NCBI GenBank assembly: GCA_040285825.1
Contig: JAUPSS010000005.1
Location: forward strand, 1,612,001 to 1,676,000
Reading direction: 5' to 3'
Length of the DNA: 64,000 nt
From: Eukaryota sp. TZLM1-RC
Taxonomy: Eukaryota > Protista > Metamonada: BaSk clade
The position numbers and the translations under genes were made by a program. The notes below the pieces were generated by a model that saw only the letters and a program-made list of their open reading frames with translations, made no database searches and was not told where the DNA came from. Shown one piece after another: positions 1 to 64,000 of this stretch (the stretch's first letter is position 1; the number at the start of each line of letters is the position of its first letter).

Positions 1-372
1 ACCAGATATTTGGTGAAAGAGAATCAATTGATTGTTGTGAATATATAAGATAAGAAATGTCACAGTTTTCAAAGAGATCAATTTTGTTTGGAAAACGATT
101 CACAAATTCAAAGATAAAACAATAAAAGCAACTTTACAAAGGTAGCTTGATTTATGAAAATCAACACCACTAAGATTTGAACCACAAGAAATGTGGCTTC
201 GTAATTGGGATGCATCAATTTCTAATAATTTTGCTAAAAAATTGGTTATTTGTTCATTCAAAATACGAAAAAATTCCAACGAAATTGACGGTGACGTTGA
301 TCTCAAAATGTGACTGAACTTTGCAGAATAACAAACCCTAAGATAAGAGAATTTTAAAGGTTTTTCAATATT
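1..372 (-). mobile_element. Degenerate internal fragment of CRE-like non-LTR retrotransposon (subfamily A)
   Basis: ORF 100..306 (MRSTSPSISLEF..NFLAKLLEIDASQLRSHI..GVDFHKSSYLCK) is near-identical to 51044..52090; DNA similarity continues to ~372; runs off the window edge. Confidence 0.85.
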
Positions 373-817
373 TAAATCAATTGTGTTCGTAAAAATACAT
401 TTTTGTTTGGAAATTTTTCCTCATTCAAAAAAATTTGCACAGAATTTATTATTCATTGTTGGTAAAAAAATATCTGTTTAGAAGCAGTGCTGTGAAAATA
501 AAGTTCTTTATATCAATTGCAAGTTTATTTAATTCTGAGAAAATGAGTTAAATGAGTCTTTTGAGTTATTATCAGAAGAACAAAAACAATTGATGAACCC
601 AGTGAAATGACTTTACCTAACGTTAAACGTACAAATTTGGAGAACAACAGCAGATTGATCATCTTGACTGAGAAGATAACTCCTTCTCCGAATAAAGTCA
701 TCCACAGTTGAATTTTTTACTTCATGAGAATCACTATTGACTCAATTTCGGTAGATGATACTTCTATTTCAGTAAGGACACTGTAATCAAACATCAATGA
801 AGATGGAGTCAGAAATT

Positions 818-953
818 TGTTGTACTGTGGACAATTAGTCTAGTACATTTATATTTATATAACATAGTTCACTAGTGATGGCCTTTATAAGGGCCGGTGA
901 AATTCTAATAAATTATTCCTTATTCTTTGTTATCATATATGGATAGAGCATCA
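818..953 (+). repeat. 5' LTR of family-1 element
   Basis: TGTTGTACTG...GAGCATCA; contains TCACTAGTGA palindrome (869-878), TATAA inside GGCCTTTATAAGGGCC and AATAAA. Confidence 0.95.
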
Positions 954-3900
954 TTAATTAATGGCTTGAATAGCCACAATGATAACCCTCCTTCCTCTAT
1001 GAGGAAGAGTAATGTCCCTTCTTTGAAGGAGAACAATCCACCGCCCTCGGTGAGTAATCCTCCACTTACGGAGAGTAATCCTTCCTTCGGGAAGAGTAAT
1101 CCTCCAAAGGAGAGTGAGCTTTCCGCTGAGAAGAGCATTGCCTCTCAGAAAGAAAGCCACCTCCCCAATAAGGAGAGTGAACTTCGCACTGAGGAGAGCC
1201 CTACCTCCCAGAAAGGAAGTCACCTCCCTAATACGGAGAGAGGTAACCACGTCGTTGATGTGTCAGAACTGTACACATACCCCGACAACTCCTCGGAGCT
1301 CCTTCCTTGTAGGAAGAGTTTTCTCACTCCGAGCGAGCAACGGAGATTCAAAGCGTTTGTTATAAGTACCAAATCTGACGCTTGTACAGAAGGTGAAGGA
1401 GGTGAAGGCGAGCAACAGTCTACGACTGGCTCCTCACGTAAAACTCCCTCCTCACCTACTTCTGACATCAGCTCAAGTGAGGAACCTCAAAGTGATTCCA
1501 GAGGATCTCTTAATCAGAACTACAGCAGGAGAGGGGATGAGAGCGATGATGAACCACCTCATACACCCAATCCTCCTAATCCAACTCCTAGTTTCTCATC
1601 TACGGAAAGGACTTCTCAGGGTCTTTACCGCAGGAAATTAGCAAAGGCAGTTGAGGCTGTAACTAGAGATTGCTTATTGGACCTCATCGCCAATCCTCCC
1701 GAAGATATACTGGATTGGAGTGATGACGAATTATTAAAAATGGCTGAGAATGAGTCAGAGCGTCTTGCGGGAGACGTAGACCCAGCCGAATGTGAGAAGG
1801 TGCGACGTGACTATTTAGCGAAACGTTGGCCCTTCCTCTTTGAGGAAGCCCACGGCAAAACACTTGACGACGTCGTCTACGAGAGTTATGATCAAAGTCC
1901 AAATCTTTTAAAGAGATTGGATGATCTTACCGATTCGGCAGTCTCGTGTGGAATGAGTGCAGTCGAGGATTGCTATTTTAGCGCACCTCGTTCAAAGTAT
2001 CAAGCTGCTACTCCCAGGCCTGCCAAATGGCATAGGGATGCAATTGATGACCACAAAATATATTTCAGTGGAAATCAAGAAGCTTACGACAGACTATTTT
2101 GGATAGCTAAAATGTATCCGCATAATCAACAAGGTAGAAACCTTAGAGGCGTCGTAAGGCATTTCCTAGTGGAGAATGTACACCCAAAAGATTCCATTGC
2201 GGACATTCTTATTATGCTTGGGGGCAGATTCGATGAATCTCGAGGTGACACCCTTCAATTTCATACCAAAGAGTCCTATATTAGAGAAATAGGCACTAGG
2301 GTAATTGAATTGAAAGAGCAACGTGTTGGCCCCAACAAGTTAAAACTAGTATACCCTGATGCATGGATGGCTAAACTTAAGGCATGGGTTGATAGCTGGC
2401 CCGACCAAAATGTTTTTGAGAATGTCTTAATAAAGAGCAGTTGCCTTCCATATGATCATAAACTAGCAGGGGTCCCTAGAGGATCTAAAGATGCACCAGA
2501 TTGGGTGGATTTAAGACCACCAGCCCAGACTGTACCTGTGCAGGAGGAACCTCCTAAGACAAGATTTATCATTAAGTTGGGCGAAATATTGCCTTCAGAA
2601 GAGAGGAATATGAACCTATATAGTACACCTTCTGTAGGGCCTCTGGCATCTAGGAGAGCTTTTTGTGAAGCAACTCCTACACAAGCATCTGTTATAAAAT
2701 CATCTATACCCACGCAACCCCTAGGAACGAATGCTCCTAGAGATTCTCTCGTCGACACCCTCGGTCTTTATAGAACTCCTGTAACAGACGAGGAGAAATT
2801 GAGGAAAAGAATAGACGACAAACTGAGATGCCTAGTTAAGTTAAATGAAGCGTTTGACGCCAAGAAGATCTTCGACTTCGTTCTTAACTTTGGCAATTGG
2901 GCTAAAACAGTTAGGGATCGCGATGGACCCACCAGAGCTTTTACGCCGATCACCAAATACGGTCAACCTGTTCATCAGTACGACTTCGTTAGATCTATGT
3001 TCTTCGAAGTGGACCCTTTGTATTTGAGATTTATGATCGAGGGTAAGGTCATCGCAGAATGGCAGAGTTTTTATGGAGGCCGTACAAACGTGTTAGGCAA
3101 CAACCCATCTGACGCCGAAATCTGGGAATATTTGCTACTCAGCACCCAGTACAAATACCCTACCGATGTTGAAAAGGCTTTAAGGTCTGTAAGACCACCT
3201 GAGATCAGTCGCAGAATGACTGCTGAATCTTCGTGGACAGCCTTCATAGAGCAGATCATATATATAATTCGACGCTCTACAATTATGCCTGGAACGGATG
3301 GTAATCCGTCTGTCGTCTACCCAGCAAAGATATTTCTCGAAACTATTAACGACAAAACAAACAATCAATTGATGGACACATATATCATTTGGATTGGCAA
3401 GTTTGATTCGAGTAACGAGAAACTGGGCGATGCGATTTACGATTTAGGTAACGCATTTGTTAACAAGGTCAATAGCCTTGAATCCTCGATCAAAGACATG
3501 AATTTGATAAGAACAGCTTTTGGTGCTCACGCTCCTGCGCAAAAAGGACGAAGCCAGTCAAAAGGTCCTTTTAAGAACCCTAGAGTAAGCAGTCGACCCA
3601 TCCCTTCAGAGCAATGGTGTAACTTATGTAAAACCAATAAACATCCTGAAGAGAAATGTTTTAAATTAGTGGGAAGACCTGGTTCAAAAAAGCGTCAAGG
3701 AGGTGAAAGACGTGATAGAAAACGTAAAAGTAGTAGTAATAAATCAGATGATTATACATCTTTAAACAATAACCTTACAAATAATTCAATCAAATCCATT
3801 TATAAAATGAGCAAAACAGATTCGAATTATAATCACCTAAATCCATTAAAAAGATTTAGAGAGTCATCCAATCCTGTGGGTTCTATCCACAGTGTTAGAC

Positions 3901-6900
3901 TATCCAGGGTAGCAGAGGACCAAGAAAGTTTTAACGGGGAACTTTGGTTAACCTGCACCATAAATAACGTGGAAGTACAAGGCGAAATTGATAATGGAGC
4001 TGCATTTTCAGCATTATCAATGGATTTAGCCTCTAAATGTAATATGACAGTTAATGACAATAAGACTGTCGAATACTTATCGGCAAATGGTATTCGCTCC
4101 ACGACCCTGGGATGTGCAAGTGGTGTTCTTGCTCTAAATGTGGGTAGCTTGGCCACTCAAGTGTTTTTAAGGATCGAATTCCAGATCATTCCTGGTACCA
4201 ATAATTTTTTGATCGGAAGCGACTTATTACAAACCTTGGGGCTACGCACGGAGCACGGTGTTAATATTAATTTGGATCGCGAACATCGCACCATCTTAAA
4301 TGCTGAATGTGAGTTTGATAATAGAATTTGTCAACCAATTAGATTCATTGAACAATTGAGTAATAAATCAGACTTAGGTAATGATTTTGGGCATTCCACA
4401 TTTAGACATGAGTTAGATGAGTTGGGCTGTAGAATATGCCTGGATGACATTAGGGACGAGGAACGCCTAGTCGTGCTACTCGAAAAATATAGAAATGTAT
4501 TTAGTGGGCTACCTCACCCGGATGGAATTGATTGTCAGCCGATGACCATTCCATTTTATGACGAAAGTAAGGTCGTCAAAAGGAAACCTCGAAGATTAAA
4601 CCCAGAAAAACAACGGGTAGCTGAGGAAATTTTTAACGAATTGATCCGTAATGGATTTGCTGTGCCCGCAAAGTCTCAATTCAGTAGTCCCATCTGTTTT
4701 GTGATTTACCCTGATCACAGGAAACCACGATTAACTGGCGATTTTAGTGGTATTGGTGGAGTAAATGATTTAACTAAACCTGTAGAGGCAAATTTGCCCA
4801 GGATTAGCGACATTTTAGAGTTTCTAAGTAAAGCTAATTATATAGCAACTCTAGATTTACCTAAGGCATTTTGGCAGCTCAAAATTGCAGAAGAGGATAT
4901 TGATAAAACTACCGTATCAATTCCCGGGATGTCGATCAGTTTTAAAAGGGCTTGTTTTGGTTTGAAGAACGTTCCTGCAGTCTTCCAAAACATGATGATG
5001 GAAATATTTGATTCTGAGGGCGTATTTATTTATATCGATGATATAATAATAGTAGCTTCGACCCTGGATGAATTTCTATCTAGAGTAGGTACGGTCCTAG
5101 AACGCGCCAAACGTTTTAGAGTTAACCTTGGCCTACCCAAGTGTAGCTTTACCACTTGCAAACATGAAATAAAAATTCTAGGTAGTATTTTTGTAAACAA
5201 AACCCGTTATATAGATGAATCTAGGATTGAGGGACTGATCAACCTACCCAAACCCAGGACATTACCTGAGGTTAGGAGTTTTATGGGTTCGATTAATTAT
5301 ATACGTGACTGGTTGCCAAACTTGTCTGATTTGATAGAACCAATCAACAAATTAACCAGAAACAAACCGTCAAAGATCAAGTGGACTTCTGATCATGACG
5401 AGGCTTTTGGTAAGATTATAAATCTTATCAAAGCAAATATCCCTCTTGAATTGCCCTCAGAAGACAAGCATATTTTAATAAGTGCTGATGCGTCTGATGT
5501 GGCTGTAGGTGGAGTAATATGGCAAGAAGCTAACCCACCTAAAGATCCTACGACACCGCTAATTAAGAGAAAGGTTGTACCTATTGCCTTCTTTAGCAGA
5601 TTATTATCAACTTCACAAAAGAATTGGTCTGTACTTCAGAAAGAGTTGTATGCAATTTTACTAATTCTCACTGACAGTAGTTTAGAAAATTATTTAATTT
5701 CGAGGAAATTAACTATTTTCACTGATCATAGAAATTTAGCATACCTTATATCAGCTCCTGAAAAGAACAGAATTGTGAAGAGGTGGCTACCAATATTGTC
5801 AGAATTCAATTTTGATGTAGTCCACACGGCAGGCGAGGAGAATTATTGGGCAGACATGTTGTCTAGATTGGTTGATACCAAACCCAAAACCCCTCGAGTC
5901 CAACAAGTGAGAAACTTGACACCTCACAGAGTTGAAGAACAATTACCCTATTTAAATTTATTAACTAGAGTTAATTTGTTAAGGGATGATATTACTCAAC
6001 CGTCCACAATTGAGCTACCCACGATCAATAGCTTATCTGCACTGAAAGAAGCAGTTGAGGATACTAAATTTGATTTATTTGACACTTGGATCTCAAAGAT
6101 TAGGCAAGAACAACTTATAGATGTTGATTCAAATCCTGATTATTATAAAGATTACAATTATAATTCAGATATTCAATTGTATACCAACAATCGTGGGAAG
6201 ATTGTTATCCCAGATAGTTTAAAGAAGCAGACTTTAACTATCATTCATGGACATGCAAATGTTGGCCATCCTAGTGTGACGACTAGCGTAAAGAAATTAC
6301 TCAATAGTGATTACTTTTTGGCCCGACATGCGCAAAGACATGATTAATCATATTAAGAGATGCCCAGCATGTCAAAAAGACGGCACATGTGCCTAAAAAA
6401 AGTCATTGAATCATCTGGCTCTCTTTGGGCTGATCGACCTTTTGCACGATTAAATGCAGATACTATTGGACCATTACAACAAGATGATAATGGATTCAAA
6501 TATTTAATAGTTTTCGTAGATTCGTTCACTAGGTATACGATCATTTGCCCTGTAAAGGAATTGAATGCAGTGGAGGCAACCAATCACCTCCTATGGAGTG
6601 TAGTATCAATTTTGGTATCCCACTGTTGATTCATAGTGACAATGGTATTGAATTTGCAAATACCATATTCAAAGGGTTATGCGATTTATTAAACATTGAA
6701 GTAAGTCGTTCACTAACTAGCTTTTCACAAAGCAATGGTTTAGTAGAAAGACGACACAGAGACATCTTACAAAGTCTAAGAAAGATTTTGGTGGACTCTG
6801 GCGATTATAGCAATTGGAGTGAATATATCCCAATTGTACAACTTCAAATCAATTCAACTATTAGTAGAGTTACTGGTCATTCGCCCTACAATTTAATGTT

Positions 6901-7591
6901 TGGTAGCGACCACAGCCCTAGAGCTGATCCTAGTAATATGTTTGAATTAATAAAATCAGCTAATGTTAATATTCCCTTTGTTAAAGATCTTGAAGCAAAA
7001 CTTGAAAGGATTTCAAAGAAGAGAGAAGAGGCAGAGCTCAGGCAAGCTCAACAACTGCCTGAAGTTAACAAACATAGGAACCCTTTTAATAAAGGTGACT
7101 TAGTTTTGCGATTAAAGACTAATGGTAAACTCCATGGTTGCTTCGCTGGCCCTTTTCTCGTTGAAGAAGTTAAATCCAATAAAAGTTTATTACTCAAGAA
7201 TCTTGTCACTGGTTCGATGTCTACGGCAAGTATAAATCATTGTAAACTATACCTTTCAGACTTCCCTAAAGAAGATCTTGATTGGCATAAGAATATTGCT
7301 GCTGGCGATATGGAAGAATCTGTAATCGTTAAAATTATAGATCACTTTGATTACGTAGATTCGAACAATAATAAAGTTCCTTATTGTACCGCAGTTTGGT
7401 ATGGCGGCGAGACTTCGTCTGTCCCAGTTGCTGACGTCAAAAGCACTGAGGCATATCAAACATATTTGCGCTCTATTAGTCCTCACACTACCAGGAAACG
7501 GAAGGTATCTTCTAATTCCAAATCTAAGACTAATTCCCCTGCAGTCAGTACTCGTAGCTCTCGTTCGAGATCTAAGAGAGGGAAAAGGTAG
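939..7591 (+). CDS. Single-ORF Gag-Pol polyprotein (four homopolymer indels at ~6315-6612, probably sequencing errors)
   Basis: CCHC knuckle CNLCKTNKHPEEKC; protease IDNGAAFS; RT LDLPKAFWQ/YIDD; RNase H DASD..KELYA..TDHRNL..ADMLSR; IN HHCC (HGHANVGH..CPAC), D-D-E (ADTIG, SDNG, GLVERRH), GPF motif, chromo-like tail. Removing 3 bases and adding 1 gives one 2217-codon frame. Start could be 939 or 999. Confidence 0.9.
7574..7591 (+). other. Polypurine tract of family-1 element
   Basis: AAGAGAGGGAAAAGG-TAG immediately before the 3' LTR. Confidence 0.9.
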
Positions 7592-7727
7592 TGTTGTACT
7601 GTGGACAATTAGTCTAGTACATTTATATTTATATAACATAGTTCACTAGTGATGGCCTTTATAAGGGCCGGTGAAATTCTAATAAATTATTCCTTATTCT
7701 TTGTTATCATATATGGATAGAGCATCA
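7592..7727 (+). repeat. 3' LTR of family-1 element
   Basis: Direct repeat of 818-953, no differences seen. Confidence 0.95.
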
Positions 7728-8571
7728 AATTGGATGAATTTTTTCAACACTATTGATGAAAATTGATTCAGATGAAAAGGAATGAGCTGATTGAGACTAG
7801 AATAATTTCAAAAAATAACAAAATCTGTGTTCATCAATTTTATTGAACTGAAACACTCAGTAAAATTAAATCAGAACTTTTTTTGTAAACTTTTTTTTAT
7901 TGAACCAGAACTAAATCAATAAAAATCAGTACTAATGGGACTAAACTCAATCAACCAAGATTTCCCCTACAAATCCTGATCTGCTTGATTTCTCGTGATT
8001 ACTTCTCTTATTTGATGAAAGAACCACGGGAATTTATTAACTATAGCGAATTGAATTCATAAGCGCCACAAAAATACAACAAATCTCTTCATTGTTTCTT
8101 CTTGAACCAATTTTTGGAAATCATCCAAAAAATTTCCTTTTACTGATAGTCTTCCGTTTATAGAAAATGGAAAAGCAATATGATGTTCTTAAATCTTTAT
8201 CTACAAATTGTTTTTGTGCTCCAGCAAATGCAAACGCTGAAAATTATTGTTTGTAGTGGAAAACTGTGGGATACAGTATCATACAAAGTTACAACACAGA
8301 TTGATTTACTTTTTCGCAATAATGACGGATGAGTTATCAATTCAGAATCTTTGACATTGGATATGAAAAAAGTGTCCACTATAAGTAATCTCACATTAGG
8401 CTAATAAGAGTATACGTTACAAATAGTTTAAAGTTGATTATTACTATTAAACGTAAATAAATCCAAAGGAGTTTCTCCGAAAGGTGGGAAGGTCAAAAAT
8501 GTCACATGTTCAAGATTTGGAATCTCCTTGAATCTTGTTCAATTTTAATCCTCAAGGATTGTTCTGTCAAA

Positions 8572-9882
8572 ATGTTGCCTTCTAGTGTTTCTACCGCTTT
8601 CGACGACAGTTATGTCGACAAGAACAATGTCCTTGTTCTCTTTGAAAATATGATGAGCTCTTTGCTTGTTGACAAGCCTTCCAATCCACTCGCATATCTT
8701 CAAGATATCCTTCCGCACATAGATGTTCCACGAATTGTTCTGGCTGGTGGTCCAGCCAGTGGTAAAGGTACCCAATGTGAAAAAATCGTAGAACGCTTTA
8801 ATGTCGTTCACATTTCCACCGGTGACCTGTTACGTGCTGCCATCAAGGAGAAAACTGCCATTGGTGTTGAAGCTCAAGAATTCATGAAATCCGGCTCACT
8901 CGTTCCTGACAATCTGATAATCAATCTCGTAAATGAAGCTTTGTCAAAGCCTGAAGTGAAAAAGAAAGGTTGGCTTCTCGACGGCTATCCCAGAACTGTA
9001 TCTCAAGCTCGTGCATTGGTACTTGCTGGACACATTCCCCACTGCTTTATTAACCTTCATGTACCAGATGAGGTTTTGATAGAACGTATATGTGGTAGAA
9101 GAATGGATCCTGAAACTGGTATTATTTACCATGTAGTATTCAAACCTCCTCCCCCTGCAATTGAAGACAGACTTGTCATAAGAGACGATGACAATGAAGA
9201 GACTGCAAGAAACCGTATCTCTCAGTACCATACTTATTCAGAGTGTGTTGCTGATTTCTTTAGTGACATCCATGTCAAAGTGGATGGTTGCAGAAACCCC
9301 GATTCTGTTTTTGAAGATGTGGAAACTGCTATCAAGACAGTTGCTAGAGCCGTTCCTCCACGGAAAAGACCAAGAATCTTTTGTATTGGGAAATCGCCTT
9401 TTGAAACAAGAGCCTTGGCTAGCCGTATCGCTCAGGCCTCTGGTGTTGTCCACGTGTCGCCACTTCATCTCTTACGTGATATAGGGGTTTCGCTTGAAGA
9501 ATTCCTTTCTGGTAGTGCTTCTGAAGCTGTGATTGCTGCGTTGTCATTACGTGTCAAATCTACTGATTGTCTGGACCGTGGTTGGGTTGCAGAGTTTCCA
9601 GTATCTACTGTAACAGAATGTCAGCAATTGTTAGATCTAGACCTTTTCCCCAACAAGGTAGTATTATCCAACCAAATGTCATTTGACGAAACTGCCGATG
9701 GTATTTTTGGAGTGCCTGAATGGGATAATTATATTAAAAGGCTTTCCAATCAAATTGATGGAGTGGAAAAGCTGGTGAAGGGGAACTCAAACTGTGCAAT
9801 TTATCATTGGAAGGAAGATGATTCGCTTAACCAAGTTTCAGGTCGTGTTATTGAATGGCTACGGCAGTTTGTGGATTGTTAA
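8572..9882 (+). CDS. AK8: Adenylate kinase with N-terminal docking (RIIa/Dpy-30-like) helix pair and degenerate second AK domain; AK8-like
   Basis: P-loop GGPASGKGTQ, HISTGDLLR, GWLLDGYPRT, LID RRMDPETGIIYH, RDDD; N-terminal LFENMMSSLLVDKPSNPLAYL; second repeat HVSP..DCLDRGWV lacks P-loop; ATG 8572 preferred over 8506. Confidence 0.8.
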   Translation: MLPSSVSTAFDDSYVDKNNVLVLFENMMSSLLVDKPSNPLAYLQDILPHIDVPRIVLAGGPASGKGTQCEKIVERFNVVHISTGDLLRAAIKEKTAIGVEAQEFMKSGSLVPDNLIINLVNEALSKPEVKKKGWLLDGYPRTVSQARALVLAGHIPHCFINLHVPDEVLIERICGRRMDPETGIIYHVVFKPPPPAIEDRLVIRDDDNEETARNRISQYHTYSECVADFFSDIHVKVDGCRNPDSVFEDVETAIKTVARAVPPRKRPRIFCIGKSPFETRALASRIAQASGVVHVSPLHLLRDIGVSLEEFLSGSASEAVIAALSLRVKSTDCLDRGWVAEFPVSTVTECQQLLDLDLFPNKVVLSNQMSFDETADGIFGVPEWDNYIKRLSNQIDGVEKLVKGNSNCAIYHWKEDDSLNQVSGRVIEWLRQFVDC

Positions 9883-10043
9883 AATTAAGCATTTGTACAT
9901 TAATAGTTGATAAATTTCTTTCTTTCAACAATATTATTCTTTTTGTAACAGTAAATTCTGAATTTCTGAAAACAAAGGAAGTTTATTTCATGAATAAATT
10001 AGACAGTATCCACATAACTGCTGTTAAAAGGCCTCAAATTAAC

Positions 10044-11006
10044 TCAACAATAACCAATTCTCCACACTAGGCAAAAACCACCTTTATCTCCACTAACTAT
10101 TATTCCATCTCCTCCAGCCAAGCAAGTGACGTCATCAATGTGACCGGTCAAAATCGATCCAAGATTCCCCCTTTCAATAGTAACTAAATTAGCTCCAGAT
10201 TTAGAAACTAAAATATTATTAGAATCAAGTGTGACACTGGTCAACAATGAACAATCAAATGCATCTTGGGAAATCAAACTAAAATTTCCTGAATTAAAAA
10301 TAGACAATACCCCATTACTATCCAAACAATAAATCTCCTGACAAGCTAATAAACTCGTCACTGGAGCTGACAAGTTGAAATTTTTGAAGTTTAGTCTTCC
10401 CGAAATTCGACTAAATCTCGTGTCGATAAAAACTACCCGATTCAAAGAATCACCTACTAATACATAACTATCATCTAGAAAACATGCTGAATAAGGGTAA
10501 ACTTGAAGAGAAGAACGTCTAGGGTCTGTGAGGTTAGTAAAAGAAGAAGGGACTCCAGTACGAAGATCAATGGTACAAATATTGGAGGAGGTGCCTATGG
10601 AAAGAACGGAAGGGGAGGAAGGATGCAGACAGCAGTTGGTGGAGGGGAAAGGGAAAGTAATGTTGGAGATAGGGGAGAGTTCTTCAACACTATAGAGAGA
10701 AAGACTTGATGATGTAGACGCAAGAAACATGTAAGAATCGAGGAAGGAAGACCAAAGGATGGGAGAGGTATGAGATGAGGATAAGGGAAGTAGAGTGTCA
10801 GGAGCAGAATGTGGAAAGGACAAGGAAGATATGGCGATAGTTCCATTTGAAAAGCCAGCAACAAGATTATCGGTTTCGACATCTAACGTGATAGAGCTGA
10901 CGGCATCAAGCGAAGAAGACTCAATGCTCAAAGGAGATGGAAAGGAAAGGTGAAAAGGGGTGTGAGAATGAGATAAGCTTAGCACAGACTCTACATCTTG
11001 ATCCAT
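10044..11006 (-). CDS. WD40-repeat protein, possibly divergent ERCC8/CSA-like
   Basis: 320 aa; LVAGFSNGTIAI, IDLRTG, FIDTR, C-terminal LTGHIDDVTCL..IVSGDKGGFCLVW. Confidence 0.7.
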   Translation of the reverse strand: MDQDVESVLSLSHSHTPFHLSFPSPLSIESSSLDAVSSITLDVETDNLVAGFSNGTIAISSLSFPHSAPDTLLPLSSSHTSPILWSSFLDSYMFLASTSSSLSLYSVEELSPISNITFPFPSTNCCLHPSSPSVLSIGTSSNICTIDLRTGVPSSFTNLTDPRRSSLQVYPYSACFLDDSYVLVGDSLNRVVFIDTRFSRISGRLNFKNFNLSAPVTSLLACQEIYCLDSNGVLSIFNSGNFSLISQDAFDCSLLTSVTLDSNNILVSKSGANLVTIERGNLGSILTGHIDDVTCLAGGDGIIVSGDKGGFCLVWRIGYC

Positions 11007-11160
11007 TATCCTCGTACATTATATCTGAGACAAAGAAGAGTAAAATAGAGTGACAGATTTCGTCTCTTTTCGCAGTTTAAAGGCAAGAAAATAATTTCAC
11101 ATTCTTTCCTCAAACCTTTAAACCTTTGAAGTTTATCTTTGTGTTGTGTTTCAAACCTCT

Positions 11161-14100
11161 ATGAGTTTCTTCTCTTTGAATGTTCCTTGTGCTGAACAGG
11201 AGATTTCTGCAGAAGATGAACTGTGTTCTGCTCTTGTTGCGGAGCTTTCTTCCCTGAGTGCTTCTAGTTCCAGGGTTATGTGTAGTTCTTTTACAACTTA
11301 TAGAAATATGTTTTCTGGGGGACTATCTACAAACTCATCTTCTAAACCTGTGTCATCTAGAACTCGGAAAGGGGTTTTCGGGCTCAAACGACATCATTCT
11401 TCTACTTTGAGTCCCAGAAAGAATGTATCTTGTTCACCGGTACCATCATCATCTGGAAAATTAACAGCTGTAATGAGTCCACAACCACAGAAGGCTTCAA
11501 CTCCAATCTTAAGCAGCAAATTTTTTGCAAATTATATCGAGGAGGAACCGAATAGAAACTCAGATATGACTAGAAAGAAGTCAGGTACAGACATCCAATA
11601 TGAAAATAACACAAGTGTCGCTAGTTTTACAGGTTTTGGTGTCACTGCTCCTTCAACCAATGACAAGAAAGCTGATGCTCCTGCTTTTGGTACCACGTCC
11701 ACTAGTGACAATAAGGAAAGTGTTTCTAGCTTTGCAGGTTTTGGTGTCACTGCTCCTTCAACCAATGACAAGAAAGCTGATGCTCCTGCTTTTGGTACCA
11801 CGTCCACTAGTGACAATAAGGAAAGTGTTTCTAGCTTTGCAGGTTTTGGTGTCACTGCTCCTTCAACCAATGACAAGAAACCTGATGCTCCTGCTTTTGG
11901 TACCACGTCCACTAGTGACAATAAGGAAAGTGTTTCTAGCTTTGCAGGTTTTGGTGTCACTGCTCCTTCAACCAATGACAAGAAAGCTGATGCTCCTGCT
12001 TTTGGTACCACGTCCACTACTGACAATAAGGAAAGTGTTTCTAGTTTTGCAGGTTTTGGTGTCACTGCTCCTTCAACCAATGACAAGAAGGCTGATGCTC
12101 CTGCTTTTGGTACCACGTCCACTAGTGACAATAAGGAAAGTGTTTCTAGCTTTGCAGGTTTTGGTGTCACTGCTCCTTCAACCAATGACAAGAAACCTGA
12201 TGCTCCTGCTTTTGGTACCACGTCCACTAGTGACAATAAGGAAAGTGTTTCTAGCTTTGCAGGTTTTGGTGTCACTGCTCCTTCAACCAATGACAAGAAA
12301 GCTGATGCTCCTGCTTTTGGTACCACGTCCACTACTGACAATAAGGAAAGTGTTTCTAGTTTTGCAGGTTTTGGTGTCACTGCTCCTTCAACCAATGACA
12401 AGAAGGCTGATGCTCCTGCTTTTTGGTACCACGTCCACTAGTGACAATAAGGAAAGTGTTTCTAGCTTTGCAGGTTTTGGTGTCACTGCTCCTTCAACCA
12501 ATGACAAGAAAGCTGATGCTCCTGCTTTTGGTACCACGTCCACTACTGACAATAAGGAAAGTGTTTCTAGTTTTGCAGGTTTTTGGTGTCACTGCTCCTT
12601 CAACCAATGACAAGAAGGCTGATGCTCCTGCTTTTGGTACCACGTCCACTAGTGACAATAAGGAAAGTGTTTCTAGCTTTGCAGGTTTTGGTGTCACTGC
12701 TCCTTCAACCAATGACAAGAAAGCTGATGCTCCTGCTTTTGGTACCACGTCCACTAGTGACAATAAGGAAAGTGTTTCTAGCTTTGCAGGTTTTGGTGTC
12801 ACTGCTCCTTCAACCAATGACAAGAAAGCTGATGCTCCTGCTTTTGGTACCACGTCCACTAGTGACAATAAGGAAAGTGTTTCTAGCTTTGCAGGTTTTT
12901 GGTGTCACTGCTCCTTCAACCAATGACAAGAAAGCTGATGCTCCTGCTTTTGGTACCACGTCCACTAGTGACAATAAGGAAAGTGTTTCTAGCTTTGCAG
13001 GTTTTGGTGTCACTGCTCCTTCAACCAATGACAAGAAACCTGATGCTCCTGCTTTTGGTACCACGTCCACTAGTGACAATAAGGAAAGTGTTTCTAGCTT
13101 TGCAGGTTTTGGTGTCACTGCTCCTTCAACCAATGACAAGAAAGCTGATGCTCCTGCTTTTGGTACCACGTCCACTAGTGACAATAAGGAAAGTGTTTCT
13201 AGCTTTGCAGGTTTTGGTGTCACTGCTCCTTCAACCAATGACAAGAAGGCTGATGCTCCTGCTTTTGGTACCACGTCCACTAGTGACAATAAGGAAAGTG
13301 TTTCTAGCTTTGCAGGTTTTGGTGTCACTGCTCCTTCAACCAATGACAAGAAAGCTGATGCTCCTGCTTTTGGTACCACGTCCACTAGTGACAATAAGGA
13401 AAGTGTTTCTAGCTTTGCAGGTTTTGGTGTCACTGCTCCTTCAACCAATGACAAGAAAGCTGATGCTCCTGCTTTTTGGTACCACGTCCACTAGTGACAA
13501 TAAGGAAAGTGTTTCTAGCTTTGCAGGTTTTGGTGTCACTGCTCCTTCAACCAATGACAAGAAAGCTGATGCTCCTGCTTTTGGTACCACGTCCACTAGT
13601 GACAATAAGGAAAGTGTTTCTAGCTTTGCAGGTTTTGGTGTCACTGCTCCTTCAACCAATGACAAGAAACCTGATGCTCCTGCTTTTTGGTACCACGTCC
13701 ACTAGTGACAATAAGGAAAGTGTTTCTAGCTTTGCAGGTTTTGGTGTCACTGCTCCTTCAACCAATGACAAGAAAGCTGATGCTCCTGCTTTTGGTACCA
13801 CGTCCACTAGTGACAATAAGGAAAGTGTTTCTAGCTTTGCAGGTTTTGGTGTCACTCCTCCCTCAACCAATGACAAGAAAGCTGATGCTCCTGCTTTTGG
13901 TACCACGTCCACTAGTGACAATAAGGAAAGTGTTTCTAGCTTTGCAGGTTTTGGTGTCACTCCTCCCTCAACCAATGACAAGAAAGCTGATGCTCCTGCT
14001 TTTGGTACCACATCCACTAGTGACAATAAGGAAAGTGTTTCTAGCTTTGCAGGTTTTGGTGTCACTGCTCCTTCAACCAATGACAAGAAAGCTAATGCTC

Positions 14101-15287
14101 CTGTTTTTGGTACCACGTCCACTAGTGACAATAAGGCAAGTGTTTCTAGTTTTACAGGTTTTGGTGTCACTGCTCCTTCAACCAATGACAAGAAAGCTAA
14201 TGCTCCTGCTTTTGATACCACGTCCACTAGTGACAATAAGGAAAGTGTTTCTAGCTTTGCAGGTTTTGGTGTCACTGCTCCTTCAACCAATGACAAGAAA
14301 GCTAATGCTCCTGTTTTTGGTACCACGTCCACTAGTGACAATAAGGCAAGTGTTTCTAGTTTTACAGGTTTTGGTGTCACTGCTCCTTCAACCAATGACA
14401 AGAAAGCTAATGATCCTGCTTTTGATACCACGTCCACTAGTGACAATAAGGCAAGTGTTTCTAGTTTTACAGGTTTTGGTGTCACTGCTCCTTCAACCAA
14501 TGACAAGAAAGCTGATGCTCCTGCTTTTGGTACCACGTCCACTAGTGACAATAAGGAAAGTGTTTCTAGCTTTGCAGGTTTTGGTGTCACTGCTCCTTCA
14601 ACCAATGACAAGAAAGCTAATGCTCCTGCTTTTGATACCACGTCCACTAGTGACAATAAGGCAAGTGTTTCTAGTTTTACAGGTTTTGGTGTCACTGCTC
14701 CTTCAACCAATGACAAGAAAGCTGATGCTCCTGCTTTTGGTACCACGTCCACTAGTGACAATAAGGAAAGTGTTTCTAGCTTTGCAGGTTTTGGTGTCAC
14801 TGCTCCTTCAACCAATGACACCTTCAGTGCCTCGACCAATCCCAATGGTCTTTTTGCTTATGCTACCAGTTCTCCATTCAGTACCAATTCTGGTGGCATT
14901 GCTCCACCAACACAGCCCAAATCCAATGTCAGTGGTTCTGTTGGTAATATGAGTTTAATTGGAAATTCCAACCCACCTAGTGATATTCAAAACACTACAC
15001 TTTCACCACTTGCTTCCAACTCCTATACTAACCCCAATACATCTGTTCAATCCAATACTACACAGTCCACAAATCCACCTTCTTTTGGAGGAGGGTTTGG
15101 TACCCGTAGTGTCATTGGTGGTGGATCTGCATTTGGTGGAGCTTCAGGATTCAGCGTGGCATCAGCATTTGGTTCAGTTAATAACAACCAGACTTTTGCA
15201 AGCATGATGGGGTCCAACCAATCTCCTTTTGCAACAGCTTCAGCAAATTGTAGTAGTAATCCAGTAACAAGTCCATTTACCAAATAG
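11161..15287 (+). CDS. FG-repeat nucleoporin-like protein (Nup1/Nup153/Nup214-type architecture), ~1373 aa after correcting five single-T insertions
   Basis: 35-aa unit SVSSFAGFGVTAPSTNDKKADAPAFGTTSTSDNKE; FG/SAFG-rich C-terminus; extra T in T-runs at ~12420, 12580, 12896, 13473, 13684; 4127-5=4122 nt = 1374 codons. Confidence 0.8.
11615..14820 (+). repeat. Coding tandem array of 105-bp units (~30.5 copies)
   Basis: AGGTTTTGGTGTCACT recurs 31 times at ~105-bp spacing; units nearly identical, diverging toward the 3' end. Confidence 0.97.
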
Positions 15288-15404
15288 TTTATGTTTATAT
15301 TTTTGTTTTTCTGTATTCGCTTTTTGGTTTTTTAAGCAAAACTGATCTGTTTGATGTGTTTTTTATTCGTTTCATTGTTTTTATTATTATTATTTTTATA
15401 AAGT

Positions 15405-16727
15405 TTTTTTATTTTTTTATTTTTTTTATTTATTTATTTTTAAAATCAAATCATTTTCTACGAAGAATCAAATAAAACAAACTAAAACATATAAGAAACT
15501 AAATTCTCCACGCCAACTCTTGATGAATTCTTATAAAGTTTGGACATCATTAAACTCAAGTATTTGGGAACACTTCTGTACAAAGCGAAAATGATACGAT
15601 TTTTCCATAAATTCTCTGCAAAATTCTTACAACTTGAACGACATAAATTACCAAAATCTTTGATGAAATTCATGGCGGATTGTCCAATGTTGCCAAAAAT
15701 CGAAAAGGCAAAAGGAACAAACGAAAACTTCGAATAAAGGTTCTTATTTAAATCATTTAATATCTCAGTATATTTATCTCTCTTACGATCTTCAGCCTTG
15801 TTTAAATGACCATTAGTACTAAGTAAAACATCATCGCGATAAACCAAAGCAAAGGGATCAACTGTAGTGAAATCAACAACAACTTGAGAGGAATCCACAA
15901 AAGGAGCAATTAAATCACCTCGACGTGAATTAAAAAGATTATCATCACTATAATGCTTCAACAAAGGTTCTACTTTGCAACTAAAATTGTAACACTTGAA
16001 CATCTCATATGTCACATCACGAACGGCATTATGAAGAACTGACCTATATTGGAGAAATTTCTTACAGCTTACAATATGACGAAAATTGGCAGTAGGTTTT
16101 TTGTTACAAATTCAATAAGAATTGTCCAAAAGACCACTTGGATACATCCCTAATCTCAACCGCATGTTTTGTTTCCAAGCTTCATTTGTTAAGTGAAGAC
16201 CAAATGGCCTTGGTTGCTGAGATATTAAACTAGTACAGTTCTGAATGTCTGATAAAAAAGCAGCAAATACGGGATTATTAATCTTAGTCACACTAAGTCG
16301 TTTAGAAAAATCCAGGTCTTCAAAACCAATAAGAACAGACTTCTGTAATTTCACAACAGCAAGATGAAGATTGGTGAAAGATCTCGAAGGCACAGTAGGC
16401 AAACTTGAAGGAAAACTCCTAATCCAAACATCAACAGGTAGTTCTTGCACCATTTTGTCAAGAGAAATTAATAAAGGATGTGATTCATTCAAAGGAATAT
16501 GATTAAAACGAAGTTTCCATTCAAAAAGAAAATTTTTCATACCACCAATAAAAGCACTTTTGCATAAATACTCTGCTTTTGAAAAACCAACTACACCAAA
16601 TTTAGGACTAAAAAATGCATGATAAGGAATTTTAGACGGACAAACTTCTACTAAATTTCCTAAGAAATTTGTTCTCAAAGTATTGAATTGACGTGCAAAA
16701 TCATGAGAAAATGTGGGAGATAAAGAA
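15405..16727 (-). mobile_element. 5'-truncated CRE-like non-LTR retrotransposon, subfamily C copy 1
   Basis: MRLRLG, CCHC knuckle..LHNAVRD, RLE motifs RRGDLI..VVDFT..AEDRKRDKY..FVPFAFSIFG; A-rich tail at ~15405-15440. Confidence 0.88.
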
Positions 16728-19181
16728 CTTTTTTTTATTTATTTTTTTTATTAAAAAAATGACAAAACATAACAAAACAAATTAAAACACATAAGAATCT
16801 AGCCCACTATTTTCAACAATTAATTGTTTTGAAAATTAATCCTCCATTTGAATTACTCGCAGCACGTCTGATTGTTTTAGTAAAGCCTGGAAACGGAATC
16901 AAACCTGATGGAATACGCCCAATTGCTGTTGGTGAATCTCTTTCTCGTTTGCTGGCATCAATTGTCTTCGATCGTGTCAAAGACAAACCTTCTACATTTT
17001 TGAATCCTCATCAATTTGGAATCAAAACAATTGATGGTGCTTCTGTTGCTGCTATTGCCTCTGATACCTTTTTTATGCAGAGGAAAATAATTTTATTTTT
17101 AATCTCGACTTTAAAAATGCTTTTAATTCTGTAAAGCGAGAAGCAATTTTTGAAGTTATTAAATCTGATTTTGCTGAGCTATCGAGTTTTTTCTACCATT
17201 TTTATGGGAAAGAATCAGATTTAATTTTTAATTCATTTGGTCTTACATCATCTTCTGGTGTGAAGCAAGGTGATCCTTTAGGCCCGTTATTGTTTTGTTT
17301 AGCTATTCACAAAACTTTAAATAGCATTAAGCAAAAATACCCTTCTACAAAAATAGTTGCTTATATGGATGATATATCCTTGATTGGTTCATTTAATTTA
17401 CTAGAATTGGTTGCTCAAGAAATTGCCGATTCATATGAAAATATTGGGCTTCATCTTAATGCCAGCAAATGCTTTCTGATTGGCTCTTCTGCTCAAGACC
17501 TCGTGATAAACGATTCTATTGTCCCTTTTACTAATTATAGTAGTGATGCTTTTAAGTTCCTTGGTTGTTGGTTAGGAAATGTGCCTCAAATTCAGAATGA
17601 ATTGCAATTTATTTTGGAAAAATTGAAAATTGAACTAGATTCAATTTCTTCTTTAGATATAGAAAAGCATATTAAATTTTTCATGCTTAAAATTTGCTAC
17701 ACTGGGAGAATAATCCACATTTTGAGATCTTGTGCTCCTTCCATAGCATTAGATTTTTGTCGTTGTTTTAATTCATTAAGAACAGAATTTTTTGCTGATT
17801 TATTGGATGTAGAACCAGGAATGTTGAAAAGTCACTTATTTTCTTCAGCAAATTTGGGTGGTATTGCATTTACTAAATCTTCAATTTTGTGTCAATCAGC
17901 ATTCTTGGGTAGTGGCAAAAATTAAATTTATGAATTTTCTCGTAGATTTCCTGATGATTCTCATCTGTTAGTCCCTAATTGTAGTCTCTACTGGTATGAG
18001 TTATCTTGTGAACTTGAAAAATTACCGCCACAAATTTGAACCAAATGCTTTCCCCATTCAATTTAAGAAACTCCAAACCGATCTCTGTTTAATTTGCAGT
18101 TTTGCTGTAAAAAACTTCAACAAAAATTGTCAAAGATTTTTGAAAGCTTGGATTTTGATGTTAGACTTGGCTTGGCCAAAAAAAATCCCGCTTTTGCAAA
18201 TCTTTTACAAGATATGTGTGACAGTACTTCTTCTGCCTTAGTAACAACAATTCCACAAGTTTATGGTACTCTCTTATCCGATTCTGCTTGGACTATGAAT
18301 ATCAGATTTAGTTCCTTTATCTGGCCTGATAATTTACCTCATAATTGAATGTGTAAATGTTCTCGAGAAATTACAACTACTCATTTGTTAAATTGTAAAC
18401 ATTTTATTACTTTTAGAAGCAAGGTTCATGATGCTGTAAGAGACCAGTTATATTGTATGTGTAAATCTCATAGGATTGAATCCTTCTTGGAACCTTTGTT
18501 GTCAAATCTGTTTGATGCTGAAAATGATTTTCATAAGAATAATAGAGGTGATGATATATTACCTGGATTAGATGGAAGTTTCATTTTATTGGATGTAATG
18601 TCTGTTGATCCTTGTAATGCCTCAAATGAAAGGCTTGTTCATTCTGAAATTCATAATCCTCTTTCAAATGCTGAAAATTTCAAACTCAAAAAATACAATG
18701 AAGCTTTGTCCAAATTGGCCAGTCTACAGCATGCAAAATACAATTTGTATCCATTCGTATTTTCCCTTTTTGGTTCACTTTCACCAACAGCTTTACGTTT
18801 TTTGGATGATTTTGAAATGATTGTAAAGAGAAGAACTGGCAGAAATTTCAACAGATTGTTTTGGCAAAATAGAATTGTGTTTTCTATTTTTAAGGGGATG
18901 TTGAAGATGGTTTCTGATGCTTTGCTTTCTCTTGGATCTCACTATGAGAGAGTTGCATCTAGTGTTTTTGTTTTGGGAGAGATGGATTTTTTAGATGTTG
19001 ATTTATAGGTTTAGAATAAAATTAAATTCAAAAAAAACACATAAGAAACAAAATTCTCCACGCCAACTCTTGATGAATCCTTATACAGCGTGGACATCAT
19101 TAAACTCCAGTACTTAGGAACACTTCTGTACAAAGCGAAAATGATACGATTCTTCCATAAATTGCCTGCAAAATTCTTACC
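16728..19181 (-). mobile_element. Very short subfamily C copy 2 (16728-16797 plus 19034-19181), split by a subfamily B insertion
   Basis: Both halves match the 3' end and tail of copy 3 (19182-19380); AAAACACATAAGAA duplicated at 16784-16797 and 19034-19047. Confidence 0.8.
16798..19033 (+). mobile_element. 5'-truncated CRE-like non-LTR retrotransposon, subfamily B (RT + zinc knuckle + RLE), defective
   Basis: RPIAVGE, HQFG, LDFKNAFNSV, GVKQGDPLGPLLFCL, AYMDD, FLG, CKC..HLLNCKH..HDAVRD, RGD..LDV..AENFKLKKY; premature stops at 17923, 18038, 18346; AATAAA + poly(A); 14-bp TSD. Confidence 0.92.
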
Positions 19182-19943
19182 TTATTTTTTTTATTTTTTT
19201 ATTAAAAAAAATGACAAAACATAACAAAACAAACTAAAACACATGAGAAACAAAATTCTCCACGCCAACTGATGAATCCTTATACAGCTTAGACATCATT
19301 AAACTCAAGTATTTGGGAACACTTCTGTACAAGGCGAAAATGATACGATTCTTCCATAAATTCCCTGCAAAATTCTTACCAGTTGAACGACATAAATTAC
19401 TAAAATCATTGATAAAATTCAAGGCGGACTGTCCAATGTTGCCAAAAATCGAAAAGGCAAAGGGAACAAACGAAAACTTCGAGTAAAAATTCTTATTTAA
19501 ATCATTTAATATCTCAGTATATTTATCTCTTTTGCGAACTTCAGCCTTGTTTAAATGACCATTAGCACTAAGTAAAACATCATCACGATAAACAAAAGCA
19601 AAGTGATCAACTGTAGTAAAATCAACAACGACTTGAGAGGAATCCACAAAGGGAGCAATTAAATCACCTCGACGTGAATTAAACAGATTATTATCACTAT
19701 AATGCTTCAACAACGGTTCTACTTTGCAACTAAAATTGTAACACTTGAACATCTCATATGTCACATCACGAACGGCATTATGAAGAACTGACCGATATTG
19801 AAGAAATTTCTTACAACTAACAATATGATGGAAATTGGCAGTAGGTTTTTCGTTACAAATACAAACAGAATTATCCAAAAGACCACTTGGATACAGCCCC
19901 AATCTCAGCCGCATGTTTTTTTTCCAAGCTTCATTTGTTAAGT
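19182..19943 (-). mobile_element. 5'-truncated CRE-like element, subfamily C copy 3
   Basis: ORF 19234..19914 with CIC..HHIVSC..LHNAVRD and RLE motifs; A-rich tail 19182-19210. Confidence 0.9.
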
Positions 19944-20028
19944 TAACACCATGTTATTATATTTTTATTATTATTTTTATTTATAAAGTTTTTTATTTTT
20001 TTTTATTTTTATGTAGTTGATTTATTCG

Positions 20029-20724
20029 CTACATTAACGATGAAATCTTTTCTGCCAACTCTCTCAAGTTATGAACTACTACATTAGGACATGGGACAAA
20101 TCCAAAACAGGCCACACTCTTTGGATGTCTGGCAACTCGAACAACTTTCATTGCTGGAATATGTGCCACTTTTGCTGCTCCACAAGAAAAACCACTACCA
20201 GAGACAAAGACTAAGTGTGATGGATCATCCAACTCATCCTTGAATCGGTTAGCAAGATGCTTGATGGGATCTACACTTGGAAGCAAAGCCGGATGGTCTT
20301 CAGCTGATTCAATGTAATCAATGTACTGATTGATGTTGTTTGCTTCCAAAATCTCAGTCGTAAACTTGACAGTGAGAGGAGAATACAAGGCAATTTTGAA
20401 ACCTTTTTCTCGTAGTTCAATGAGGGTATCGTCAACATCATCAAACAACTTGGCCCTGTGTAGTCTTTCCACCACCTCTTCCATCTGTTCCATTGAGAAA
20501 TTGAGGTCTAGATCAAACAATGCCAATTGCAGGGCATGTAGACATAGATTTTCGAATTTTGTAAATTTTCGTAATGACGAAAGGTATAATGAAAGAATGT
20601 TGATGTGTCTGTGAGTTACTGTGGCCAGCGTTTGGTGGTGATCTGTGTAGTCCCGAAGTATGAAATCGAGGGCAGAATGGTCTGGAAATGTGTTCCAAAA
20701 GTCAAAGACGACGATCTTTGGCAT
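20029..20724 (-). CDS. HAD-superfamily hydrolase (haloacid dehalogenase type II-like)
   Basis: IVVFDFWNT motif I, LFDDVDDTLIELREKGFKIALYS, LVFVSG..GAAKVAHI. Confidence 0.8.
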   Translation of the reverse strand: MPKIVVFDFWNTFPDHSALDFILRDYTDHHQTLATVTHRHINILSLYLSSLRKFTKFENLCLHALQLALFDLDLNFSMEQMEEVVERLHRAKLFDDVDDTLIELREKGFKIALYSPLTVKFTTEILEANNINQYIDYIESAEDHPALLPSVDPIKHLANRFKDELDDPSHLVFVSGSGFSCGAAKVAHIPAMKVVRVARHPKSVACFGFVPCPNVVVHNLRELAEKISSLM

Positions 20725-21235
20725 TGTGATAAGAGTTGTGTGAATGTTGTGGGAGAGTTTATGCTAAGTTTAGAGGATTTCAAGAAGGGTATCTACTGTA
20801 AAGGTTTACAGTATTTGGTTTATAATGTGAATTGACTTTGACAAAAATAATATGCTCTTCAAGCATTCTGAATTTTTCAGGTATTAATTAAGATTTTTGA
20901 CAAATCTGATATACGGTGATTTGTTCAAAAAAACACATTAAAACAATCAAAAGCAATAGATACGTCCGCAAATCAGCATTTTCACAGTTACAACATTGAT
21001 ATTTGCAAACAAAAACTGAATGGTTTGGAATGTCTTCAATGTATTGTATCCATTTGTTTACTGTCATGTTTTACGTTTAATTTATGAATTTTTTATTAAA
21101 TTGTGAGAGCTTTCATCCATTACGGTTTGTATTTCCATTTTGGTCAAACTTTTTTATACTTTGACATTGTCGTTACCTTCAGTGATGCTTTCGACTAGAA
21201 CCTGTGTGTTTGTTGAAAAGTATGAACTCTAACGG

Positions 21236-21480
21236 CTATACGTTTTTTGGAAGATTTTGAAGTGATTGTAAAGAGAAGAACTAACAGAAATTTCTACAGA
21301 TTGTTTTGGCAAAGTAGAATTGTGTTTTCTATTTTGAAGGAGATGTTGAAGATGGTTTCTCTTGCTTTGCTTTCTCTTGGATCTCAATATTAGAGAGTTG
21401 CATCTAGTGTTTTTGTTTTGGGAGAGATGGATTATTTGGATGTTGATTTATAGGTTTTTAATAAAATTAATAATATAAAA
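21236..21480 (+). mobile_element. 3'-terminal relic of CRE-like subfamily B
   Basis: Closely similar to 18790-19030 including stop and AATAAA; internal stop. Confidence 0.85.
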
Positions 21481-21529
21481 ATACATTGTCAAGAAAGAAT
21501 CGATCAAAAAATCCACTAATTTAGATATT

Positions 21530-22050
21530 TCCCTTTTTAAAGATCATAAAGTAAAACATGGAAGACTTTAAAAGAAGAGCAAGTAGAGAAAGGTCAGACA
21601 TGCTCAAAAAATTCCTGAAGTTAACCAACATATGAACCGTTTCAGTGACGGTGACTTAGTTTTGCAATTAAAAACTAATGGTGAACTCTAGGGCCGTTAC
21701 ACTGACCTTTCTCTCATTAAAGAAGTGAAATCCATCAAAAGTTGACTACTCAAAAATCTAGTGACAGGTTCAACTTTGACATCAAGCACTAATCATTGTA
21801 AACCATGTCATTACCTCATTCCGTACCCTCATTACCTCATAAGATATTGTTAGACATATCAACATTGTTGTCAGTCATATAACAGAGTCTGTGTTTGTTA
21901 AAACTATAGAACACTTTGATTTTATAGACTCGAACATCACCAAAGTTCTTGATTATTCTGCGGTTGAATATGGCTGTCAAACTTACTATGTTCTCAGAGG
22001 ATGAGGTCAAAGGAACCGAGGCACGCCAAACATATTTCTGTCCCTGTTTC
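21530..22050 (+). pseudogene. Decayed integrase C-terminal/chromodomain relic related to family-1 LTR element
   Basis: Colinear similarity to ~6975-7480 (CCTGAAGTTAAC, GGTGACTTAGTTTTGC, AATCATTGTAAAC, CACTTTGATT..TCGAACA) with many stops and indels. Confidence 0.8.
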
Positions 22051-22494
22051 GGTCTCTGTTTTCATTCTTCCAAGATCACAAATGTTCTGTTCAATTCACC
22101 AATACTTGTGTACAAAATTGAATTCAAGCACCCTGACACTGCTGAATTTTCTTTTTAGATATTGTTGAGCAACTATTTCATCACATAGCAGTGTTTGGTC
22201 TAGATCATCAGTAATAACTTGATCCATGCTGTCACAATTTAATTTAAAATAATCATACACTGGTATGGGTTCCCGCTATTTTTGACACAATAATGATTTA
22301 CAACCACCAGTTTTTCACGTTTTGGTCACAGTCAATAGCCGTCAGTTGAGCATTGACCTCTTCTTCAATCTTGTATTGTTTTCTAAATCAACGTTAGCTT
22401 TTATTGTTTTCTCAATTATTAAACTTTTTTGTCTTGACAGTAATAAACACGCCCTTTTGTACTGTCTAATCTTCAATCTTTTTTTTCCGAACTA

Positions 22495-22962
22495 CAATAA
22501 ACGGTTTAATTACTCTGGTCCCGACTAATTTCCATAGTAGTTTTGATGTCGACCATATAACTATTAGTCTGGTCCCGACTAAATTAAATCCCGACTATAT
22601 TCCATTTATTTCTATTAGTTTGGACCAGACTAATTCATCATGTAGTCAATTAGTCGGGATTTTTTTTCATTAGAACACAACAATCAAGACCTAAATTTTA
22701 TACCCATTGTAACCTATAACCTATTCTCAATCATTCCCCATCACTATCACTATCGGGCCAAGTTTTACCTGATTTTCATCATTCGATGGAGGCCGTTGTG
22801 CTTGGAGTCTTTCAAGGTCGTTTAGTATTGGGGATCCTAGAACCATAAGATGTAATTTGTGTGACTCAGTGTTGAATAAACTAATGTCTCTTTTTCTGCA
22901 AGAAAATAAGAATTACTCTGGACCAGACTAATAAAAATCCCGACTAATTAAACCGTTTACTG
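22495..22962. mobile_element. MITE, Tc1/mariner-pogo type, 468 bp
   Basis: TIR CA(A/G)TAAACGGTTTAATTA at both ends, TA on both flanks (22493-4, 22963-4), ~7 subterminal (TC/AC)C(C/A)GACTAA repeats, no ORF. Confidence 0.85.
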
Positions 22963-23489
22963 TAGTTAGAAATGCATACTGGGAAACTTATTGAGAAGTA
23001 GGAATTTGAAGTTTACTTTCAACCTCTTTTAGTGCCTTAGTATTTGCGTAATGGTCTTCACTCCAATTGATTCTTGGCCTTTCATAATATATGAATTGGT
23101 GATTTCATTTTCTGATGGCTGATAAATGTCAATTTTTAATGACGAAAATGAACACGGGAAGCATAACAGGGTTTCTTCTAGCACCAACTAGTACTATTCA
23201 TCTGGATTTTTTCTTCCTTGTCTTATTTTTCCTTCAATTAACTGATTTCTACGAAAATGCACTCTCTTTCATCACAACTGGGAATCAATTTATAGATTGA
23301 CTTATGAACACCACCACTTTTGATCAACTCTTTCCATCACTACCCACTTGACTTATATGGTAGTGAATTCGCAAATGTAAAGTGATGTGGTGAACTTGCT
23401 TTTTACTTTGTGTGTTTTTGGTGATTATCCATCCCGAAACATCTTATTTCCTTGTCTAAATACAATTTTATCACGAAAGACTGTTTTCA

Positions 23490-23645
23490 ATTTAATTTTT
23501 TTATTTTGAAACGCAAACAAAACAACTTAACAAAAAACTAGAACTCACTATCCGCAATACAAGCATCAACATCATCAAACCTCTTCAATGCGCGATTATC
23601 ATACTCTATTCCTAATTGTAACAGTGCTTTGGTTATAACGAAATA
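23490..23645 (-). mobile_element. 3'-terminal relic of a CRE-like element (A-related subfamily)
   Basis: Translates ITKALLQLGIEYDNRALKRFDDVDACIADSEF*, homologous to ISKALLAIGVEYERNAVSRFSNSDACLEDIEF* (58169..58357); A-rich tail. Confidence 0.75.
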
Positions 23646-23792
23646 CACTGCGGGTAATACATGTTTAACACAAGATGTGCACCCCAAAGTACATAGAATT
23701 TTTGAGAAAACTTCCTTATGAAGGAAGAGAGGTAGTCTTATGACGTTGCAGATTTTATTTATTTTTATTTTTCTATTTTTAATATTGTTTAT

Positions 23793-25634
23793 TTACACAA
23801 GATCTGCAAAGGCTTCCCTTTTACTATCCTCTTTACCTACAAAGAACATCACTTGCCCATCATCAGCTGCAGTAGCTAATACACAATTGTCATGGAATAA
23901 GGGACAAAAAGCTACACTATTAACCAACTGAGTATTACCCCTAATAAAGCTAACAGGTTTCAAAACATTTGGTGACCTTTTATTTGAATTAAATCTCCAC
24001 ACTGGTACTCTACCATCCTCAGAACCAATAGAGATAAAGACTTCATTGTCAGAAACCTTGAAGATACCAGCCTCAATTTGGAATTTGCCACTTTTATGTC
24101 CCTTTAAGGTAATGGAATAAGCAACAGGGCTCGAGAGATCATTACACAGAGGTTTTTCTTCAAAGGGAGGAAAATTTGAAACATTAAATGGTCTTGAGCT
24201 CTTTATCTTGTCAAAGTCAATCAAAGTCAAGATTTGACACGTTGAATTATGACCTGTTGCAAGAAATATATTGACTGTGGTACCGAATTTGAAAGAATCA
24301 AGTGAGATGATTTGATTTTCAATATTTACAAAGGAAAAAAACTCTAATTCAGTATTTTTGCAAATTGACTCAAATATTGAAGAATTCTTAACCCCAATCA
24401 AACGTGATCCTCTTTCCCCTGGAACGTCAGCAACAGCAACCAACACGTCATTGATTGTAATCAAATGATTGACAGGTAAAAACTTGAATTTTGCAAGCTG
24501 AACCACAGTAGCTCCACTCAATACTTGGAATAGAACCAAAAAGGAGTCTTCATCAGCAATCTCCTTGTTATATACTAAACTGACGACAAAATAAACTTTG
24601 TTATTAAAAGAGAAAAACTTTAAACTTCTAAAAAAACCCTCACCATCGGCAAGTCCAAAATCAGAAAGATTGGATTCAAACAGATAAAAACCGTTGCTAA
24701 CATTGACAACTCTCAATACATTATTCGAAATTACCCCAATTACTTGAGAATTCATACTGAAATCTAAATCATTAATTGGTTCTGGAAAGGAATGATGTTT
24801 TGGATTTGAAAGTCGTTGAAAGTCTTGCGGTGACGTCATAGTATCGATTGAAAAGAGATCAAATCCATTAGTCCCAAAAACAACCAAAAATTTGCCCCCG
24901 TCACAAAACCGGACACTCCAGGCCTCTCCTTCTATTCTTACACCACCTACCTCAATGGACGGCACCTCTATGGGCCGACATTTATGCTCGCCAAGTAAGC
25001 TTAGAGGAGTGGTGGAACAGTGAAAAGGGCAAGTGAGGAGCTCGTAAGCCAGTGACCTTGAACAAATGGAGTCAAATCTGTGTTCGGGAAGTAGCCATTC
25101 TGAAGGTACTACACTACTGAGTTCTGTCAGGCAATCAAATGGAGAGTCGTTCTTGACCCCCACATGACGTGATTTTGCCCAGACTTCTGCAGAATTCCTG
25201 GCAAGTAATAGCATTGACAGCTGGTGCAGGTGTTGTTTTGAAGTGATTGGAGTGAGTTCGTTGCGAAGAATATCGAGTGCGGTGTTGGGTGCGGTCAGTA
25301 TTGAGTTGATATACTTACGCCGAAGTAGGAGAACTTTTGCGATCATTCGTTGTTTGTTATCTGTGAACGGGATTGAATCAAGCATATCGATGGCGTCATC
25401 CCAGTGGGTTGAGAGAACATGTTTGCGGAATTTCTCAGCACTTGGAGAGTTTGCTTGAACTCCAGAGTTGTGGGAAAGTTGAGCAGCAATGTCTGCATAG
25501 CCCCATGAATCTAAGGCTTGTAGGACCACTCGGATTTGCTCAGAGTGAAGTTGTTGTACTCGATTTTGAGCAGTGGATAGCAGAGAAGAATCTGACGATG
25601 TTGCTTTTGAGAATGACTCACTAGCAGATTTCAT
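23793..25634 (-). CDS. WDR26: LisH-CTLH-WD40 protein, WDR26/GID7-like
   Basis: EQIRVVLQALDSWGYADIAAQLSHNSGV (LisH), FRKHVLSTHWD (CTLH), LLPEHRF..CPFH, EAWSVRF, GSEDGRV.VW, LATAADDGQV. Confidence 0.8.
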   Translation of the reverse strand: MKSASESFSKATSSDSSLLSTAQNRVQQLHSEQIRVVLQALDSWGYADIAAQLSHNSGVQANSPSAEKFRKHVLSTHWDDAIDMLDSIPFTDNKQRMIAKVLLLRRKYINSILTAPNTALDILRNELTPITSKQHLHQLSMLLLARNSAEVWAKSRHVGVKNDSPFDCLTELSSVVPSEWLLPEHRFDSICSRSLAYELLTCPFHCSTTPLSLLGEHKCRPIEVPSIEVGGVRIEGEAWSVRFCDGGKFLVVFGTNGFDLFSIDTMTSPQDFQRLSNPKHHSFPEPINDLDFSMNSQVIGVISNNVLRVVNVSNGFYLFESNLSDFGLADGEGFFRSLKFFSFNNKVYFVVSLVYNKEIADEDSFLVLFQVLSGATVVQLAKFKFLPVNHLITINDVLVAVADVPGERGSRLIGVKNSSIFESICKNTELEFFSFVNIENQIISLDSFKFGTTVNIFLATGHNSTCQILTLIDFDKIKSSRPFNVSNFPPFEEKPLCNDLSSPVAYSITLKGHKSGKFQIEAGIFKVSDNEVFISIGSEDGRVPVWRFNSNKRSPNVLKPVSFIRGNTQLVNSVAFCPLFHDNCVLATAADDGQVMFFVGKEDSKREAFADLV

Positions 25635-25834
25635 ATCTGAAATGGAGTGTCTCCGTGCAATCTTGGAGGGAGGAGGGGCTGTAATTGTTTAATAAATATA
25701 TGATAGTCCTTTGGCAAAGGATATATTTTCAAACAAATCAAATTCTATTTTTGATAAGCACTGATCCAAACCATGGCGGTTTAGGTTGGACAAAAGCCTC
25801 AATTCTTAAGTTCAATAAATTTGTTTTCTGATAA

Positions 25835-26200
25835 TAATTTTTATTAAAACACATATAAATCAAAATCCAAATGATACATCTCTTCCAAAACAAACAACTG
25901 GACGCAATTCTCTCATTGTGAGATTCAGGAAAGATCAAAGCATCAGAAACCGTCTTCAACATACCCTTAAAATAGAAAAAACAATACTTTTCTGCCTAAA
26001 CAATCTGTGGATATATTTCTGGTTTTACATTTTTAAATCAGTTCAAAATCTACCAAAATAGATATAGGGCGCTCAGAGCAACTGAACTAAATAGAGAAAG
26101 TACAATTGAAGATTCACTAAATATCATGAATTTCTATTTTCTGCATTTCAAAATGGATTATGAACTCTAGAATTAGCTAACCTTTTACTTAAGACATAAC
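25835..26200 (-). mobile_element. Degenerate 3' relic of CRE-like subfamily B
   Basis: FKGMLKTVSDAL..SHNERIASS, similar to the 18890-19010 terminus. Confidence 0.7.
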
Positions 26201-27479
26201 AAGAGTCAAACGACATCACATTCACTACTTCCATAAAAAAATATTAATTAAATTTGTTGAGAATAATCAACAAGGCATTAGTAATTTTATCTTAACACCA
26301 GAACACGCTATTTTACGTTATTCTTAAGAAACTTCAAATGACATTGCAGCTTTTTTTTGGCAATTTTGGAATATCGTTGAGGACCTCAATTGAAGAAATG
26401 GCTTTTCAATCCAGATAGAACAACCATCAACATTTGATACTTAGGATTTTAGACATATTTTAGAAATTTTCTTGTAAATATAATTGTTCAAGCTCCCATG
26501 TGTTTCACTTGTTGTGAAGACGATGAAAACAAGGACTACTTTGCTACTCAATGACAGTCTCGTAAGCATAATTTCCTGACAACCGTTGATTGTGAATTGT
26601 TTAAACTATATTCTTTTCTCAAACATTGTGTTTCTGTCGAAATATTTCCAAAAACAATGAATTATTTTATATGCTGTTTCAAGTCAATCAGTGACATTAC
26701 GCATGTTCACTGAAAACGGAGTTATACTTGGGGCTCTTATTTCTACAGAGACCTGAATAAGGGGATGTAAAACCTTAATAGCTTTACAATTGATACAAAA
26801 AAAAAGTCCATTTTCAGAATTACACACTGGTCATTTTGCAAAACATGCAACAAAAACTACCATTGAATGGGAGAAAATGTTGAAAAACTTATTGTGCTGA
26901 ATCTAATTCAATATTTTATTATTTTAATTCAATATTTTTTATGTTTTTCGGGACACGTTCTAGAATTAAGACTTCTGATTCCTGAACCACTATTTCGTCC
27001 TTATTTAGGATGCTTTAAAAAGGATCAAATTTGCTTTGTAACACCTTGTCTTCTCAGGAAGGTGTACCATATAGCAACAGCTGTTATGTTCTCTGAACAC
27101 TTTTGGATTTTGTCTACCCCCAAATAGAAAAATTCGAAATTTTCACATTTGCCACATTTAGCATCCACAGTAGTACGTCTGGCGTTAAGCAGATTTCCTG
27201 CATCTAGTCAAAGAGTTTTTATGGCCAGAGAAAAAGGCTATACACTCAGGAAGTCTGGAGATGTCTTACTAAGTACATGAAATTTACTTGACTTCATTTC
27301 TCAAAAATGTAAGCATGTCTGACTTACAAATTTCATTTCAAGAAATTTGAGACACTTTCTTGATCAACTCAAACAATGAATTTAATCATAAGTATGCTTA
27401 ATACAAAACATTTACTAAGTATCATTTGGGTAGCATTCAATAAGTACTGTTCTAATCAATTCAGTGTGACCTTGTACAA

Positions 27480-27692
27480 TATGTGACTTAATCAATTACT
27501 CAATTAAGCACCCCACAAAAATCACTGGATAACAGATCCAGAAGAACTGCATGTTGGCAAACATGCATTGACTTTGGTTTGAATAGTTGATGTGTATACG
27601 GACAATAACAACTGAATTGGAGAAAGGTAAACTGAATTTAGAAAAGATTTGTACTTTGATGTAAAAACATTGGTTATTTCGAGTGTTTCATA
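27480..27692 (-). repeat. Dispersed repeat, inverted copy of 43473-43700; probably decayed DNA-transposon sequence
   Basis: Shared blocks such as ACACATCAACTATTCAAACCAAAGTCAATG and GGATCTGTTATCCAGTGAT..TGTGGGGTGCTTAATT. Confidence 0.8.
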
Positions 27693-28033
27693 TCACCTAT
27701 TTTGAGCTCCTCATCCCAAAAATCCTTTTTCCCTTGAAATTTCATCAAAGTACTTAGGTATTTTCTTAACTTAATATGGTCTTCCCTTACCTCGACTTCA
27801 CAATCTAAACAGTTTTCTATAACCAATAAAACTAAAGTGTTGCTCTTGGATTCCCCTTGTTCATTATTATTGCAGTAATGATCATGCAAAGAATTATAAT
27901 GAAAAGAACCACGAAATACTCCTTCTCGTTTTTATAAATTGAATAAGTTGACGTTAATTTCAGAATTCAAAATCACAAATTTTATTGACTTAATAAATAA
28001 TATTTACAATATACTAACAATTAATTAGACACT

Positions 28034-28345
28034 TCATAAATAGCATCTGTTGTACCATTGAAAAGCCATTTGTTGATCTCGTACAACACCCTCGCCTAAT
28101 TCATAAGCCAGACTCAAATTATACATTGCATCCCTCTTTCCCAAATGAGCAGCTTTTTGGTAATAAAGAAACGCTTGCTCAAGGTTTTGCTGAACACCTT
28201 TACCAAAACTATAACAGTAACCTACTCACCATAGCTCCAGAATGGCCAGATTGTGTTCCTTTCTGTAACCATAAAACTGCTTCTTGAAGATCTCGATGAA
28301 CACCTTCACCATTTCTAAAGCAGTCAGCTAAATCAACCATAGCCT
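28034..28345 (-). pseudogene. SEL1-like-repeat gene fragment (frameshifted, 5' part replaced by retroelement RT relic)
   Basis: AMVDLADCFRNGEGVHRDLQEAVLWLQK..GYCYSFGKGVQQNLEQAFLYYQKAAHLGKRDAMYNLSLAYELGEGVVRDQQMAFQWY; frameshift ~28222. Confidence 0.8.
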
Positions 28346-28640
28346 GGACAATACCAGCATCAATGGTTAAACTATCTTTTATGTTTCCTATGAGGAGACT
28401 CTTGTCGGGGTTGAGCAAAAGACCAATATTTCGGTAAAAAAGTGAGTTTCAGAAGCAATTTCATTCACCACATTCAAAGGACCAATAATTGAAATATCAT
28501 CCATATATCCTACTATTTTCAACGTTGGATAACGTTACTGAAATGAATCAAGGAATTGTAAATTCCTAAACAGAACATTAGTGGCCCAAGGGTATCACCT
28601 TATTTTACTCCACAAGATGAGAATAGATTATAAGATTAAT
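28346..28640 (-). mobile_element. CRE-like RT core relic
   Basis: SSCGVK*GDTLGPLMFCLGI..KIVGYMDDISIIG..IGLLLNPDKS. Confidence 0.8.
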
Positions 28641-28870
28641 AAATTAGTTCACTGGCTTTGAAACACATTGACCTTGGTTTAAAAAATTGATACATGTAAG
28701 GACAATAACAACTATATCAGAGGGAGATGAAGTAACTGAATAGTTTTATATTTATATATTTCAGAATAATTAAATTGAAACCTGTATCAATTCAAAAGGA
28801 CCAATTTTCAATTCAATTTCTGTCAAAATTTACTCTAACTACAACCATTTCAATTCTTGACAGTCTAATA

Positions 28871-29473
28871 ATGTCACGTTCATGTCCCATTCATGGATCT
28901 TCCGAGTTTACGTCGTTGTCGTGTTCTCATGTTTTCTGTAACATGTGTTCTAGGGGACATAGATCGCATTGTCCGATTTGTTCTCCAGTAACTAGTTTAC
29001 CAGGAGATGAAGAGATAGCAATGATTAGATCACCAGAGAATCATTCAAACACCCTGCTAAGGCAGCAAACAGAAGATATGCCAAGCTCTCAGCCACTCAA
29101 TTGGATATCCAAGTTGAAAGCCATCAGGGATGATCAAGACACACCAGATAGTCTAACGAAGGTTGAGTACAATCTGTATGATAATGTTTCAGATACACAT
29201 CAAGCTATCAGTATTGAGGAAGTTGATTTCCTTTATGGTCCTGTTGAGTGTAACACTTGCATTCTCAAAGGCTCCTTTATGAACTGGGATGAGGGCATAC
29301 CGATGGAGAGATGTGATTATGATCCAACAGTATTTCAGACAACATTATATTTAGAAAGTTCTAACACCTATGACTTTAAGTTTGTTGTTGATGGAGAGTG
29401 GCATTGTTGTGAACGTTATGAAACACGTGTTGATGCTCAAGGAAACGTCAACAATTTTATAACGATTGAATAA
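28871..29473 (+). CDS. RING-finger + C-terminal CBM48 (AMPK-beta-like glycogen-binding) protein, 200 aa
   Basis: CPIH-x9-CSHVFCNMC-x7-CPIC; ILKGSFMNWD..IPMER..YDFKFVVDGEW..DAQGNVNNFI. Confidence 0.8.
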   Translation: MSRSCPIHGSSEFTSLSCSHVFCNMCSRGHRSHCPICSPVTSLPGDEEIAMIRSPENHSNTLLRQQTEDMPSSQPLNWISKLKAIRDDQDTPDSLTKVEYNLYDNVSDTHQAISIEEVDFLYGPVECNTCILKGSFMNWDEGIPMERCDYDPTVFQTTLYLESSNTYDFKFVVDGEWHCCERYETRVDAQGNVNNFITIE

Positions 29474-29589
29474 ATGATTGACACTTGTATAGAAATGTTG
29501 CAGTTTATTAAAAAAATAGATAATTAATATTCAAAAAAAGATTCACAGTCTCAGATTAAATTTCATTATAGACGAATAATTAAATCATT

Positions 29590-30171
29590 TCAAGATGAAA
29601 CAATAGAAATTCTAGATAATAAACAGGGTATTTCAGACAAATACCCATACCTTTCCTTATCGTTATACAATTCATGTAAAGGTACTGCTACCAACTTATT
29701 ATTCTTGGCTTGGATAAACTCTGCAGTGGGTGGCAGTTGAACAAGATAAACCTTGAGAGTTTCCTTTGCGGAGGAGACATGAGGGGGTAGGAATGGTAGC
29801 ATTCTGGGACCAAGTTCGGGTCTATAGAATGTACCTGCATGTTCTCCAATGTCCCAGTGTATTGAAAGATTTGGATTGAGCTTCGTAGAAAGTTGTCTCT
29901 TTAAACCATCAGTTTCTCCTTCACCTGGATCGAGTCTTCCACCAGGCAGGAGGAAACCACGGGGTCCAGGGGAGTGGAGAAGCAATATATGTGGATATTT
30001 ATGTATATGTGTTAGAAAAATAGCACCTACAGATATTCTGGGACCGTAATTTTGTACGTCTGACTGAAGTCTTTCAAGAAAATTATCCATAGTAGCATCT
30101 TGTATGGGAACAGGATCCCGTAGAGACATGACATAGTTGTCAAGTGGATATGTGTGTATAATCGTGGACAT
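29590..30171 (-). CDS. NUDT21: Cleavage factor Im 25-kDa subunit (CFIm25/CPSF5, Nudix fold)
   Basis: IHTYPLDNY, HKYPHILLL, LPGGRLDPGEGETDGLKRQL, PFLPPHV, KLVAVPLHELYND.RYG. Confidence 0.93.
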   Translation of the reverse strand: MSTIIHTYPLDNYVMSLRDPVPIQDATMDNFLERLQSDVQNYGPRISVGAIFLTHIHKYPHILLLHSPGPRGFLLPGGRLDPGEGETDGLKRQLSTKLNPNLSIHWDIGEHAGTFYRPELGPRMLPFLPPHVSSAKETLKVYLVQLPPTAEFIQAKNNKLVAVPLHELYNDKERYGYLSEIPCLLSRISIVSS

Positions 30172-30215
30172 CGGCTAATAGCACAAAAATGTCAAATAGT
30201 AGCAACCTGTTAAGA

Positions 30216-30930
30216 TTACTGGAAGATGAAGATGAAATGAATCAAGTTGATCTTCTCTAAACTTCTCAAAACTTGAGGTCTTTCATTTCCTTTAAGATAC
30301 TCATCCACAACATGAATCATATCAAGAACAGCATTGACATTACGATTCCATAGACATCCACACTTCTTGCAAGTGAGTAATTCATGTCTAAGGACTGTTG
30401 GAGTCTTTGCTCTCCTGTAAGGTCTTGGGTTAGGTACTCGATGCTTCTTTACATTTTCACCTTCTTTCCCCTTGAGTACACATACCAGACATCGACAACT
30501 AGTTCTATATTCGTCCAGCAGCAATAGACGTAGGTTACGTATTTTAAACTTCTTTTGACAACCAACATTCATTATAGGTGTTTCATGCTTAAAATTGGGT
30601 TGCTTCCAATCACCCATCACTACAATTTTATTTTGTTTAATGGGTAATATTTCTTCTTGGCTGTCGATATCAATGCATTCTTAGCATTTATAATTTTTAT
30701 TACTTATTCTTTCAGGCTGGTCAATTTTCTACCTTTACTTCATTGTTCTCACAAGTTTTTAGTATTCCTTGTTTCTGGTTTTTGAAATCTTTAGCTAACT
30801 GCACCTTTTTCCACATTCCTTCTTCCGAATATGGATAACTGCAACATATTTTACATTATTATTCAATTAAAAATGGTTTTGTCGGCAATCAAATCCAGCA
30901 AATCAATCAAATTATTAGGCTTATCCAAAC
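30216..30930 (-). pseudogene. Decayed Fanzor1-like (eukaryotic TnpB/Cas12-type RuvC) gene
   Basis: IVVMGDW, LLDEYRTSCRCLVC (RuvC-II + CxxC), HELLTCKKCGCLWNRNVNAVLDM (CxxC + RuvC-III with D>N), GNERPQVLR; upstream part riddled with stops, RuvC-I not found. Confidence 0.8.
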
Positions 30931-31099
30931 AAAAATAAACTTACAGTAATAACACAGTAATGGCTCAGTTTTTCGACCAATCCACCATCAACAGATGGGC
31001 CACAAAATAGTTTAAACAATCAGCAGAGTTCAAGTGGTACAATAAATAGAAATGAGACCGCAAGAGAATGAATCAAGTTCTCTTCAGTTTTGACAACAC

Positions 31100-31230
31100 T
31101 AGTTCAATGTAATTACGTTTTGCATTCACCCATGAACTCTTTTCCGTTGTCTGTGTGATTTATTGCCCAGTATGTATGCCAATTTTGATTTTCGTAAGGG
31201 AATTGATGATATTTGCCATATAAGAGGATA
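31100..31230 (-). pseudogene. Possible DDE/rve integrase core relic
   Basis: HTDNGKEFMGEC at 31157-31122 with IPLRK-like motif upstream in another frame; short and degenerate. Confidence 0.35.
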
Positions 31231-31703
31231 TTGAAATAGACTCCAATACAAAATAAATCCTATTATATCTTTGTTATTGCGATATCAACATCTTCCTCTA
31301 CCTCAATAGTTACGATACATTTCAAAACTACTGAAATTGAAGATGAAGTAGTAACAAGTGTTTAACTCGATTAAAACCAATATCACATGATAGTTATTGG
31401 TGTATAATTTGCACCAATTTTGAAATAATATGTAATACCTAGAATACTGACCTTGAAAGACCTGTATAGTTACTGGTTGTCAGAATAGAAATGATGACAT
31501 GGATAAGGAAGGAGTAAAGTTTGTTGATATTCTGAACAAGAACCACCATTCCTAACAGTCATTTGCAAAGTGAAAGAAATTCCCCTTAAGTATTCCAGGT
31601 GAAACCATTGGCGAAAGAGGACAAAGATGAGAACCCAAAGAACTTTTGTTTCAGTTCCTCTTCCTTTCAACATTTAAAGCTGATTTGAAGTACTTTTACA
31701 ACA

Positions 31704-31964
31704 ATGAGGTCTCATTCTTTTGACATAAATCATCAGCATAGTGTTTCTAGATGGGTTTCTTATGTTCTTAAGGCATTAGACTCGCATACTTCCGTGGTAC
31801 TCTCTGCGACAGGAGTCTGTATTAATCGACTTGTTTCTGTAGTGGAAATTGCTAAACGTTCAACAACCCATCAATTATCCCAGAACAACACGATTTCCTA
31901 TGTCCCAGTAAATCATAAGAAAACCTCCAAGATGATTATTGAACTATCAAGATTAGAGGAATAG
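31704..31964 (+). CDS. Small Alba-fold protein (Alba/Rpp25/Pop7-like)
   Basis: VVLSATGVCINRLVSVVEIAKR and C-terminal SKMIIELS. Confidence 0.7.
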   Translation: MRSHSFDINHQHSVSRWVSYVLKALDSHTSVVLSATGVCINRLVSVVEIAKRSTTHQLSQNNTISYVPVNHKKTSKMIIELSRLEE

Positions 31965-33021
31965 CCAGGATTACCGTGTTTATTAACACGCTTGGTTTGT
32001 TTTTCTGTTTCTTTTGTTTAAATATTCTGGTAACAGGAAGTCGTTCTGGTCTCTTCAACATTTTTCAATTGTTTTCCTTTCTTCACCAAGTTAAACCTTT
32101 ATTCTGCGTTATAGAGTCATCAACTACTTATCAAAAGCTATATCTTTGGTGCCTTTCATAAACAAAACTTTTTAAACAACTTTTGCTCATTTCAAAATAT
32201 CATCATTCTATTTCTGCAACAAAAGACAAAAAGTTGCAGTCTGTCTCAGCTTGAAACGTTTGCCCTTTCACAAACCATTCATCATTAAGTTGAAAAAGCC
32301 AAGCTAGCATCTATAAGATGCCTAAAACAAACTCAACCAAGATTTAGTGAAAGTAGATATTTCTGTATCAATCTTAATAAATAGAATGTTCAATAATCTG
32401 ATAACATTATTTTTTTTCGGACAATGAAGCACACTTACACTGAATTATAGAATGAAAATGTGTTTGTTTTTAGGTAAATGTTATTCACACATTTAAATAC
32501 ATATAGATCTTTTCTATGCTTTGTCTCAGGATAGAGATGTATTTGAGCCACGTTTATTTTGAGGTGTTTGTCAAGAGCTATGCTTTGTTAACTGTGGTAA
32601 AAGGAGAAATTAAATTAACAAGACTAATTAATATGCAATTTATCAACACTATTGACTGCACTCAGAATAGTTTTTAAAACTCCAAAAATAGAGAGAAAAA
32701 GAATTCAAAAACACAAATATTGGGAGCTTTGCTGAAAGACAAATACAAATAGTATAGTGTACTATGTAGATTTGCTTTCGCTACATAAAGAAGACTAATG
32801 CTAAGCTAATAGATCAAGTTAACCATGTCCTTTTGCACAATATATGAAAGTTTAACACAGGCTGCCATTGTATACTGCAGAAAGCCAGGGATAAAATTTC
32901 ATCAACCTAGTTAGCAGTGATTTAGAATGAACATTTATCTTTCGCCTTAGGTAAACAACTAATTATTGTGACAAATGCCGTATGTCAATTCAGTTATGTA
33001 ATTTTAAAACAAAAAAATGTG

Positions 33022-33094
33022 TCCCTGATGGCGTAATTGGTAGCGCGTTCGACTTTTAATCGAACGACTCTGGGTTCGAGTCCCAGTCAGGGAG
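33022..33094 (+). tRNA. tRNA-Lys(UUU)
   Basis: Acceptor TCCCTGA/TCAGGGA, D arm GCGT/GCGC, anticodon stem TTCGA/TCGAA with TTT at 33055-33057, T arm CTGGG-TTCGAGT-CCCAG, discriminator G, no CCA, downstream T-run terminator. Confidence 0.96.
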
Positions 33095-33505
33095 ATAATT
33101 TTTTCCATTTATATTCCAATTTGAAATATTTTGCCAAAAACCTCTGGCGATTTGAGCTGATGGGACAAGTCGACCTATTAATAGGCGTCCAATCTTTTTT
33201 AGCAGTGACAGAGACAGAATTTTTGGAATTAGCATCAAGTATCAACGTAGTTTTGTTATTAAAGAATGTTGTTCCGAAAACAATGTGAATTCATACTTCA
33301 TCTTATTCTATCAAGTCTATATAGCCTATTTTTTGAATCAAATATTTTTTTTCTGAAAAGTTAGAAGACTTGTAGAAACCATTATAGCATTATATAGCAT
33401 TCTTAACTGAAATTTATAACAAAATGGCTCTGCATAAAAAAAATGAATAAAAAAAGAACATTTCAAGTTTAAAATAATAGTTTTTATTGCTCCTTAACTT
33501 TTAAC

Positions 33506-34735
33506 TTAAAGAGAATGCAAATGATCTTGAACATCATCAAGTAGTCGAGTTTTGTAACTAGAAACAAACTGTTTCCTTTTTACAATGAAGAAAACCAATG
33601 AAAACAAACTGCAAAAAAATAAAATTAATCTCACAAAAAAACACTCACAGCTACTATTAATAGAATTTCTTTCAAATATTCCCCTAGTCATTCTTAACCA
33701 AGTATTCACTCTATGTTCTCCCCAAATAAATTTACCTAAATATCGTAGTAAAAAACTACTATTTAAGTCAAACGAGCTAGGCTTCAATCTGCCGTTAAAG
33801 TGAAGAATTAAAGATTCTGTTAATAAAGTGGGGTGCTTTTTATCTAAATAGGTTCTGAAATTCCAGTCATCGCTCAAAATGTTGACGTCACCGCGATCAG
33901 AAAAGTATTGACCAATTAATGCTTGATCACCAAACCCAGAAGGAAATCTCCTAGATCTTAACAACTCAACAATTTTATTAAAAGTGGTAATATTTGGGTT
34001 AAATACCATGACCCCAGAATTAATAATAGATTGTGGAGGTCCAGAGCAAGCAGAAAGTTCCGGAAATTCGGTAAAATTTGTCACCTTGTGTTGAACCAAA
34101 CAATCGGAATCCAAGTACAGTGATTTGGTTAGAGGGTGTGATTGCTCAACCTTAGACACCATTTCCATCTCATTAATTCTCCAGACATTAATTTTATTTA
34201 AAGCCTTGATCATTTCAAATGTTCTATGCCACTTGAAATGTTTGTGGTAGGAGCTAAATGGAAGGCTGATCAAATCAAACATCAAAACATTTGTGCAATA
34301 TTTTGTAAGTAACATCACATCTCGCTCGCTGATCAAGGGCGAAACCAAACAAGTAAGAGGGTAGGTAGTGTTGGTGAGCGAAAGAGAAGAAGAGAGAGCA
34401 ATTAGGTCAGGAATGAAGTTGGTATTGACTACCACAGTGATAATGGAGTGAGGAGAGGGGGAGGGAAGAGGAGGAGGGATGGCATAGGAAGCTCTGCATT
34501 TGTTGGTGGATCTGGCATCGTTGGAGGCAAGAAGGGTGAGGGCAAAGAGTAGTAGGGTGTGTTTAAGTAGAAGATGCTTACGTGGCAAAACGTGGCGTTG
34601 TGAGTTAGATAACATTTTGGAAAGAGTATATGTGTTGAGGAGACCCCATAGGAACGATGAAGTAAACGTGAGGGGTTGACACAGAAGAAAGATCGAGGAA
34701 AGCACAGCAGGACAGATTGCCAGGATGAGCAGCAT
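33506..34735 (-). CDS. Membrane-anchored glycosyltransferase family 8 (glycogenin-like)
   Basis: LNKINVW, LYLDSDCLV (DxD), INSGVMVFNP, GDQALI, ILHFNGRLKP; N- and C-terminal hydrophobic segments; start uncertain (first in-frame ATG 34735). Confidence 0.85.
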   Translation of the reverse strand: MLLILAICPAVLSSIFLLCQPLTFTSSFLWGLLNTYTLSKMLSNSQRHVLPRKHLLLKHTLLLFALTLLASNDARSTNKCRASYAIPPPLPSPSPHSIITVVVNTNFIPDLIALSSSLSLTNTTYPLTCLVSPLISERDVMLLTKYCTNVLMFDLISLPFSSYHKHFKWHRTFEMIKALNKINVWRINEMEMVSKVEQSHPLTKSLYLDSDCLVQHKVTNFTEFPELSACSGPPQSIINSGVMVFNPNITTFNKIVELLRSRRFPSGFGDQALIGQYFSDRGDVNILSDDWNFRTYLDKKHPTLLTESLILHFNGRLKPSSFDLNSSFLLRYLGKFIWGEHRVNTWLRMTRGIFERNSINSSCECFFVRLILFFCSLFSLVFFIVKRKQFVSSYKTRLLDDVQDHLHSL

Positions 34736-34949
34736 TGGAGTTAAAGGTGGCTCATTAAAGATACCAGATGCTGAAAGTTGGTTTTGATGATTCACACTTG
34801 CTCATGGATGAGGACTGTCCATCACGTTGCTCCATCATCATAACCAGAAGGATTGTAACTCATGTCTCATGAAAACAAAGTCAAATTACTGTAAGAAATT
34901 GATAATTACCTAAGAATAAAGAATCATCAATTACACAACTAAATTTCCA

Positions 34950-35185
34950 CATTCTGAAAACCTACATCTCCCACATCGAAACACTTAATTTCTGAAGATT
35001 TAGAAAATTTACCAAAAGAAAAAAATGAATCAGAAATGAACTTCACCATTTCCTTATAAAATTGGAAACACAATCCTGTTTTGCCAATAAACATGATTGG
35101 TAATTCTTCCAGTCCTTTTCTTTACAACAACACTAAAATATTCATTGAATTCCAAAGATTCTGTACCTGAAGAACCCAACAATTC
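34950..35185 (-). mobile_element. 3' relic of CRE-like subfamily D
   Basis: Colinear with 42285-42525. Confidence 0.75.
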
Positions 35186-35233
35186 AGTTTTGAATCGCCA
35201 TAGTCTTCAAACTAAAAATAGGGACGTTGTTCC

Positions 35234-35882
35234 TTTTTTTATTATTAATTTTATCAAAAATCTATAAATCAACATCTCAATAATCCATCTCTCCCAAAAC
35301 AAAAACACTAGATGCAACTCTCTCACAGTGAGATCCAAGAGAAAGCAGTGCATCAGAAACCATCTTCAACATCCCCTTAACAATAGAAAACACAATTCTA
35401 CTTTGCCAAAACAATCTGTTGAAGTTTCTGTTAGTTCTTCTCTTTACAATCATTTCAAAATCTTTCAAAAAACGTAAAGCCGTTGGAGCAAGTGAACCAA
35501 AAAGAGAAAATAAAATGGATACAAATTGTATTTGGCATGCTGTTGACTGGCCAAGTTGAACAAAGGTTCATTGTACTTTTGATTTTGAAATTTTCAGCAT
35601 TTGAAAGTGGATTATGAATATCTGAATTAACAAGCCTTTCATTTGAGACATTACAAGGATCAACAGACATTACATCCAATAAAATGAAACTTCCATCTGA
35701 TCCAGGTAATATAACATCACCTCTATTATTCTTATGAAAATCACCAGTATCAAACAGATTTGACAACAGAGGTTCCAAAAAGGATTCAATTCTATGAGAC
35801 TTACACATACAATATAATTGGTCTCTTACAGCATCATGAACCTTGCTTCTAAAAGTAACAAAATGTTTACAATTTAACAAAT
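35234..35882 (-). mobile_element. 5'-truncated CRE-like subfamily B copy
   Basis: ORFs 35455..35901 and 35277..35468 nearly match 18349..19008; poly(A) at 35234; ATTTAACAA stutter at the 5' junction. Confidence 0.9.
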
Positions 35883-36162
35883 TTAACAATTTAACAAACA
35901 TTGTTTCCTATCACTTTTTCAAACCACATAATTTGGAAGGATTTTCACTATTAATATTTAGGGACAAAAACTACATGGACAATTCCGTGAACTCTTTAGA
36001 TATAGGTATGTATTATGCTTTAAATCATAGCTTTACCGTTATTGAACAGCATATATTTTATTGAGACGACAACATAGCTTTGAAACATATGTTCTGCGGT
36101 GTACGCAGTGTACACGTGTTCTGCGTTGTACGCTGTTAACTTGAGCATTGATCAGATCAATG

Positions 36163-36232
36163 TTCAGTTCAGTTCAGGTTCCAAATTCTTTTTCTGAGCT
36201 GAACTGAAGTGAACTGAACTTGGACAGTCCTA
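36163..36232 (-). repeat. Putative hAT-like transposon terminus
   Basis: Reverse complement TAGGACTGTCCAAGTTCAGTTC matches TAGGATTGTCCTAGTTCAGTCC at 63069; multiple GTTCA/TGAAC subterminal repeats. Confidence 0.5.
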
Positions 36233-36359
36233 ATTGATCTATCCTTACATTGTACATTGTACATTGATTTGTACCCTACATCTCAGTCGCTTCTTTCGGT
36301 AATCTCATCACTTAAGTGTTTTTGGACAACAGTTTGATATCACCCAATGTCTGCTACAT

Positions 36360-37433
36360 ATGTTTTCACTGGTTCTACTTGCAAAGACATCACTTCCTCC
36401 TGTTTTTATCATTTTACTAGGAGGGATTTTGTACCATTTTGATTTTGTTCCAGCCTCTTCGATTCCATCATTCAATGCCTTCATTTTCAAGATATGCATG
36501 TCTGCTCGTTTCTTCCAACAAATTTCTGACGTTGATCTGTCGAATGATTTCACTACCTTCATTCTCACAATGATTGTCTTCCGCCTGGTTGGTTTCTTCT
36601 ACAGTTTCTTCATGGCCCATCTACTGCGACGTTCTCCAACCCCGTTTAATGTCAACCTCTTTGCCATCTTTGCCTGTACCGCTTGGCAAAACGTCATAGT
36701 CATCGGAGTCCCTCTCATTGAGGACCTTGTTTGGTATGGTCACAATTTCAAGAATAGTGAAGTAGTTCATTTTGTCAGATTAGTGGGTCCTCTCGACTAT
36801 CTGATCCAATTACCTTTATCAACCATTCTGCTGGGAAGGGAACAGGGGATGTCTTTTAAAGTTTACATAAGGAAGGTATTGTCGTCACCTCCTCTTTGGT
36901 CAATCATTTTGGGAATAATTTTTCTAATTTTTGACCTTCCCGTCAATCCCATTCTCAACAATACTCTCTCCTACCTCGACAACATCACCAAGGGAGGAGC
37001 CCATCTCCTGGCGGGTGCTTGTCTGTGGGCAGTGGTTGAGGAAGGAAGTAATGACGTGGGCAATTACATTAGTTTGAGAAGTTTAAAAAGCTATGGTACT
37101 GTTGGTAAAGAGAGTTTTACTAAAACCCTATCAGCTATCCGCAGGTTGAACAAGAATCCAGAAGGCGCTGGGTTTATGATTCTGTTGTTGTTCACAAAGT
37201 TGGTTGTTGCTCCCTTTATCATGTATTTCTGTACTAATTTGTTTGACTTGGATGAAGAAATACGCATGATTTGTCTCTTTGTTTCTTGTCTGCCTGTCGG
37301 AATCCAGGCTTTCTGTGTTGCCCAGAATTTTAATTCTGCTGTTGGTGCGGTCAATAAGATGGTAGTGTACACCACTTTATTGCTTACGTGTACTCTATGG
37401 TGTTATGGTCTACTTTTTGAATTTGATTTTTAA
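36360..37433 (+). CDS. AEC (auxin efflux carrier/PIN-like, Mem_trans) family transporter
   Basis: ~10 TM segments; SFNAFIFKICM, NVIVIGVPLI, KVLSSPPLWSIILG, KLVVAPFI, CLPVG. Confidence 0.82.
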   Translation: MFSLVLLAKTSLPPVFIILLGGILYHFDFVPASSIPSFNAFIFKICMSARFFQQISDVDLSNDFTTFILTMIVFRLVGFFYSFFMAHLLRRSPTPFNVNLFAIFACTAWQNVIVIGVPLIEDLVWYGHNFKNSEVVHFVRLVGPLDYLIQLPLSTILLGREQGMSFKVYIRKVLSSPPLWSIILGIIFLIFDLPVNPILNNTLSYLDNITKGGAHLLAGACLWAVVEEGSNDVGNYISLRSLKSYGTVGKESFTKTLSAIRRLNKNPEGAGFMILLLFTKLVVAPFIMYFCTNLFDLDEEIRMICLFVSCLPVGIQAFCVAQNFNSAVGAVNKMVVYTTLLLTCTLWCYGLLFEFDF

Positions 37434-38266
37434 TTCATTTCATTTAATTTTCTGTTTTTTTATTGTTTATTGGTTTGTTTATATTGTTCAATATAGTGCG
37501 GTAATTAGATATTAAATTCTATTTTTATTTGTTTTTCGCAGTAATGAATGACATTATATTACATTCAAAGTGGTTTAAACCAAACTCAAAACTAGGACGA
37601 TTTACATTGTCATTAAAAAAAAGCTTCACTCAACTTAAGGTCAGGACCTATATTATTTAATCAAAGGTCAAAGCTGCAGTATTGCATGTATCGTGGTAGA
37701 GAGAACAGCAATTGAATGTTATGGTACTTGGAACAAGAATACCAAAGAAAAGGATAAGAATTTCCTTATCCTCATGGACAGAATTACACACTCCCTTGAT
37801 CACGGCAATTGCGGACGACTTTCTAACAAATACCTAAAAACAGCTAATGATTTTCGTGATAACAAGGGTTCAAACATTCTTTCAGGGTTACATCCATTAA
37901 TCATTTTGTTGAAAAGTCCTCGACTAACATTTCGTCTTTGTTATCACGATGAGAATATATTGGATATAATGTCGAGAATTTGCAAGCGATGTCGGAAGTG
38001 TTGCAAGAATTAGTATTTTTACGTTGTTGTTTTTTCAATAAAACGTATTTTAAATGTGATTTGGAGAAAGTATTCATCCATATTTACAAATCAAATAATG
38101 TGGTACAACATCAGGCCAAATAGAACATCGAAACCGCATTGTACAGGAAATTACATGAGATCATAATATCTAGGTTGTAGGACACCTGATAATTTCTGAA
38201 CACTGAAACAAACCATTATTTGATACTATACAACCAATTTCACTGCTTTCAGACGATACTTCAACG

Positions 38267-39106
38267 ATGACAGATACTTCAGAAGTCGTTCTTAACCTTC
38301 CTGGACGACGTTCTGGTGGTAATGGCACTTCTCTGCCATCAGGATACAAACGTCGCCTATTTACTCCTGGATTCATAGCAAACTCTTTAGCGGCAGTCCT
38401 TATGATATGGGGAATCTTCTCCCGCAACTCAGACTGGAATTTTCCTTCGTGGCTCGACACACTCAATGGATACATATACACTGCTGGCCTCTTCGGTCTC
38501 GCTGGCGGAGTGACCAACTGGTTAGCCGTCAAGATGCTTTTTGATAAGATACCTTTCCTCTATGGTTCGGGGGTCATTCCAAACAGATTCAAAGAAATAC
38601 GTCGTGCTGTCAAGAATGCTATCATGAGAACTTTCTTTGATCAAAAGTACTTGGAGAAATACCTTGCCAAAAAAGCAGGAGCTGTGTTGGGAGGGTTGAA
38701 CATTGAAGACAAGGTACGACAGTTGTTAGAAAGTCAGGTTGTGGACGATATAATCGATGCCAAACTCAAGGAGTTTTCACAGCGTCCTGAAGCGGTTTAT
38801 ATTACTCTCATGGGGATTCAACCTGCCCAACTGAAAACTTGGATTAAGCCATTTGCGCTTGGCCTTGGTGGTGATCTGGCTCCGTTAGTTTCTCAGCTTT
38901 TTGATCCAGCGAAGACTTTAAATCTTGATATGCTTAGAACAGAAATTGACTCGTTAATGACCACCAAACTTGAAGAATTAACTCCCGATATTGTGAAGAA
39001 GATGTTAGAAGATGTCATGAGGGAAGAGTTGGGATTACTCATTGTTTGGGGTGCAGTATTTGGTTCTTCAATAGGAATGCTGTCACATGCGTTGTCATTG
39101 AATTGA
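38267..39106 (+). CDS. DUF445-family membrane protein
   Basis: AGLFGLAGGVTNWLAVKMLFDKIPFLYGSGVIPNRF; C-terminal LEELTP..VK..EDVMREELGLLIVWGAVFG. Confidence 0.82.
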   Translation: MTDTSEVVLNLPGRRSGGNGTSLPSGYKRRLFTPGFIANSLAAVLMIWGIFSRNSDWNFPSWLDTLNGYIYTAGLFGLAGGVTNWLAVKMLFDKIPFLYGSGVIPNRFKEIRRAVKNAIMRTFFDQKYLEKYLAKKAGAVLGGLNIEDKVRQLLESQVVDDIIDAKLKEFSQRPEAVYITLMGIQPAQLKTWIKPFALGLGGDLAPLVSQLFDPAKTLNLDMLRTEIDSLMTTKLEELTPDIVKKMLEDVMREELGLLIVWGAVFGSSIGMLSHALSLN

Positions 39107-39623
39107 GCGGTTGTGAGGAAAATTTTAAATTCATTTGTTTAATAATTGTTTAGAAATAAATCATTTTGATTCAAGATTGCTGAAATAATATAGGCTAATT
39201 TAAGCATTTTTCAAAAGAATCATTCTGCAATCTGCTTTCATGTCCATTGATCGTGGAAAAAGTTGATGATAAACTTGAATTGGGGTTTATTTGGATCTTT
39301 GGTTAAGATGATGTCGTGATTATGTTTAAATAATTTTCTGGAAATAAAGATTTATTGATACAATTCTGTTTTATTTATTATTGGATTGACATTTGACCAA
39401 GTTGAGACTTTATTATCAATTTAATGATAATACATCTACTTTTCAAGGTATCACCATCATGAAGTAGGTGTGGACTAATTTTCTAGGATGAGGAATTTAT
39501 ATTTAATAATTGAGGTATTTCAGTAAATGCAATTAAAATAATAAATACTGAGCAATTTAAAAACCACCAAAGTACAAAAACACTAACAAAAAAGACAGAA
39601 AATCTAAATTAAAATTATCTAAA

Positions 39624-40733
39624 TTAAGACACAAATTGACAGATATCTTCATCCATTAGTTCATGTGAAAGACCCACTCTTTGTGGTTGAAACTTGACAC
39701 TCTTACCCCACACCCAGGCATACTTGACTGACGAAGCCAACTGTTTATGAATAGCCTCAATGAACCTCTTCACAGTAGTTGGTCCCTTTCTCCTGGTTAA
39801 AACAACTGGTTCATCAAAATCAATTGGTTGGCCTCTAGGTTTAGTGTAAACTCTTGTGAGTTCAAGAGATTCCCAGATTTCGTCTTTTAGTTCATCCAAA
39901 TTCCACCCCTTGTGGACAGAAATAGGTACATAATGGGGAATCTTGTCCCACAAGTCTAATTCTTCAATAGTAATAGAGTCAATTTTGTTTAAGGCGTAGA
40001 CTATTGGCAGATAAACTCTATTTCCTTCAATAGCATCAATTAATTCATCTGTGTCCGCATTGGTATGGAAGTTTAACTCCACATTATTAAGCTTGTATTC
40101 CTTACAAACGGCGTTGATGACGTCATCAGTGAGCTTGGTGAGTTGTACAGTTGACGTTATGCAAATTCCCCCCTTTTCCTTCTTCTTTATACGAATATCT
40201 GGTGGGGTACAGTTAAATCTTATGCCCATTCCCCTCAGCTCCTTTTCAATGATGCGTTTATGGGTCCATGGTTTGGTGGCATCAAGGACCACTAGAATGA
40301 GGTCAGAGGTGCGAGCAGTGGCAATAACCTGCTTACCTCGTCCTTTTCCGTCTTTAGCACCCTCAATGATACCAGGAAGGTCGAGAACTTGGATATGAAC
40401 ACCTTTATGGCGGAGGTTACCAGGAATACATGTGAGAGTGGTAAACTCTTGCTCAGAGACGTCAGACTTTGTGGTAGTGATTGTGTTGAGGAGGGAAGAC
40501 TTACCGACAGAAGGAAAGCCGACAAGGGCAATTCTACGGTCTCCAGTACGTTCAACTTCAAAACCACGGCCACCACCACCGCCCTTCTTGGATCCTTCAT
40601 CAAGAAGTGCCTCAGTTTTAAGTTTGGCAATCTTGGCTTTGAGTAGGCCAATATGAGAGTTTGTGGCCTTGTTCTTTTGAGTACGAGCAATCTCAGCTTC
40701 AATTTCAGCAATTTTTTGCAAAGCCGTAGACAT
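39624..40733 (-). CDS. DRG1: Developmentally regulated GTP-binding protein (OBG family, TGS domain)
   Basis: ARTQKNKAT, GFPSVGKS, FTTLTCIPG, DLPGIIEGAKDGKGRG, NKID, VWGKSVKFQPQRVG. Confidence 0.93.
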   Translation of the reverse strand: MSTALQKIAEIEAEIARTQKNKATNSHIGLLKAKIAKLKTEALLDEGSKKGGGGGRGFEVERTGDRRIALVGFPSVGKSSLLNTITTTKSDVSEQEFTTLTCIPGNLRHKGVHIQVLDLPGIIEGAKDGKGRGKQVIATARTSDLILVVLDATKPWTHKRIIEKELRGMGIRFNCTPPDIRIKKKEKGGICITSTVQLTKLTDDVINAVCKEYKLNNVELNFHTNADTDELIDAIEGNRVYLPIVYALNKIDSITIEELDLWDKIPHYVPISVHKGWNLDELKDEIWESLELTRVYTKPRGQPIDFDEPVVLTRRKGPTTVKRFIEAIHKQLASSVKYAWVWGKSVKFQPQRVGLSHELMDEDICQFVS

Positions 40734-41454
40734 TAGAAAGACGATGAGAAGAGGGGAGAAAAATAGATGTACCAGAAGATAATTTCAGTTCATTTCGTTT
40801 TTAAATTGATTTAGCACAAGTCTCTCGTTCCCGGGGACCTCCGCGTCTCCATCTCGGCCTCCACTAACTTGAGGTCTTAGAAACATCTCTGTGTCTCGCA
40901 CAGTTTTATACTGAAGTACTGTCAATAAATCATAACAACAAATTTAAAATCAATTAAAATTAAACTAAAGCCGAAACTCTAAATGAAACTTCAAAAACAA
41001 ATACTTTATTCAGAAATACCAAAAATATCGCTACGCAATACATGAAATATTCAATCTCTACACAATGTATTCAGATTTCCATTTCAAGAACTTCAAGATG
41101 AGGATCAGGTCCCATTCGTTCATCCACAGATTGTAATTTTTTCAAGATTAGTAGATATGACTAAAGTAATTTACTGTTTTACGGGTTTCTGATCACAAAA
41201 CTCACAGAAGAAATTAATTAATAATTAATAATTAATTAATTAAATTATATATAATAAATCATAGCACAGCATGAGACCATTTAGGTTCAGTACATGAGTC
41301 AACTATTGGCGAACTAATCTGTTAAAACAATCATTAAAAATTTTGTTGTTCAAAGCATATTAACTCTCCAAAGTTCAGATTTGTTTATCTTTCTGTAAAA
41401 TAACAAACTTTAATTAATTAATTAAAAATCAAATCGTGTTTCAAGAAAATTTAC

Positions 41455-41832
41455 AATCCGAAGTATCCCCCTTTGATGATTCAGAATTGTACAAACGAAA
41501 TAAATATGTAAATCCTTTGAAAGAATTTAAACATGTTCGCCATGTGGATTACCAAATTTGCCCATTTGCTATATCTTTGTATGGATGCCTTGGCAAAACT
41601 GCAATGAATTTTATTGATGATTATGAAAATGTTGTAAAGAAAAGAATGAATAAGCGTTTTGATCGTCGAATGTGGTCACATCGTATTGTTTTTACTATTT
41701 TCTAAACAATTCCTGAAATGATTTCGAAAACTCTAATGTCTGTCAGTGCACATTACAAAGACACTGCTGTTGTACGGCTTGATGGTGTGAAAGCTTGTTT
41801 TGAAGGTATTGATTTCTAGATTATATTATTGT
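41455..41832 (+). mobile_element. 3' relic of CRE-like subfamily E
   Basis: KRNKYVNPL..YQICPFAISLYGCLG..WSHRIVFTIF, then IPEMISK..ACFEGIDF*. Confidence 0.78.
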
Positions 41833-41836
41833 AAAT

Positions 41837-41964
41837 TGATGCTGTAAGGTTAGACATATACAGTAGCAGAATAGAGATAAGGAATGTTTATTTAAATTTC
41901 ATTGGCCCTTATAAAGGCCATCTCTAGTGAAGTCTATACTAGACTAATTGTCCACAGTACAACA
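41837..41964 (-). mobile_element. Solo LTR related to family 1
   Basis: Reverse complement TGTTGTACTGTGGACAATTAGTCTAGTA..GATGGCCTTTATAAGGGCC..GCATCA, 128 bp; TSD AAAT (41833-6, 41965-8). Confidence 0.92.
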
Positions 41965-42239
41965 AAATAGATTAAATTTAAATACAAGAAAGTGACAATT
42001 GAAATGAAAGTGGCAAACAATCAGATGTGAAAGACTGATTAGATTAATGGATTAGATTGATTGATTGGCCATTGATTGGCCATTGTTATTTGAAAGTGTC
42101 AAAACATGTTACATCAGCAGCAGATTTAGTGTAATCTGATGTCACAAAGACATTGATTTACGAACTTTTGCAAGTATCATGGTGCCCACAAAATTTTAAC
42201 CGTCATTTTATTAAACCACATTTTTATAAGAGAATATAT

Positions 42240-43470
42240 CTATTTCTCGAATAAAGAATTAAAGTATCATCCAACACACAACTAAAGCTCCACATTCTTA
42301 AAACCTGCCTCCCCTACATCGAAACAGTTAATTACTAAAGATTCAAAAATTTACCAAAAGATGAGAGTGAATCAGGAATTAATTTCACCATTACCTTAAA
42401 CATAAAAAACACAATCCTGTTTTGCCAGTAAATACGATTGAAAATTCTTCCAGTCCTTTCCTTCACACCTCCATTAAAATCATCAAGGAAAGCCATACCA
42501 GCCTTACCTAATGATCCGAGCAAGGAAAAGACAAAGGGACATAAACTATATTGGGCATGAGAATTTTCAATGACAGAAGAAATAGGTTGTGCTTGTTCAG
42601 CAATATTGTAGTTTTCACCAGCAAGAAGAGGATTATTGAGATCTGAATTAATGAAATGTTCGTTAAAAGAATTACAAGGGTCTATGGACATGGCATCTAA
42701 AATGGTAAAACTACCATTTAAGCCGGGAACAACCAAATCACCTCTTGTCAGACCCATAGAAGCTCTGTTGTAGCGCGTACTATCAATATTGGGGTCATCG
42801 AGAATTAATTTTGATAACAGCGGTTCTAAAAAGGAATCTACGTGATATGAATTGCACATTACATAAATTTGGTCCCTGACATAATTATGTACGTTACTTC
42901 TAAATGTAATACAATGTTTACAGTTCAACAGATGAGTAAACAAAAGAGGTTTACCACATTTACAAGTTAAATGATTCGGCAAATTGTTTGGCCATAGAAA
43001 ACAACGAGAACTCATGTCTAAAAGCCATTCATTGTGTTTTAAAAGAAGTCCATAAACAGAGGGAATTTGAGTAACTAGAGCAGCAGCAGAACTATTATGA
43101 ATGTTTTTTAAACAATTTCGGAAAGCGGTATTTTCAGTTTTGGCCAAAACAAGTGTTATTTCATAATCCAAGCTTTCATATAATTTAACCAAATGGTGCA
43201 GAAGCTTTTTGAGGCAAAAATGCAAATTTGGGAGTGATCGGTTTGGGATTTCTTGAATATTCTGAGGAAAACACTGAATCCAGATATCATTGGGCAAATG
43301 ATCTAATTTAAAATGAAGTAGATTTAAGAAAAATTTGATTCACCATTGATCAGATGAACATCATAAGGGAACCTTTGGAAAAATTCGAAAACAAAATTTT
43401 TACCACCTCCTAAAAATGGTGCTTTACACAAAAACGAAGATTTAGTGAAACCAATTCCACCCGAATTCTT
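42240..43470 (-). mobile_element. 5'-truncated CRE-like subfamily D copy
   Basis: ORF 42335..43297: RCFLWP, CKC..HLLNCKH..VHNYVRD, TRGDLVVPG, LDAMSIDPC, CPFVFSLLG, WQNRIVF. Confidence 0.88.
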
Positions 43471-43472
43471 AT

Positions 43473-43700
43473 TATAAAACATTCGAAATAACCAATGTTT
43501 TTAAATTAAAGTACATCAAATCTTCTCTAAATTTAATTTACCTTCCTCCAATATAGTTGATATTGCCCTTACACACATCAACTATTCAAACCAAAGTCAA
43601 TGTAAGTTTGCCAAAAGGCAGTTCTTATGGATCTGTTATCCAGTGATATTTGTGGGGTGCTTAATTAAGTATATGATTAAGACACTCCAAGTCACATTTT
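43473..43700 (+). repeat. Dispersed repeat, partner of 27480-27692
   Basis: See 27480-27692. Confidence 0.8.
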
Positions 43701-43832
43701 TAACATAGTTAGAGTTAATTTATTAAAAAAAGGCAATGAAAGTTTTGATGTATTTTCACAATATTTATTTATTCAATTGATTCCATCTCAATTTAAAACA
43801 AAATTTTCAATTTTCTGAAATTCCACAGACAA

Positions 43833-44096
43833 ATGTCCACCTCTCAGTACCCCGTATGCTTCATTTGCGTCATTCATCATGGGTTACTGTCGTCACACAT
43901 TGTGGGCACTCATTTTGCCGAGCTTGTATTGAGCGTTGGATTGAGTACAGCGAGACCTGTTCCCATTGCAGGGAGGCTGTCTGTTTTGGTATTCTTGTCT
44001 GCAACTACGTGCTACGAGGGGCGATGGAGGAAATTCTAGGGTTAAGTGGGACTGTCAACCGCAAGGGATCAAAGGAATCGACTCCATTGGTCTTTT
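43833..44096 (+). pseudogene. RING-HC gene, frameshifted and interrupted by LTR element 3; 3' remainder at 57239-57298
   Basis: YPVC / frameshift / VVTHCGHSFCRACIERW..TCSHCRE..NYVLR; reconstructed empty site reads ESTPLVFYRNSDVIFSKNVVKETAL*. Confidence 0.75.
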
Positions 44097-44227
44097 TGTT
44101 GCCGTTAGGCATTACGCTGGCTGTATGTTAGATGTATGTGTAAGGCGGGTTAAGATAAAGATAATTTTATTTAATGTTATTTAATGTTATTCTATATACT
44201 TAGGTACTCACTAGTGAGATACCTACT
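44097..44227 (-). repeat. 3' LTR of family-3 element
   Basis: Direct repeat of 57118-57238 with ~7 substitutions and a 10-bp tandem duplication. Confidence 0.88.
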
Positions 44228-45204
44228 CTCCCGTTTTCTTAATTAAAATTATTTACAGTTGTTCTTCCGCTTCCTTTGCGGATAACGCTTCTGCTGAGGC
44301 ACGGGGAGAGCCCGAGCTGCTCTGTTGGATTTAATAGATTTACGTTTCCTTTTATTAGGTTTCTTATTAAATCGTTGATACGCTTCTGAATATCTGATAG
44401 AATGGAGTGGTTCCTCGGTAGTATCTCCAACAAACCATCGCACAGTACAGAAGGGTCCTTGAGCAGTGTTATACTCGTCAAGGATTTCTTCAATGACATG
44501 TTTACCTGAATCTGTGGCTGCGATTGCCCAAAGTAGATCGACATCGTTAGGATCTTCAGCGTTGTAAATTTTACAGTCCCTCTTAGATACTTTTGTTTGT
44601 TCACCAGTCGTCAGGTTCTTTATTAATAAAGTGGAGTTGGAAGAGGTTTCTAAAACCAGATATGGGCCTCACAAAGATCCATGCAATTTATTAGGTTGTT
44701 TAGTCTTTCGAAGAATATAGTCACCAATATTAAATATATTTTCATCTTTGTTTTTCATATGACTGGGTGTGTTTAATAGTTGGTGATGCTCTGCTTCTTC
44801 CCATCTCTTCCGAAGACGATCATTCTTAAATTTGAGGTCTTGCAAAGGTGGTACATTGGATTCAAAATCGAAAATGCCTCCTAGGATGTTAGCAGGGTCT
44901 GATTTTGGGCTGATAGATGACCCAAACATCAGTTCGTGTGGAGTGTGATTTGTTATTCTATTTTTGGTTGAATTAATTAATAGTTGAGTTATTGGTACAT
45001 ATGTGGACCATGAATCGTAGTCGTTGTAATCTATTAATAATTTCCTTATACATTGTATCACATCTCGATGTTTTCTTTCAACCAATCCATTGCTTTCAGA
45101 ATGGTAAGGAATTGAATTAGACACTTCAATTGACATTCTTTGGCAAAGTAATTTAAATATTTCGTTGGCGAACTCAGGGCCATTATCACTATATATAGAC
45201 TTGA

Positions 45205-48200
45205 GTATCGATTCTTGAATATATCCTGTCCTGTACCAAGATAGAGGATACAGCCCAAGCCTACAAGATGTATGACCGTGTAACTCTGAACTTAAACTGC
45301 CGAGATGCTGAAGAGGCCATTTCGAAGTATACCCGTGACTTTATGAGAGTTACCCGTAAGACCCCTACTCTGCAGAGCAATAGCCAAGCTCTTACCCGTA
45401 AATTCCTGAACGGAATCCGTCCTGAACCTTTAAGAAGGTTATTGAAGTCTGAAGCAGAAGACTTCCTTATCTCCTCTATCCCCGAAATCCTAAAGCGTTT
45501 AACCGACCTCTTGCCTGAATATCATAGACCTTATTCCAAACATTACCAACTATTTGAAGATAAACTAGCTAACAAGTATTCTGGAAATCCTAATCGAAGA
45601 AGTAATAACCAAAGGTCCCGAAGAACTCCTAATAGGAGGTATGTAACTCCAAACCAAGAACCACGAAGCACTAGAAGTAATGCTTCCCGATCTACTCAAC
45701 CGCAAGCCCGTACTGATCACTCTAGCAAATTTCCCCTCTCTGAGACCATTTGTAACTATTGCAAGAAACCCGGACATGTAGTCCGCGATTGCCCTGACCC
45801 TAACTGCAAATTGAGCCAAGTTAACAAGAAGAAACCTTATAAGAATCCAAAGAACCCTACTCACTTTAGAACCCATTCTACCCGTAATAAGACCCAATCA
45901 AATTCTATCGTCGAATCCATCAAGGAAGGATTAAAGGAAGACTACTCGATTGACGAAACTTATTATTCTCGTACTGTAACCCACTCCAGCTCTTCTGACA
46001 CTGAAGATTTAGCTTATAACGTATCATTAAACCCTCTTTCAATAAACTCCGATAGCTACTCTGAAGACACTTCATCTCCTAGCCCTAATACCTTTCTCTC
46101 TGACTCCAACTGCTATGATCTGGACGATGTGTTTGAAAATCTAGATTTTATCCTCCCTGGCCGAGATTTCCCCTCATTTCAAGACTTAACGTATGTTGAA
46201 CCTAGCAAACCACAGGTTGCCAAGCAGAAGACACCCTCTTTTCCTGCTCGTTGTGCTAGAAACGAAGTCCTGAAATCTTCTCGGGCAGCCACGATGCAGG
46301 ACGAAAGGGTGAGCTCCTGCGAAGCTTCTGTTGTCGAAAAGGAAACTGATTCTTCACTAACTTCCAGTGACTCTTTAGAGACTGATTTGCCTCAGATACA
46401 TGACCAGAGGAAAGCCCTGAGGGATAACATCCATGATTTCTCGTTGGAGAGAGCAAGTTCTCACCTCGATTCTGATATGGCCCTCCTGGACGCTGACTGT
46501 GCACAACGACCTGGTCCATCTGATAAAAACTCATCTCTCGAAGAATCTTCTGAAAGTTCTATAACTGAATCTGCAAATACGTTAGTCGCAGCTAAAATCT
46601 CCGCCCCAGCTCCTGCCTGTCTGATAATCCCTGATAAGTCTAAGATCTCTTTCACGCTGAAAGAACTGAATCAACCTATGGACAAAAACTTGTTACACCT
46701 GAAGATATTTACCAAACCTGATCACTTTCTGTATGGTATGGTTGACACTGGAGCAACCGTATCCTGTATTTCCGAAGAACTCGCTGAAGTAGCCAAGCTC
46801 CACATTGAGAACCAAACCACCTCTTTAAGTTTAGCTGATGGAAAGCTAATTGATGTTAAGCTAGCTAAAGGAAGATTCGCCTTCATGTTAGGAGGAACCG
46901 CTAAGCTAACCTATGTAACCTTGAGACTCTGTCTATTACCCTGTCCCAACAATTTTATTCTTGGATGTGACGCCCTAAAACGCCTTGGTTTATTAACTGA
47001 AGATTTTCTGTTTATTAATCTTTCAACCCGCAACTTACAGATTCAAGAAGATGAATCTATTCCTGACTGTTTCCTACCTGATTCCCAGAACGTTTGCTCT
47101 CACCACGACCTATCTGATACCTCGACTGCCCCTGAATTCGTCCAAGCTTTAAGTGACGATCTATTAAAGAAGTTACCTGACATTGAGAAAACCAGCTTCA
47201 ATCTCAATGACACTGCTCTGTCTGTAGAAGTCAAGAAACTACTACTTAAGTTCCCTGATATTTTTGCTAAACTACCCGCTCCTGAAGGAATAAAATGTGA
47301 ACCAATGAAGTTAGAATTCTATGATGAATCCTCAATTGTTAGTAAGAAAGCAAGATTCTTACCACCAGACAAGCTAAAGATTGCTAATGAAGAAATTGAT
47401 ACTCTACTGAAAAACGGCTTTGCTGTCCCTTATGATGGTCTATTCGCCTCACCAATCCATCTGGTTTGTGCCCCTGGCAAGGCTCCACGATTAACAGGAG
47501 ATTATTCAGGTCACAAAGGTATCAACGATCTAACCATCCCTGTCCCTGCTGACTTACCCAGAATTACAGATGTCTGTGCCTTCCTGTCTTCTGCTACCTA
47601 TGTCGCAACTCTAGATCTCCCCAAAGCCTTCTGGCAATTGAATCTACGACCAGAGGATCAACCCAAGACCGCCATCGTTATACCTGGAAGGAAGGTAATG
47701 TTTACTCGTGCCGCTTTTGGTTTAAAAAATGTACCAGCTATCTTCCAAAACTTAATGAGGAAAATTTTTGATTGTGACGGAGTTTTTATCTATCTCGACG
47801 ATATAATCGTAGCTGCTGAAAACAAAACAGATTTCTTGAACCGTCTAGAGTATATATTTATGAGAGCCCGAGACTACTGAGTCCGAATTGGCCTTCACAA
47901 GTGCGCTTTTCAGACCAAAGATTACCCAATTCGTGTTTTAGGAACTATTTTTGAGAAAGGAACTCGAAGAATCTGCCCCTCTAGAATAGTAAAGCTGAAT
48001 AAAATTCCAATCCCAACTTCCGTCCCAGAACTACGTTCTTTTGTAGGTGCAATCAACTTCGTTCGAGATTGGTTACCTGCAGTAAGCACTGAACTCGCCC
48101 CGCTCACCGAACTACTTAAAGGATCTCCCCGCAAGATACATCTGAACCAACAACAGATTGAATGCTTTCAGAATATTAAGAAGTTGATATCAAATAGCGT

Positions 48201-50885
48201 GCCATTAGAGCTCCCCGATGACACTTCTCAAATATTAGTCTCTACTGATGCTTCAGAGAAAGGCATCGCCGGCATTATCTGGAAAGAACTTTCCCCTTCC
48301 GAACCTGGAGCCTGTCTTTCAGAAAGAAATGTAGCCCCCCTATCATTTTATTCCAGGATTCTCACCCCTTCCCAGCAACGATGGTCTACTTTACAGAAGG
48401 AATTATTCGCCATCGTAATGACCTTGAACCAGCCAAACCTGTCGTCTTTCTTGCAAACTAAGCACCTCACTTTGTTTTGCGATCACAAAAATTTGTCCTA
48501 CCTGCTCTCTTGCCCTGACTCCAACCGTGTAGTTCTCCGCTGGATCCCTGTATTGCAGTCCTTCTCATTTGATTGTGTACACGTAGATGGACCAAATAAT
48601 CATTGGGCTGATTATTTATCGCGGTCACTCCCTAAGAAAGAAGAAAAACCTGAAAAGAAGAAAACGAAGACCAGAAGTGCTAAAGCAAGTGCGAAGGTAA
48701 ACTCCTTGATCTCTATCGAAGACGGGAAGACCCCCTTCTACCAAGTTACCAGTTATGATCCTGAAGAACACTACAGAGGACTCCCGGCTAGACTAAGAAC
48801 CGCTTCTTACTTAGAAATGGCTTCATATTATAACCCAGACAGTCGATCCTTGCCTTGTCCTTGTCAAGCCGGACATGGTTTCCACTATTGCCCTGGCGAG
48901 GAACGTTTCTGTGAAGTTGTTGATGATAAATATTATACTGAAGTAGGAAACCGTAACCCTGACACCATGCTTACCCATATCAAGGAACCAGTATCACCGA
49001 TCATAGACAAAATCAATGTTTCACAAGCCGTTATCCCCATTGTCCCGATTCCGCTTATCTGTTACAACGCTAAGGCCCTTCTATACCCTCCAAACTTGAT
49101 CTTCCCCTTCTCTCCAATCGAAACCTTTTTCAACCTCCATGCCATTGACACTCCACCTTCATGGTATTCCCTTAATCATTGTGACGCCAGGAGACTCTTG
49201 ACTGCTACCGCCCTTCGTTCCGAATCAGATCCATTCGCCATTCTTAACTCCCTGAAACATTTTTCTTTACTTGATCGTAGGGACATCAATAACATTCAAA
49301 ATGGATCCTCTCCTTATCATTTTATCCTCTCTACTGACATATGCTTTATTTATCAACATGTGTTTCCTCTTTCTAAGTCAAAAGATCCTTACGCCTCTGT
49401 CGCTCATATGTACCCTGATACCCCAATTCACCCAAAGATCCACAATCGTTCTATTCCAATAGCTGATTTTATCCAACACAGCAACTTGAATAACCGCCTT
49501 TATTTCTATGACCCAACTCTCCGTGCTCGCTCATATCTCCCTGAAGTGATTCCGCCTAATGCCTTCTTCATAAAACTTAACTGCTTCCCTGCCTGTGTAA
49601 CCTTAGGACAGTTAATTAACAATATCGACCCCCTGCATCTAGCTCCCCTGCCACTCGAGATGATTCCCTATACTCCTGATCACGCCTCCGATATCTCCTT
49701 TAACCTAGAAACTTTATTTGTTAATGATGATTTATATAAACTCACTGAGAATGATATCCTGACACTACCTATCATCGAATTCTTAAGATATGGAATCTTA
49801 AATCCTAGCCAACGAAGTCCAATTCCTCTCTCTAGGTATAGCCTCCAATTCTACGACGAAATCTACGAAGAAGTCTTGTATTCCCCTTTCCTCAGCTCCC
49901 GATCCTGGTCCGACGCTGATATAGAACATGAACTAGAAATGCAAGATTTGATAGGAGATGAAAACGCCGGATCATCCATCCCCTGTTATATTCCCCTCCT
50001 ATCTCTGGTGCCGCCGTTAACTCTCACCGACCGCTACAGCTTTATAACATTTCCTCCGAGTTCATTCCCGACTACCTAATGTACCCTTTATTTGTTTACA
50101 TCTATCATTATTGTGATGATGGTAATGCGTGCCCCCATCCCGTGGTGACTTACCAATACTCCTATGAAGAAGTAGAAAATAGTCCTATTCCTAAGCAACT
50201 GCTTACCCCAGTTCCCCGTAATTTTTACCTTTCTTCGAAACTCAACTCATGCAACACCTGCCCACACGTAGATAGTATTCACAGATCCTTGCTAGACGAA
50301 CCCTCGTTAGCTAATTACATCCGAACAACCAAGCCTTTAGACACCATACGGTATAACTTCAAAATCTCTTTCTACGATAAAGAACTCCAAGCCGTAGTCC
50401 TTCCCAGACAGCTCCCCGATGGAACTTATAGTAAAGAAATGCACTCCCTCGTTCCATTCCCAGACCCTGATCAGTCCATTGAATCAGTTTGCTCGATTGT
50501 AAATGTAACCACGAGATCTCAAGTGCCCCGAGAAGAAACTGAAGAAGACACTCAAGAAGTTGACCCTGAACCCAACACACCTGAAACCACTTCATCAGAC
50601 TTCATCGACCAGAACTCTGCCCACTCTCCTGCTGAAGCTTTCTTAAGGAAGATCTTTAATGAACAACAGAAGTTGTTAGATGATGACGAACTTTTCTCCA
50701 ACTGTGTAATTGATGAAAAGACCGGCCTTAAACTAACTCCAGATAAGAAGATCATTTTGTGGTCCGATGGCACCCAATTGTCCCAACCTGTAGATACCGT
50801 TAAGAATACTGTAGCTTTCCAACGGTACTCAAAGATGATGAATCTTGACAAACCCAGAAGAAGAGGAAAGAGAAAGAAGAGGTAG
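45205..50885 (+). pseudogene. Family-2 Gag-Pol with ~600-aa uncharacterised insert between RNase H and the pre-integrase linker
   Basis: One frame from 45205 with an in-frame TGA at 47878 and one probable C-run frameshift near 49995; ends KKIIL/WSDGTQLSQPVDTVKNTVAFQRY..RRRGKRKKR*. Confidence 0.8.
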
Positions 50886-51059
50886 TGTTGGCTCCTCGCC
50901 ATAGTTAGTTGTTTTGTCCCTTACAGTAATCACGTGATGCCACGTCATCACGTATTTATTTAGACTGTTGTATTATTTCATTTGATTATTCCCACACCTT
51001 GTAATAAACACCCCGTTTTCCTGTTTATTACCTCGATGCATCCTCATACTAGCCCAACA
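50886..51059 (+). repeat. Putative 3' LTR of family-2 element (174 bp)
   Basis: Follows PPT; TGTTGG...CCAACA terminal inverted repeat; AATAAA; CRE homology resumes exactly at 51060; no second copy in window. Confidence 0.75.
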
Positions 51060-52782
51060 ACAAACTGATATTTCACATGTTCCACTCTACCTAACTGTGC
51101 CAAAGGTTCTTCATATTTTTTTATCTTCTTTTTTTCGGCGTTAGATAACGGCGAGTCAGCGGAATACACTAAACGAGCAGCAGAATTTTTGCAAACATCC
51201 ACTGAGACAACGTCTACAACATTGAGAACACCATCGATCCCTGGAGCTACTAAATCTGCCCTTCTTTTACCAAAGGAATCATCAGTTTGATCTGAAGACA
51301 GCTTACGTACTAGTGGCTCAATAAATGCCTCTATATTGAAACTTTTGCACATGGCATATAATTGATCACGAACTGAGTCATGAACAAGTGAGCGATAAGT
51401 TATAAAATACTTACAGTTTAAAATATGGGAAAGCGTAACAACACTCTTGCAGCGACAAATTAAATCATTTGGTAATGAACAAGGCCATAGAAAACATCTC
51501 ATTCTCATTGCAGTGGTCCATTGGTGATCATTAAGTAGAAGGCCATAAATGTTGGGAATTTGGGAGATTAGGCAACTTGAGCAACTGTCTTCAAGATCAA
51601 TCAAAAAGTTTGCAAAAACGGGATTTTTTTCCTTAGCCAAGCTAAGACGTACAATATAATCCAAGTTTTTTAAAACTTTCAAGATTTTTTTCTGCAATTT
51701 TGCAAAAGTCAGTGGTAAGGAGAGCAAGCTTCTTGAAGGAAGTTCCACAATATCAGAGGGGAAACATTTAGCCCAAATATTGGGTGAAAGAGTTTCAATT
51801 TCCTGTTGCAATGAAATAAGATAAGAGCTGCCACAATTTTTCAATGAGATGAATTTTTCAGGAAAACGATTCACAAATTCATAAATAAAATTCTTTCCAC
51901 CTCCAATAAAGGCAGCTTTACAAAGGTAGCTTGATTTATGAAAATCAACACCACCAAAATTTGTACCACAAAAAATGTGGCTTCGTAACTGAGATGCATC
52001 AATTTCCAATAATTTTGCTAAAAAATTGGTTCTTTGTTCATTAAAAATGCGACAAAACTCCAAAGAAATTGATGGTGATGTTGATCTCAAAATATGAGTA
52101 AATTTTCCAGAATAACAGATTTTTAGGAAAAGAATTTCAAATGTTTCTCAATATTTAAATTTTCTATTGATTCTAATTCATTTCCAAATTGAGTCAACAG
52201 AGTCGAAAGTTGGCTTTTGACTTCATCAATATTTCCGAGATAACAACCCAAAAACGAAAACCAGACTGATCATAATTGATAAAGGGGACATTGACATCAT
52301 TAATGAAAAAAATCAATTGGTTCATGGCCAATAATCAAACATTTGGAGATATTCAATGAGAGACCAATATCTTCATAACGCTGTTGAATAAAAGTTGCTA
52401 TTTGTTTCAGAATTGTAATAGGAGCAAATACAGAAATGTCATCCATATATGCTACAATATCTATTTCTGGGAATTTTTCTTTCAATTCGCACATTAATGG
52501 ATGAATTGCCAGACAAAAGAAAAAAGGACCAAGTGGATCACCTTGTTTAACACCTGAAGACGAAAGCAGGTCAAAGTTTTCATAGACCAATGTGGATGAT
52601 TTTCCATAAAATGAAAAGAAAAAAGGCTCAACTTCAGGAAAATGCTTTCGCAGCAAAGGTAAAATGGAAGAACGAGATACAGAATTGAAAGCATTCTTAA
52701 AATCTAAATTGAAGATGTAATTAGAATCACTAGAATTAAAAAACACATCCGACGAAAGAGCAGCAGAAGAAGCACCATCAAC
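51060..52782 (-). mobile_element. CRE-like subfamily A copy nested in element 3, 3' end cut by element 2
   Basis: VDGASS..LDFKNAFNSV..GVKQGDPLGP..AYMDD; CRC..HILNCKY..HDSVRD; RRADLV..VVDV..AEKKKIKKY. Confidence 0.92.
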
Positions 52783-55700
52783 TCTTATGAAATTGACTGA
52801 GCCAACTAACGACCGTACTTCTTTGATAGTTTTTGGAGCAAGTATGTCTATTAAAGCATCTGCTCGTTTTTTGCTAATTTTTCGTTGTTTGAATTGGAAA
52901 GTGCTGCCTAAAATGTCAATTGGTTGTTTGTCAGTAACGAATTTACATTTTCTCAATCCAATGTTGACTCTTCCACTCCTTGCGCATTGCAGTACCCTCT
53001 GTATTCTGTCAAAGAATTCTTGAAGGGTTGATCCTATTATGATTATGTCGTCGATGTAAATAAATACTCCTTCTATTTGGAAAATTTTCATCATTACATT
53101 TTGAAAACAATCGCTGGGATATTCTTTAGTCCGAAGCATGCCCTTTTAAACATAGTCGATCTGCCAGGAATAGAGATAGATGTCTTTTCAATATCTTCGT
53201 CAGCTACTTTCATTTGCCAAAAAGCCTGACTCAGAAATTCTAAAACATCTGCAATTAATAATAAGTTAGACTCGACCGGAATTGTATGAGCGTTAACTCC
53301 ATCTTTACCACTGAAATCGCCCGTCAACCTAGGTTTTCGATCATCAGGGTATATCACTAATACTATTGGGGAACTAAACTTGTAGTTCGATTCAATTGCA
53401 TAGCCCATTTCAATCAATTCATCAAACAGCTGGTTGGCTATTTGTAATTTCTTTGGGTTGAGGCCCCGAGCTAGTTTATGTACAATTGTATTAGTTTTGT
53501 AGAAGGGGATTGTCATAGGTGGACAATCGATTCCATCTTTATTGGGCTTTTCGCTGAATACGTCCTTGTATTGAGCTAATATATCAGACAAACTCTAATT
53601 ATACTCACTGTCATCTAAATTAATCTCACATCCAGATCTATCAAATTGCTGAGTGAAATCTTCTTCACTGCAAGAAGTTGATTCTACGTGGCCAATTTGG
53701 TGAGTTTTAATTCTGTTATCAAAAATGGTTTCAGCATTTAGCAAGGTGCAGCGCTCTTCGTCTAGTAAAATAACTTAACGGTCAGATGTCAGTAGCCCAA
53801 GTTGTTGTAACATGTCTACCCCAATTAAAAATTTGTTCGACCCTGGTATAATGGGGAGAGTATGATTTATTGATACTTGGTTCGCGATGCTGCCAACACT
53901 GAATGTCAAAATGCTTTGTGCACTCCCAAGCGAATTCGTTGATACATTGCTAGCAGGGATGAATTGTGTATATCGTTTTCATTTATGGACATTGAACACC
54001 GATTTGCTAGGTCGAGGGAAATGACAGAACAAAATGCAGCTGTGTCTATCATGCCTTCTATGACCGTATCGTTGATTCTAACCTGAAGCTCTAAAAACTG
54101 AGGCTGCTTGGATCTGTTGTGGTTTATACAAGGTGCAAATTCATCTGCTCGATTGTATAAACCTCTTTCTAAACTGTTTAAACTCAAAAATTTATCTACT
54201 TTATTATCATTACCGAAAGAAAGTGGGTTTAAGAGGGATGCTTGAGCTGAATGTTCCGATTGGCTAGTTGAATAAATGTGGCTCAATTCGGGAGCTGTAG
54301 CGTGCGATGATTGGTGTATATGAAGCATATATGCACGATTTTTATTACCTCTCGTACCACGGCCACCTCGGCCCCTATATCTACCTTGGCCTCTACTATG
54401 GCCTCTATGAATATTTTCAAAACTATCGTGAGTACCTCTGAATGGTCTTCCTCGGCCTCTACTTCTGCCGGCGCTTCTTCGTTGATCTAGTGGAACAAGA
54501 GATCTGGTGCATCCGGGGTCTTCGCATTCTGCAATTACATGACCTGGCTTCTGCCAGAAGGTGCAGTATTTGTGGCCTCCTCTGTAATGCTTCTCTTTCT
54601 TTAGATTGGGGATGGATGAATCTTGTTGGCTTGTTCTCTTTTTCTTGGCTGAGGTGTGGAAATCACCTGTTTCTATCTTGGGTCTGGACGCATCTTTTCT
54701 CAATAGCTGGACCGTTTTCCTATTTTGAGCACCCTTTATCCATGATAATAAGTCATTTTTTACCTTCCTTGTTGATTTGGGGAAGCTCACTAGCTTGTCC
54801 TTCCAATAGCTCTCCTTACAGAATTCTTCGAACAGGGGCTCAGTGAAAGCCAAGTTGTTAATGCCTGTTAAAAAGGCATGAGCCACTGTTGACATTGGAA
54901 GAGCGAATACTCCGCTCGAGTGATCCACATCTTCGATCCTGGCTGATACATCAGTGATGTATGTAGACATTCTCAGGATGTCTCCAAAATTTTCCATGTA
55001 TATTGTAAACTCCCTTTCCGCGTCTTCGATTGAATTGACTTTACGCCAATTGAATTGGGGTTTGTGGAGGGCTAATTTGGCGTCATGGAGCGAGTTGAAT
55101 TGGCTCCTCCTACAAAGAAGCAGTAGAATTTCTGCGTCTGTAGGTTCCGTGCTAAGAATCTGTTGTTGTTTCCAAAAGGAAATTATTCTTGCGCTAATGC
55201 AACCCGAAATTCCCACGGGTTGGTTGTCGCTAAAATGGACCTGAAGAGGTCGTATGCGTGAATAGGTAACCCTATTTTCTGAATGAAGTTGGGGTCTATT
55301 CTGTTAATTTTGGGCGTCCGAAGCGACTCGAGCTGAGACTTTAACGAATTTATTTGATGTTGTATCTCGGTTGTAGTGCCTCTCTGTATTGCTAGTAACT
55401 GAGATAGACTGTTGACCATGTCAGCTTTTTGTTTCTGTTGCTGAGCTGAACTGTTTGAGGCATTTCTATTTTATCGATGTTTGTTGTTCCTCCTCTGCCT
55501 GTACTGTCCCAGAGAGCGAATTCCAGTAGGAAGTGTACGATTTTCATTTGAGTTTCTGCAAACTCGAATCTGGGGGGCTCATGGAGCGTATCGTGTTCTA
55601 CAGCCTTTGTTCTATAATGGTATCCAACGTGAGATTGTAGGTTTAAGTCAAGGACTTGACGTGGGTCATGAATTCCAGATGATGTTTCTGACCGATATGA

Positions 55701-57117
55701 GGAGAGATCTTGTCTGCTCAATCCTGGACCAGTTTGTTGTGAGGTCGGCTCTTCCATTGGTACAGATGTGTCTGATGGTTGGATAGTGAGGACCTCCATA
55801 GGAATGTCCTGATTACCAGGCTGTTGTAGCTGGTCAATTTGTAGTTTTTGAAGAGGTTTCGATTCCTCTTGAATGTTGAGCTGGATGAATGGCCTGAAGG
55901 GTCTAATGCTTTGAAAAGGCGTATCCTCTATACCTAATATTGAAGTGAAGGCGAAAGTTTTGTTATTAACCCAAGTGTCCCCAATTTGTACATTGTGGTC
56001 ATTGGGGGGAGACCTATAGGTGGAGATGACTGCCGTTTTCATGTTGGCATGATCTCGTTTGAAGGTGACTCCTTGCTCGACGAAGATTAGCCTGAACGGC
56101 TGAGATGCGGGTCTCATCTCAACGAGATCAGGGTTTGATGACGATGGTTAGTATTCGTAAACCTCTCTTACTACCGTGTAATCCACTCTAAATGTGCTGT
56201 TGACTTCATAAATTTTGTCCAGACCTGGCCTAAACCAGTCTGGGAGGAGGTGTATGTTCTCAGGTCCCTCGAAATTGTTAGAGAAGTCTCGACCATACTT
56301 TATGACCTCCAGCCACCGTATTCTAAATTCATATATGTCGAGGGTGGCCTTTTTTCCGATAAAATCGAATCTGTCAGCGCGAGGCTTGGACATGATGGAT
56401 TTATAGGAGGAGTCTAGTGGAAATAGTCGTATTCTGCGTTCAGCAGGTCTACCCGTCAACTCCTTGCTCTCTTGGTCAAGAAGCTCTATAGAGTTTTTAA
56501 GGACTTGTGAGATGAGGGCAACTTCCCTGAATCCTTCTAAAGTCTCGTTTAAGGTTTGTACCGAAACACAGTTTTCTAAGTCTGGGTACAGGGACGTATC
56601 TGAAGGGAGAGAGTCCACAAAGTGTGTTGGCTCCTGTTTCCCACTTTCTTCTTTTGAGAAAGTGGCGAGAAGCGCTTCTAATTCTGGGCTAATGGCAGGA
56701 GGTTTATCCTGCGAGACTTTGGCCGTAGTCAGGGCTGTGGTAGCCGTTGAATGGGCGTTTTGGTTGGAGGGGTTACCTCCGAAAGAGTTAGTTCAGGAGT
56801 GGAGTTTTGACCTGAACTCGGATTTGGAGGAGGGAGTCGAGGATCTCCGCTCGTATAAATGGTAGTGGGGTGCTGACCCGAACTAAATGAATTTGGAGTG
56901 AGGTGGGTTGCACCCGAACTCGTCGTTCCATGAGTGGAGTGTGAAACACTCGAACTCTCGTCTTTGTTTGGAGTACTCATTGCACTCGAAACTATGTAGA
57001 GAGGAGGGTTAGAAGGGTCTCCTCTGAAAGATGTCTGACATACCCCAGACATCTTTTTGTTGTTTACAGCGCTGTTGCTGTTTGGTGTGTGGTGTGCCTG
57101 TGACGCACAACAATTAT

Positions 57118-57238
57118 TGTTGCCTTTTGGCATTATGCTAGCTGTATGTTAGATGTATGTGTAAGGCGGGTTAAGATAAAGATAATTTTATTTAATGTTA
57201 TTCTATATATTTAGGTACTCACTGGTGAGATACCTACA
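57118..57238 (-). repeat. 5' LTR of family-3 element (121 bp)
   Basis: Minus strand TGTAGGTATC...GGCAACA. Confidence 0.88.
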
Positions 57239-57385
57239 TTTTATCGGAATAGCGATGTTATTTTTTCGAAAAATGTCGTAAAAGAAACGGCACTTTAGTC
57301 CTTTTTATTCCTTAAGAGGGGTCACTGTCATCTAGAAAGGTTTACTGTTATCAAATCTAACTTATGACACAGAATGTAATTAAAT

Positions 57386-58397
57386 GTAAGTAATGTTTCC
57401 CCTTTGATATTGTGGAACTTCCTCCAAGAAGCTTGCTCTCCTTACCACTGACTTTTGCAAAATTGCAGAAAAAAATCTTAAAAGTTTTAGAAAATTTGGA
57501 TTATATTGTACGTCTTAGGTTGGCTAAAGAAAAAAATCCCGTTTTTGCAAACTTTTTGATTGATCTTGAAGACAGTTGCTCAAGTTGCCTAATCTCCCAA
57601 ATTCCCAACATTTATGGCCTTCTGCTTAATGATCACCAATGGACCACTGCAATGAGAATGAGATGTTTTCTATGGCCTTGTTCTTGACCAAATGATTTAA
57701 TTTATCGCTGCAAGAGTGTTGTTACGCTTTCCCATATTTTAAACTGTAAGTATTTCATAACTTATCGCTCAATTGCTCATGACTCAGTACGTGATCAATT
57801 CTATGCCATGTGCAAAAGTTTCAATATAGAGGCATTTATTGAGCCATTAGTACGTAAGCTGTCTTCAGATCAAACTGATGATTCCTTTGGTAAAAGAAGG
57901 GCAGATTTAGTCGCTCCAGAAATCGATGGTGTTCTCAATGTTGTAGATGTTGTCTCAGTTGATGTTTGCAAAAATTCTGCTGCTCGTTTAGTGCATTCCG
58001 CTGATTCGCCGTTATCTAACGCCGAAAAAAAGAAGATAAAAAGTATGAAGAACCTTTGGCACAGTTAGGTAGAGTGGAACATGTGAAATATCAGTTTGTG
58101 CCATTTGCAATTTCTCTTTTTGGCAATATTGGACCGTCAGGGTTGCACTTTTTGAAAACTTCAAAAAAGTGTTACTGAATAGGTCTGGTAAAACAATGAA
58201 TTCCACTTTCTGGTTAAATAGAATTGTTTTTTGCATTTTCAAGTCTATTCCAACAATGATTTCAAAGGCACTTTTAGCTATTGGTGTAGAATATGAACGT
58301 AATGCTGTGAGTAGGTTTAGTAATAGTGACGCTTGTTTGGAGGATATTGAATTCTAGATAGATTTTTTTTTCTCAATAAATATTCCAGTTAAAAAAA
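57386..58397 (+). mobile_element. 5'-truncated CRE-like subfamily A copy with poly(A) and 15-bp TSD
   Basis: Near-identical to reverse complement of 51060-51770; AATAAA + A8; AGAATGTAATTAAAT at 57371-57385 and 58398-58412. Confidence 0.93.
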
Positions 58398-58683
58398 AGA
58401 ATGTAATTAAATATATCAAAAACTATCAGAAAACTGCAACTCATGTTCAGAATGATGTTATTGTTGGAATTTTGTGATCTTTCCCTTCTCTTAATTGGTT
58501 GATCTCATATGATTTTGCTCAACTTAAAAGGACAAGTTTTGGCAACACTTCTTCCTTGTGAGGTTCCAATGTCACTAAACCTACTCAGACATTTCTAACC
58601 TTGGGATTAAGTTTAGCATAACAAAATCGCATCCATTGATTTTCCCAAATTATTTAAACATTGAAAATGGAACCTACAATTAT

Positions 58684-59774
58684 TTATTTTTTATTGACTT
58701 CCAAATCATGAACCAGTAACAACTCCTTGTTGTGGACTCTCGCCAAAGGATTAATGGTGGTGTTGGTCTCAGGATTACGCCTTTCCAACTGAACAACAAA
58801 TACACCAGAAATAATCAGAAACGCACCAAAAACTTGAAGAAACTTGAATAAAAATGAAACATCCTCCCATTCGTTTCGCACCGTTATTCCAGCCAAAAGA
58901 CCAAAGAAGGGTAACATGTAACCGACAAGAGTTTGGCGCACTGCTCCAATAGTTTTCAAAAGATAAAAATAGAGACCATAAGCGCAACAACTAGCAAAGA
59001 TTGCAACATAGAAAACAGAAATGATTGCTGGTTGAGATGCGTTTCGTATCTGCTCTAAAACTAAAGCAGGGTAACCAAAAAAGCCAACGATCCCAGCTTC
59101 ATAAATTGAGGCAAAGACAAAAACTTGAATGCAACTTGAAGAGAGCTGCAAAGTAACTGCTAAAGCTCCAGGTACCTTTTGAAGGTACTTCTTTCCAAAA
59201 ACTGAAGCAAAACCATAACTTGCACAAGCTAGTGGTACAAGGAAGTACCCAGGAAGCCAAACCTCGTCCCTTTCATCAGTTATCAATGCATGAAGATAGA
59301 CAGCTATAACTCCAAGAAACCCTGTAAAGATTCCCATTATACGACGTCTTGTCAGTTGTTCATTCTCAATCAACAGAGGTGCAAAGATAGCGGAAAAGAT
59401 CGGAATCCCAGAGTTCAAGATTGAGACCACACCCACGTTGACGCGAGTGGATGCTATCGCGACAGACACAAATGGTACAGTATTGTTGAAAAATGCCATC
59501 AGAAACATCTTTGACAATAGATCTTTAGATAGCTGGGGCTTCTTTATGTATGAAGGTGACATAAAAATCACAAAACCCAGAATTATAACCATAATCAAGG
59601 CGGAGCCTGTTAGACGAAGGAACACAAATGTAACGGGATTAAACCCTTCTGAGATGAGGAAAGAATTGGAAGGAAACTACCTGTGACTCCGATGTTCACA
59701 GCAAGAAAGGCAAAGCCCCATAGAGCTCCAAGAGTAACAAAAGCTAGGATGGGCAGGGTAGATAATTGCTTCAT
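58684..59774 (-). CDS. EamA/DMT-family transporter, two exons (59774-59681, 59648-58684), 352 aa
   Basis: LGALWGFAFLAV, NNTVPF, SILNSGIPIF, ACASYG, IGAVRQTLVGYMLP; splicing a 32-nt GT-AG intron joins the two ORFs as VNIGVTEGFNPVTFVFLRL. Confidence 0.88.
59649..59680 (-). other. 32-nt spliceosomal intron
   Basis: GTAGTTTCCTTCCAATTCTTTCCTCATCTCAG; removal restores frame and the EamA P..F.FLR motif. Confidence 0.85.
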
Positions 59775-61129
59775 TGATGATGTGAGACTTATGACCTTTA
59801 TTATTGACCCAGTCAATTTGTTTATTTCAAACATTAAATTATACCATTTGCACTATGAGTAACAGTGATATTAATTTTTAGGTTTCCAATCTGACGGATT
59901 GTGTTACCTAAATTTACTTAATTACCGAGATTTTGCACTGCAATTATGCAATTTTTACGGGAATTTATTATAATTGGTTTAGTCGTGCCCCACAGATGTT
60001 CTACTAGTTAAGACAAATCCTTTTATTGTTGTTGAAAGACAGAGTTTAAACTTTAAGGCTTAAATTCATATACCTCTACTCAACATGTGTACGCCTTCCT
60101 TGAACCTTCCTTGAAAAGACTTTTGCATAATGCTCATAAAACCAACACGGCTTATTCTTTGAGCCAAACAAAAGCAATTGGTTCAGTGGTTTGGTAGTTA
60201 AAATATGAGTTGAAGGAATATTCCATGTAATTACTGTCCTAAACACTCATAGTCAAAATCCTATTAATTATTGTGGTTTGAAGGAGTAACAATGCACACA
60301 GGGTCGTTGTCCATAAGAATAAGGAATGGTACAAATTGTGAAGAGAAATGATGGAGAATGGATTTTGAAGTTGTTTTCCATAAATTTCAAAAGGTCACGT
60401 CATCATGACGTAATTTTACGTAATTCTGACCGAATTGAATGTTTTCATTTACGTAGGTTTTAATCGTATTACTTTTACTAAATGAATTGTTGATTGTGCA
60501 CTTTCTTGCTTCACATTCATAAACATTATGGAAAGTGTTCAACAAAGTGGTTGCAGTATCTGTATCAGTATTGCTACTGATAAACAGAGAAGCAACCTTC
60601 AGAAATCAACAAGGTACACAATTTTTCAAAATATTGATTCCTTCAAAGTGAATGCACTAGTATAAGCAAATGGTTCACTGTGTTCAATTGAGTTCAGTGA
60701 AGATTGTGCACTCCGTTCAAGTAATTTTATGAGAGACCCTGTTGTTACCTCCAAGTCATAAATTGGAACTAGAGGATTGGCAATTACTGGGTCGAAATTA
60801 TTACAATGTTCATTGCTCAATTGTTCAACCAACATCGGTAAGGATTTTTTTAATAAACTAGGTTTTCAAAAATAAGATTGAAATTATTTATTAAATTAAA
60901 ACCCGATTTATTCCTTTAACCTTATGTTAAGGTTGTTTTTCCCACAACTTCTGTTGACTACTGGCTTGATAGTGTTTATTGCCAGTCGATTAATAGACAC
61001 TTTGGACTTAAATTATTAACTACAAATATGTCCTCTATAGAACAAATTATTGACATATAATAAAGACCAATTTCTGATAGTGGTCTTGCTGACTTGATCA
61101 TCTTAACTTTGCTTGAACTTGATTCTCAA

Positions 61130-61312
61130 ATCTCACTTGATTCTTTCAAATTCGGCACTCAGTAAATATATTTCTTGCAACAGGTCATAATTCAACGTGT
61201 CAAATATTGACTTTGACAAGATGAAGAGCTCAAGACCATTTAATGTTTCAAATTTTCCTCCCTTTGAAGAAAAACCTCTATGTAATGATCTCTCGAGCCC
61301 TGTTGTATATTC
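61130..61312 (+). pseudogene. Inverted ectopic copy of an internal piece of the WDR26-like gene (24115-24309)
   Basis: Long exact blocks such as AAGAGCTCAAGACCATTTAATGTTTCAAATTTTCCTCCCTTTGAAGAAAAACCTCT; a few substitutions and small deletions. Confidence 0.9.
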
Positions 61313-61423
61313 AACAAGGCGTGGTTATAAGATTAATTTATAAATACAAGAAACCAAAAAAGCAGAAAAAATGTACAAATGACTTAAAAACCCAAGATAC
61401 AGGTGATTAATACTTTAATAATT

Positions 61424-62857
61424 TCAAATTTTCGTTCTGTTCCGTATTTCATAAAAGGATTTCTTTTGACTATCAATAAACGATCTGAAATCACTAGACC
61501 GTTGATGACTAACAACTGATGAGTCATCACTTTCCGTTTTCGGCAGTACTGTAGAAACTTCGATTGCTGCTCTGAGTCGTCCAATTTCGTCATCTTTTTG
61601 AGCTATTTGATTTAATAAATTTTGAATTTCGTGTTGAGCATCATTATAAAGTACTTTGAGTCGAGATTCCTGTGAATTAGTAATCATCAACTCTAATTCA
61701 TTCTTTTCTATGGAAAGTCTTGCAATTTCATGCCGAAGCTCAAAAATCTGATTGGTGACGTCATGACTTCCTTTGACTTCTGAAGGGTGGTCTTCGTTAG
61801 TCAACAGTTTACAATTAACATTCAGTTCACCTTCTCGTTTATCAAGAATTTCTTCTCTTTTTTTCAAATCTTGTTCCCATTGGATGAGTCGTTCTTCCCA
61901 TTGTGACAAGTAATTTGATTGATTGTGCTGGTTATTCTGAGCTGATGATGTCATAGATGATTGAGAAAATGACTGATTGTCTGGGAAAACCTCTTCTCCG
62001 TCTACAGAGGGTGAAGGCAAATTGGAGAGGTCAAAACCATTCTCATTACAATTTTGACCTATCAAGTCATCATTCTGAGCTGTAATGTCATAATTTTGAT
62101 GAACTACGTCATCATTTTGACCAGTAACATCATATTTTTGATCTTCTATGGAGAGACTCCTTGACCTTACCTCAATGTCTTCAAAAACAGAACCCTCGTC
62201 TTCAATCTTGGTGATGTCATCATATTGACTAATCACGTCATCATTTTGGGCCGTAACATCATCATTTTGACTGGTAACGTCATCATAACTACGATCAATA
62301 TCAATAGGAACTTTTTCAAAAATTCGTGACAGATCATCAATCAAATCATCACATTTTTGCACCAAGAATTCGACCTCTTCACCGTCAGATTTAGTTTTAC
62401 TTTCAATTGTACTGATAAGGGAGGAAATAGAGAAAACATGCTCATTGCACTCTGAATGGAGAACAAGATCTTCACTATTCATTGCAGCCTCTATACCTGC
62501 CTCAAACTTGGTTTGTGCTGTGAGAAGGGTCTGTGAGGTCTTCTTGGACAGGGATCTCTCTTCATTTTGTAGGTGGGTCGAAATTTGGGTAAGGTCTTTG
62601 ATAATGTTTTCGTGATCAAAAGGAAGTGATGCAGTGGTGGTATCGTTAGCGTCTTTCCATAAAGAGAACTCGGCAGTAATGTCGTTGATGACCTCACGAA
62701 AACGGTCTATTGTAATGGAGAGCTCCTCTCTGTCAGACAGAAGGGATTGGAGGACAAGATAAACATCGTTGAAGTGAGATTTAGATTCAGCAACTGGATC
62801 TAGGGGTTCTTTAGATGGTACAATGATACTGAGCTTGTGTTTAGAAGGACTGCTCAT
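61424..62857 (-). CDS. Uncharacterised acidic coiled-coil protein with 7-aa (Q-N/Y-D-D-V-T/I) repeats
   Basis: Long ORF; WEERLIQWEQDLKKREEILDKREGEL coiled coil; YDDVTSQNDDVTAQNDDVISQYDDIT; first ATG 62857. Confidence 0.7.
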   Translation of the reverse strand: MSSPSKHKLSIIVPSKEPLDPVAESKSHFNDVYLVLQSLLSDREELSITIDRFREVINDITAEFSLWKDANDTTTASLPFDHENIIKDLTQISTHLQNEERSLSKKTSQTLLTAQTKFEAGIEAAMNSEDLVLHSECNEHVFSISSLISTIESKTKSDGEEVEFLVQKCDDLIDDLSRIFEKVPIDIDRSYDDVTSQNDDVTAQNDDVISQYDDITKIEDEGSVFEDIEVRSRSLSIEDQKYDVTGQNDDVVHQNYDITAQNDDLIGQNCNENGFDLSNLPSPSVDGEEVFPDNQSFSQSSMTSSAQNNQHNQSNYLSQWEERLIQWEQDLKKREEILDKREGELNVNCKLLTNEDHPSEVKGSHDVTNQIFELRHEIARLSIEKNELELMITNSQESRLKVLYNDAQHEIQNLLNQIAQKDDEIGRLRAAIEVSTVLPKTESDDSSVVSHQRSSDFRSFIDSQKKSFYEIRNRTKI

Positions 62858-63068
62858 GGTAGTATAGCTGGATCTTGAAGAAATATTTATTTGATTAAAC
62901 AACCATTTTTGTTCACACTGAAGGTATTTTACGTTGGATAAGTTGTGTCAGGAATAGATCAATAATTGATAACCTCAATTTAAAACTCATCAAAGGCATT
63001 TACAAAATGATCGATTTTAGTTGGTATCTGACCAATAAAAACAGAGAAATTTGGCTATTATATTATGT

Positions 63069-63140
63069 TAGGATTGTCCTAGTTCAGTCCAGGTTCGAAG
63101 ATGTTGGGTTCAGGTTCCGAACCAGTTCTGAACCAGTTCA
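63069..63140 (+). repeat. Putative hAT-like transposon terminus (partner family of 36163-36232)
   Basis: TAGGATTGTCCTAGTTCAGTCCAGGTTC followed by GGTTC/GAACC repeats. Confidence 0.5.
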
Positions 63141-63261
63141 CCGATTCTCTTTGTCTAATGTTTTTCATTGTTTATAATTCGGTTATTACAGTGACATAAA
63201 GTGAATATAAATTATCCAATAGTTAATATGCTTAATTTTTGTTTTATTTGTCATAACACAG

Positions 63262-63287
63262 CCTTATAAAGGCCATCACTAGTGAAG
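63262..63287 (-). repeat. 26-bp fragment of family-1-type LTR (palindrome + TATA module)
   Basis: CCTTATAAAGGCCATCACTAGTGAA is the exact reverse complement of LTR positions 868-892. Confidence 0.7.
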
Positions 63288-63421
63288 TGGTGAAAAAAAA
63301 GAATTAAAATAGTAAAAGGTTTATAACCAACATAATCAGAGAATTCTGGCTTGAAAACCAAATTATGAATCCGGGTTCACATTCTAATAACATCGTTGTA
63401 CAAATCATTACATAAACATCC

Positions 63422-63952
63422 CTACATCATCCCTGCCAAATACTCATTCAAAAAATTACCCAGTCTAATGTATGACTCACCATCAGGATGAACAGAGTCC
63501 ACCAACACTGGAGAAACGTTCTCCACCCATCTAACAAACTTAGTTGAATCGATCTGACTACACATTGACTCATATTCATTGTTCAATTCGGTGGAAAAAT
63601 CAAATTCTTCCCCATATCGAGATGCTGGAAGAGGCGGAATCTCTAGCAACAAAATAGTACTATTGGGTGATGTTTTGGCCAGTTTTTCTATCAACCACTT
63701 AACATTTGCAGTAATGATGGAGACGGACTGGCCTTGAAGTAAGTTGTTTGTTCCAATAAGCACAATGAACACATCTACGTTTTGACACTGAGAATCAAGC
63801 AGGGTATGTAAATGCTGTGATGTGTAACCAGGTACAGAAGCAGAAGTGACGGAAAACTGTTTTAACTGCTTCCAATAGGGAGTACAGTGGTCATTTCTTT
63901 CAGGTAGTGTGTAGCCCCATGTTAGGCTATCCCCAAGACAGTGTACACGCAT
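63422..63952 (-). CDS. SGNH/GDSL hydrolase
   Basis: CLGDSLTWG (block I), VPGYTS, LIGTNN (block III), DSVHP (block V). Confidence 0.88.
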   Translation of the reverse strand: MRVHCLGDSLTWGYTLPERNDHCTPYWKQLKQFSVTSASVPGYTSQHLHTLLDSQCQNVDVFIVLIGTNNLLQGQSVSIITANVKWLIEKLAKTSPNSTILLLEIPPLPASRYGEEFDFSTELNNEYESMCSQIDSTKFVRWVENVSPVLVDSVHPDGESYIRLGNFLNEYLAGMM

Positions 63953-64000
63953 CTATCGAATGAAGGTAGTTTTCAAAAATTAAATTAAATTTCTCATCTT

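Follow-up and report, generated by a model that had tools for sequence, protein, structure and literature searches.

Extra domains that retroelements have added to Pol, dUTPase, chromodomains and a second RNase H among them, have each exposed a pressure that these elements face in their hosts. The additional RNase H (aRH), found in the Tat, Ogre and Retand lineages, is a recognisable archaeal-type RNase H of about 130-150 aa; retroelement dUTPase, a known enzyme that was captured from cells, is about 130 aa long and, in non-primate lentiviruses, sits between RNase H and integrase; and the chromodomain of chromoviruses, whose fold is known, and the targeting domains of Ty5 and Ty1 are short additions at the integrase C-terminus. 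In the Ogre and Retand plant Ty3/gypsy elements, the aRH lies downstream of the element's own RNase H and upstream of integrase (PMC6317226); the dUTPase of non-primate lentiviruses and some retroelements is an accessory protein made within Gag-Pol (PMC2427051). No paper that we found describes an unnamed domain in this interval of Pol, from RNase H to integrase, or the retrotransposons or other mobile elements of Skoliomonas, a free-living metamonad brought into culture only recently, whose organelles are extremely reduced (PMC11603281).

Here we report that an LTR retrotransposon lineage of Eukaryota sp. TZLM1-RC (Skoliomonas; assembly GCA_040285825.1) carries a long extra region at this position of Pol, very probably a real and selected orphan part of the polyprotein with no detectable relatives. 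It was predicted from the letters alone in one Ty3/gypsy-type copy of an element family that we call family 2, lying on the + strand at about 45211-51059 of the window, the 64,000-nucleotide stretch of DNA that was analysed and in whose coordinates positions are given here. RNase H ends at 48625 and the pre-integrase linker (FLRKIFNEQQ) begins at 50640, so the extra stretch (48626-50639, ~2014 nt) amounts to ~671 codons. The original prediction was right about the stretch and somewhat short in putting it at ~600 aa; it gave the equivalent in family 1 (ORF 927-6347) as ~70 aa, and we measured 73 aa from WADMLSR to WISKIRQEQL. The ORFs, motifs and frames sit where it placed them.

The window copy opens with a 5'-truncated gag (CCHC)-protease-RT section (45211..47880, +), within which the ORF at 45268-47880 holds the CCHC knuckle, aspartyl protease and RT (Pfam zf-CCHC, aspartyl protease and RVT_1); the gag N-terminus of another copy, L002, matches it only from 45211 by tblastn, which places the truncation inside gag. 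An in-frame stop lies in RT at 47878-47880, and the same frame resumes at 47881 with the RT C-terminal part and RNase H (47881..48625, +; Pfam RT_RNaseH at E 4e-18 and RT_RNaseH_2 at E 3e-11), the end of which is marked by WADYLSR at 48605-48625. Right behind it, and all on the + strand, come a Lys-rich basic linker (KK..KKKTKTR...; 48626..48699), an N-terminal insert segment specific to subfamily 2a with a CPC...HYC...C cluster (48700..48996), a conserved core of ~190 profile positions (48997..49671; core HMM E 2e-68, matching codons 373-597 counted in the frame starting at 47881), a variable Pro-rich middle (49672..50060, by alignment), a conserved C-terminal module (50061..50522; C-module HMM E 1e-36) and an acidic, Ser/Thr-rich linker (50523..50639). 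The pre-integrase linker, FLRKIFNEQQK...GLKLTPDKKII (50640..50752, +), is homologous to WISKIRQEQL...GKIVI of family 1.

In this copy the extreme Pol C-terminus (50753..50885, +, by alignment to L002) is fused straight onto the pre-integrase linker because ~1.16 kb of integrase is missing, the window junction 50752/50753 corresponding to L002 13885/15047. Only the 3' LTR is retained (50886..51059, +; 86-88 % identical to each of the two LTRs in L005 and in L002). The frame that follows RNase H is open to 50079, and another can be read from ~50001 as far as the Pol stop at 50885; in an alignment that includes three other copies the two connect through a 1-nt gap at 49992-49996 in a C-rich run of the Pro-rich middle, which is the sole frame break inside the insert and the one frameshift that had been predicted. 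Being 5'-truncated, with one stop, one frameshift and a deleted integrase, the window copy is dead. The composition of the insert is as first described, with Pro at ~10 % and raised His and Tyr, and Gly is at ~2 %. Its third-position base use (C 0.32-0.34, G 0.10) resembles that found elsewhere in the element (C 0.26-0.27, G 0.13-0.16), as had also been claimed, and supports long residence.

The insert belongs to the lineage, not to the window copy alone. No fewer than 15 loci in the TZLM1-RC genome have it at an identical place in Pol, counting genomic loci retrieved and distinct proteins on other contigs; the relatives were gathered by word-based protein searches and are all annotated as Eukaryota sp. 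TZLM1-RC. They form three subfamilies, 2a (667 aa; P0001, P0002 and P0003), 2b (573-584 aa; P0009, P0010 and P0012-P0018) and 2c (493 aa; P0019). An exhaustive phmmer search with the 2a insert against 1.84 billion protein representatives returned eight matches, all from this genome and all with RNase H or integrase flanks or fragments of such copies, and no homologue outside it. The distant matches (P0009, P0010 and P0011; 31-35 % identity over query residues ~160-338) connect subfamilies 2a and 2b (E 7.5e-16), the aligned part being exactly the conserved core, and a search seeded with P0009 recovered the populous subfamily 2b as well as 2c.

Every member has either RNase H (...WADYLSR) on its left or, on its right, FL.K.F.EQQK and then the HHCC finger and rve core of integrase. 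In L001, L002, L005, L007 and L009 the Pfam domains Integrase_H2C2 and rve come after the insert, and in L005 a single gene model (P0003) runs from RT through RNase H and the whole insert into the start of integrase. The element's domains, all in one direction, are ordered gag(CCHC)-PR-RT-RNase H-IN, as in Ty3/gypsy (Metaviridae-type) elements. Four copies (L005, L003, L006 and L009) have a stop-free insert throughout. One locus, L008, has lost most of the insert and kept a long Pol frame; a single dead-end deletion of this kind says little in either direction. When HMMs of the core and C-module were run against six-frame translations of the window and nine loci, they matched family-2 copies only, leaving family 1 and other transposable elements unmatched. 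The insert is thus neither unique to the window copy nor a match to a host gene or another transposable element, and its spread over at least 15 loci and three subfamilies, with codon use like that of the element, agrees with the long residence in Pol that had been proposed.

In the multiple alignment the parts follow one another as basic linker, 2a-only segment, core, Pro-rich middle, C-module, acidic/Ser run and the linker shared with family 1. The K-rich stretch after RNase H, ending in ...KKTR, occurs in 2a, 2b and 2c. The 2a-only segment (~100-150 aa), missing or unalignable in 2b and 2c, holds the first Cys/His cluster (CPCQAGHGFHYC, at nt 48856-48912). The core shows the invariant or near-invariant motifs ALR, LNS.KHF, FVLSTDL, NDLIQ..NWN.R.YF, YLP.V.P.NA, LN, TLG.LI and HL.PLP..M.PF, in which the invariant residues are mainly hydrophobic or structural and the few polar ones (STD, ND, NWN, R and H) form no obvious acid/His/Cys triad. 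The C-module (~160 aa) is common to all three subfamilies, with the motifs HY.DD...CP, C.H..I..LL.D and ...RSQ, and the acidic/Ser linker has as its equivalent in 2b and 2c a run of the I(E/D)ISSDSD type just before the integrase linker. Metal binding had been suggested for Cys/His clusters. These clusters are present; as metal-binding sites they are weak candidates, since the clearest of them is confined to 2a and reaches the SEC-C family only at E 0.1-0.15 (12.4 bits against a cut-off of 20.4, in 2 of the 17 alignment members).

The FL.K.F.EQQK helix precedes the integrase zinc finger and occurs also in the insert-free family 1, as does the RNase H end with its basic tail; in other family-2 copies the pre-integrase linker leads directly into integrase, with its HHCC finger and rve core. 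At the other end, the short linker of family 1 opens with ...PYLNLL, like the WNYLNL that opens the core region of 2b and 2c. Judging by this likeness, the insert seems to have expanded between two linker motifs that were already present.

Selection on the insert was measured as dN/dS (Nei-Gojobori, nucleotide-level alignments, ancestral frame). For the whole insert it was 0.12 between the window copy and L002 (574-575 codons; gag 0.24 and RNase H 0.10 in the same pair), 0.11 between the window copy and L005, 0.19 for L003-L006 and 0.21 for L003-L009, with 0.145 and 0.158 for the core in the last two pairs; the same whole-insert codons read in two wrong frames gave 1.1-2.1. Neutral evolution, against which the original prediction was to be judged, is therefore not what these four pairs display. 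Against L002 and L005, the RT C-terminus and RNase H (47881..48625) gave 0.04-0.10. Along the insert, values were 0.20 in the region of the 2a-specific segment (48700-49140), 0.06-0.16 in the core across comparisons, 0.05-0.07 in the Pro-rich middle (49721-49990) and 0.16-0.17 in the C-module, and all six indels (6/6) that separate L003 from L009 within the insert are multiples of three. Identity between subfamilies is 27-34 % for the insert, 34-45 % for its core, 77-84 % for RNase H and 54-62 % for the integrase N-terminus. The insert is constrained yet fast-evolving, like gag and accessory proteins.

Full elements have a PBS, a polypurine tract (a purine run before the 3' LTR) and LTR pairs of 145-182 bp that are 97.7-100 % identical within an element (100 % in L003, of 2b, and in L007, of 2c; 98.4 % in L002 and 97.7 % in L005). 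The LTR ends read TGTTGG...CCAACA, 4-bp target duplications include GCTT, CAAA and GTAG, and L003 and L007 have both TG..CA ends and 4-bp target duplications. From the identical LTR pairs of L003 and L007 it follows that insert-bearing elements transposed recently. Three diverged subfamilies, purifying selection and recent transposition together imply that the insert is kept because the element needs it.

The region had been called unrecognisable as a known domain, and no credible match emerged from Pfam, PDB sequences, the ESM Atlas or the element's own domains. In the insert, Pfam gave chance-level matches only (SEC-C, CPCFC, DPF1-3_N and Arb1), whether run on the window ORFs, on halves of P0003 or, at E up to 10, on the 17 alignment members, and two insert profile searches of PDB sequences (A2 and A4), also at E up to 10, gave no match. 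The ESM Atlas feature search returned, for the 2a piece, a bacterial fatty-acid isomerase at 0.84, below the trust level, and for the 2b core nothing. A degenerate second RNase H was considered, FVLSTDL resembling ILVSTDAS, and was rejected by hhalign (core against the element's own RNase H, probability 0.03 %); an origin by duplication of domains that the element already has (RNase H, integrase or gag-PR-RT) was likewise rejected for both the core and the C-module (hhalign probabilities at most 0.2 %). The core and C-module are not similar to each other (hhalign, at most 0.2 %), and BLASTP of the N-terminal against the C-terminal half of the insert detected no internal repeat. A captured host gene was also discarded, as the exhaustive phmmer and word-based searches retrieved no paralogue outside a transposable-element context.

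The structure prediction proposed as a check was run twice with AlphaFold2 and gave no usable fold, mean pLDDT being 26.1 with a 6-row and 32.5 with a 17-row alignment; the best block was the FL.K.F.EQQK helix (pLDDT ~65), with no other usable block of residues. A shallow alignment would be expected to give low pLDDT for any orphan. Because the confidence was so low, our use of the word domain for parts of the insert refers to conservation alone.

On balance, we lean slightly towards the combined statement that the insert is a real, translated part of Pol, vertically inherited in one lineage and acting as an integrase-coupled adaptor; taken singly, the claim that it is a non-enzymatic adaptor physically coupled to integrase is plausible but tentative. 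The insert would have been inherited vertically in one Ty3/gypsy-type lineage of Skoliomonas sp. TZLM1-RC and would be translated within the Pol polyprotein, the adaptor being either a long N-terminal extension of integrase or a protein released beside it. It might bind a host factor or chromatin, or aid nuclear entry of the pre-integration complex, and so act as chromodomains or the Ty5/Ty1 targeting domains do for other elements. We prefer this reading because the insert abuts integrase, evolves fast, lacks a catalytic signature and has charged linkers on both sides; as arguments for an adaptor over an enzyme, these are weak and inferential. Against a targeting role, none of 8 copies has a tRNA gene close by and there is no sign of targeted integration: none of seven loci has a tRNA gene, the only one in the window lies 12 kb away, and the copies, in ordinary intergenic DNA or DNA rich in transposable elements, display no target-site bias. 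It is possible, though doubtful, that the core (~190 aa) and C-module (~160 aa) constitute an undescribed protein family with a new fold, invented or captured and now indispensable to the element; such a family may serve integrase as an N-terminal adaptor, reading a host signal of chromatin or SUMO type, as the I(E/D)ISSDSD run of 2b and 2c might suggest.

The same charged, low-complexity linkers, which lie on both sides of the conserved modules in each of the three subfamilies, would also suit a region that the element's protease cuts out of Pol within the basic and acidic linkers, leaving a free accessory protein of ~60-75 kDa, for example one associated with particles or active against silencing. 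This we regard as rather unlikely. It is favoured by the presence of RSQ ahead of the acidic linker in every subfamily and by the fast divergence between subfamilies, as in gag or accessory proteins; against it, no cleavage site is recognisable from sequence, and of the two motifs offered as cleavage-like, AKVNSL is exclusive to 2a and ...VTTRSQ has only RSQ in common across the subfamilies. The sequence is equally compatible with a cleaved protein and with one that stays fused to integrase. The separately processed subunit of the original prediction would be a reading of motif resemblance, and the anti-silencing, targeting or particle-related role proposed for it is speculation.

An enzyme is a possibility because the core keeps its polar invariants (STD, ND, NWN, R and H). 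It is nonetheless improbable that the core represents an enzyme, whether new or diverged beyond recognition, that joined Pol as dUTPase or a second RNase H did in other retroelements: the position is precedented by the extra RNase H of Ogre and Retand (PMC6317226), but Pfam found nothing beyond chance in 17 members, the PDB profiles found no match, hhalign gave the core a probability of 0.03 % when paired with the RNase H of the element, and the polar invariants fall into no recognisable catalytic motif.

We consider it quite improbable that the insert is a mainly unstructured spacer in which selection acts on length or on linear motifs, such as nuclear localisation signals, Pro-rich ligands or the SUMO-interaction-like I(E/D)ISSDSD. 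The very low AlphaFold confidence in two runs, the high Pro and low Gly content (~10 % and ~2 %) and the range of lengths across subfamilies (493-667 aa) are what such a spacer would lead one to expect, but a core of ~190 aa alignable at 34-45 % identity, with many invariant hydrophobic positions and a dN/dS of 0.06-0.16, speaks against it, and low pLDDT would arise in a shallow-alignment orphan in any case. Junk, in the sense of a piece of a host gene or other transposable element that became nested here, is read through by chance and decays neutrally, would fit the dead state of the window copy (5'-truncated, with a stop, a frameshift and an integrase deletion) but is almost certainly wrong, given the shared position across 15 or more loci and three subfamilies, the lack of any host-gene or transposable-element protein match in 1.84 billion representatives, dN/dS of 0.11-0.21 against ~1-2 in wrong frames, and indels that all keep the frame.

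About a quarter of the element's coding capacity is thus devoted to a region that no sequence tool we used could place, and that is nonetheless under selection and carried by recently active copies. The insert is a defined, testable orphan protein family, and it may serve as a marker of this retrotransposon lineage in other metamonad genomes. Were it an integrase adaptor of new fold, it would represent a new solution to the control of integration in a deep-branching eukaryote.

Compared with known systems, the insert resembles the aRH of Ogre and Retand in being an extra Pol domain at the same position and diagnostic of one lineage (PMC6317226), and is unlike it in its length of 493-667 aa and in that no RNase H family was detected in 17 members. 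It is like the retroelement dUTPase in being an accessory region encoded in Pol, and unlike it in having no cellular homologue among the 1.84 billion representatives searched by phmmer. Both identities were examined and rejected: as aRH, Pfam gave no RNase H at E up to 10 and the core scored 0.03 % against the element's own RNase H; as dUTPase (PF00692), there was no Pfam match at E up to 10 and no PDB profile match. In view of this want of Pfam and profile similarity, the insert is neither the extra RNase H of Ogre/Retand nor a dUTPase. The 2a cluster, as PCPC-x8-YC, resembles the C-x-C-x8-C-(C/H) of SEC-C (PF02810), but its fourth ligand is out of place and the motif is missing from 2b and 2c. 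Unlike chromodomains and the Ty5/Ty1 modules, the insert lies N-terminal to integrase, is 10-fold longer and has no target-site bias that we could see; like them, it is a lineage-specific, fast-evolving addition beside integrase and is probably non-catalytic, and such integrase-attached targeting modules are the functional analogy that we would favour, by inference, for the Skoliomonas insert.

The family-2 copy in the window, a Ty3/gypsy-type LTR retrotransposon copy of subfamily 2a, and its relatives at two other 2a loci of the same genome (L002 and L005) are mosaics over the compared stretch, window 45748-50752. Against L002, the synonymous difference (pS) ranges between 0.85 in RT and 0.16 in the pre-integrase linker, and against L005 the RT-RNase H portion is much closer (dN 0.02) than the insert between RNase H and the integrase linker (dN 0.10). 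This unevenness along the copy suggests that members of the subfamily recombined while being reverse-transcribed.

Homology to both LTRs of L002 and of L005 identifies a 3' LTR at 50886-51059 (+) and thereby places the 3' boundary of the copy at 51059, while the other end is truncated in gag at about 45211 and has no 5' LTR. Given these ends, the pair of 87% identical repeats at 44093-44226 and 57114-57237 is part of something other than the family-2 copy. Adjoining the truncated 5' end, and in the opposite orientation, is a piece of the integrase C-terminus from a different LTR element (44669-45136, -; containing ...HSESNGLVERKHR...). At the exact end of the 3' LTR begins a 709-bp inverted duplicate (51060-51768 and 57392-58099, 96% identity). 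Two 348-aa ORFs, at 51044-52090 (-) and 6545-7591 (+), gave no match in a Pfam search and seem to belong to a different repeated element. The window also holds a tandem array at 11584-14820 (period 105 bp, about 30 copies, 94-98% identity), spanned by long ORFs on both strands.

Three of the four full elements, at L002 and at the loci of a 2b (L003) and a 2c element (L007), each have a divergently oriented host gene nearby, with its 5' end 0.1-1.1 kb away; the sample is too small to claim that promoters are preferred. Several GenBank gene models at L001, L005, L006, L007 and L009 are not colinear with the DNA on translation; their short "introns" appear to be placed across stops or frameshifts, such as the in-frame stop at L007 9216-9218. 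The annotated proteins from these models slightly misrepresent the copies.

A 2b-type copy at L008 (4001-8130, JAUPSS010000007.1; protein P0020) has kept a long frame with PR-RT-RNase H-integrase, but about 1.4 kb of the insert is missing in the genomic DNA; all that is left of it are ~25 residues at the start and ~100 at the end.

In 2b and 2c inserts, three hydrophobic residues and then a Ser/Asp run stand immediately upstream of the integrase linker, as in the 2b protein P0009 (residues ~620-640) and the 2c protein P0019 (~515-530), with the variants MIEISSDSDS, IIEISSSSDVD and IYISSDSSDE; 2a inserts have none. This combination of hydrophobic triplet and Ser/Asp run in 2b and 2c inserts resembles SUMO-interaction motifs.
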